Positions 1-64,000 of a stretch of DNA of 64,000 nucleotides are shown piece by piece. The translations under genes were made by a program, and so were the position numbers. The stretch's first letter is position 1. Every line of letters begins with the position of its first letter. Location: NCBI RefSeq assembly GCF_963853765.1, contig NC_088857.1, positions 3,658,001 to 3,722,000 of the forward strand, written 5' to 3'. The notes beneath the pieces were generated by a model. It did no database searches, was not told the origin of the DNA, and worked only from the letters and a program-made list of their open reading frames with translations. The stretch is from Magallana gigas (taxonomy: Eukaryota).

Positions 1-62
1 AAACTAACCATCAGATCTGCCTGAAACTTTTTTAAAATTATGATATTTTTAGTCATAAACTA

Positions 63-488
63 TCATTTAGAAAAGACAAAATCCAAACATTTAAAATTTG
101 AACATTTTGCTATATTTTTATACAGAGCTCTTCGTCTAAAGGAGGTAAATGTAGTATATAGTGGATAAATGGGACGTGTTGATGTTTCTATAGAGCTATG
201 AATTAAATACAAGTTTTCGTATGTAATAGAGGGAATAATACTTGGTAGATGTATACATATAATTGTATGAAACAGCCATTTGTAGGTAATCGCAGAACCG
301 GTGTGGGCGACCGGAACCTTACCCGTGTCGTCGTCAGTCGCCGTCGGTTCGATGCCCACTGTCTTTGCCTGCTTCAGTTTCTTCTTACACTTACAGAAGA
401 CGATACAGGCGAACGTCGCCACAATGACGATGACAGAGATGGCCACCATAAAGATGATGCCAAGCATCCAGTCCCACCGACTAGACAT
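63..488 (-). CDS. Putative small single-pass membrane protein (TM exon 488-323; possible last exon 187-63); could be the 3' end of a larger receptor gene
   Basis: From ATG 488: MSSRWDWMLGIIFMVAISVIVIVATFACIVFCKCKKKLKQAK (hydrophobic helix, juxtamembrane Cys, basic stop-transfer). Donor G|GTAAGG after 323. An in-phase acceptor CTATAG| precedes 187. Upstream exons cannot be excluded. Confidence 0.45.
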   Translation of the reverse strand: MSSRWDWMLGIIFMVAISVIVIVATFACIVFCKCKKKLKQAKTVGIEPTATDDDTGKVPVAHTGSAITYKWLFHTIICIHLPSIIPSITYENLYLIHSSIETSTRPIYPLYTTFTSFRRRALYKNIAKCSNFKCLDFVFSK

Positions 489-1613
489 AGTCACAGACAC
501 AAACAGCTGAACACGACACGGTAGTGGCTGTCCGACGGGGTCCAAAGAAAAATTGTCATTTTATTTGTAAGATCGTGTTATAACATTTCCTCAGAAATTT
601 GGTTAGATGAGATTTGTTATAGTTACGTTGTTACATCAGGAGTTTGAACCTTGATGTCATTTATAGTAGAATAGATAGTTAAATCCACAGAAATATTAAA
701 CTAGGGGCTCGGTTGTAAATTCTCGTGCCGAATTGTATATTCTATCAGAATCGGAGGTATACATATCCAGTCCAAAGGAACAAAACAGTAACTGCTCCTT
801 AGGAAAGTGTCACGTCCCTTGGTAAAACAGTAAACCACAGCCAAAAGCCTGAGGGGCACAGAAACATCAGGATGTTCCTATAATCCTGATCATGGCCGAA
901 TGTGGACTAGCACGAGTTTACTAGGATTTAATAAAACACATCACATCCCAACAGTCGATTCATGATTTCATCTAATCACTAGCCAACTCGTTGTTCTATA
1001 GTAAAACTAATACAGTAAATCCCCAAGATATTTTAGTTTTCCAAATGTGTAACTTGGTTTTTGAACTTGCAGAGAAAACAATCTTTAAATTCAGATGTTG
1101 GGTCATAAGAACTGGAACGTATTAAAGATCTAAAGAGTTTTGATTTTTAACACGACAGCCTTTTGTTCTATATTTGTACATGAAGAGCATTAGGGTTTAT
1201 GAGGCGCAAATGTAAGAGGTTTATTGTGTATTTGACGTCTAAAGTTAGACCGTCGTATATATTGCTGTGGTACTTATAAAGATCCGCGCCTAAATACTGA
1301 CCATTAGGCGCATTAATCCGATTACTTCTGACCATGAGCTCAGTTACCACATTGATTTATTCCAACTTGATCTTAATAAACTTCAAAACTCGGTTTCAAG
1401 AGTACCTGGAAACTTTGACGTTATAATTTCTGCGACATCTTTTAACAAAATATGAGTTACTAATAACTTTTTTTCTGTCGAGGAGATTTTATAGGTTGGA
1501 TTATTTTTTACTGATATAAAAAATATAAGAAGCATTAACTCAGTTTATTTGTTTAATTTTCAATATAGGGTACCTTTCATTCACAAAGGAAAATATTCAA
1601 AGAAAGACAACAC

Positions 1614-1650
1614 AAATAAGAGGCCCGTGGGCCACGTCCCTCACCTTATA
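1614..1650 (-). mobile_element. 3' end fragment of a Helentron-type non-autonomous element (HINE)
   Basis: AAGAGGCCCGTGGGCCACGTCCCTCACCT is the reverse complement of the ...AGGTRAGCRATGTGGCCCATGGGCCTCTTGTT end seen at 33080-33112. Confidence 0.5.
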
Positions 1651-2003
1651 CATGTACCAACTTTGTTAGAATTTGACACAGCTCTGAACCAAAAAGCGTA
1701 CAACTTATAAAAGCAGGAATATGTTTTATTTTATACTTCATATTGATCTAAACCTAAACCATTCTCCCCATGGAACCTGAAAATTAATCTTGAATATTTA
1801 TTCAGTAATTTAATGTCCATTAAGTTAGTGTTAACTTATTTTTGGAGGCTTGAAATTATGCAAAATCCTTTTAAAAGATATTTCACCCAATCCGAGTTCT
1901 TTTTAAATCCTTAAACTTTATCCGGCCAATTTTGTCTGATTATTCATATTTATGCAATCTAAAAAAATATCTTTTCTTACATTATATTTTTTTTACTGTG
2001 TAG

Positions 2004-2148
2004 TAAGAATTTTTTACCTTCTACGAAGCAATCTAGAAAAATACTTTCCTTACATCATCGTTTTGTACGGTCTAATAAGAATTTTTTACCTTCTACGAAG
2101 CAATCTAGAAAAATACTTTTCTTACATCATCGTTTTGTACGGTCTAAT
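2004..2148. repeat. Two-copy 72-bp tandem repeat
   Basis: TAAGAATTTTTTACCTTCTACGAAGCAATCTAGAAAAATACT... starts at 2004 and at 2076. Confidence 0.85.
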
Positions 2149-2810
2149 CAGATTTTTTTTTCATTTTCTACACTGGGGTCTGGACAAAGAATACAAGTCA
2201 ATTCACATGGATCTTATCAGCTTTATCTGCACTTCTACTTATCAGATTTATATTCAGCTGATACTAGTATTCATAATATTTACAACACGATCATTCATTC
2301 TTAGTATATTTTTTTAATATTCTTAACTTATTTCTCATATATATTTTAGTAAATATACATGTAGGTTAAATCAAAAGTCACAATTTTTGAGTGTCTTTAT
2401 CCCAGGCCTCTATTACAATTTTTTTTCATAAAATACTTTTTTCAAAATTATTAATTCTTGCATGCATTTACTGTGTTTGCGAATAAAATAAGATATTGCA
2501 CCGTATATGATTTAGTAATGCTTTCGATTAATTACCGGGATTTTGAGCACAACACGTACAATGCCGATGCCCTTGTGTGCGACCTAAACAGGTGTCCTTT
2601 TTACCTATACGTAGAATCAAAAGTAAGTACTACCTATAAGATATATACACCCCCCCCCCCTCAATCTTCACAACAAACAAAAACTTAAGTCGAAACAAAA
2701 GTTTCTCAATTTAATAGAGGCTATTTACGGTAAAGAAATTTAATTTAATTTAAAAAGGGGGAGGGGCCGGGCGTACATTGTACTGTCGATAAAACAATAT
2801 TGTACTTTAT

Positions 2811-2821
2811 ACTTTCGTTTT
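2811..2821 (-). promoter_or_regulatory. IRF-binding element-like motif upstream of IFI44L copy 1
   Basis: ACTTTCGTTTT (reverse complement AAAACGAAAGT) ~90 nt before the ATG; also present before copies 2 and 3. Confidence 0.5.
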
Positions 2822-2902
2822 AACACCAACGTACTGAAGCTGTCCACGTGTTTTTATTTTCTCTTTGTTTCTATAGAACTTTTAATTATCGTACATTCTC
2901 TA

Positions 2903-5639
2903 ATGATGGCCGGTCTGCTGCAGAAAGAAGATTTCGATGAGCTGTTAAAATGGATTGGGGGACGGAGGAAGTTCCGACTGTTGTACAAGATCACCAGGGA
3001 CGGATGTTCGGCGCCCACCTTCCACTCCAAGTGTGACGGCAAGGGAATGTCCGTCACGGTGCTCAGTAACCCCAGCGACACGGTGTACGGGGGATTCACC
3101 TCCCAGAGTTGGACCAGCGCCGGGGCGTACGTCCCGGACCCCAAGGCTTTTCTGTTTCAACTCAAGTTCAACGGAAAATCGTCTTACAAACAATTCGCAA
3201 TAAAACCTGAAAAAATCGCTTATGCAGTTTACTGTCATTCGAAATATGGCCCAACATTCGGAGATGGTTATGACCTTTTTACATTTTCAGGAAATTTGAC
3301 AGCGTGTAACGGTGAATTTAAATTTGAAAAAGGATGTTCTCTCGACAACACCTACAACATGAAAGGAACAGACTACAGTGCGTTTGCCAATGGGAACTTG
3401 CAAGTAAAAGAAATGGAGGTTTACCAAGTGGATGGTAAACTTTCTTATAAACGAAATACATTGTATTATTCATACGTATATTTTTCTGATTATCTTAAAC
3501 AAATAGTCACTTAAGAAGTCCAATAATAATTTAATTTTTTAAACTACAGATTGCGACATGAATGATCCTCTAGAAATTCCATGGAGAAGAACTCCAGAGT
3601 GGACAACAAGGGTATGGTATGATTACAGACACAAGCCTTAGACAATGCTTTCATCGGTTGTTCATGTTGTTAAGATATTAGATCATTCATTATCTACTGT
3701 AGATATTTGAATAAACTTTGTTACTTGATAAACTGGACACTGCTGAAATGTGCTTTAATTGAAATACGTTTTAAAGAAGTTCAACTTTTCGAGGAATATG
3801 TATATTTACCTGGGATTTTTAAAAAATCAAAACAGGTGATATTGTGATTGATTTGTCAGTAGCTGATACACAATCGGAGACCTCACTAACAAAGCTTCTT
3901 TGGGACCTTATTTTTTTTTTTACTTCGTTTGACTTTTAGAATATAAAACAGATTAGCATTTTGTCTAACTTTTAAGGAGAATATATATTTCATTCCACCA
4001 ACTAAGCTTATTTGGTATGTTTCAGCTGATGCAAGAGCTGAAGGAGGAAATAGAAAACTACAAGCCCCTGGAACAGCTCAAGATCCAGCAGACGAAGATC
4101 CTGTTGATTGGTCAGATCGGGGCGGGAAAGTCCAGCTTCTTTAACACAATCAACTCCATCTTCCGGGGCTACGTCACAAGTCAGGCGTGCAGCGGTACAG
4201 CTGAACACAGTCTGACCACACAGGTAATGCCAGTTCTTCTTCTAACCAAAGAGCTGGAAGAGCTAGGGGAAACCATGATGAAATTTGAGTGAAAAAAAAT
4301 AATCACATATACTGTAATGTATAACTAGAGATAGCAACAAATAGCGACGTACCGGTATAATAGCCATGTATAATTTATCCCTCTGACGATCAATTACAAA
4401 TAAATTGTTCAGCATGAACTCAAACAATAAATGCAATTAAAGCAAATCACCTTCACTAGATGTTCACTGACCATTGTTCCTTTCCTTTGGTACGTACTTC
4501 ACCTGGCAATTTGCTTTTTTTGACAGTATCGGTCCTACCAAGTTAGAAATGGTCCATCTCGGAAGCCTCTCAACTTCCGGTTGTGTGATACACGTGGTCT
4601 GGAGGAGGGGCAGGGAATTGAAGCCCAGGATGTGTGTTATATCTTGGATGGCCATACCCCAGACAAATATGTGGTAAGTTGTTGCTGAAAAACATTAGGT
4701 TTAAAAGTCCATACAAAGCTCAGCAAGTTATTGAATGTCTATGGAAATTTGTTTTTGCCTCGGAACAGAATGAGGTGCAACGGTATTGATAAATAAAACG
4801 CGTCAAGTGATGGCCGTCTAGTTGTCGTAAGGGCGGCCATAAAAACCGGTTTTTATTATTTGTATATAGTATGTTCATTGTACATGTATTTTAATATATT
4901 AACAAACCAAACCTTTTAGCGTCAAAAGAACAAAACACACTGCCTGTATGCAGAAATATGTCGGGTTGTCAGCTTCGCCTTGCCTTCCCTTTTTACTCAG
5001 TTCAACCCGTCGCTCTCACTGAGCTCAGATATCCCAGGATTCATCAAGGCCCCAAAACTGAAAGACCGGATTCACTGTGTGGCATTTGTTCTTGACGCTT
5101 CCTCTGTTGACGTCATGTCAGAGAAAATGCTGGAGAAAATCAGAGAGCTACAAACAGCAATGAACCAAAGAGGTAATCAAGTTCAACTTTGGTCATCATG
5201 TTTGTTGTCTCTGGACAGAGTATAAAAATTCATGTGGGATTTATTGAGTACTCCTCTTACGGAATGTTACAAACAATCTTGAAGGTAATTTAGAACAACT
5301 TGATTTGAATAACGGTATTTTATTTTTATTTTCACAGGTCTTCCTCAAGTTGTTCTACTGACTAAGATTGATAAGATATGCGCGTCTGTGCAAGATGACG
5401 TACGACTGACGTACTACATCCCCACAGTCCAAGAGCACGTGGATAAAGTGGCGGAGATGATTGGTCTTCCTAAATCACACGTGATCCCCGTTAAGAACTA
5501 CGAGAGCGAGCGAGAACTCAACGACAACATCAACATACTGAATCTGCTGGCCATGCAGCAGATTCTGCACTTTGCAGACGACTACCTGTACAATTACCTT
5601 GACGACCTGGACGACGAACAAATAGGCACTGCCGACTAG
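2903..5639 (+). CDS. IFI44L: Interferon-induced protein 44-like (TLDc + P-loop NTPase-like domain), copy 1, ~469-470 aa
   Basis: Exons 2903/2906-3434, 3550-3611, 4026-4223, 4527-4673, 5001-5172, 5338-5639; all GT-AG and in frame. TLDc motifs LLYKITRDG..FHSKCDG, YGGFTSQSW, YGPTFG, EMEVYQV; P-loop GQIGAGKSS; LCDTRGLE; IHCVAFV; LLTKID; IPVKNY. Confidence 0.93.
4750..4815 (+). mobile_element. Truncated relative of the 40805-41154 hairpin-ended element
   Basis: TTTTGCCTCGGAACAGAATG...AAACGCGTCAAGTG resembles TTTTGCCTCGGACTAGAATG...AAACGCGTCACGTG at 40819-40871. Confidence 0.4.
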
Positions 5640-5944
5640 GCGGAACAAGTTCTGGCGTCATTGTTAATACATAACGTTAGGCAATTAATAATGTTTCTAA
5701 CGAACTGTTTCAGGTTGCATACATTTCACATAACGTGTTAATAAAAGTTGATATCTACATTGTAGCCTAGGAATTGTGGTGACATTTTTTTTTAAAGAAC
5801 TTGATTTAATTTAAAATTTGCAGTTTACTGCATACACTATCATATAATTATAAATCTAATGTTATACGTATTATACTAAACAATACCTTTGAAAATTATA
5901 AGGATAGGATTTGCATAAATGCTGATGAGATTTTAACGTAAACA

Positions 5945-6893
5945 CGCGGGGGTGTTAAGGAAGCATATGGGCAATTTAGCGTCTTATTTTGACTGTTTTA
6001 TTCAAAATCGTGAAATTAAAGAATTATTTTGAATAAGATCAAAAACTTAGTATTATCCTTTAAAATAGATGTCAGTGCAATAAAATCGGGTAGTACATCA
6101 CTGCCACATTGGTACATTATCACGTGACGACTATAAATAGCTTACGTGTATTCCTTAACATAAAATGTGATAGAACAACACTACCCCGCGGTTTCCAAAA
6201 TAAAATAAGCATACATAGTGAAAGCAAAACATCTCAGTTTAATCAAAATTGCTGCTAGAATCCTATGCTTGTCCTAATTAAAAAGTTATTTATCCGGTTC
6301 TAGTAAAACCTTCCCAACTTTTATATAGTTTGCACGGAAAACGGCAAATTGCATCAATTCAACACACAACATGGGATTCTAGCAGCACTTTTCAATATAA
6401 GCATTGATCAAACTAACGATACGTATAAAATTTCAAGTTCAATATATACGGGGTAGTGTTGTTCTGGTCGGATTTTTACATCGTAAACAACGACAGAGGA
6501 AAGCCTGGCTGAGAAATAAAAGCAAATTTACATACCTTTTAGCGAATGATTGATAAAACTAACATCTCCCCCAGTATTCTTATGTTCAATTCTCAATAAC
6601 TCACACCACAATTCTTTATTAGAGTTCTTAGATTAGTTATATTTTGAATATGTTTACAATGCTTTCCGATCAAATTCACACGACATTCAACTTTTAGTCA
6701 TGACGTCATCAATGTGTAAATCTACGTAACACAAACTAATTTCTGGAAGAAAAATTGTCTTCAGTATTTTTTATTTCTTTTTGCTCTACGTTTCGTTGCT
6801 TAGATATTTGAATATGTACATAATGATTAAGATTTGTGATTTCACGGAATTACATGCAACTCAGATTCCATATGCTTCCTTAACACCCCCGCG
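5945..6893. mobile_element. Non-autonomous DNA transposon (MITE-like) with 26-bp TIRs
   Basis: CGCGGGGGTGTTAAGGAAGCATATGG at 5945-5970 and its exact reverse complement at 6868-6893; no coding capacity inside. Confidence 0.75.
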
Positions 6894-9420
6894 CAATAAA
6901 CAAGTTATTGATTATTCATATATGGGGAATGAACGTACAAACAAGGAAAATGGATTACTGTAAATATGCTTCATTATCTGGACATGATATTCCTGTTAAC
7001 CGCGTCCGTTTTACAAAAATAAACTTTTAGACTCGATCTCTTCCAAGTGTAACGCGCCTGTGAAGGTATCTACCAGTGTAGATAGCTGCTGCTTTTGTTC
7101 CTCGATCAGTCGAGAGACACTTCATCCAAAAAGTTGTTATGCATCCGTTTGTAGCCATGATCATAATGTTGTCTCGTTTTTAGATTCATTCAGAATAAAC
7201 AAACATAAGAATAACAATATAATCCCATACACCAAAATAATTAAATTTTCACATCAGCCATAATTGGTTTTTAGATATAATACCCAGTATTAGAGAATAT
7301 TACAGCGCTGAAAATCCGAACTAAAACTAGACAAACCTTTTTATTTCACTTCATTTTAACGTTTTGCGTTACAATAAATCTATTTCTAACATGTAGGCCT
7401 ATTTGTAATTTAGGAGTTCGCGCATAATGGAAATTGAAAAACGATGCATATTATCGCAAAAGTAACGTGCCGCAAGCATTTGCGTTTATTCTCAAAGGTT
7501 CGCGTTTGTTGTTTAATTTACGAACGATTCGAATATAACGGAAATTTACGACTGAATTTGATTAGAAGCAACTCAATTAAAAATAAAACAACTCCTAAAA
7601 AATTTAAAATCTTATCCAATTTTCAAATTTAATTTATTATGTCATTGTGTATTCATACATTTTGTAGCTGAAATGTTTCGTAATTGTGTTGGGTAAATGA
7701 CGAATAAAATCAGTCTATGTGTTCATGTGAATTTTGGAGGTATAGTCCAACCCTTTGACCCAATTACAACCGTCATATAGTTGGTTGTACAGAATTTTGT
7801 AGTTAAAGATAACCACAATGTATGCTTACGATGTATACAAGGTTTTAAGAAGTGCCGACTTGGCGAGTCAGCGCGTGATCAAAAGAACGGTGTAATGACT
7901 ACAAACGGGATAAAAAAACAACTCACAGTAATAGTTTATTTCACACCCTAGCACATAAATTATCTATAATAATAGTGAAATCGTGGAAAAACATTAATTA
8001 ATTCACTTTAGTGGCGTCGTCATCGGAAACAGAATTGACCAACTTTGACAACAAATAAAATTTGATTTGCCCAACGAACGTATATTTTTGCCAAATACAT
8101 TCTGTTGAAACATGTCTTATAAAGCATTTAAACGTATTTTCAGACCTGCATATGAATAATCCGCTTTGCACGATCAATTTTCCTGAGTGCCCTGTTTTCA
8201 CGTAAAAATGTGATATTTTGATTAACTGCGCATGCACCGAACTCCTTTTTCGGAGTATTTTTACCTTTGAGAAATCACTTCCGTTTACTCCGTTTTCGGA
8301 GTCCGCCCCGACTGATAACTGAAAACATTATTATTTTATCACTAACTTGGCAGAGTTATTAAGTAATTACAAGTTACCAACTAGAACCATTTTAACAAGA
8401 GCTTGGACTTTGGGTAGTTGTGTCAAACAGCAATGTGACGTAGGCATGGTAGGCCTGTCTATTTCATTGCTGGCCACTCAGCCTCTGCTCTTTGAAATCA
8501 ACAAGATTTGTCTGGCTTTTGAGGCAAGTCTACGCAAACGGTGCATATTTCTCTTGTAACTGGATCATTTTTAACTTGTCTTGACGCAAGAAATAGATAG
8601 CTACGTCCAACCGAAAGTCCAAGGTCTTGTTATAATAGTTCTAATTGTAATATCAGCACCTAAAGATTTAAACATCAGTTGTAATTTTCAGTACACAGTA
8701 TGTGGTTGCATCAACCGTATTTATAACCTCTGAAGATAAGACAGTCGCTAGTTATTAATCACAACAGGGGTTATCTCAGGTTATGAAAATGTCTTTTGAA
8801 TTAGATGATTATCATTTTATTGCATTTGGAGTTAACTTTCACGATCGTGAACTCAGAATACAGGGCAACTTCAACCTCTCTTTCTGATGAAATTCTGGCG
8901 AAGTTACCGACCACAAAGCGAGTAATTATATTTACATAAAGTTGTATTTAGCCCAGGTATCACCCTAGGTTGGTCACTGGGTAGATGTTTCAGATAAAAT
9001 AACGTTTTTCACTGACAGAGACAAGCATTTGTTCTGAGCATTTGTTTACATAGATTCCATAATAGAGAAAACCGATAATGATAAGATATAAAGAATCCGG
9101 AAAAATAACGATAAAAAAGTTTGATGCGGCGATGATTTTACTGATGCAGCGGTGCCTGAGAAACAAATCATTACTTTTTTTTGGCCTAATTTTTCGCCTG
9201 GGCTCGCGAATTGTACGCGTTTAATCGGAAAGGTTTTGCGATATATATTTTGAAAAAAAATTTCTTTTAATCTCTTTATAAATATGAACGCAGCATTTTA
9301 TACTTTTAGCCTGATGGACCATCAATAAGGGAAGAATTGGAGGACATATTCTTGGAATTATGTTTGATTCTGTAGCCTACATATTTTTTTAAATCATGGT
9401 GGGTCTATACCAAAAATTGT

Positions 9421-9490
9421 ACTTTCGTTTTAACGCCAGGCGTACATTGTACTGTCGATAAAACAATATTGTACTTTATACTTTCGTTTT
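9421..9490 (-). promoter_or_regulatory. Two IRF-element-like motifs upstream of IFI44L copy 2
   Basis: ACTTTCGTTTT at 9421-9431 and 9480-9490. Confidence 0.5.
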
Positions 9491-9574
9491 AACACCAACG
9501 TACTGAAGCTGTCCACGTGTTTTTATTTTCTCTTTGTTTTTATAGAACTTTTAATTATCGTACGTTCTTTAATT

Positions 9575-12500
9575 ATGGCCGGTCTGCTGCAGAAAGAGGA
9601 TTTCGATGAGCTGTTAAAATGGATTGGGGGACGGAGGAAGTTCCGACTGTTGTACAAGATCACCAGGGACGGATGTTCGGCGCCCACCTTCCACTCCAAG
9701 TGTGACGGCAAGGGAATGACCGTCACAGTGCTCTGTAACCCCAGCGACACGGTGTACGGGGGGTTCACCTCCCAGAGTTGGACCAGCGCCGGGGCGTACG
9801 TCCCGGACCCAAAGGCTTTTCTGTTTCAACTGAAGTTCAACGGAAAATCGTCTTATAACCAGTTCCCGATAAAAACCGAACAAATTGCCAAAGCTGTTTA
9901 CTGTCATCCGGGGTATGGCCCAACATTCGGAGGTGGTCATGATCTTTGCACATTCGGCAATGGTAATTTGACGGCTAGTAACGGGGTGTTTACCTTTGAT
10001 GGTGGATGTACCCTCAATAATACCTACAACATGAAAGGAACAGACTACAATGCGTTTGCCAATGGGAACTTGCAAGTAAAAGAAATGGAGGTTTACCAAG
10101 TGGATGGTGAGCTTAGCTTTCTCATATATACGAACTATTACATTTTTTCTGTCCAATTTATTCATTTTAGAATTTTGATATAAAATAATCATTTTTTAAC
10201 CCTCAGATTGCGACATGAACGATCCTTTAGAAATTCCCTGGAGAAGAACCCCAGAATGGACAACAAGGGTATGGTGATTGTATTATTACATAAATTTTAG
10301 TTCTTTGAAAATACTCACTTTATGAACTTACACTGCCACTGACTGCTATCATCATTTATAAATGATGATAAATCCGTTTTAAAAAGGTCAAGCAATTTAT
10401 TTAGTCTAACGCGGAAAAATTAATTGAAACCATTGAAATTGTGATTTGGTTTGATAGCAGCTATATGAACACAATAGGATTCTATAAGAAATAGAGGAGA
10501 AAATGCTTAGTGAAGACAGTTTTTTTATTAAATATACTTTAGCGAAACTTTATTTGGCTTTTAGAGTACGATAATTAAGCATTTACGCTAAGCTTATTCG
10601 GTATGTTTCAGCTGATGCAAGAGCTGAAAGAGGAAATAGAAAACTACAAGCCCCTGGAACAGCTCAAGATCCAGCAGACGAAGATCCTGTTGATTGGTCA
10701 GATCGGGGCGGGAAAGTCCAGCTTCTTTAACACGATCAACTCCATCTTCCGGGGCTACGTCACAAGTCAGGCGTGCAGCGGTACAGCGGAACACAGTCTG
10801 ACCACACAGGTAAATATAGACACCTCACAGTATGTCTATTCCTGTAATCAAGGATTGCAAATAAAACAAAATATATTGTATTATTCAATGCATTCTAAAT
10901 GTTCTACGTACACATGAAAATAATTATCAGCAGAAATCTAAACAAACGAATACAAACAATATTTTTTCCCACTTCTACAAGTGTTTCTATACGTTTACAC
11001 AAACTCCTATTTCTTTTTCGACAGTATCGGTCGTACCAGGTTAGGAATGGTCCCTCTGGCAAACCTCTTAACTTCCGGTTGTGTGATACACGTGGTCTAG
11101 AGGAGGGACAGGGAATTGAAGCCCAGGATGTGTGTTATATCTTGGATGGCAATACCCCAGACAAATACGTGGTTAGTTGTTACAGGAATAAGTCACATAA
11201 AAACTTGATAAATATATACTAACAAATAGGTTTCTAAATTTTCTAAATTTCACTGTTGTAAATAAACATGTAACACTGTGCCGGATAATTATGCCTGTGC
11301 CAAGGTGGCATTTTTGCACCCGCTTAAGATGCAGTTTCGGAAAAATCCATGCATACCAAATGATAGACCATTGTCTAGAGAGTATATATAACCACTTTTG
11401 TTTTTAGTGTGTTTCACCTGACAGGGGAGATATTTACCTTTAAAAATTAATATCCCATCGGAAAATGATAATTTCCATAGGAGAATTGACTCTCCTACAG
11501 GAAATATTGACAATCCTATAGGATTTTTTAAAAGTCCTGTAGGAATTATACTTCCTATAGGAGAATGGTAATTCCTGTAGGAATTTGATTCAGACATGTA
11601 GTTTTCCTATAGGATATTAAATTTTCCGATCGGATTTTATCAAATCCTATCGGAATTAAAATTCCTATAGGAAGTTCTTGTATTCCGATAGGAAATTTCA
11701 AATTACCTATAGGAATATTGATTTTCCTATGGAAAAAATTATTTTCTTAAAGGAATTTATTTTTGAAAGGTAAATATCTTACCTGGCAGGTGAGATACAC
11801 TGATAACAAAGCTGGTTGAACTCTGTAAGCACTGGTCTATCATATGTCATATTTGAATTTTTCGATATATGCAGCTTAAGCAGGTGCAAAAATGCCACCT
11901 AGGCACTGGCATAGTTATCCGGCACAGTGTTATGTATATTACCTCAACTGAAGACGTCAAAATAAAACTGAAATAAATACCCAGAAGAAATGATTATCCA
12001 CATGTATAATACGACTTTTTCATTTGATAAAAGCATTTAGCAAGGAGTTCGATTTAGGCAGTAGGGGAGCAAAGAGATATTTAATTTCGTTCTAAAATTG
12101 CAGGTTGATATCCTGCATGAATACTTATAAACCTTTTCCAAGATCTGTTTTCAAGACTTGATATACATATATAATAAATATTGCATATTATATGTAATAA
12201 GAGCGATCTTGTAGTAAACTAAATAAATATATTAAAGCATTGAATCATGATTTTTTGAAGTATACACTCTCATAACTACCGCGGTGTGTGCATACAAATT
12301 GAGTAACGCGCGTTAGCGCGTTATGAAAATTTGTATGCACACACCGCGGCAGTTATGAGAGTGTATACTTCAAAAAATCATGATTTAATGCTTATATTTA
12401 CATTTTTTAACTTCTTGCCTTGTCTGCAAATGTGAATTATACCTTAAAATTCCGATCTTATCCTAAGGGTAAGTTAATATTAATGGAAGAGCCACAGTAA

Positions 12501-14614
12501 CAGCCACGAGCGTGCACTTTGATGATTTTCGCTTGTGACGTTGCAGTTTACAGCGTTCAACGTTTGTGACGTCATAATAAAACTCGTCAATTTGACCTTT
12601 GACTACTTGTTGCATTTAGAGGCATTTGAAGATCACAGAATTTATGGAAAAACACAGTAGAATGTAAATATAGGTGAATAACTTCGTAGGCTTTGCTTAA
12701 CATCAAGATATTCTTAAGAATCGTCCTCTTGGGTGCCCTCTTAATATAATGTCGTTGTATAATGTTCAGTGACAATGGTGACGTTATACTTAAACTTGCA
12801 GCTTTGTATAATATATCATTTAATATTTATTCATTTGATGAGATATCGGCGCTTCTGATTGGTCGAAAAATTTCTTTGATACCTGCATCAATAAAATTTT
12901 TGCCGGATCTACTTTTCTCAACTGTTCTGATCTAACACTATTTATAGAACGGGAATTTCCAAGATAAACACTGTCAACAAAATGTAAAGTTGTGTCTGTT
13001 TTATTGTCAGCAAACAAAATGCAACCTTGTGAATATAAAAAAATGAAAGTTTAACCTTCAAAAATAAACAAAACACATTATTTGATTCACGAAATAGAGA
13101 ATTAAGCGTCTTCTCACGATTTCGTCTGCTTGAGATCAATCAACATTTACAGCGAGGCTGGCTGTTCCTTTTCCAGGAATATTATAACGAACATATAGGC
13201 CTATAAACTTTCACGGTAACACTTCTGTTCAAATTTGGTAACGATGATTTTTGAATTTACATACGTACACCATCTGTCATCAGAATAAGCGTCGTAAAGA
13301 AAAGCTATGAGTAATGCATCAACTCCTTCGGCGCATTGCAAGCGGCAGAAATACCATTTCAGTACATCACTGGCTATCTAGTTACCACAACGTTTACAAA
13401 AGTCGCTTATACATACTCTTCTCTGTCGACATATCAGCTATTTTCATCCACGATCGCCTTTTCTTGGATGGTTATGTCCAGTTGCATATTCCAGCGATCT
13501 CACATAAAAACTAGTTTTATTACGAGTTTTTCTGCACAGTGAATAATATCACAAGCTATCGCATGTATTTTCCTTTCGTTTTGAATTCAGCCGGTTCAGA
13601 TTTTAACTCACTATTTGTGTTTAATCCTTTAATTCAGCTTAATAGTTCTGCATCAGCTGTCAAAGGCGCATCCATTTTGAATATTGTTGCTGTTGTTGTT
13701 TTGTATTCATACGCGCCGCTTCATTTACATTATTTACATTTTTGATCAATGACACTTCACATTTTTTTATTTGAAAATGTTTTATTAAATGATAAGAAAT
13801 GAAGATAATAATTTTTACTTTATGAAGTTTTCCGGTCAATTTTTTCTTTGATACGTCGATCAATAGAAAAATTATTATCTTCATTTCTTAAATCAATATA
13901 TGATTAATTTGGGTTATGCATTAATAATATCTGATTTCTATCAGAAAACAGAAGATTAAAGATTCGTGTTCATGTTGTTTTTTTATTCAGTTCAATCCCT
14001 CGCTTCCACTGAGCTCAGATATCACAGGATTCGTCAAGGCTCCCAAACTGAAGGACCGAATTCACTGTGTGGCCTTCGTTCTGGACGCTTCCGCTGTTGA
14101 CGTCATGTCGGAGAAGATGCTGGAGAAAATCAGAAAGCTCCAGATAGCGATGAACCAAAGAGGTAGTTTCACAAAGATATAATCATTTTTGTGGTCCTAC
14201 ACAATAAAAATCCATGGTGGATTTCCTGAGTACTCCTTTTCAAGAATATCTTACAAAAATTAAGATGGTAATTCATAAGAACTAAACTTTCATATTTCAA
14301 TTTTTTTAACAGGTCTTCCTCAAGTTGTTTTACTGACTAAGATTGATAAGATATGCGCGTCTTTGCAAGATGACGTAGGACTGACGTACTACATTCCCAC
14401 AGTCCAAGAGCACGTGGATAAAGTGGCGGCGATGATTGGTCTTCCTAGATCGCACGTGATCCCCGTCAAGAACTACGAGAGCGAGCGAGAACTCAACAAC
14501 AGCATCAACATACTGAATCTGTTGGCCATGCAGCAGATTCTGCACTTTGCAGACGACTTCCTGTACAATTACCTTGACGATCTGGACGACGAACAAATAA
14601 GCACTGCCGACTAA
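9575..14614 (+). CDS. IFI44L: IFI44-like copy 2, 470 aa
   Basis: Exons 9575-10106, 10207-10268, 10612-10809, 11025-11171, 13991-14162, 14313-14614; 1413 nt, no internal stop, same motifs as copy 1. Confidence 0.92.
11273..11930. mobile_element. MITE with ~70-bp TIRs and TA target-site duplication, in intron 4 of copy 2
   Basis: TA|ACACTGTGCCGGATAA...TTATCCGGCACAGTGT|TA; absent at the homologous intron site of copy 3 (~26740-26760). Confidence 0.85.
12224..12671 (-). mobile_element. Hairpin-ended non-autonomous element (Crypton-like, inferred)
   Basis: Palindrome 12235-12393 with a CG-rich loop; bounded by TAAATAT direct repeats; absent from copy 3 (~27040-27055). Confidence 0.65.
12815..13891 (+). 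mobile_element. Hairpin-ended element, copy A (terminal hairpin partly deleted)
   Basis: ATCATTTAATATTTATTCATTTGATGAG...CTGATTGG...TTCTTAA; near-identical to 14721-15861. The empty site AATATATCAATAT in copy 3 (~27176-27190) indicates no TSD. Confidence 0.8.
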
Positions 14615-14720
14615 TTTGAACGTCAAGTTCTGATGTCGTCGTTGATTCATAGGAATTGTAAAGTTATTCTAAAGAACTTTTCCAGGTTGCAGATTGTTAA
14701 AAATTACGTGAGAGATGTAT

Positions 14721-15861
14721 ATCATTTAATATTTATTCATTTGATGAGATATCGGCGCTTCTGATTGGTCGAAAAATTTCTTTGATACCTGCATCAATAA
14801 AATTTTTCCGGATCTACTTTTCTCAACTGTTCTGATCTAACACTATTTATAGAACGGGAATTTCCAAGATAAACACTGTCAACAAAATGTAAAGTTGTGT
14901 CTGTTTTATTGTCAGCAAACAAAATGCAACCTTGTGAATATAAAAAAATGAAAGTTTAACCCTCAAAAATAAACAAAACACATTATTTGATTCACGAAAT
15001 AGAGAATTAGGCCTAAGCGTCTTCTCACGATTTCGTCTGCTTGAGATCAATCAACATTTACAGCGAGGCTGGCTGTTCCTTTTCCAGGAATATTATAACG
15101 AACATATAGGCCTATAAACTTTCACGGTAACACTGCTGTTCAAATTTGGTAACGATGATTTTTGAATTTACATACGTACATCATCTGTCATCAGAATAAG
15201 CGTCTTAAAGAAAAGCTATGAGTAATGCATCAACTCCTTCGGCGCATTGCAAGCGGCAGAAATACCATTTCAGTACATCACTGGCTATCTATTTACCACA
15301 ACGTTTACAAAAGTCGCTTATACATACTATTCTCTGTCGACATATCAGCTATTTTCATCCACGATCGCCTTTCCTTGGATGGTTATGTCCAGTTGCATAT
15401 TCCAGCGATCTCACATGAAAACTAGTTTTATTACGAGTTTTTCTGCACAGTGAATAATATCACAAGCTATCGCATGTATTTTCCTTTCGTTTTGAATTCA
15501 GCCGGTTCAGATTTTAACTCACTATTTGTGTTTAATCCTTTAATTCAGCTCAATAGCTCTGCATCAGCTGAAGGCGCATCCATTTTGAATATTGTTGCTG
15601 TTGTTGTTTTGTATTCATACGCGCCGCTTCATTTACATTATTTACATTTTTGATCAATGACACTTCACATTTTTTTATTTGAAAATGTTTTATTAAATGA
15701 TAAGAAATGAAGATAATAATTTTTCTATTGATCGACGTATCAAAGAAAAAATTGACCGGAAAACTTTTTCATCAATGCGCTACGCGCATTGATGAAGTTT
15801 TCCGGTCAATTTTTTCTTTGATACGTCGATCAATAGAAAAATTATTATCTTCATTTCTTAA
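14721..15861 (+). mobile_element. Hairpin-ended element, copy B (intact 160-bp terminal palindrome)
   Basis: Same termini as copy A; palindrome 15701-15860 with loop TAC at 15781-15783. Confidence 0.8.
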
Positions 15862-16548
15862 GTCATTTTATAGAGAAGTAGGAATTGTGACAAAATTTGT
15901 GTAAAACCTTCAAATTCGGAGCTCACTCCCTCTATCATACGAAACAATTCCGTTGAAAATGATAAGATTTGCATAAATTCTGATGATATTTGAATGAGTT
16001 ATTAATGAATTCTAGTATTCTGGGAATAAGGCACTCATTTAGCGATCAACACACCGTTTTTTTCTTCTACTTGTTTTAAGACCTCTATGTTCCGATGAGT
16101 ATTGAACTGTCAGAAAATTTAACTGCATTATTAAAACTTTGATGAATTTTAATGTATTAGAAAATTCCCATATTATTCAAATAGGAAATAGGAATGGTCC
16201 TGATATTTTAGATGGGAGTGGTTTAATTTTCTTTTTACAGAAATGTATTTTTAAGACTTTCCTCCAAGTATAAACATAAAATGAAGGTACATGTATGATT
16301 ATACCATTCTGCTTTAGATACTTGATTATGACCAATCGAAATGTTGGATTATCAGTGAAGCCGATCTTGCCAAAGACCAGTTTTTATTTCATAACTGACA
16401 TAATTCGATTTACATGTACCCAGGTGTCGCCTTCGTTTACTTAGGATTATAGGGTATATCGATGACGCATTACTGTTTGGTAGTTCTGTGCAAGAGTGTT
16501 CAGATCACTTCTCTGAAACTGTGACCTTAGTAGAAAGTCAAGAGTTTA

Positions 16549-17985
16549 TACCGAGCGCAGCGAGAGGCGGGCGAAGCCCGCCTCGCGAAGCGAGGATTAA
16601 TGGTAACACGTATATATAAGAAAATCAGTGAAAAATGAATGTTGAATCAGGGGTACTAAGGCCCAAAAAATTTTCTTCCAGCCATGGGCGCCGCCATATT
16701 GGCCGCCATTTTGTTTTTGAAAAGTTAGTTCGATCATTGATTGACTGGTACTTATCGATGTTTATTGCCCCTAAACTCGATTTAATAAGTTCCAATGTTT
16801 CAATAGAAGGTAATTTGAATTAAAAGAAATTAAAAAAGAAAACAAATAAGTTTTAATAGTGCTTCAATCAAGAAACACGACTTGTTCTATGTATGTCTTA
16901 TCAAATTATCAGATGGAAAATAAAAACATTAACGCCAAGCAACTGATCTTTAAGATTCTGAATAAAGTATTCAATTTTATTACATTGGCATTCATATGAA
17001 TTAAATTGATGAACAATGAAAGAAGAATTAAAAACAAATTCCGAATCACGTAAGTCTCTTCGGCTATTTCCGAAGACGTTTTACGTCTGAAATATGACGT
17101 CATAATGTAGACTGAGCACGCGACATTTAGTTTAACTCTGACGAATGATTTGAGAAGGCAATCATGCTGGCGGATCCTATTGTGTGCGTTTTAAATAGAT
17201 TTTATTATACAAAGATCAAACTGCACTGTGTTAAATCTGCGCTCGGTCCAACGGTCACACCGTTTACATAATATGTAAACGGTGTGACCGTTGGACCGAG
17301 CGCAGATTTAACACAATGTAATTTGAATTTTGTATGATAAAACGCACACAGTAGGATCCGCCTGCCTACTCATACCATTCGTCAAAGTTAAACTAAACGT
17401 CGCGTGCTCAGTCTGCATTATGACGTCATATTTCAGACGTAAAACGTTCAAATTTTGTCTTCGGAAATAGCCGAAGAGAGTTACGCGATTCCGAATTTTT
17501 TTTAATTTCTTCTTTTATTGTTCATCAATTTAATTCATATGAATGCCAATGTAATAAAATTGAATACTTTGTTCAGTATCAAAAAGATCAGTTCCTTGAC
17601 GTTAATGTTTTTATTTTCCATCTGATATTTTGATAAGACATACATAGAACAAGTCGTGTTTCTTGATTGAAGCGCTATTGAAACTTATCTGGTTTCCTTT
17701 TTAATTTCTTTTAATTCAAATTACCTTCTATTGAAACACTGGAACTTATTTAATCGAGTTTAGGGGCAATAAACATCGATAAGTGCCAGTCAATCAATGA
17801 TCGAACTTACTTTTTAAAAACAAAATGGCTGCCAATATGGCGGCGCCCAGGGCTGGAAGAAAATTTTTTGGGCCTTAGTACCCCTGATTCAACTTTCATT
17901 TTTCACTGATTTTCTTATATATACGTGTTACCATTAATCCTCGCTTCGCGAGGCGGGCTTCGCCCGCCTCTCGCTGCGCTCGGTA
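16549..17985. mobile_element. 1.44-kb foldback (whole-element palindrome) non-autonomous transposon
   Basis: TACCGAGCGCAGCGAGAGGCGGGCGAAGCCCGCC... and ...GGCGGGCTTCGCCCGCCTCTCGCTGCGCTCGGTA; ~715-bp arms meet at ACATA-A-TATGT (centre 17271); TA at both ends. Confidence 0.9.
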
Positions 17986-18975
17986 TTAGTAAATTATAAC
18001 TAATCTGTTCCGATCAATACCAAGTATTGAAATCATTTTCTTAGCAAATGTTTTTGATTCTTAATTGGTGATATTTGTTCTTACTGAAGAAAGAAAATTG
18101 TCTATTTAAGAGGCATGCAAAAGATTACAGAATCTATACTACAATATTAAAATAATAGACTCGAATTTTTTAGCTTTAATACCGAGAAATCGGAAGATTA
18201 CTGTCATTTGTTTTATAGATTTTAAACATTTTTGGCACTTGAAGATTACCAATTTGTTTTTATTTTTTCTTAATCAAGCTTCGCTAATTAATAATCAACG
18301 AAAATTCCTTTAAAAAATCCGGAAATCATATGGATTTTTCGGATTTTACAATCTTGCGCATGCGCATTACATTCACGCTAAATCACGGGAGGCTCTTTAG
18401 TTTTTGTTTCCACAATATGACATTTGCATGGATGAACTCGGTAACGATATTACTAATACGTGTAAATTTTTATTGAGAATTTGTCATATACATATACTGT
18501 TCATCAAAGGAAATACGGGAAATAACTCTAACTCAGTGCATTTAATATGCAAAATCCCGATAGTTCCGAATGTCAACTTGAAGCGAGTGAAAAAGTGTTG
18601 AATTTTTCATTAATATGAATTAAATTTTTTGATGAAAGGTATTAATTACAGCCTCAAAATGGTATATTGTGAATAATTTGACTGTTACTTTCAATGCAGA
18701 TTCATTAATTGTCTCCAAAATCGTTTCGAAGCGATTCTGCAATTTTTCGCTACATTACGGGTATATGGGAGGCATTTTTTACTGTGGTATAGGCCTGTCA
18801 CGAGACACAGTTAGATTATTCTAAGTAAGTAGAGTGTAGTGAAATTAATAGCATTATTGTAGGCTTAAAGCTTTATTTTGTAAATGGCAACAATACCGTG
18901 TGTCGATGTATCTATTTCGTAGATGTCCGATATCATATACAATGTTAACACGTGGACGCACGGGTCAAAGTCTAG

Positions 18976-19051
18976 TAATAATAATAATATAATAATTATA
19001 ATTTTTATAGCGCCCTATATAATAAAATTATCACTCTAAGGCGCTTTACAT
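18976..19051 (-). mobile_element. Probable LINE (L2/CR1-group) or SINE 3' tail
   Basis: Reverse strand reads ATGTAAAGCGCCTTAGAG...GGCGCTATAAAAAT followed by (TAT)n, resembling L2-type 3' ends. Confidence 0.4.
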
Positions 19052-19163
19052 AAAATGGACATAAAATGGACATTACAAAACATAGAATGCACAGCTATAA
19101 AACAAATTCGGGAAGTTGTCAGTCATTGGATTGTTAGTGGCTAGTTTCTCAGCGGATAAGGTC

Positions 19164-19198
<35 letters not shown>

Positions 19199-19295
19199 CG
19201 ACCCCCCCTGGAAAATGAAAATTTATTAAATTTACATAGTAAAATTATCGCGAAAATATGCCTCGGACCCCCCCTGGCAAACACAATTATCCTTC

Positions 19296-19329
<34 letters not shown>

Positions 19330-19332
19330 ATG
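19164..19332. mobile_element. 169-bp MITE with 5-bp TSD
   Basis: AGGTC|CATGCGCGGATC...GATCCGCGCATG|AGGTC. Confidence 0.85.
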
Positions 19333-19899
19333 AGGTCAGTTGTTTAATCGTGACATGGAGAGGGCAATGACTGGTGCACTTGCACAATCACAGTATGGGT
19401 TTGCAAATATGTTTAATTTATTTATCAATTAAGGGCCCTCAGGGAGATATGCATAAAAACAATAATATAACAAGTAATATAACTGCAGCTATTCAAGGAT
19501 ATCAAAGAGAAGTGCATATATAGATATTGTACATTTTAAATTAGCATATTCATATATATCTGATATAACACAAAGTTACAAAGTTGTTATTTGCAAGCAT
19601 AGGTGTGAATTCATGTAGGAGCAGTTATAAACACACATTCCCTTAAATCGATACGTTGATAATATTTATACAGACACACCATATGCAACGTAGACTTAAT
19701 ATAGAATTATTCACCTGATATGTAGTTTCAAGACAGGACAGTGAGCGGAAAGATAGAATTCTATATAGAGGAGTGGAAACTATACTGTATTTTTGTTGGC
19801 CACCAAGTATAACAATGATGCTTCAATTTATAACAAAAGAAATTAAAAATGAAATTAGATTGTTGGATTTCTAACATTTATACGGTACTTAAACAAGTT

Positions 19900-21480
19900 T
19901 TTACACGAACCATATGAAATCATTACTACTTCTGATGCTTCCCATCTTTGATTAGGGGCTGTAATGAATAAATCAAAATCTTAAGAAAGATGGATCACTA
20001 AGGAAGCTAGAAACAATATCAGTTTTTTAGAACTTTTAGCTTGCTTTTTTAGATAAAAATCTTTTCTCTGCCGTGACCAAAAAAAAAGATTATTAATAAT
20101 ACCACATCTATATCATTCATTACTAACATGGGTTCTATTACCTCTAAAAATCTGACAAACTTGCAAAAGAAATTTGGCTGTAATGTATGAATAGGGGTCT
20201 TGGTTAAGTGCATGGCATATTCCTAGTAAAGGTAACATATGACAGCTGACAATTTGTCAAATTTCATGATCAGATAGAGTGGATGTGAAGTAAATGTGGG
20301 TTTAACAGAATTATTCAATAAGAATGAGATTGATTTTTTAACATATCTTTTCCCCCAAGGTTTAGGTTACGCTTTAGCCTTTTTCTTTCCTTTATTTTTT
20401 CTTTTTTTTATGGTTTTTTTTCTGTTGGATGTCATCTATTGGTTATAAGATTCATGAAAAGTGTTTTGAAATTGAGACCATCAAAATCAAGATATGTTCA
20501 TACATGGGATGCATCTTTTGTTTTAAAGAAATTTATTACCTTTTAAATTTGATATATTTTAGTTATTTATGTTTATTAGCTTAATTTGTGCAAGTAGGGT
20601 ACAAACTATTTCATGTATGAAACTTAGTAATATGACAAGAAGGAAGAATTATAGTTTTTTCGTCACTTTTAGTGACCTAACCTAACAGTAGCATGTCTGA
20701 CATGGTCTTAACATCTTATCCTCCAGATAGGAGGCTTTGTGTTTACCTTGTTCTATGTGAGTAGATATATAGATATCGGACTGCAAGAATAAGAAAGAAA
20801 TGTGATTCATTGTTCATTAGTTGTGTACAGCCTCATAAGGAGGTATCAAGGGACAGTAATTGCACGTTGGAACAGTGATCTGTGAAGCTGGAGTAGATAC
20901 TACTAATTTCAGGGCTCAGTGTTCGAGTTGCATCCGTGTCTAGAGCAAAATGGAACTTTGTCCCTGTTGATGACATTTTGACAAAAGTAGGACGGTCCTA
21001 CATGTATGTTGGACCGCTCCGAAAGTTTTATGATAAACCTATTGTCAATAATGACAAGAATTCAAATGCAGTTTTGAAATCGAATAAAAGAATTTGTTTT
21101 ACTTTTATTTTATTTTTTGTGCTTTTAAGATTCACGTTATCTCGGAAGGGACTTTTACGAAAAATAAATAGGAAGTTAAACAAGACTTATCTTTGTAAAG
21201 GGGAAGTTTTATTCAAATTATTTGAGTAAATAAAAGGCACTTTAGAGATGACTTCCTCCCACCCTGCAGGTGGTGTATGTTACAGCATAAATGCACAGAA
21301 TGCGCACTGCTATTCGTCTTATCTGTACATTGCCTTTTATTTAGTCCAATTCTAGTAATTGGACTTTACCAAGGTGAGTCTCGTTTTGATTTCCTACACT
21401 GTAATTCTACTTGTCTAGGATGCTACACGTCAAAAGAACGAAGTGAACTGCCAACGTGCCTCTGAGGTAAAAAGCAAACT
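19900..21480 (+). mobile_element. Degenerate DIRS-type (tyrosine-recombinase) retrotransposon remnant
   Basis: Broken frames give RNase H-like TTSDASHL (19925-19950) and KEIWL..(W)LSAWHIPSKGN (20166-20240), plus tyrosine-recombinase-like LFISC.QPHKEVSRD..ARW and AGVDTTNFRA/SVRVAS...VPVDDILTKVG.S...RKFYDKPI (20810-21050); many stops and frameshifts. Confidence 0.8.
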
Positions 21481-23081
21481 GTTTCTGTATCGAGCAAATA
21501 TATATTATTTTAATTAGTTGCATTCTATCAATACACTATTTAGATAGCTATGATACAGTTATACTCCCTCAGTTTATTATAACAGCCAACAAGCCACACG
21601 TCGTAAGACCATTGCTTACATATCGTCCATACTACTGAATGTATATTTTTGGATGTCGTCGGTCCTACATGTATAACGCACCAAGGCAGAGCAGACAATT
21701 CCAACTTAACATCACATACATCAAATTAATTAATCCTTTTAATTAGCCATATATATAAATGATCTGTTTAACGTTATCTCTTTTGTCAGTCAAATTCTAT
21801 AATTTTGACTTAATCCGTAATTGTCAAAAAACTTATTATAGGATATGACAGCACAGGTCGTAAAGCAATATGAGTTGTATTTTTTAGAATTTTATTTTGC
21901 TGCAAAAACCTGCTAGTATGATAAGTCTGTCTGTAACTTAAACTTTTATGATAAATAAGATTTGTAAAAATCTTAAATTTTGTCAGGAAAAAGATTTCAC
22001 TTATAAGGAATACATAGCCGATCAATATTTGTACAGGGCGACAATAATTCAATTTTGCTTCAATTAAGAGTTCTTAATGGGTTTTTCCACAGAAACAGAG
22101 CTAACAAATTTAAAAACCATGATATTTTTGACATTTTAGTACAAAATAACATTTTGTTTTAAAAACATTCCAACATGAAAATTGCAGCTCATATTGCTTT
22201 AAGTTCAACTCGACAATATTCTGTTTCACTTCGATCTCATAAATTAAATTTCAAATTTGCGTTATATCAAGCAAGCAATTATACATAGCATGTATTCGCG
22301 AAAGTTTTGCATCAAGCAAGTAAGTTACGTTTTTACTCACGAAATCTTCTGGTAATTCGTGATATTCGTTTTATAGCGCGAAAGTTTAGTTGTTTAGATT
22401 ACGAATTTTCATTGAATAACAGAAAGTTTTGCATTTATTCGTGCTATTTAGATTGATTCGCGAAATCTTCGCGCTTTTCCGACATATTTCGAACTTTTCG
22501 TCTTTGATCGCTGGTGGAAATCCTTTGATTAAGAAAATTAACTCGTTAATTTTACACAAGATTCTAGTAAGATTTTTTTTTTTTGAAAATCAAATTTTAA
22601 ACTTCCTTTAAAGGTATGAAAAAGCACGATTTTCTGCAAACTGGTCTATTTTTACAACGGCCTTTTCTTATTCAACCCCTTTGGATCATTCGACTGAATG
22701 GAATTTGAACACATCCGTAGATGCATGAATGAGAACTTGAAAAAAAATTCTGTACATACATTTATTGCTAGCGCTCTCGAGCTACACAACAGTACCAATG
22801 TTTCTTGAAAATTTTCACCTCGAAATTGAAACATAATGATTAAGGCACAGTCAATGAGCTGTGCAATTGCCGATGTGAAGCCCACTCTAGATTCACAATT
22901 CTAAATTGAGACCCCACTCCAGCACAATTTCAGTACACCACAGTGCTTTCCTATTTAATTAATCGATTGAGGAATTTAAACCAATGTGTTAGAAATCTGC
23001 TTGGCTACGGCGATAGCTCACCAATCTTTTTAAAAGATAAGCTTGTTTACCAGTATATGTTGACTTATTACCATAAATTGT

Positions 23082-23092
23082 ACTTTCGTTTT
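23082..23092 (-). promoter_or_regulatory. IRF-element-like motif upstream of IFI44L copy 3
   Basis: ACTTTCGTTTT kept although the flanking sequence differs from copies 1 and 2. Confidence 0.5.
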
Positions 23093-23165
23093 AACCACAT
23101 TTTAACTGGGATTTTCTAGTGATTTTATTTTCTCTTTATTTTCGCAGAATTTCTGAATCTCTCTG

Positions 23166-26100
23166 ATGGCCAGTTTGCTGCAAAAAGAGGATTTTGACGA
23201 GCTGTTAAAATGGATTGGGGGACGGAGGAAGTTCCGACTGTTGTACAAGATCACCAGGGACGGATGTTCGGCGCCCACCTTCCACTCCAAATGTGACGGC
23301 AAGGGAATGACTGTCATGGTGCTCTGTAACCCCAACGACACGGTGTACGGGGGTTTCACCTCCCAGAGTTGGACCAGTGTTGGAGGAGCTTACCTCCCGG
23401 ACCCCAAGGCTTTTCTATTTCAACTCAAGTTCAACGGAAAATCGTCTTATAACCAGTTCCCGATAAAACCTGAAAACATTGCCAATGCAGTTTACTGTCA
23501 TTCGAGTTATGGCCCAATATTCGGAGGTGGTCATGATCTTACTACATTTTCAGGAAATTTGACAGCTAGTAACGGAGTATTTACCTTAAATGGTAGCTGT
23601 GCCCTCAATAATACCTACAACATGAAAGGAACTGACTACAATGCGTTTGCCAATGGGAACTTGCAAATAAAAGAAATGGAGGTTTACCAAGTGGATGGTA
23701 AGCTTAGCTTTCTCATATATACAAACTATTACATTTTTCAGATTTTTTCTGTCCAATTTATTCATTTTAAAATTTTGATATAAAATTGTAAACCTTGGTT
23801 ATTTGAATAATAAAACAACAAGGCTTATGTGTGGTTCAGCATCTTTTATCTTTATGGTAATTCAATCATCGATCAATAAATAAATAAATGGCCCTGTAAA
23901 ATATATTAATACAAGGAACATTGAATACAATATATAATTATCTGATGTATAAGCCATAAACATCAAATATTAAATAAACTGTGATCATACATGTTTATAC
24001 TAACACTATACAACACTTGTATATTTCACTATATATTTGCATATGAATTCGATTCAAAGTGATCTCTGCTGAACCTACTTTGAATATAATAAAAATGAGT
24101 TATTTACATATTTATTTACAAATTAATATATTGAAATACTGACTTACCAAAATTATGGAATTTAAGCTCTGACAGCTAAATCTAAGTTTTAAGGCCAGGT
24201 AGGTGTGCTGCTGTTGTAAATGAATTAACCATGCAATTTGTTAAATATTAATAAATAAGCTATAAATAAATCCAAATCTCAATGACTGAACAACTAAAAT
24301 AGAAAACTATATAGACTAAAACCAAACATACCAGATCTTGAAATCCTTCAGACAAATTAACACACCTTCTCCTACCTGGACTCTGAGCAGATATAAAGAA
24401 CACCCTCAGAGTCAAACCAGTCTATCCGGTCAGTAATGTCACATGATAAATTGGCCAATCGCTCACCAAACTTTTGGCGGGAAAATATTAATTCAATAAA
24501 ATTACAAAATACAGTAAAACACGGTTATAGTGAACACGCTTATAATGAATTGACGCTTACAGCGAAGTGAATTTCATTCCCCAAGTCTCTATTTCATGTT
24601 GTAAACTTGACAGATATAACGAATTACGCTTATAACGAAGTTAAATTGGCCGTCCCTGGGACTTCGCTATATAAGCGTGTTTTACTGTACTTGATAAATA
24701 CCCTTAACAAACTCTCGTAATTAATAATCTAAGTAAAACTTTTATCAACACACACTATTTTCTATATTAGAAGTAAATACCATTAAAAACATAACTTTTA
24801 AAGTTTAAACAGATATTTTACTATGTTATAAAAATAATCATTTTTTAACCCTCAGATTGCGACATGAACGATCCTCTAGAAATTCCATGGAGAAGAACCC
24901 CGGAATGGACAACAAGGGTATGGGGACCGTATTATTACATAAATTTTAGTTCTTTGAAAATACTCACTTTATGAACTTAACACTGCCACTGACTGCTATC
25001 ATCATTTATAAGTGATTATAAACCGGTTTTAAAAAGGTCAAGCAATTAATGTATATAGTCAAACGCGGAAAAATTAATTGAAACCATTGAGATTGTGATT
25101 TGATTTGATAGCAGCTGTATGAACACAATAGGATTCTATAAAAAATAGAGGAGAAAATGCTCAGTGAAGACAGTTTTTTTTATTGCGTGGACCCTGAGGT
25201 CCACGCAATAAATATATAAGCGAGGTTAAACCGGATGCTATGGGGAAAATTCAGCCTGCGCATGAGCTAACTTGGTTCCTGTGCATAATGGGTAGCTCAG
25301 GGAACCAGGCTAGCACACGTTTATCTGAATCGGGATCGGAATTCCGTGCATAAGTTCAAAGGCGCTGTAATTGTAAAGTTGTCGGTAAACAATACAGAAA
25401 CAAAATATTCATTTCAAAGAAATGATTGGCATGTGATATGAACTATCAGTATTATGAAATAAGTTAATGTTATGCCAAAACTACAACATGCATCAAAAAG
25501 CATAATTTGCAATGTTTTGTTGTTTTCCGAATACACATGTAACTTAACTTTACTTTTATAGTAGGCGAGGCTAGAGAACGATTAAATGTTTTAAGCATTT
25601 AAGTGTGATTGAATAATTATGTCACTGTATAAAAGTTTTAATCTCAAGAAAAATGCATCAAAATATGAAATTTTTAATTTACACAAAGCTGTCACTGCAT
25701 AGTTAACAAAGTAGTGCGAATCGTAATGTGTGCGCAAATAGTAGAATTCACCGAATGCCTGATACTATACATGCAAACTTCATTCATAGATAGATAATAA
25801 TTATTTTAGAAGTATTAATCCTTTAAATTCTGAGATAAAAAGTCAGGGCTATACATACATGTACATGTATACGTAATTCAACGTACAAATTTAGTGGTTA
25901 AAAGCAGAGGGCTAGAGTCGGTGGAATCTCTGATAATCTTAAGGCTTTCACATTTTCGTTGGAAACACATGCAAATGGTCCACGTATTGTAGTCCTTTTT
26001 TTAAAGGACAGCAACTTGTTAAATATACTTTAGCGAAACTTTATTTGGCTTTTAGAGTACGATAATTAAGCATTTACGCTAAGCTTATTCGGTATGTTGA

Positions 26101-27914
26101 AATAGCTGATGCAAGAGCTAAAAGTGGAAATAGAAAACTACAAGCCCCTGGAACAGCTCAAGATCCAGCAGACAAAGATCCTGTTGATTGGTCAGATCGG
26201 GGCGGGAAAGTCCAGCTTCTTTAACACGATCAACTCCATCTTCCGGGGCTACGTCACAAGTCAGGCGTGCAGCGGTACAGCTGAACACAGCCTGACCACA
26301 CAGGTAAATAAAGACACCTCACAGTGTATGTATCCCAGTTATATATTGTTTTATTCAATGCATTCTAGATGTTCTACGTACACATGAAATTAATTATCGT
26401 ATGTTCAGCAGAAATCTAAACAAACGAATACAAACAATATTTTTTTTCACTTCTACAAGTGTTTCTATTCGTTTACACAAACTCCTATTTCTTTTTTCGA
26501 CAGTATCGGTCATACCAGGTTAGGAATGGTCCCTCTGGGAAGCCTCTCAACTTCCGGTTGTGTGATACACGTGGTCTAGAGGAGGGGCAGGGAATTGAAG
26601 CCCAGGATGTGTGTTATATCTTGGATGGCCACACCCCAGACAAATATGTGGTAAGTTGTTACTGGAATAAGTCACGTAAAAACATGATAAATATATACTA
26701 ACGAATAGGTTTCAACATATGAATTTCACTGTTGTAAATAAACATGTAATTAATATATATTACCTCAACTGAAGACAATGTCAAAATAAAACTGAAATAT
26801 ATACCCAGCAGAAATGATTATCCACATGTATAATACGACTTTTTCATTTGATAAAGCATTTAGCAAGGAATCCGATTTAGGCAGTAGGGGGCCAAATTTA
26901 ATTTCGTTCTAAAATTGCAGGTTGATATCCTGCATGAATACTTCTAAACCTTTTCCAAGATCTGTTTTCAAGACTTGATATACATAATTATATAATAAAT
27001 ATCGCATGTTATATGTAATAAGAGCAATCTTGTAGTAAACTTAATAAATAGTTGCATAGCTTCGTAAGCTTTGCTTAACATCAAGATATTCTTAAGGGTC
27101 GTCCTCTTAATATAATGTCGTTGTTTAATGTTCAGTGACAATGGTGACGTTATACTTAAAAGCTGCAGCGTCGTATAATATATCAATATATAATTAATTT
27201 GGGTTATGCATTAATAATATCTGATTTTTATCAGAAAACAGCAGATTAACGAATTGTGTTCATGTTGTTTTTTTTATTCAGTTCAATCCTTCGCTTCCGC
27301 TTTGCTCAGATATCGCAGGATTCGTCAAGGCTCCCAAACTGAAGGACCGGATTCACTGTGTGGCCTTTGTTTTGGACGCTTCCTCTGTTGACGTCATGTC
27401 AGAGAAAATTCTGGAGAAAATCAGAAAGCTCCAGATAGCGATGAACCAAAGAGGTAGTTTCACAAAGATATAATCATTTTTGTAGTCCTACACAATAAAA
27501 ATCCATGGTGGAGTTCCTGAGTACTCCTTTTCAAGAATATCTTACAAAAATTAAGATGGTAATTCTTAAGAATTTTAATTAAACCTTAATATTTCAATTT
27601 TATTTTTAACAGGTCTTCCTCAAGTTGTTTTACTGACTAAGATTGATAAGATATGCGCGTCTTTGCAAGATGACGTAGGACTGACGTACTACATTCCCAC
27701 AGTCCAAGAGCACGTGGATAAAGTGGCGGCGATGATTGGTCTTCCTAGATCACACGTGATCCCCGTCAAGAACTACGAGAGCGAGCGAGAACTCTACGAC
27801 AACATCAACATACTGAATCTGTTGGCCATGCAGCAGATTCTGCACTTTGCAGACGACTTCCTGTACAATTACCTTGACGACCTGGACGACGAACAAATAA
27901 GCACTGCCGACTAG
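23166..27914 (+). CDS. IFI44L: IFI44-like copy 3, 470 aa
   Basis: Exons 23166-23697, 24856-24917, 26106-26303, 26504-26650, 27282-27453, 27613-27914; 1413 nt in frame. The acceptor of exon 3 is atypical (TTGAAATAG). Confidence 0.88.
23786..24830. mobile_element. ~1-kb AT-rich insertion in intron 1 of copy 3 (unclassified)
   Basis: Absent from the homologous 100-bp intron of copy 2; TATAAAA on both sides may be a TSD; contains a nested MITE. Confidence 0.45.
24512..24687. mobile_element. Tc1/mariner-type MITE
   Basis: TA|CAGTAAAACAC...GTGTTTTACTG|TA. Confidence 0.85.
25180..26020 (+). mobile_element. Helentron-type non-autonomous element inserted in a T-run of copy 3 intron 2
   Basis: 5' hairpin TTATTGCGTGGACC-CTGA-GGTCCACGCAATAA, 3' subterminal GGTCCACGTATT, GTCC..GGAC stem and ...CAACTTGTT end; empty site in copy 2 at ~10520-10535. 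Confidence 0.7.
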
Positions 27915-29589
27915 GCGGAACAAGTTCTGACGTCATCACCGTTGATACAACGGGTGCAGCACACACGTAAAAGGAACATTATGTCTACACCCGCTTATTA
28001 TTAGTTCATTTCGCTCTGTCATTCATAGATATATATTGATATATTGATACACTCTTACTCAAGACTGCATGAAACATAATTTAGAAGGTTTTGTCTGTCA
28101 AATAGTTGCCTTTGATCCGTGATTATGACCAATCAAAATGTTCAGGTGTCTGGGAAGCCTTTCTTGTCCCAAAAAGATGTTTTTATACAATATCATGGAT
28201 ACACGATATGGTTGGGTTCTAGTATAACAGGCTTATAAGCCACGTTTGTGTTCAAAGTTTAAATGAATCCCTCGAATCAAACTGAAAATAGATAGATAAA
28301 TACTATATATATTAATGAAATATCAAATTGATACTATTTTGCCTTTACATGTGCTGTATAATAATTGTATATGCTTTTCTGTATGCACAAAAAATGTGAT
28401 TGTCTTATTAACATTGAATTATTAAATGCTACACGTCAAATAAATTACGTGTACATGCCTTTGTGTTTGTAGTTGTTCTATATATTTAACTGAATAATTT
28501 AATATTTATCAAATATTCTCTTAAAGTATCAAGTGGATCTCATTTTAATTAGGTTGCCTCTTAATTGCATTGACTGGGTAGGCATGTATGGTCAGATGTC
28601 CTGGTCCGCTGTATAGTACGAGGAAGAAACTACTCACGTCACCAGATGATTGTCGAATGAATGCATTGAAGCTGAAATAGGGAAATAAACAATAAAAATT
28701 ATAGTGAAAGTATGTTACCACTGCAGGGTTAAAATTATCCCAAATCAACAACAAAATAAATGACCGGAAGTGTAAAATCGGTGTTTAAAATTAAAACCGA
28801 ACGCGTGAAAGCATGGCTCTATCTTAACGATAGACATGAAAGATTAGGTATGTCTTGTAAAATTTTACCAGGAGGTCAAGTGTGGGCATTAAGGAATACT
28901 TTGGTAGACTGGTGTATACACTGTGTATGTACTGCTAGGGCTTATTCGTCATGTTAATTAAATTATTATCATGCTGTACTGTAAAACTTACAAACAAAAC
29001 TAGCCAGCAATCATGGATGGATTAAGGCAATGAGTCTCCTAACAGCCTCTCTCATCTTGGGGATATTTGAGACAATGGCTGAACGCAATTAGGGACAGTC
29101 GTCAGTTATAATGTCAAGAGGTGTTGGTTGTGTGATGATGAGAAAGTCTCACCGATGCGCATGCAGTTCTTCAAATGCAAAACACTTGTGGCGTTCATTC
29201 ACATTTAATCTACAACTAATGCTTGTGCATTTATTTCCTGAATTCGAGTACTCATTCACAAATACTGAAGAGCTGATACAAAATTAGCGCCGAGCCCAAC
29301 AGAGTAGATTGATCAAGCGTTCCGGGAATTCATTGATGAAAATGAAACGATGAATTGCAATATTTGACCAGTTATTTCTGTTATAATAAATAGTATGCTC
29401 AATGACCATTATAAATCATAATTCAAGGTCAGACGCTCTGTTCAGATGCTATAAAACGACATTTCGAGTCCGTGGAAAAGCGTGGGAAATAGATTATTTC
29501 CTGTATGTATATGTGCCAGATTTTGTCAGGAAACTTGAATATCATTAACCAAACTTTGCCTTACAGTTTGGGCTGTGATTGACAGAAAT

Positions 29590-30659
29590 ATGAACGCATA
29601 TGCTGGTAAGTATATTCTCTGCATCTGATAAACAATTGCAATGAAGATAAGTTAAGACGGTTAAACAGTTTACCTGCATTTTGTGCATGGGTCGTGCGAA
29701 AAAGATTTGTTTTCGAAGATTTCGAAACTAGAGGGAAACGATGGTGCTCTCACTGTTATGGGGTGTCTGATCTTTTAACCTTGCATCAAAGACCTACTTT
29801 CTTAGAAAAGCAATATGGCCGTATACCAATACATCTGATTTCTTTTTTCTGTAGTTCTAGTCACTGTGATAGGACTCATCCTGCTGGGAGCTGTGGTTGT
29901 GATCGTCTGCTCATACTTCTGCTTCCGAAAATGGCGGTATATAAAAACCATTTTACACATTATTTTGAATTTTTTATGCCCATATTTTGAAGATACATGT
30001 AAGTTAATGATGTTCCAATGAAATGACCGTGAATTTCTTTCAGGAATGGTAAGAGACTACCTCCCGTGTTGATGGTCTTCCGTCGGTCACGATCGTACGA
30101 CCAGGAGGTTCCCCAAACCCCCAGCAGCATCCAGATGGAGCCCGCGTACTCTTTTGCTGCGCCCACTATCGTCGATGAAGGTGTGAATCCGGCCAACGAG
30201 TCGGTGTTTTCCTACGATAAAGCCTTTAGTCCATACGTTGAACTACCGATAGACTCCGAGAACAGCCAAGAAGATTCGGGAAAATCCTGGACATTTCGGT
30301 ACTTGGATCCAAAGCGGTCTAAGACATGGAAGAGTAACTGGAAAGAGCGGGCTGCAAGGTTGATCGAGGCCACTGAGACTTACTCTAAGGCCTTCCTGAA
30401 ACGGAATTCTGGGTCTCTATTTGTAGACTCCCCAGAGAATGATTTTTGTCCAGATATGAGTTCCAAAACTACCCAGACAGCGGGCACTTCAGAGAGAGTA
30501 GTGGTGGATCTTCCCAAGGACGACAGCTGCCTTCCTCAGGATAGTCTTAATTATCCAAAGGATAACAGTTATATTCCAAAGGATAGCAGTTATTGTCCAA
30601 AGGAAAACAGTTATCTTTCAAAGGAGAACAGTTATATTTACGCGCGAGTAAACAAGTAA
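29590..30659 (+). CDS. Uncharacterised type III single-pass membrane protein with Tyr-repeat cytoplasmic tail, 237 aa
   Basis: Exons 29590-29605 (G|GTAAG), 29855-29936 (TM: VLVTVIGLILLGAVVVIVCSYFCFRKWR) and 30044-30659; phases match, 714 nt. The start codon is inferred; the frame is also open back to the acceptor at 29567. Confidence 0.72.
30512..30640 (+). repeat. Coding 21-nt (7-aa) tandem repeat, about 6 units
   Basis: PKDDSCL PQDSLNY PKDNSYI PKDSSYC PKENSYL SKENSYI. Confidence 0.85.
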
Positions 30660-31273
30660 TAAGACTTGTTATCATGGCTTCCGGACACCGTCATTGCTAC
30701 CCTATTCTTTCACGTTATTCTTTCATTCATGGTTGTTATGCTGAGATGTTGGACAGATGATGACGTATTTATTCTTATACAGGACAGCGGTGGTCACCCC
30801 TGTGTTTATAGTATAGCGCATTGTACGATAGATTCCGGTGAAAATACTGAACTTTTTGTTTGAACATATTTTATTGTAATATATATTACAGTATAGGATT
30901 GGGCAACTGAACTTCATTTGTATTTTACCAACTTTATACTTCATATTAACTGCTAAAAGGCTTTCATTAAGTTTTTCATAAAGACCATCCTAAAACTGCA
31001 ATATTTGATAAAGCTATCATTTTATCATAATGTTATTGTTTATGTTTTACGGAACCATATTTTCATTTTAACCACATTATAATGTGCTTCAAAGTATTTT
31101 GTTCGAGATTTGTTGCAACAATGCAAGGTTTAAAGTGATAGAGAGAGGATGGGTCAGGACCGTTTGTTTTTACGCTGTCATATTCATATGCTTTACGTTT
31201 TGTTGATTTCTACAAGGAAATAAATCTAATTTTCCTGTACATATCATAGTAAACTAATGTAATAACACCTACA

Positions 31274-31285
31274 GAAACCGAAACT
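31274..31285 (+). promoter_or_regulatory. Canonical ISRE-like motif GAAACCGAAACT
   Basis: Exact match to GAAANNGAAACT, lying between the membrane-protein gene and Ku80; function unknown. Confidence 0.35.
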
Positions 31286-31306
31286 AAAAAAAGAATAATT
31301 GCCAAA

Positions 31307-31308
<2 letters not shown>

Positions 31309-31371
<63 letters not shown>
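31309..31371. repeat. (CT)n microsatellite
   Basis: About 30 uninterrupted TC units. Confidence 0.97.
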
Positions 31372-31372
<1 letters not shown>

Positions 31373-31875
31373 CATGAACAAATTTTTACACCAATTAAAA
31401 TGTTGAAAACGACTTTTCAAATGAAAATGTATTTGAACATCAGTTATATAATTATGTCTCGAACAAACAAGGGGTTGTCTTTTAATTCACAGGACGGACG
31501 ACCACTCTTGAATTTCGCTCTGGAATAAAGTTCCTGATTAAGAATTTCAAAATAACTGATGCGGATTAATGATGCCACAAATGATATATCCAGTGACCTA
31601 ATTTTCAGTATTCCGGTATGAGTCTGTCTACATTTATTTGGCAGATGATGAAAAGTGAATTAACATGAATATTTTTTTAAATATTAATCATAGTGTAGAC
31701 ACAGTTCACATGGGACAAATGCAATCTTTGGAGCGGAGAGAGAAAGATAATATCTCATAGGATTGCAGATTTTGCAGGAATATGGAGGGGGTATATAAGC
31801 AGACCCTCACCCTATCTCTCTCTCTTAAAAACTTTATAATGTAATAAGTGTTGAAAATCGATTGTCACACTCACC

Positions 31876-33112
31876 TTTATAGCTCACCTGAACTGAAAGC
31901 TTAACTGAGCTTTTCTGATCACTTTTTGTCCTGCGTCCGTCCATCCGTCTGTAAAGTTTCACATTTTCGACATATTCACCAGAATGACTTGGCCAATTTC
32001 AACCATACTTGGTACAAAGCATCCCTAGGTGAAGAGGATTCAAGTTTGTTAAAATGAATGGCCACACCCTAGCTCTTTCAAATGGAAATAGAATTATTTA
32101 AAAAAATCTTTTTCTAAAAAACCATGCGGTGGGGCCACAATTTGGGGTCGAATTTTTATATTAAACTATAAAGAGAAAAATCTTCTCAAAAACCAATTGG
32201 CCAGAAGAGCTGTAACTTGTGTGGAAGTATCCTTAGGTAGTGTAGATTTAAGTTTGTTCTAACCATGAACCCTGGGAGTATGGGGGGGGGGGCACAGTTA
32301 TGGGTCAAATTTTTACATAGAATTATATACATAAATTTTTAAAAAAATCTTTTACTCAAGAACCAATCGGCCATAAAAGCTGTATCTTGTGTGGAATCAT
32401 TCTTAGGAAGTGTAGATTCAAAGTTCAAATCATGATCCCCGGGGTAACAATGGGGCCCCAATTGGGGGTTTATTATTTTTTTTAAAGGAATATATGGAGA
32501 AAAATTTTCTTTTCAAGAACTGATTGATCAGAAAAGCTGTAACCTGTGTGGAAGCACCCTCGGGTACATGTAGTGTCGATTCTAGTTTATTCAAACCATG
32601 ATCTCCGGGGGTAGGGTGAGGCCACCATGGGGGTCAAATTTTTACATGTATAGGAATGTAAAGAGAAATAATCTATCTTCTTTTCGATAATCAATTATGC
32701 AGAAAAGCTGTTAATGTATGTCCAGAGAAATTTTTGCTCCCATTTTATTTTGGTCCCTTTCGTCTTAATGTCAGCGGGCAAATTTAAGACTATGAGAATT
32801 CCAATACCTCAAATTATCTCTCTTTTAACACAGCTGTGCCTATGTGAATTCACAAGGGGGAAAAACTATATGCAAGTGAAGAAGGGCGATAATTACACGG
32901 CAAAGCTCCATATGTATTATAACTATATGAAATCATCTAATTACAAAAGGGGCTCAATATAAGAACATTTGTATAAAATCATAAAAATCTTTTAAAACAG
33001 GATCTATTTTACTCATTCTTTGTCCCGATATTTTGGATATGACTTTGTGAAGCTGATTTTATTATGTCTACTGTTGCTAAGGTAAGCAATGTGGCCCATG
33101 GGCCTCTTGTTT
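31876..33112 (+). mobile_element. HINE (Helentron-associated non-autonomous element) with ~165-175 bp satellite-like repeats
   Basis: 5' TTTATAGCTCACCTG, GTCC microsatellite, about 4 degenerate units (..GCTGTAACTTGTGTGGAAG..), 3' AGGTAAGCAATGTGGCCCATGGGCCTCTTGTT; a degenerate MITE is nested at ~32715-32900. Confidence 0.8.
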
Positions 33113-34123
33113 TCCATTAAAAACCGAATAATTTAACGTGGTTCACTACACCTTGAAATATTTTCTCAAACCAGCAGAAAATTACTTGATCATGATAGAC
33201 ATCATAATGGATAAAAAGTATTTAAGTCAAATAGGCTAAAAAGGTGCAATTTAGTATACCTCACAATATTTCCGTCTTCTCAAGGTAAATTTTGGAACAA
33301 TTTTCTTTCCTGCGAGAAAAAGTGTGTGTGGGGTGAAGGGGGGGGGGGCTGAACCCTTCATAATGCTATATGTACCTATTGGTTAGGTCTAACTTTGCAA
33401 AAAAAAGTGGGGGGGGGGGGTTAGGTCTAACTTTGCAATAAAAAGCTAAGCCCCCCCCCCCCCCCCCCCCTAGCCTAACCACCCGGTTCCGACGCCTTTG
33501 CAACCTAAAAAGACTAGTAATATTGCCTGGTTCTCTATAATTACCACTGAACCACTTCAGTCACAATTTTAACAAATTCTGCTGTTTAATGCCATTTGCG
33601 ACTTTGTCCACGAATTTACGGACTTTTATTTAAATTATTTTTCTGAAACGTTCAATTGTTTTGATACAAATAGATATTTTAATATATAGTAGATCATCTC
33701 TCCACGTTTTTTCTAACTGAAATCGATATCGGTTTGTTTTCCATTAGGCCATGTTAGGCCTAGACCTTATTTAGACTGACAAAATAGGGCGCATAGCCCA
33801 TTTATATAAAAAAAGCATTTGTAGGTTTGATACGCATACGCCAGTTTAAATCAGATATTCCAAGTACTAAACATATCGAAGGGTTACAAATCGATATTCT
33901 AAATGTTCTAAACATTATTAGATTTGTTGATACATATGTATTAAAAATTAGTGCCTTATCCGTCCGCCTATATAGGCAGTTAACATGCCTTATCCACCCA
34001 CCTTCCTTTGCTTTAACGTAAACTGGTAAAATATGCAGTTTATAAATATAAAAGAACCCATGCCCCCCCCTCCCCCCAATGATTTGAATACATAGACGAT
34101 CGAGTTAACAACTACTCCTTACA

Positions 34124-34131
34124 CCGGAAGT
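34124..34131 (+). promoter_or_regulatory. ETS-family site CCGGAAGT next to the Ku80 start
   Basis: Consensus ETS motif 8 nt upstream of ATG 34140, typical of housekeeping promoters. Confidence 0.45.
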
Positions 34132-34139
34132 CATCAATC

Positions 34140-45019: not shown

Positions 45020-48000
45020 ATGGCAGGTAAAATTACGAACGTTATTTGCTTATTGATTATTGTTTGAATTTATTTTAATATACTCTTTGATTTTTAATCA
45101 AGCTTAGTTTGTTCGGTGTCAAATAGACGCATTGCATAAAGTTATTGTGATTGTAACGCTCTTCAGTGTGTTATGCTGTTATAGATATTTTCTGTTTAAT
45201 CCAACATGGCAACAACTTGTTTCGTTTTAAAAGTCTTTTGAAATTTTTTATTTCCGTGTCATTTTATGTTTTTTCTATGTCTCTAGCTTACATAATGTCA
45301 ACAGAATTTTAATTCTTTATGTGTAGTCAGAATAACGAAAATATCATTTTGAATCACAGTGTTATAAAAAAAGAAAAGAACGATGTGCAGTATGTCTTGT
45401 TTTCTTTGCATACTATCTGCTTGTACAAAGTGTTTTGATAAGTATATGTTTATGCTATGACACACAGTTTACAGTCAAGAAATAAGCATACCAACTTTAA
45501 TTTGAAGATTTAATTGCGAAGAACAAAAAGTTATTTATTTCCTACAGTAAAGTGGAGTAAACCATTAGTGTTTTTCTTTAAGAAACTATCCAAAACTGTT
45601 GAACATTCTAAGCAAATGTCAAACTTACTAATATCTCGAGGATTCATTTATTTCTGATGACAGTAAGCTGGCATAAGCTGACAAACACCATACAACCTGG
45701 ACATTGAATAATTGTTTTGTAAATGATGAACTCTCTGAATCGAGATAAGTTCTCACTCTTCAAGTAAACAGTAATTGTTCTTGTGTCTTTTGAAATTTCT
45801 CAAATCAGAGAAGTTAATGTGTTGGGTTTGTTTCTTTTTCCCTAAAAGGCATTCCAGGCGACAGGATCTCTCTTAACTTGCATATGTTACAGAAATTATC
45901 CCGCTTGTATGAAATCTCTCTCAGCAAGCCCCCTGATGGATAGTTTGGGTTGGTGAGTTGTCATGGAAATTATTGGTCTGATGTTATATTCCATGTTTGT
46001 GAGAAATACTTCTCTCAAATCAAATCCTGCAGGTGCCCCTTTCAAGTTCATGTAGGCGGAGTCAAACAAGCCACTTGACCACATTGACAGTTGCAGGTAG
46101 ATGTGGGTCTGTCACAGACAAAAGTTGACATAATGTCACTTCTATATGTATACTGTCAATGATAAAGTACACCAATAGAATTAATGTTAAAATATATTGT
46201 CATTGATAACAACACTTACCAACAAATCAATTGTTACACACTGTGTCAAATATTAACAATGAGTAACAATCGCTGACACACTAGCAAAAGCACACAGACT
46301 CACACAAAATATGAAAAATCACCACTCACAAACTCACACTGAGAGCCACACTGACAGACTCGCTAATAAACTTGTTAACAGCTTCTCATCTACCTAATAC
46401 ATACTGTCACTGACAGACTCTAAATGACAATCATGCTGACAAACTTGTCACCGACTCATTGATTTTGAGAAGACTTTGACTCATTTGCACTAACAATGAC
46501 ACTGACAAACTGAAACACACCATCACTGACAGACTTACACTGTCACTCCAAGACACACTGTCTCTGACAGACACACACTGACAGACAGACTAACAGAATG
46601 TCACTCCAAGACACACTGTCACTGACAGATTCACATGCCCTCCAATGTTACTGTCACTTGGTCAGGTAGGCTTGCTGGTCCCCTGCTTGACCTTGGAGGG
46701 AGGGGATGGTTGATATAACCTTGGGCCATGACAATAAACAACAAAGAAACAGCCACTGTGTCTGTGACAGTTTCGACATTTATTCTATTGCTCTGCTGGG
46801 CATAGAAAACTGACAAGATTATACTCTGTCCCAGTTTGTTGAGTGGAGCTGTCTTGGTTCTCACAGTGCTACAAAGTGTTTCAATCATAGCTGTGCTCTC
46901 TTGATGAACTGGTGACAGAGGGAAATCTATCTACTTTTCTAGGTCCTCAGAAAGAGCTGGACAGAATGTCAGAATTGTGTTCATTGGTTTGATCTTTGTT
47001 GCTTATCAAAAAATTGATTACCTTTCTCATGATTTTAAGTGCCTTAAAATAAAACCTATGAAAAGGACTATATATGATAAGGGCCTAAAATGGCCCCCTA
47101 AAATGAACATCATCATTTTACTGTAAATCTTTGTTTTCTTTGTACAGATATATATGTGATGTTTATACATTATGTTCATTTTGATTCAAGTGCACACAAT
47201 TTAGAAATATGGTATCATGAAGACAGTCTTTTCCCGCCATTTTTGCATTTTTAGCATAAAACAGCTTGTTTTCAAGCAGTTTTTCTTTCAAAAAACATAG
47301 AGCGCACGCTTGAACAAACAACATATTTTAATCAGAGATGTAACTAGCCAAGACTAATAACTGACAAAAAAAATTTCCTTGTTCAAGCATGCGCTCTATA
47401 TTTCCCCTTTGTTTATAGGTAAGAAAAATGTCAATTTTTGACTGATTTTGATTGAATTATAGAAATAGTGTCACTTCTGACGTCATATACTGCAAGTGAG
47501 TGCAAATAAATCAAATAAATAGGTGAAAAATATATTTTATATCAACTCCTCTAAAAAATAACATAACATTTTAATATTCCCGAAACACTTTAAAAATGGC
47601 GAATTATGGGGGCAAAATTCAACTCATATCATATATAGTTCTTTCATCAACTTTTAAAAGTTTGCATTATTTGGTATACTTTATAAACAATTAAGTCTCT
47701 CACTGAGGTTTGAAGGTATTAACACATTTGTTTCAACAGTCCTGTCATTATTTTTCTGACTGTATACAGGCCTTACAACAGAACTTGATGGAGCCGGGGG
47801 GTCCCAGTCCTACCCAGGAGAGGAGGAGGATGAAATCCAACCGCCCACCTCGGGCCTGGCACCTCAAGCTGAGGTGTCTCTCCCACGGACCCTCACAAAC
47901 AAACACCCGGTCATGTACCTCAACGAGTTAAAACGTAACCTGACATACCAGCTGGTGTCTGAACAGGAAGTGGACAAAGAGAAACTCTACACCATGTCTG

Positions 48001-51000
48001 TGGTGATTGACGGGAGGGAGTTTAATGGAACAGCCAAGAGTAAGAAGCTGGCCAAGATGGAGGCGGCCAGGGTGGCTCTAGAGTCGCTGTATAATGCTGT
48101 GTATGTGCCAGGTAGGGTTGTTTATTCTACGTTATAAACTACAGATTTTAATTTCTCAGGATTTCGAAGACTAGAGTCATGAATTTCAGAATATTATTAA
48201 GGAGAAATTGTTTGTTTTCTTAATCAAGCTACATGTATTTAAATTATAAACTCTCTGCAAATTGTAAAATTAAAAGCAGTCACACTGAAATGTGGTCAGT
48301 ATAATTTCCAGTTTATTCTTTCATCAATGTCACATGGTGTTAGTCAAGCTTTTTTTGGTACGTAAACATTTAACCAGAAGATATGTTGGTGGTGGATTAA
48401 CAAACACAGATCCACCATTAACAACCAATCATTGATAAATATTGCATTAAAAAATTGTTTTCTTTTCTGTTGATTTACCCACATTTCTAACAGTTCTAAT
48501 AATTTCTTAAAAACCTTTGACTGCTGAAAAATTGATTTTATACCAATGTGTATTTATATTAATGTAGACCAAGAAAAAGAATTTCAATTAATACATGAAA
48601 ATAGATTCACAGTTATCACTTACCATGTTTTTCCTTTGTAGATCTGGAAAATCAAGTTAACCAAACTCAGGAGACAGCGGAAGTTCCTTGGGTCAAAGGT
48701 CAGTCAATGATTGACAGTCCAAATTTAAACTTAGCGGCACAAGCCAGTGTGTAGCTACATGTATTAGATAAGTGAAGTGTTTGACTAAAAGTGGTGCAAT
48801 GTCACTTGATTTCCTGATCAGCATTACCTGTATTTGCAAGAGTCATTTATTGTAAGAACGACTCCTATATTGATACACACTTAATGCATTTCTTCTACTT
48901 CTACATTTAATATAAGGTTTCTTCTTGATTTTTTTCTAGGAGTTAAGATTCGTTTCAGCTCGCCTCTTTCAAAAATTGAATGTTTAATGGTTTTATCTTG
49001 ATAACTTATGATTGAAGAAGAAACAGCTACATTCTACATTACATGTATCATAAAAACCAACAAAAATATCTGTATATTTAACCATTACTTGCTAAATCCA
49101 TTTTTTTTCTCAAATATATTGTAACAGTTATTTACCACTGCAGTTATATTAATTCTGATTATTCCCACTCCAGGGAGTTGTATGAGGTCTTATTACATGC
49201 TGCTGTGTAAGTTGATGGGGGTGTGGGTAACTTACTTTAAGTTACTTACAATCTATAGAAATACAGAATAAAAGTTACAGGCTTACAGTACACAGTGTGA
49301 ATATTGAGCTCTGTGCTAGTTTTCTTATTTCTCCTTCCTTTTCATTCTAGCGGCATTTCCAAAAATAGGCTAATTTGTGAAGGGATGCTCTACTTGTTTA
49401 TTTATATTACATTTGTGTATCAACCACTAATTGAAAGAATATGATGAAAAGGAATGTATTGAACAAGATACCTTAATTTGGAATAATGAATGAAAGTTAC
49501 ATGCACATGTGTAGTTCATGTGAATATTCCTTTAATAAGAAAACTTATTCATTACTACAAGTATCTTCACGATATTACCGTGATAAAAGTGTAACATTAC
49601 AAAGAAATTCCCTTACATGTATACCCTCCCCCTATCTTTTGAATTTCATAAAAAGCAATGGTTAGATTTGATCTTTTTTCTGGGAGTTATACCCCTTTTA
49701 TTAATGCATATATTGTCATTATGTGTAATGTGGGAGCATGGGGTATCATTTCTTTCATTGAACTAATTTGAAAGTTCAAAACTCAGATTTTACCATTTAT
49801 TATGATTACAGATACTACCAATAACAAAGTACATGTTCCTGGTTCATATATTTAGTTCCAGGTCATCTTGATGTCAGTCACTTATTTTTTTATGTTATGG
49901 CAAAGATTCGGGTAAAAACCAAATAAATGAGTCTTTCATTCATTTTAGNNNNNNNNNNNNNNNNNNNNNNNNNNNNNNNNNNNNNNNNNNNNNNNNNNNN
50001 NNNNNNNNNNNNNNNNNNNNNNNNNNNNNNNNNNNNNNNNNNNNNNNNNNNNNNNNNNNNNNNNNNNNNNNNNNNNNAGGGGTGTAAATTTTATAGCACT
50101 GGAACATGGGATCCTTCATGACCTCACCGCAGCTATTTATTTCTCGTAGCTGATGTGAGATATGGGGAGAACTTTTCCTGATTTAGTGGTGGACTGGCCC
50201 AGGGGTTCTCTAGTTTGCCTAATGATGACTGTGTTGATTCTGTTGACAGGTATTGTATATATAACGGAGTTACGGATTTCCCAAGGATGGGGTTATTCTC
50301 TAATGAGAGAGAAGAAGCATTGATTTCTGTTCCCGGGCTCTGATTTAGAGGGTTGCATGTAGTCTCTGAGTTGGTATTCAGCCTGGATCTGCCCTTTCCA
50401 AGGAAATTTAAGACACAAAAATAGAATAAACTTATAAACTTCACCACTTTATTCCAAGGTCCTTAATCTTTCAACATTTAGATGATATACCAAACTTAAT
50501 TGACAGTAGCATAATAATTGACTGGATAACATCATATAAATCATCAAGGTGCTATTAATGGTTGCTCACCTACCAGCACTTGGTTGTTCAGTGAGTTGTC
50601 TGGGAGGTGAGTGGTGTCTCCCACGGGCCTCCTGTCATCAGCTGGCTCAATCATATATTCTCATTTGATTAATTGTATCTCTGCATATTAGATTACCAGA
50701 TTTTCTGGTGGAGATATCTGTAAAATTAACTTACTTCAGGCCCTGTCTTTAGGGGATTTCTTCCCCCCAGACTCTGAGTGATTGGTTGACTTGTCTGTCA
50801 GAGGTGACCCCTGCTTGCATGAGGCCGGCCGCAGCTACTGTAGACATCTTCATGTGAATTTCCCTCACCTAATGTCTGCCTAATGAATGTAGAATCTAGA
50901 CAGAGCCCTACATCATTTATATTCATTTATAAATCACGTAGCTTGATGCCAGGCCACTGTTCATCACTGCCCACAGATTTACTTCACCCATCTTTTGTTT

Positions 51001-51123
51001 TCACACTGTGACATGAAAATGCAATTTAAAAGGAAATAAAAAATGAAAAGAAAAGAAAAAATGTCATAGACAATCAGTCAGGTGTATCTCTGTCCAAAAT
51101 GTCTAAAATATAGTTCAATTTTC

Positions 51124-51183
<60 letters not shown>

Positions 51184-54100
51184 TGTCAGAGCTATTCTAG
51201 AGATTTCAAACGTTAAAAGAAAACATGTGACTGATAAATAAATTTTATAGATATCCTCTTTAGCAATGAATAGAGCAACTCAGCCATGCCAAGCATTTAA
51301 AAGATGCACAAGATGTATTCATGTACTTTAAATCATGCAATACTCTAGAGACAACAATGGATAGACTTAAGTATTTACTTAGCTGAGGGAAAAGAAATGT
51401 TAGATACTTACTGATTTTGAGATCAAGTTAGTATAGGTCAAGGTCATAAACAAATTTAATTCCAAGTAATTCCAAGTGGTTCTTCTTGATATAATACCTT
51501 GCATCAGACAAATTTATTATTGGCAGTGCCTCATGAGTTGAACAAATAATTTTTATTATCAGAAACTCATATATATTTTGACACATGGGGATTATTATGT
51601 GTCAGAATGCATGATATGTCATATCAGCATGAGGGACCCAATATCAGTCATTGTTGTTCCACCCAGGAAGAAAAACCATTTTTATCAATAAAGAGAGCAC
51701 CAAAGGAGACAAAATCTATTATTATACTTTCATGTTAAATACTGAAATCTGATTGGTTTGGACGCAGTTGGTAATCGGTTCTATTACCCTCAGCGTTAGC
51801 AACACACTTGGCAACGGGTAACACAACGAATTGTTACATGCACGTAAATTATGCGCGTACAGTTTGCCGTAGAATTCAGGTCATTTCTATATGAAAGCAG
51901 TAAAATTTTCTTTAAAATTAAGACATTCAGTATAATAAAATAATTAGTGCCTGTTTGGGAGGGTAACTGTTGAAATTGACACCCCTCGAAAACCATTGTC
52001 AACCTCCGCTTCGCGTCTTGACAATGGCTTTCTCGGGGTGTCAATTTCAACAGTTACACTCCCAAACAGGCACTATTTATATAATGGTACATGTATATTT
52101 GTAACTTAAAAGGTCAAAGACAATGTTCAAGGTCAAGGTGAATCAGTGTCTGAAACGTGTTCTTGAAGATCTATCATGAAGAATAGATAAATTGAAATCA
52201 TGATTGCATAAAGAGAAAAAAATAAAGCAAGCATCAATTGATGATTTCAATCTTTGATATGATGCAGGCAACAGTGAAGTGCATTTCATGTTTGTACACT
52301 CTGTGAAGTGACTTGTAAGGAAGTCCTCAAATTGCTATAAAAATTATAATTATTAAAGATTGAAAATATCCCTTAGTAAGCAAGGGTCTTAATATATTGA
52401 TAACCCAACATGGCTGGCCTAATCTGGACCTAATCCTGACAGCTGTGTTAACAGCCCCACTGTCTACAAGTATTCCCTCAATCTCTCACAAAATATCTTC
52501 ATTGGTCTCAAATATAGCTGTTCTGTTCTCTTCTGTTTTAAAGTTTGGGTTTTGTCATTTTCTGACGTTCTGTTCCCTATACAATAGGGTAGAGCTCGGC
52601 TGAGTAGAGACCTGAATGCCTGGTACGTGTATTAGTTATAGAGAACTAGTAGTACTAAGCTTCTTACGGTGGTGGATTAAAAACCAGCGGTCCACCCAGC
52701 AAGGCCCGATTCACAGACATTTTAAATATCACCTTTATTGTAGCCTGCTATGGATGAGAGCATACACAGCTTAGCTGATCAGTATCAGGTCTGGCGATAG
52801 ATTCCTTTGTTTTGATCAGAACTACCTCTGTCTTTTGTAACGGGAGGCTTTTCTGTTCTGTGTGATTAAAGGTAGGCTTGGTTTTTTTTCTGTGTTTTTG
52901 TTGGCTAATTACATCTAAAATTTTGACATAAAATAGAAAAAGATGAAGTCCTCAATATTTTGTTTCCGATTGTTTCTTATTACTTTCAATATATTCCTAA
53001 ATGTTTGTTGTTTATAATTATGAAGGAATATTGGTTTGTATGTGTTAATTTTAGTTTAAGCTATAACCATTTTTAAATTTCCTGTACTTTTTGTTCTGAG
53101 TATAAATAAGGATATTCTCATTCTTTCATTTCATTAGATATGTAGAACTACTTAATATCACTCAATAACCGGTTATGTTGAGTGAAATGTTTGATAGACT
53201 TTACGAACATACTCCGTTGGTCTCTAGATGATCCAAATTTAATGAGATATAGGCTGTTGATGATAATCTACAAAAGTTATGATGCAAGGATGAAAGAAGC
53301 AGTTTTGATCCTTATCAATGCATGAAAAGTTTTAAAGAAGAAAACCTGCAGGTCTTCAGAAACTGATAAAACATCAATATCATAACCCCATCCAAGTCAA
53401 GTTCCAAATTTATGTTTATCATGTAATTTTAAGGTTTTAACAAGCCCGAAGTTTTCTGTTTTTTAATCCCTGGCATATAATTGATTTTCTTTCACAGCAT
53501 GGTGACTTTTCAATAGGAACTGACTTTTTGGAGATATAAAATCTATATTCTGGATGTTGTCATTCTGGTATTTCATTAGATACCTGGGCAGGTATTTGAA
53601 ATCGTTTTGAAGGCATCGATGGGGAAACATTCAAGTAACCCTGATTGTCACTTTGGGTGCATCTTGTTTACTGCATTCTATTGATCCAGATTTTTGTGGG
53701 CTTTTCTCACGGTATCTTCTCCCCAACTTTATTACTAGACCTTAATTGATGCTGAAGATATAATGTATCTAATTAGGGTTTTAGTAATCAAATCTTCAGT
53801 GAATCAGCTGCATTAAGCGGTTGTATAAATCTTAGCAGGCGAACTCAGAGGTGGAAGTTTACCTCAGAGCAAAAGTATGCTTAGATTTCACAGCTGGGTA
53901 GAGTTCAAATAGAATTGGCTTTCATCAAACAAAAGTATGCTCAAATTGGATTACAGGGGGAGATGACAGTGGTTGAAGAAGTTTGAACCGAGTGTTTCCT
54001 GATTCCTGATTTTATAAATTATTCCTATTTACCACCCATTGATTGATGTTTGCGAGGTTTTTTTTTCTTGCCAACCTTTTTCTCTTTATGACTTCCACTC

Positions 54101-57100
54101 ATCGCACAGTTCTTCTTCTTTATTTTCATTTCCCCTGCTGGGACTTGAATTTCCTGAATCAGGCAAATAGCGATACCAGCATACCCCAACTCTATACCTT
54201 ATCTATTGGTAACTGTCTGTTTTATTACAAAAATATTCTAGCACTGATAAATCGAGTTCCAATAGCTTCCTATCCAAAAAATATTGCCACGTTGTGTCAA
54301 TCGTAAATGATATTCCTGATTGCTTATCACTTCAGGAAAGTGTGCATGAAATGTTTGGTTAAACCTTAGAAAAAAGTTATAAGCTTTTGGAAGTTGATGA
54401 GCAGCTAATATAAACACATTATAGATCAGATCATGGATTCTTAGACAAATACTTGGTATGTAGAGGTTTTACAAGAAATCAATGTCTACATGTTCTCCAG
54501 AAATTACATAGTTATCATGGCTTGGAATGTATAATTTTGTCAAGACAGAGTTGATAAATAAAAACATGGACTTGCGTAGTTGACTGTAGAATTATTAGCT
54601 GCTACGGTGACGCACTTTTATTCTGACAGCCACAAGTACGCATTGTTTGATTGTTTTGTTTCCAGGTTGGTTATCCCATAAAACCATTTTATGAAAACCC
54701 TTTATCTGGTAATCAATAGAAATGTGTATTTCATCAATTAATGTGATTACCATGCATGTAGTAATGCTGTAATACAGTTCCTGGGTAAAGGCCTGGAGAG
54801 ACCCACTAATCACTTCAGATTGGATCAGAAATATAATACATTGCCATCCCAAATCGAGATTGTCTCGAGATGTTTGTCATAATTAAGCCTAGCTTTCACC
54901 TAACAATAAATTACTGGAGTAATGCACTCAGACTAGCAGGTTTCAACTCCAAGAAAATTACTCTCTGGAAACAGATCCGGTTTGGCACCTTATAATTTCC
55001 TCAGCCCCGGAAGACCAGTCTTGAGCTTCATAAATCATCACCAAGACCTTAATTAAGTTTAATTATTAATGCCGTGCAAGGTCTGGGAGAGTGTACACAT
55101 ATAACTCTCCTGTTTCCTGTGCGAGCCAGCAGAATGCAGAATTATCTCCAATTGTCATGATCGGAAACGTTTTCTTTTAGATTAAGGACGGTCTTTAGAC
55201 TCTCAAGCATGAGAATTTTCAAAAAAGAAGAAAAAAATTACATGGTCACCGGTACATAAGTAGGATTGATAAAACTAAATACTTTTCTAAGTTTTATTAG
55301 TTTATTGAGGCTTATATTGGAAAATACATTGAATTGATTTGTATTTGATTTAGTAATTAACCAATTATAAAATTTATATTTTTATTAATTAATGTTTTTT
55401 AATAAGAAGATAATTATATATATATATATACCGGTAGAGAGTCCCGTTTAAAGTCTATTGGTATATGGTATTTTTTAGAAAGTTAACAAAGTCTGGTGGA
55501 AAATCTATATTTTGATGAAAATTGAAACAGTATACAAAGGCCTGTGTACAGAACTTGAAGAATCGAAGCCTGTGAGGAAATCTTTGATGCTTTGATGTGA
55601 CGTTATAGGAGCTCAGCTGGAGGCTTATGGGAGACACCGACCGGTGTTTATAGAAGACCAGCCCTCTATCTCCTCCCAGTAACACAACCATTTAACGCTT
55701 TAAAAAGTGCATTTTTCTTTCGGAAGCTGACACAATTGACCTGCAATTCTCTGTAATCGGACAAGGCTTGAGTCAATATTGACTCTACCAATATGTGTTA
55801 TCAAGCCCGGCCTTGCGTTAAAACTTTTTCTTTTCTACCCTTTATCTGTCCATATTTGTTCAGTTCAATGTAAAATAGTAGACAGCTTTGGCATTTTGCT
55901 GTTTTTCTGGCGGTAACCAAAGGCAGTGCCAGATGTGCTTACTCTACATTGGCACCACAATCGTCGGTTCGCTCTATGCACCCTTATACACACTGGTTTT
56001 TACTTCATTACCATTTCAAGGAGTCTCTTGTATTGAGTCGTGTGAATTTCAATTCAATGGTCTTTTTCACTGCAGTCAGTCTTTAGTCTTATTTTGGGTT
56101 TTCAGCTAGTGTGCATATGGTTAGGAAATTGACAGGGAATATATTGAGTTAATTTGGGTAAGTTCATATTGAAATCATTCAGTATTTGATTACAGTTAAT
56201 TTGTCTCTTAACATATTCGTAGCAGTGTTGTCTTGTTATTACAAGGTCACCGAGGTTATCCCTCTCAATTATGCATGACATTTATCATACCTTACACTGT
56301 ACAAACATCTTTAATTCCACATGTTTAAAACTTCACAATTTTCTATTATGATACAATGCAATTTCATTAAAAAAAAAAAATTCTTAATTTTTACACCAAC
56401 CTTATTATTATTGAAATGATGGAACCTGTGTTTATTCTACTTCACCAGTTTATATACCGTACTATTTTTACTAAGCGTATGTAATGTATGTTGCTAGTTG
56501 TGCTGTCACACATACAGTAACTGTAGTTATTACATGTACCTACTATGTAAATATCACATGCAATACACACTAATTGTCTCATGCATTGGGTAAAACACAA
56601 TTCTAAATGACCATATCATCGAATCAATTGTTCCATTTCTTTTCTGTTTGGAAACCATTACCAAATGAATATTTTGCTTGAAAATTCATTTCTGTAAAAA
56701 AAGAAAAGTTATGAAATACAATAATCAGCAATATATGGTTGGTCCAGCAAATGGATAATGAAATGACATAAAATGTTGAAGCATGGATATTGTGACCAAT
56801 AATGCACCATTAATGAAGAAATAAAATATCTACAGCAGTTGTATGTTATGGAAAACATCATCGCCTACAGAACAAGAATTATCAGGGCACTGACTTCGGG
56901 ACATATCCCTGCATGATGGAGGTGACGAATAGATTGACAACCAGCTATCTCAACACTTAGAACAAGGCCTGGGTAAAAGGCCTATATATCAGGCAAGATG
57001 CCTGCTGAATCTAACATCACTTAGCGGACACCATATTATAGCTGACCACTTATCTTGTCATCTCAGAGTCACATAAGTCTGCCCATGTACACCTAATGGT

Positions 57101-60100
57101 GCTGGGTCCATTAATTCTAACCCAATACAGATCTCAGAGCATTTTGTTAGCACTCTCTGGTCAATCGGTCCAAATGTTATCATTACTATCAATGCATTTC
57201 TTTGCCGTTGGAGAATCTGAATGTTTATTGAAGGATGGTGAACCCTTCATAAGGATTATCTTGTTAATTAAGAAATTTATTGATGTACATTGAATGAAAT
57301 TTCTGCTTCTGCATGCACAATGTAAAAAGCTGCGCGATATTACACACTTTAATAATTAGGTTGCGGCAAGTCGAGATTCAATTTGTTGATTATTGAGTCC
57401 ACCACTTACGGGTTGATCAATCTTTATTCCTTGTATAGTACAATTATATTGTGTCAGTGTGCTCAATTGATAAGAATTAACCATTAAAATGAAGCCTAAT
57501 ATTGGTGTAACAATTCCCCCGATCGGCCACTTTCTACTGCTGTCCCATTTATAAAGAGTCTGGTGTCCGGAATTTATGTCAGATTTTATATTGCTTCATT
57601 TCCGCTGATATGGAGGGTGGCTAAACATTTTCCCCAGTGGTCAAAATTATTAAGTTACAGATGGGGGCAATTTGTACCGTGATCAGACCAATGAAATTAT
57701 CCGACAGAAAAGGTTTGTTTATTAGATAGATCGGGAAATGACTTTGTGCTGGAATTGATGGATTTCTACTGCGGATGTCCTTCAATCCAACTGACCATAG
57801 AAAAGCTGTTTGTTAGGATAAACCTGGGCAATTCCTCTGATATCAAATTAATTCAAAACATCCCCATAAAGCTGCCCATCTGCCAATAGCAATTATGTTT
57901 AATTCTGTATACTGTATAGTATAACATCTTCTTCTCAAACCTATCGTAATTAGTCAAAAATGTACACAACACCTGAGATAGATTGTACCTTCAGAATTCT
58001 AGTGAATTAGAAGATATTGATAACTTTCCTAGAACATTGAGGCAACAGCTGCTGAAACTGAAGGACATGTTTGTTCACTGGCTATACCCCCCTCCCCCAC
58101 CCCACCCCCACCCCACCCCCCTCAGTTATTGATAAAACAGTTACAGCAACATCCCCCATTCCAAGTCTCTCTGCACCGGGATCTAACACTTTCAGGAAGC
58201 CCTTCTCCTCCAATCTTTGCTGTAGAAACTTATACCGGCCTTAGGAAAGCCCCCACTTTCTCTCTGCAAGGACCTGATGGCTGTGGATCTTCTTCAATTG
58301 ACAAAATTTCTTCATTTCCTGTGCATCTGACTGGTGTATCAATTATTCAGCAGTGAAGACATCAGTCGGGTGATCAGGCCTGGGGGATGGTTAAGCATGG
58401 ATTATCTAGGGCCTACTTCTATTATTGGGGATCAGGGGTATTCCCGGGGATTTCCAGGAAGAGCTTGGTTTTATTAAAAAGGTCAGTGAGAATTATTAAT
58501 TGTATCTGATTGGGAATCTCTGGGAGAACTCTGTGTATATATTCTGTGAGATACAAGGAATGGTAGACTGAGGTGATCCTAGCAGAATGTGAAGTATTTT
58601 AGACAGCATAGTTTAATGTTGTTTTCTATTACAATAAATGATGAGGGCCTCACAGCACTGACTTTGTACACAATGTTCAGGAAATTTAATTATAAGAGAC
58701 ATGACTGTAGTCAGTTCAACAGCCTCATCCTGATTGCCAATTTTCACAGACATGCTTGTAATTGTAACTATTTCTTATCGTTCTGTGAATGCCTGGTCAG
58801 ACAGCTTTTTCACATGCTAACTTTCATATTTATATAGATTTGTGCTCATTGATATGCTATCAGACTTTATAAGATTTTAAGTATGCTCTTATTGTGTGTA
58901 AGCTACAGTTAAGTTCATGTTTTTATGCCTGGTAAAAAAATGAGGGGTGGGGGTGGGATGACTTGTTTAGATTGTAAGTAACTGTTTCACTGGAAGTGTG
59001 CAGTTCTATTGGTTTGCCTGTCTCTTTAAAGTTTTACTTTACGTTTTTACATTTTTCCTAACGATCTTCATTGAAAAGCCAATACCGGTACCTTTTTTTT
59101 CATTACTGTTACTTTTTATCAAAACATGAGTGAATGTCAATGCAGCATAAATTCTTCCTAGAAACAATAAAGATGTTGGGCGTTACTTTTTTATTTGAAA
59201 ATTTAAAGAATATAAAATCTGTATAGTTAGCCACCATGACGCCCCACTGTGGTGGTGAGGCATTTATAATGCTGCAGTTTGCATTGAGTGGCTCCGATTC
59301 CTACGGATGGGGTGCTATGGATGATCCATGCGATAATCTGTAGAGTAACCGTGTAATGATTATAATGAGTTGTCCTGTACATAGGGTAGGATTCCGTGGA
59401 GGGAAAAAATGATGGATTGTTCCCATCCTGAGCTTCTTAATAAAGTGTTAGATAAACTTGTACAGCTGTCTGTTAACACTTCACAGGGCTACAGAGGCAG
59501 AGGATCTGATTTATAACGTAAACCGAGTGTCTCGGGTCGAGAGGGGCGGTGTTGTGTGAAATCTCACTCTATAGAAGAGGGTGTCTCCTCCGGAACCTGA
59601 AGAGATGGGCCCCTTGTCAGAATGACACTGGAATTATCTCAAAGAATTGGCAGAGCTAAAAATATCAAGGATTTCATCATTTCGCATGTCGTGTCTGTAA
59701 TTAAAGAATGTACTTTGCTTTGCATCTAGAACAGTCGCCTTAAGGATCTACATTAGAGTGATGATGCTTCATAATTATTTTGTTTTTTTGTAAAAAATGA
59801 TTATATATAAGCATCTATCAAACACCAAGAGATGTTATTCTGTGGTTGAAAGGAGCCAATTTACTGGTACCAACCAGAATCAGCAAAACTTAATCTTTTG
59901 TTCGTTTTTCTGGTACCCAATTATCCAAAGAAGTCACGTCTTTTTCACGTTTTGAGAATTGATTTCTTCTTTCTTTTGTCGTGATGTGGAAGTGAGAAAT
60001 GAGTATGAGCATAAAGATGCTGGAAAGGCGTAAAGATAATTCCGCTATGTATGTATGAAATACAGACAGCTTTAAGAAGAAGTTTGGCAGTTCTAACTGG

Positions 60101-63100
60101 GGAGAAATTAATATTTCATTCCCAGAAGTGTGTGGTTAATAATATTATCATCAAATTTCTTCATTCAATTCTGGGGTTGATATTAGGTTCAAAATGAAAA
60201 CTGACACCATGAAAGTGATACGCTAGTGTTGTATTCATTTGGTCAGGAGACACGGGGAATCAACTTCATTTCTTATAAAAGTATTCTTCAGAAGAACAGA
60301 ATATTTGAAGGAAATATGACAGAATGAAACATCTAGTTGTTGATTAGATGCCTGTGAGGATTAATTACATTGATGATTATAAAGATGTTTCCTATGTTCA
60401 GTAACTAACCATAGCTCCCAGAAGACTTTCAAGTTATATGACAATTTCTGTCTTTTGCTCCACAAGCTTAGCTGAATTTATGTCTATTCAATTTATGATT
60501 TAACTATATTTTGAAAATCACCGCTAATTTAACATGTTTAAGAAAGCAAGCTTTAATGCAGATATGCAGGGGGTATATGAGCCTTAAGCTGCTTCTGAAT
60601 CAATGGAGGATTTTTACTTGCTCTCACACACTGCTTCAGATCTTATAGAATTCTGCTAAGATTTCACTGCTTCAAATCTTATAGAATTCTGCTAAGTTGC
60701 TCACAAGCAGAGTTAAAAATGTACATAAATAAGACCTCTAACTATCTTGATAGTTTTTGTTTATAAATCATTTATCTTGGGGCGATGACCACCAGAAGTG
60801 CTAATGTAATGAATTGACAGCAGGTGCTTGTCAGGGGAAATAACTCTGTAATCTTGTCATTTCAGATGAGTCTGGTATAAAAACTGAAGAGGAAGAAGGG
60901 GAAGAAGAAAAGTCAGGCATCATGCTGGGAAAACGCAAGTTTCCGGAAAATGGGACGCAGATTATTCTAAACAAGAAAAGAAAAATACAGACTGCACCAG
61001 TCGCAAAAAATGCCCTGATGCAGCTCAATGAGATCAAACCTGGGCTTGAGTTTCAGTTTGTGGCTCAGTCTGGGCCAGTTCACGCCCCAACTTTCATCAT
61101 GAGTGTAGAGGTCAATGGGACAAAGTTTGAAGGTCAAGGACCCACCAAAAAAGCTGCTCGCCTGAGTGCAGCAGAGAAGGCCCTGAAGTCCTTTGTGCAA
61201 TTTCCAAATGCCTCTGAGGCCCATAAAGCCTTGGGGAGGCAAGTGGTTAATGACGGGGACTTCACATCGGACAATGCAGAGGCTTCAAATGACGTTCTGT
61301 TTAATAACTTTGAAACTAATTCAGAAAACGGCACCTCATGTGAGATTTTACCCAAAGACAAAAATGGCATGAACAATTTGCCGAAGGCTAGAAAATCTGT
61401 GGTGCCGTCTGTACCAGATGGTAAGAATCCTGTCATGATTCTGAACGAACTGAGGCCCAGTCTGAAGTATGACTTTGTGAAAGAACACGGTGAAAGCCAC
61501 GCCAAACATTTTGTGATGTCAGTGGTTGTGGATGGGATCAAGTTTGAAGGATCTGGTCGAAACAAGAAGCTGGCTAAATCCCGGGCCGCTCAGATGGCTC
61601 TCACCAAACTGTTCAACCTGGACTTCTCCACACATCCAGGTAATTACACTCAAAACATTTCTCCCTGTAGGAATGTAAATCAGTTCCCCACTGAAAAAAT
61701 ATTTTTGCAATTTGTAGATGTGGTTGAATTAAATATCATATCTGATAGGAAGATAAGCAACGTTTGTACAATCATTACAATTTTCCAAGAAAACAGATTC
61801 CATTAGATAATTTTAATCATTTAGAAATGTTAAGATGCCTGCTATGTATTTTTCAGGCACCAAACCAGTACCCAAAGAATCTCACACCAATGTACCCCAG
61901 GAGCTGGCAGACTTAGTCTCACGGCTCGTCCTGGAAAAATTCTGTGAACTGACGGACAATCTGACCTCTCCGTACGCCCGGAGGAAGGTGCTATCAGGGA
62001 TCGTCATGACAACCAGTGACAACGCAGAGAATGCCACTGTGATTTCCGTCTCCACGGGAACCAAGTGTATTAATGGAGAGTACATGAGTGACCAGGGTCT
62101 AGCGGTCAACGACTGTCACGCCGAGGTCATAGGTCGAAGGTCACTGATGAGATACCTGTACTTTCAGCTAGGAAAGCACTTATCTGGGAATCGACTAGAA
62201 AAGGAGTCTTCAATATTCCAGGAAAAGGAAGGAGGTGGCTTTATGCTGAAACCCAACATTCACTTTCACCTGTACATCAGTACATCTCCGTGCGGTGACT
62301 CGAGAATTTTTTCCCCTCATGAAGCAGCTCAGGAGGTGGAGGGTGGAGATAAACATCCGAATCGTAAGGCGCGAGGACAGCTGAGGACCAAGATAGAGTC
62401 TGGGGAGGGCACAATCCCTGTAACCTCCTCGGGGGGCATACAGACATGGGACGGGATTCTGGAGGGGGAGAGGCTGCTGACCATGTCCTGTAGTGATAAG
62501 ATTGCCCGCTGGAATGTCCTGGGGATCCAAGGTAAAGTGCATGTTGTATGTCATTAAACTTTAGGTGTTGGAGCTATATAAATACCTGGAAAAACTATCT
62601 GTTCTATGGTGTATGTATGTTATCAAAATTAAACAAAAAAGATTAAAAACCACAATATGTATTGTAAGAAAAGATCTTTAATATGCATATAACTTTGTGT
62701 GATGATTTTTAATTCTCTGTATTCTTATTCATTGTAGGTAGTCTCCTGAGTCACTTCATCGAGCCCGTCTACTTTGACAGCCTCATTCTTGGTAGTTTGT
62801 ATCATGGAGACCATCTATCTAGGGCTGTTTATTCACGCATATCAAACATAGAAAACATCCCATCCCCCTTCCGTCACAATCAGCCATTCATGAGCGGAAT
62901 CAGCAACCCGGAGAGTCGTCAGCCACGAAAAGCTCCGAACTTCGCTGTCAACTGGTGCGTGGGTGACGCGGGTCTGGAGGTAATTAACACGATGACTGGT
63001 AAGACGGAGCAGGGGGCGTCCTCACAGGTGTGTAAACAGGCCTTCTTCAAACGATTCCTACAGCTCTGTGGCAAAATCCCCACCCTCACTGGTCAGTCGG

Positions 63101-63258
63101 TGACTCCCCTACCCAAGGTGTACGCTGATGCTAAAGTCACAGTGATGGAGTATCAAACGGCAAAACAACAGATGTATCAAGCGTTCCAAAACGCTGGTCT
63201 AGGACGCTGGCTTAAGAAGCCTATTGAACAAGATCATTTCTTTGTATCACCGAGCTGA
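45020..63258 (+). CDS. ADARB1: Double-stranded RNA-specific adenosine deaminase, ADAR2 type, with three dsRBDs, 791 aa
   Basis: Exons 45020-45026, 47770-48111 (extra dsRBD), 48642-48698, 60866-61639 (dsRBDs [14 protein letters not shown] and [12 protein letters not shown]), 61857-62531, 62738-63258; all introns phase 1, 2376 nt. Deaminase motifs [32 protein letters not shown]. The last three exons are very secure; the first three are inferred from phase and splice sites across a gap. Confidence 0.9.
46250..46630. repeat. Low-complexity CA-rich region with ACACTGACAGAC-like repeats
   Basis: Recurrent CACTGACAGAC and TGTCACTCCAAGACACACTGTC (twice) in ADAR intron 1. Confidence 0.7.
47071..47636. 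mobile_element. ~565-bp MITE with imperfect TIRs
   Basis: TATATGATAAGGGCCTAAAATGGCCCC ... GGGGCAAAATTCAACTCATATCATATA. Confidence 0.65.
49949..50077. other. Assembly gap (129 N)
   Basis: Run of N within ADAR intron 3. Confidence 0.99.
51127..51179. repeat. (GA)n microsatellite
   Basis: About 25 uninterrupted GA units. Confidence 0.97.
51720..52085 (+). mobile_element. Hairpin-ended element (Crypton-like, inferred)
   Basis: 5' CTGATTGG motif; terminal palindrome ~51940-52080 with loop CCTCCGCTTCGCGTC. Confidence 0.7.
52380..58860 (-). pseudogene. Decayed coding tract of unidentified origin inside ADAR intron 3
   Basis: Minus-strand frames with few stops: 54852 to ~54030 (~275 codons, 5 stops) and ~58860 to 58140 (~240 codons, ~9 stops). 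[14 protein letters not shown] at ~52475-52435 resembles an aspartic-protease active site. Confidence 0.45.
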
Positions 63259-64000
63259 TAAAAAGTGTGTGTGTTAGATAGTGAATCTTCCATGACCCCA
63301 AATGTTCAACATTTGTCAGACTTCATTGGGTGTTTTTCGTCATCCTGTTTGGTGTGTTCTAATTGAGAGGGTCCACTGAGACCTTGTAGTGACTCTTACA
63401 GAAGATGAGCAAGTGAGTTTTTGTGTCAGCTTGCTTCATCAAACTTTTTTATCAGACTTCAGTCATCTACCAATAAATGTCAGAAATGACCCATGTGGCC
63501 AATCCGAGCATTCTCCATTAGATTCAGCATTCCTGTTTGACAGTAGTGATTGTGGAGGCTCATCCTTTTTGCTGTAATATAAATGCTTCCGATTAATTCT
63601 GAGGTTTAAGACTTCACAGGCAGAAATTTGAGGGGGCAACTTCACAAGAAGTCGCTGTTTTTTCTTTTGAATCCTGTATCATGTTATTAGTAACTAATTC
63701 TAGAATTTATTCCATTAACTGTAAGAACTGATTATGTCCTTGAGAACTGATCACTGCATTTGATGCTCTAGGAATTATTTACTTGAGAGGAACTATTTAT
63801 AGACAAACGTTAATTTTGTTTTATGTGCGAGCCAGCTGGTTCCGAGGACCTAGTTTACCACTCCAAGTTGTCTCCCCTTGATACAGAGTTTAACAATCAA
63901 TATGTATTACGCGTCTGAAAATTTGTTCTATTTATATGTTTGTGTGAATGTGTATATTTATCAATTTTTCAACCTTGTGATGAGATCATTTCTACATTTT

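Follow-up and report, generated by a model that had tools for sequence, protein, structure and literature searches.

The locus raises the question of whether the ADAR2 enzyme of an oyster carries a third dsRNA-binding domain (dsRBD), and whether this domain is related to the extra dsRBD of squid ADAR2a, which has been treated as apparently cephalopod-specific and as a possible basis of exceptional mRNA recoding (PMC10278661). Oyster and octopus ADAR2 are given two dsRBDs in comparative catalogues (PMC9989829 Table S2; PMC6651903). In the 64,000-nt stretch of oyster DNA analysed here (the window), an exon of 342 nt encoding a dsRBD lies about 12.8 kb 5' of exons that encode two dsRBDs and a deaminase. 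We are fairly confident that the window gene is the ADAR2, an ADARB1-type editase, of a Crassostrea gigas-type oyster, and that the 342-nt exon is a genuine internal exon that adds a third dsRBD to it.

The spliced model contains two Pfam dsrm domains followed by A_deamin, together with the CHAE and SPCGD motifs, as in an ADAR2/ADARB1-type enzyme (Table 1). C. gigas ADAR2 with the H/E/C/C catalytic residues is the same sequence (Zhang 2023 Table S2; PMC9989829), and the part of it printed in that table agrees residue for residue with the window ORF from 60922, the position of M155 (MLGKRKF) in the large exon, where the published 637-aa model begins. The 3' UTR reaches at least 63947. The preliminary description, made from the letters alone, had proposed that a full dsRBD resides on the frame-preserving 342-nt exon, and both the coordinates and the Pfam dsrm match bear this out; the exon has no stops in the +2 frame and the domain spans roughly 47892–48110 of it. 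The 57-nt exon and the acceptor at 60866 are likewise where they had been placed, and all three pieces join in frame.

Table 1. Features of the oyster ADAR2 gene and their positions in the window (a slash marks an exon boundary)
Feature	Position	Strand	Remarks
Exon 1	44999–45026	+	5' end is the limit of the contigs; ATG at 45020–45022 (ATGGCAG/gt)
Exon 1b, 104 nt	45849–45952	+	acceptor aaaag/GCATT; donor GGGTTG/gtgagt; in 15/15 transcript contigs
N-terminal dsRBD exon, 342 nt, phase 1-1	47770–48111	+	acceptor acag/G; donor CAG/gtaggg
Linker micro-exon, 57 nt, 19 residues, phase 1-1	48642–48698	+	tag/AT...AAAG/gtcag; in 15/15 contigs
Assembly gap, 129 N	49949–50077		within the 12.2-kb intron; flanking exons collinear in all transcripts
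Large exon with canonical dsRBD1 and dsRBD2	60866–61639	+	Pfam dsrm x2, E 3.8e-29; transcript mapping
Deaminase exon 1	61857–62531	+	CHAE and SPCGD motifs; Pfam A_deamin, E 2.7e-65
Deaminase exon 2	62738–63258	+	stop codon 63256–63258; Pfam A_deamin, E 1.4e-31

Transcript data provide further insight into how these exons are used. The dsRBD exon, the linker exon and the large exon follow one another in 15 Logan transcript contigs from 15 public runs (L007–L019, L023 and L024), each of which contains the predicted junctions 48111/48642 and 48698/60866. A protein translated from the contigs (P0305) is 99.2% identical, with no gaps, to residues 51–791 of the spliced model; P0305 and P0397 are each 741 aa in length, and their cluster has 439 members. 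Support for junction 48698/60866 comes from assembled contigs and that for 48111/48642 from contigs and from six raw reads of a stranded polyA run (X24), in which the dsRBD exon is covered at a depth of 4–11x on one strand only. The dsRBD exon is thus shown to be part of a + strand transcript, and every full-length assembled transcript recovered has it spliced to the ADAR2 body.

Skipping of either the 342-nt or the 57-nt exon, which the preliminary description had allowed for, is seen in none of the contigs recovered, in a retrieval through 741-aa and 759-aa ORFs that favours long ORFs and that would for the same reason let a 791-aa form escape. An exact look-up in Logan of the 637-aa product of the commonest haplotype gave no match. 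Short isoforms are annotated in relatives (C. virginica X4 and Saccostrea X3) and begin MLGKRKF; Saccostrea X3 begins just upstream of the big exon, and these isoforms look more like products of an internal promoter than of exon skipping. Unspliced genomic ORFs, which made up most matches of the 113-aa exon query (P0001, P0004 and P0007 among them), represent intron read-through and were set aside as uninformative on splicing, and the 'M' start of P0409 was rejected as a GTG called by a prokaryote-style gene caller, there being no real ATG.

The domain encoded by the 342-nt exon matches Pfam PF00035 (dsrm) with an E value of 7.3e-10 and 39.7 bits (cutoff 23), and its AF2/AlphaFold model (pLDDT 95.5) has an alpha-beta-beta-beta-alpha arrangement (H10–17, E23–31, E34–43, E46–52 and H55–71). 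When the model was compared with solved dsRBDs using Foldseek the TM values were about 0.7–0.9, the best PDB matches being ILF3 dsRBD2 and human ADAR2 dsRBD2 at 44–47% identity. Helix 1 (PVMYLNEL, region 1) is intact, and KKLAK, the region 3 KKxAK motif, is situated at the start of helix 2, with K55, K56 and A58 invariant or almost so among 18 mollusc copies. The region 2 GPxH histidine, a usual mark of dsRBDs that bind RNA strongly (type A), is dispensable for the fold. It is absent from the oyster domain, whose beta1–beta2 loop reads SEQEVDKEK, whereas cephalopod copies retain the loop (SESGPPHDR), and in the oyster RNA contact may therefore be weaker at one of the three regions that make it. 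By analogy with squid ADAR2a, the extra domain could act as an additional dsRNA anchor that raises the affinity of the enzyme for duplex RNA.

Codon comparison with C. virginica gives a dN/dS of 0.08 (dN 0.155 and dS 1.87 over 77 codons), which shows strong purifying selection on the reading frame of the domain. The splice sites are kept between the two species and the introns are unalignable, and the 11 codons ahead of M51 specify an identical protein with silent differences in the alignment. Codons 3–36 of the exon look relaxed, with five non-synonymous polymorphisms and one synonymous, in a count that is unbiased solely upstream of M51. The polymorphism within the domain (15 synonymous and 0 non-synonymous) was discarded as evidence, as the contigs had been chosen for encoding the same protein.

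We then asked where else in the molluscs such a domain occurs. Three dsRBDs are found in RefSeq long isoforms of bivalves (C. virginica, Saccostrea, Mytilus and Ylistrum), of gastropods of five lineages (Haliotis, Gigantopelta, Patella, Littorina, Babylonia and Pomacea) and of the cephalopods Octopus and Argonauta, as well as in squid ADAR2a (ACO52474), and the scallops Argopecten and Mizuhopecten have four, two of them N-terminal copies. In Pecten maximus, RefSeq places the corresponding domains in an 'ILF3-like' gene of their own; as they are fused to ADAR2 in other scallops, the most natural reading is that one gene was split between two models. Within the genome of the oyster itself, the domain has its closest paralogue in ADAR2 dsRBD2 (46% identity). 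In the domain tree dsRBD1-type and dsRBD2-type sequences separate at 100/100, and once three cephalopod copies had been added and the insects taken out, the 23 N domains from molluscs, that of squid among them, all fell into one clade within the dsRBD2 type (83/57; present in 82% of bootstrap trees). A beetle-led profile search gave matches that were swamped by insects. A search confined to residues 1–85 of P0305 matched three oyster clusters, a number set by the word filter, and so says nothing about how widely the domain is distributed.

This distribution suggests that the third dsRBD is probably an old molluscan feature rather than a squid speciality. Phylogeny and gene layout together point to a dsRBD2-type duplication predating the split of bivalves, gastropods and cephalopods, and to the oyster domain as the likely counterpart of the squid 'extra' dsRBD. 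The support for a clade of single origin is moderate, and it has to be weighed against convergence, in which cephalopods on the one hand and bivalves with gastropods on the other each duplicated dsRBD2 separately. In a tree of 100 domains, the N domain of squid falls outside the bivalve/gastropod N clade, in a basal polytomy; an AU test on the larger set allows its grouping with cephalopod dsRBD2 (p 0.33), although it allows the single clade too (p 0.39), neither being rejected. Convergence would also suit the GPPH loop, present in the cephalopod N domains and absent from the others, the independent gain of dsRBDs by beetle ADAR2-type genes, and the chiton Liolophura, whose annotated isoforms have two dsRBDs only. 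Apart from the 23-copy clade, what argues against it is that position, own-exon layout and frame-preserving length are alike and that MYLNEL and FN-x-VY are common to cephalopod and other mollusc N domains. The alignment contains no strictly diagnostic columns separating N from C domains. We consider two separate duplications unlikely. The earlier suggestion that the three-dsRBD form is older than the cephalopods fits its presence in annotated long isoforms of three classes, the common clade and the squid-like layout, while the AU test still allows a separate cephalopod origin.

The 5' end of the transcript differs from what had been proposed. A direct junction 45026/47770 is unseen; instead, the seven of seven contigs that reach exon 1 insert exon 1b and run 45026 to 45849–45952 to 47770, and exon 1 (GGGAATGGCAG) is joined to GCATTCC (45849) in contigs L010, L012, L013, L014, L016 and L023. 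Exon 1b is also backed by the X3 contig joint 45951>47769 and by one raw read of run X24. Because of this insertion of 104 nt the exon-1 ATG, whose context is favourable (G at both -3 and +4), is out of frame in the oyster and opens a uORF of 33 codons, the stop of which is carried by exon 1b along with three further upstream ATGs. In the mRNAs observed, M51 (47913) is the earliest ATG in frame, situated in the first helix of the domain and opening an ORF of 741 aa; six upstream ATGs precede it, and a 47-codon uORF opened by two further uATGs overlaps the M51 ATG. Efficient translation of the long ORF is not assured, on account of the exon-1 uORF and the six upstream ATGs.

The dsRBD exon is probably translated, from M51 (741 aa) in mRNAs with exon 1b; were exon 1b left out, the exon-1 ATG would serve as an alternative start (791 aa), on the pattern of RefSeq isoform X1 of C. 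virginica, which starts MAG/. If exon 1b acted as a cassette, its inclusion would turn the exon-1 ATG into a uORF and shift initiation to M51 or further downstream, giving a splice-controlled switch between a three-dsRBD and a two-dsRBD enzyme. We tentatively propose, as a combined reading that is possible and still rather doubtful as a whole, that the extra dsRBD of squid ADAR2a is a conchiferan invention that arose by one dsRBD2 duplication more than 500 million years ago and was kept in bivalves, gastropods and cephalopods, and that gigas-group oysters gate its translation by the 104-nt cassette exon.

The same 5' arrangement could be read differently, with the dsRBD exon as a mere 5' leader in which exon 1b and the six uATGs block the long ORF and the product is the 637-aa enzyme from M155. 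The presence of the 104-nt exon in every contig reaching exon 1, the well-placed exon-1 ATG with its uORF, the second uORF across M51, the excess of non-synonymous polymorphism in codons 3–36 and the use of the 637-aa form by published catalogues would all fit this. However, the low dN/dS over the domain includes codons upstream of M51, and beyond M51 the frame stays open for 741 codons. In Saccostrea and C. virginica, whose RefSeq models contain upstream ATGs in frame, this exon is annotated as coding, and the failure of the 637-aa product to match in Logan also speaks against a leader function, which we regard as improbable. A separate upstream gene or a scaffold misjoin, for which one could cite the 129-N gap between the exon and the ADAR2 body and the Pecten 'ILF3-like' gene, has virtually no chance of being correct and is ruled out by the 15 independent contigs that cross from 48698 to 60866 in the correct order and orientation, which make the gap intronic, the Pecten model being a probable split.

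If an oyster expresses the domain and three classes of molluscs possess it, the trait is far more ancient than the cephalopods and uncoupled from massive recoding, and domain counts in studies of ADAR evolution would need correcting. If the single conchiferan origin is true, a third dsRBD alone could not explain recoding on the cephalopod scale. Oyster, mussel and abalone would offer non-cephalopod systems for testing the function of a third dsRBD, although the practical consequence is small because the automatic RefSeq models of relatives already have long isoforms. Activity and salt effects of the extra dsRBD have been measured in squid only, in the account given by PMC10278661, and the link to salt and osmoconforming life suggested for the oyster domain is speculation.

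Among known systems, the canonical two-dsRBD ADAR2 (human ADARB1; the 637-aa, two-dsRBD C. gigas protein of Zhang et al. 2023 Table S2, PMC9989829; Rosani et al. 2019) corresponds to residues 155–791 of the long form, to which the recovered oyster transcripts add 104 or more N-terminal codons including the third dsRBD. The best structural match of the domain, ILF3/NF90 dsRBD2 (PDB 3P1X and 5DV7; 46% identity, TM 0.79–0.92), belongs to a different protein family, and this similarity explains the 'ILF3-like' name given by RefSeq to the detached N domains of Pecten. Adar isoforms of beetles (Ceutorhynchus, Henosepilachna, Dendroctonus, Agrilus and Diabrotica) are ADAR2-type with 3–5 dsRBDs, the extras being N-terminal; unlike the mollusc copies these nest in the dsRBD1-type group (98/100), and they are therefore independent duplications of the other domain.

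The closest parallel is squid ADAR2a (Palavicini et al. 2009, 2012, as cited in PMC10278661; Doryteuthis opalescens ACO52474, 786 aa), in which an extra dsRBD likewise lies N-terminal to the two canonical ones and which aligns collinearly with the long form of the oyster (59% identity). In the squid gene the optional dsRBM is exon 2, dsRBM2 and 3 are exon 3 and the deaminase is exons 4–5 (PMC10278661), so that both species have a frame-preserving exon for the extra domain, then one large exon for dsRBD1 and dsRBD2 and two exons for the deaminase, and the start of the next exon agrees between them to about two residues. Both N domains have the helix-1 MYLNEL and (R/K)SKKLAK and they group in the domain tree, whereas the GPPH loop is kept in squid and absent in the oyster. 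Squid has a documented a/b splice pair differing by a frame-preserving 99 aa, in contrast to the oyster transcripts recovered, none of which is skipped. Two further exons set oysters apart from squid: a 57-nt linker exon, which Saccostrea and C. virginica retain in their long isoforms, and a 5' exon of 104 nt that has a bearing on the start codon.

The 342-nt phase 1-1 exon that the preliminary description had read as a third dsRNA-binding domain (dsRBD) of ADAR2, similar to that of squid ADAR2a, has the boundaries and open frame described, and the Pfam dsrm profile matches its translation above the curated cutoff (E 7.3e-10). The 57-nt linker exon and the 60866 acceptor likewise agree with that reading, and all three pieces join in frame. 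The sole N run in the window (49949-50077) falls within the 12.2-kb intron. We refer below to the extra dsRBD, upstream of the canonical dsRBD1 and dsRBD2, as the N domain.

Exons of the ADAR2 gene in the window
Feature	Position	Length	Remarks
Exon 1b	45849-45952	104 nt	Between exon 1 and dsRBD exon; in 15 of 15 transcript contigs; joins 47770
dsRBD exon	47770-48111	342 nt	acag/G acceptor, CAG/gtaggg donor; one frame open throughout
Linker exon	48642-48698	57 nt	Joins in frame with dsRBD exon and 60866 acceptor
Large exon	60866-61639		Two dsRBDs
First A_deamin exon	61857-62531		
Second A_deamin exon	62738-63258		

The dsRBD exon is transcribed and spliced into ADAR2 mRNA. Querying with the long isoform of a gastropod recovered P0305 (439-member cluster), a protein of 741 aa encoded by contigs assembled from public RNA. 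It aligns to the spliced model over residues 51-791 at 99.2% identity, with no gaps, and reads through both junctions, from NAVYVP via the 19-residue linker into the large exon. Thirteen contigs from 13 runs encode this protein and map to 47770-48111, 48642-48698, 60866-61639, 61857-62531 and 62738 onwards, and two further contigs, from a relative about 94% identical, map to the identical exon chain. In raw polyA RNA reads (run X24) depth over the dsRBD exon is 4-11x, first mates map solely to the minus strand, and the 48111/48642 junction is spanned by six reads, each with a start of its own. A scaffold misjoin at the N gap is therefore ruled out, as contigs in the same order join 48698 to 60866, and so is a separate transcript for the dsRBD exon, as contigs run from it through the linker into the ADAR2 body.

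At the 5' end the gene departs from the direct 45026/47770 junction that had been predicted. Six contigs reaching exon 1 read ...GGGAATGGCAG/GCATTCCAGG..., joining 45026 to 45849, and continue from 45952 to 47770, a junction seen also in one contig from run X3 and in one raw read. The direct 45026>47770 junction was not seen among contigs retrieved by their 741- and 759-aa ORFs, a selection by which the 791-aa form is unrecoverable; by translation, direct joining gives a 791-aa protein starting MAG. With exon 1b included, the ATG of exon 1 opens a 33-codon uORF and is followed by five further upstream ATGs, two of them in a 47-codon uORF overlapping the next start. The long ORF first meets an ATG in its own frame at 47913; this codon, M51, is the methionine in PVMYLNEL, where helix 1 begins. 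In C. virginica, RefSeq models each 5' route with an in-frame start (X1 starts MAG/PSVEL..., X2 starts MDSWG from the exon 1b counterpart), whereas in this species the exon-1 ATG and exon 1b's own ATG (ATGGATAGTTTGGGTTG/) are both out of frame, the latter in the gigas group because of a few extra bases in exon 1b. Gating of the start codon by exon 1b is speculative. A GAAAGTGAAACT motif, a candidate ISRE at 44992-45026, sits where the longest contigs begin (44999 and 45002), and therefore either at the transcription start of exon 1 of ADAR2 or a little way inside it.

Three other features of the window are recorded here. Intronic sequence at 47062-47645, some 125 bp short of the dsRBD exon, is a dispersed repeat of about 585 bp, probably a young non-autonomous transposon. 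It has at least 1,990 first-look candidates in the genome, 40 scored copies 91-98% identical and an internal stretch that also matches the opposite strand, and in each of the four runs its RNA depth is very high on both strands. Read depth is also high on both strands in four of four runs at 44328-44491, where reads continue into unrelated sequence (loose ends 44393 and 44426); this is probably a further repeat, or else a piece of some abundant RNA. The minus-strand ORF 39863-40438 holds a unit of about 60 residues (ICKRTTSYLENCRRSYPYNEGTL...) about three times in tandem, which implies that the DNA repeats with a period of about 180 bp.

The reading frame of the domain is under selection. A C. 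virginica genomic contig carries the homologous exon with identical acceptor and donor and unalignable introns, and dN is 0.155 and dS 1.87 (dN/dS ~0.08) across 77 codons, LPRTL to VYVP. The eleven codons preceding M51 encode identical protein in the two species with silent nucleotide differences, and together these comparisons argue for translation of the domain, the residues immediately before M51 included, throughout the evolution of oysters. Conservation is weak in the 35 codons at the far N-terminus, where polymorphism is mostly non-synonymous, a pattern to be expected of either a disordered tail or leader sequence. It is very probable that the three-dsRBD enzyme is made.

AlphaFold2, given an alignment of 18 mollusc copies, predicts the alpha-beta-beta-beta-alpha fold for the N domain with pLDDT 95.5. 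Among solved structures the N domain best matches ILF3/NF90 dsRBD2 and RNA-bound human ADAR2 dsRBD2 (44-47% identity), and the nearest paralogue in the oyster's own genome is ADAR2 dsRBD2 (46%; dsRBD1 36%). Of the three classical RNA-contact regions, helix 1 and the KKLAK motif are preserved, but the third, the beta1-beta2 loop, lacks the usual GPxH histidine that cephalopod N domains keep. The extra domain of squid ADAR2a is described in PMC10278661 as an additional dsRNA anchor, and it is plausible by analogy that the oyster N domain would serve likewise, a proposal tempered by the missing histidine. A link to salinity is speculative. The preliminary observation is confirmed and its interpretation partly supported.

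Long isoforms with three dsRBDs are present in RefSeq/GenBank for oysters (C. virginica X1-X3, Saccostrea cucullata, S. echinata), mussels (Mytilus coruscus, M. edulis, M. californianus), the scallop Ylistrum, gastropods (Haliotis, Gigantopelta, Patella, Littorina, Babylonia, Pomacea) and cephalopods (Octopus vulgaris, O. sinensis, Argonauta, squid ADAR2a). ADAR2 X2 of Argopecten (P0300) and Mizuhopecten (P0301) has four dsRBDs, two of them N-type in tandem, and the Pecten maximus annotation assigns its two N-type domains to a gene of their own, 'interleukin enhancer-binding factor 3-A-like' (P0009, 255 aa), likely a split gene model. More than two dsRBDs were not found in the annotated isoforms of a chiton, a nemertean, a brachiopod, two hemichordates and amphioxus. 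In the newer C. virginica annotation, P0412, P0414 and P0413 carry an 18-residue insertion, RWNVLGVQGRTVYDDKIG, duplicating RWNVLGVQG inside the deaminase domain; neither the older models nor the window has it, and it may have arisen at the exon junction as an artefact of annotation or assembly.

In a tree of 100 dsRBDs, with one squid N copy and insects included, dsRBD1-type and dsRBD2-type groups separate at 98/100, and 20 bivalve and gastropod N domains form one clade within the dsRBD2 group, with the squid copy in a basal polytomy. Two topologies survive AU testing, one uniting every mollusc N domain (p 0.39) and one placing squid N with cephalopod dsRBD2 (p 0.33). When insects are dropped and octopus and argonaut copies included, the mollusc N domains, 23 in all, form a single clade (83/57; 82% of bootstrap trees). 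From 72 alignment columns the preference for a single origin is only moderate; we consider it likely that the oyster and cephalopod domains share one. Adar isoforms with 3-5 dsRBDs occur in several families of beetles (P0016, P0034, P0185, P0186, P0010, P0070); their extra domains nest within the dsRBD1 group, unlike those of molluscs, and were therefore gained independently.

Lophotrochozoan ADAR2 has been classed by 'two RNA binding domains' (Rosani et al. 2019), and two dsRBDs are given for oyster and octopus ADAR2 alike by Zhang et al. 2023 (PMC9989829), whose Table S2 lists a 637-aa C. gigas ADAR2 with two dsRBDs and without a Z-DNA-binding domain. Our model counted from the Met at 60922 has this same length, and the printed part of the published sequence is identical, by eye, to the window reading from that ATG, so the window comes from C. 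gigas or a very close relative. The published start lies 154 codons downstream of the start implied by the transcripts. Voss et al. (PMC10278661) count the extra squid domain among features, seemingly confined to cephalopods, that could lie behind their extensive mRNA recoding. As long isoforms are already present in automatic RefSeq annotation, this is a correction and extension, and no new kind of molecule. In squid the optional dsRBM is exon 2, dsRBM2 and dsRBM3 are exon 3 and the deaminase is exons 4-5 (Voss et al., PMC10278661), and the oyster layout is the same except for its 57-nt linker exon and 5' exon 1b. Squid variants a and b lie exactly 99 residues apart (ISL/GNSS...TSEP/EGDHG versus ISL/EGDHG), a difference that keeps the frame and, from the protein sequences, would be compatible with phase 1-1 or 0-0, and the squid exon after the optional one begins no more than about two residues from the position of the oyster 60866 acceptor.
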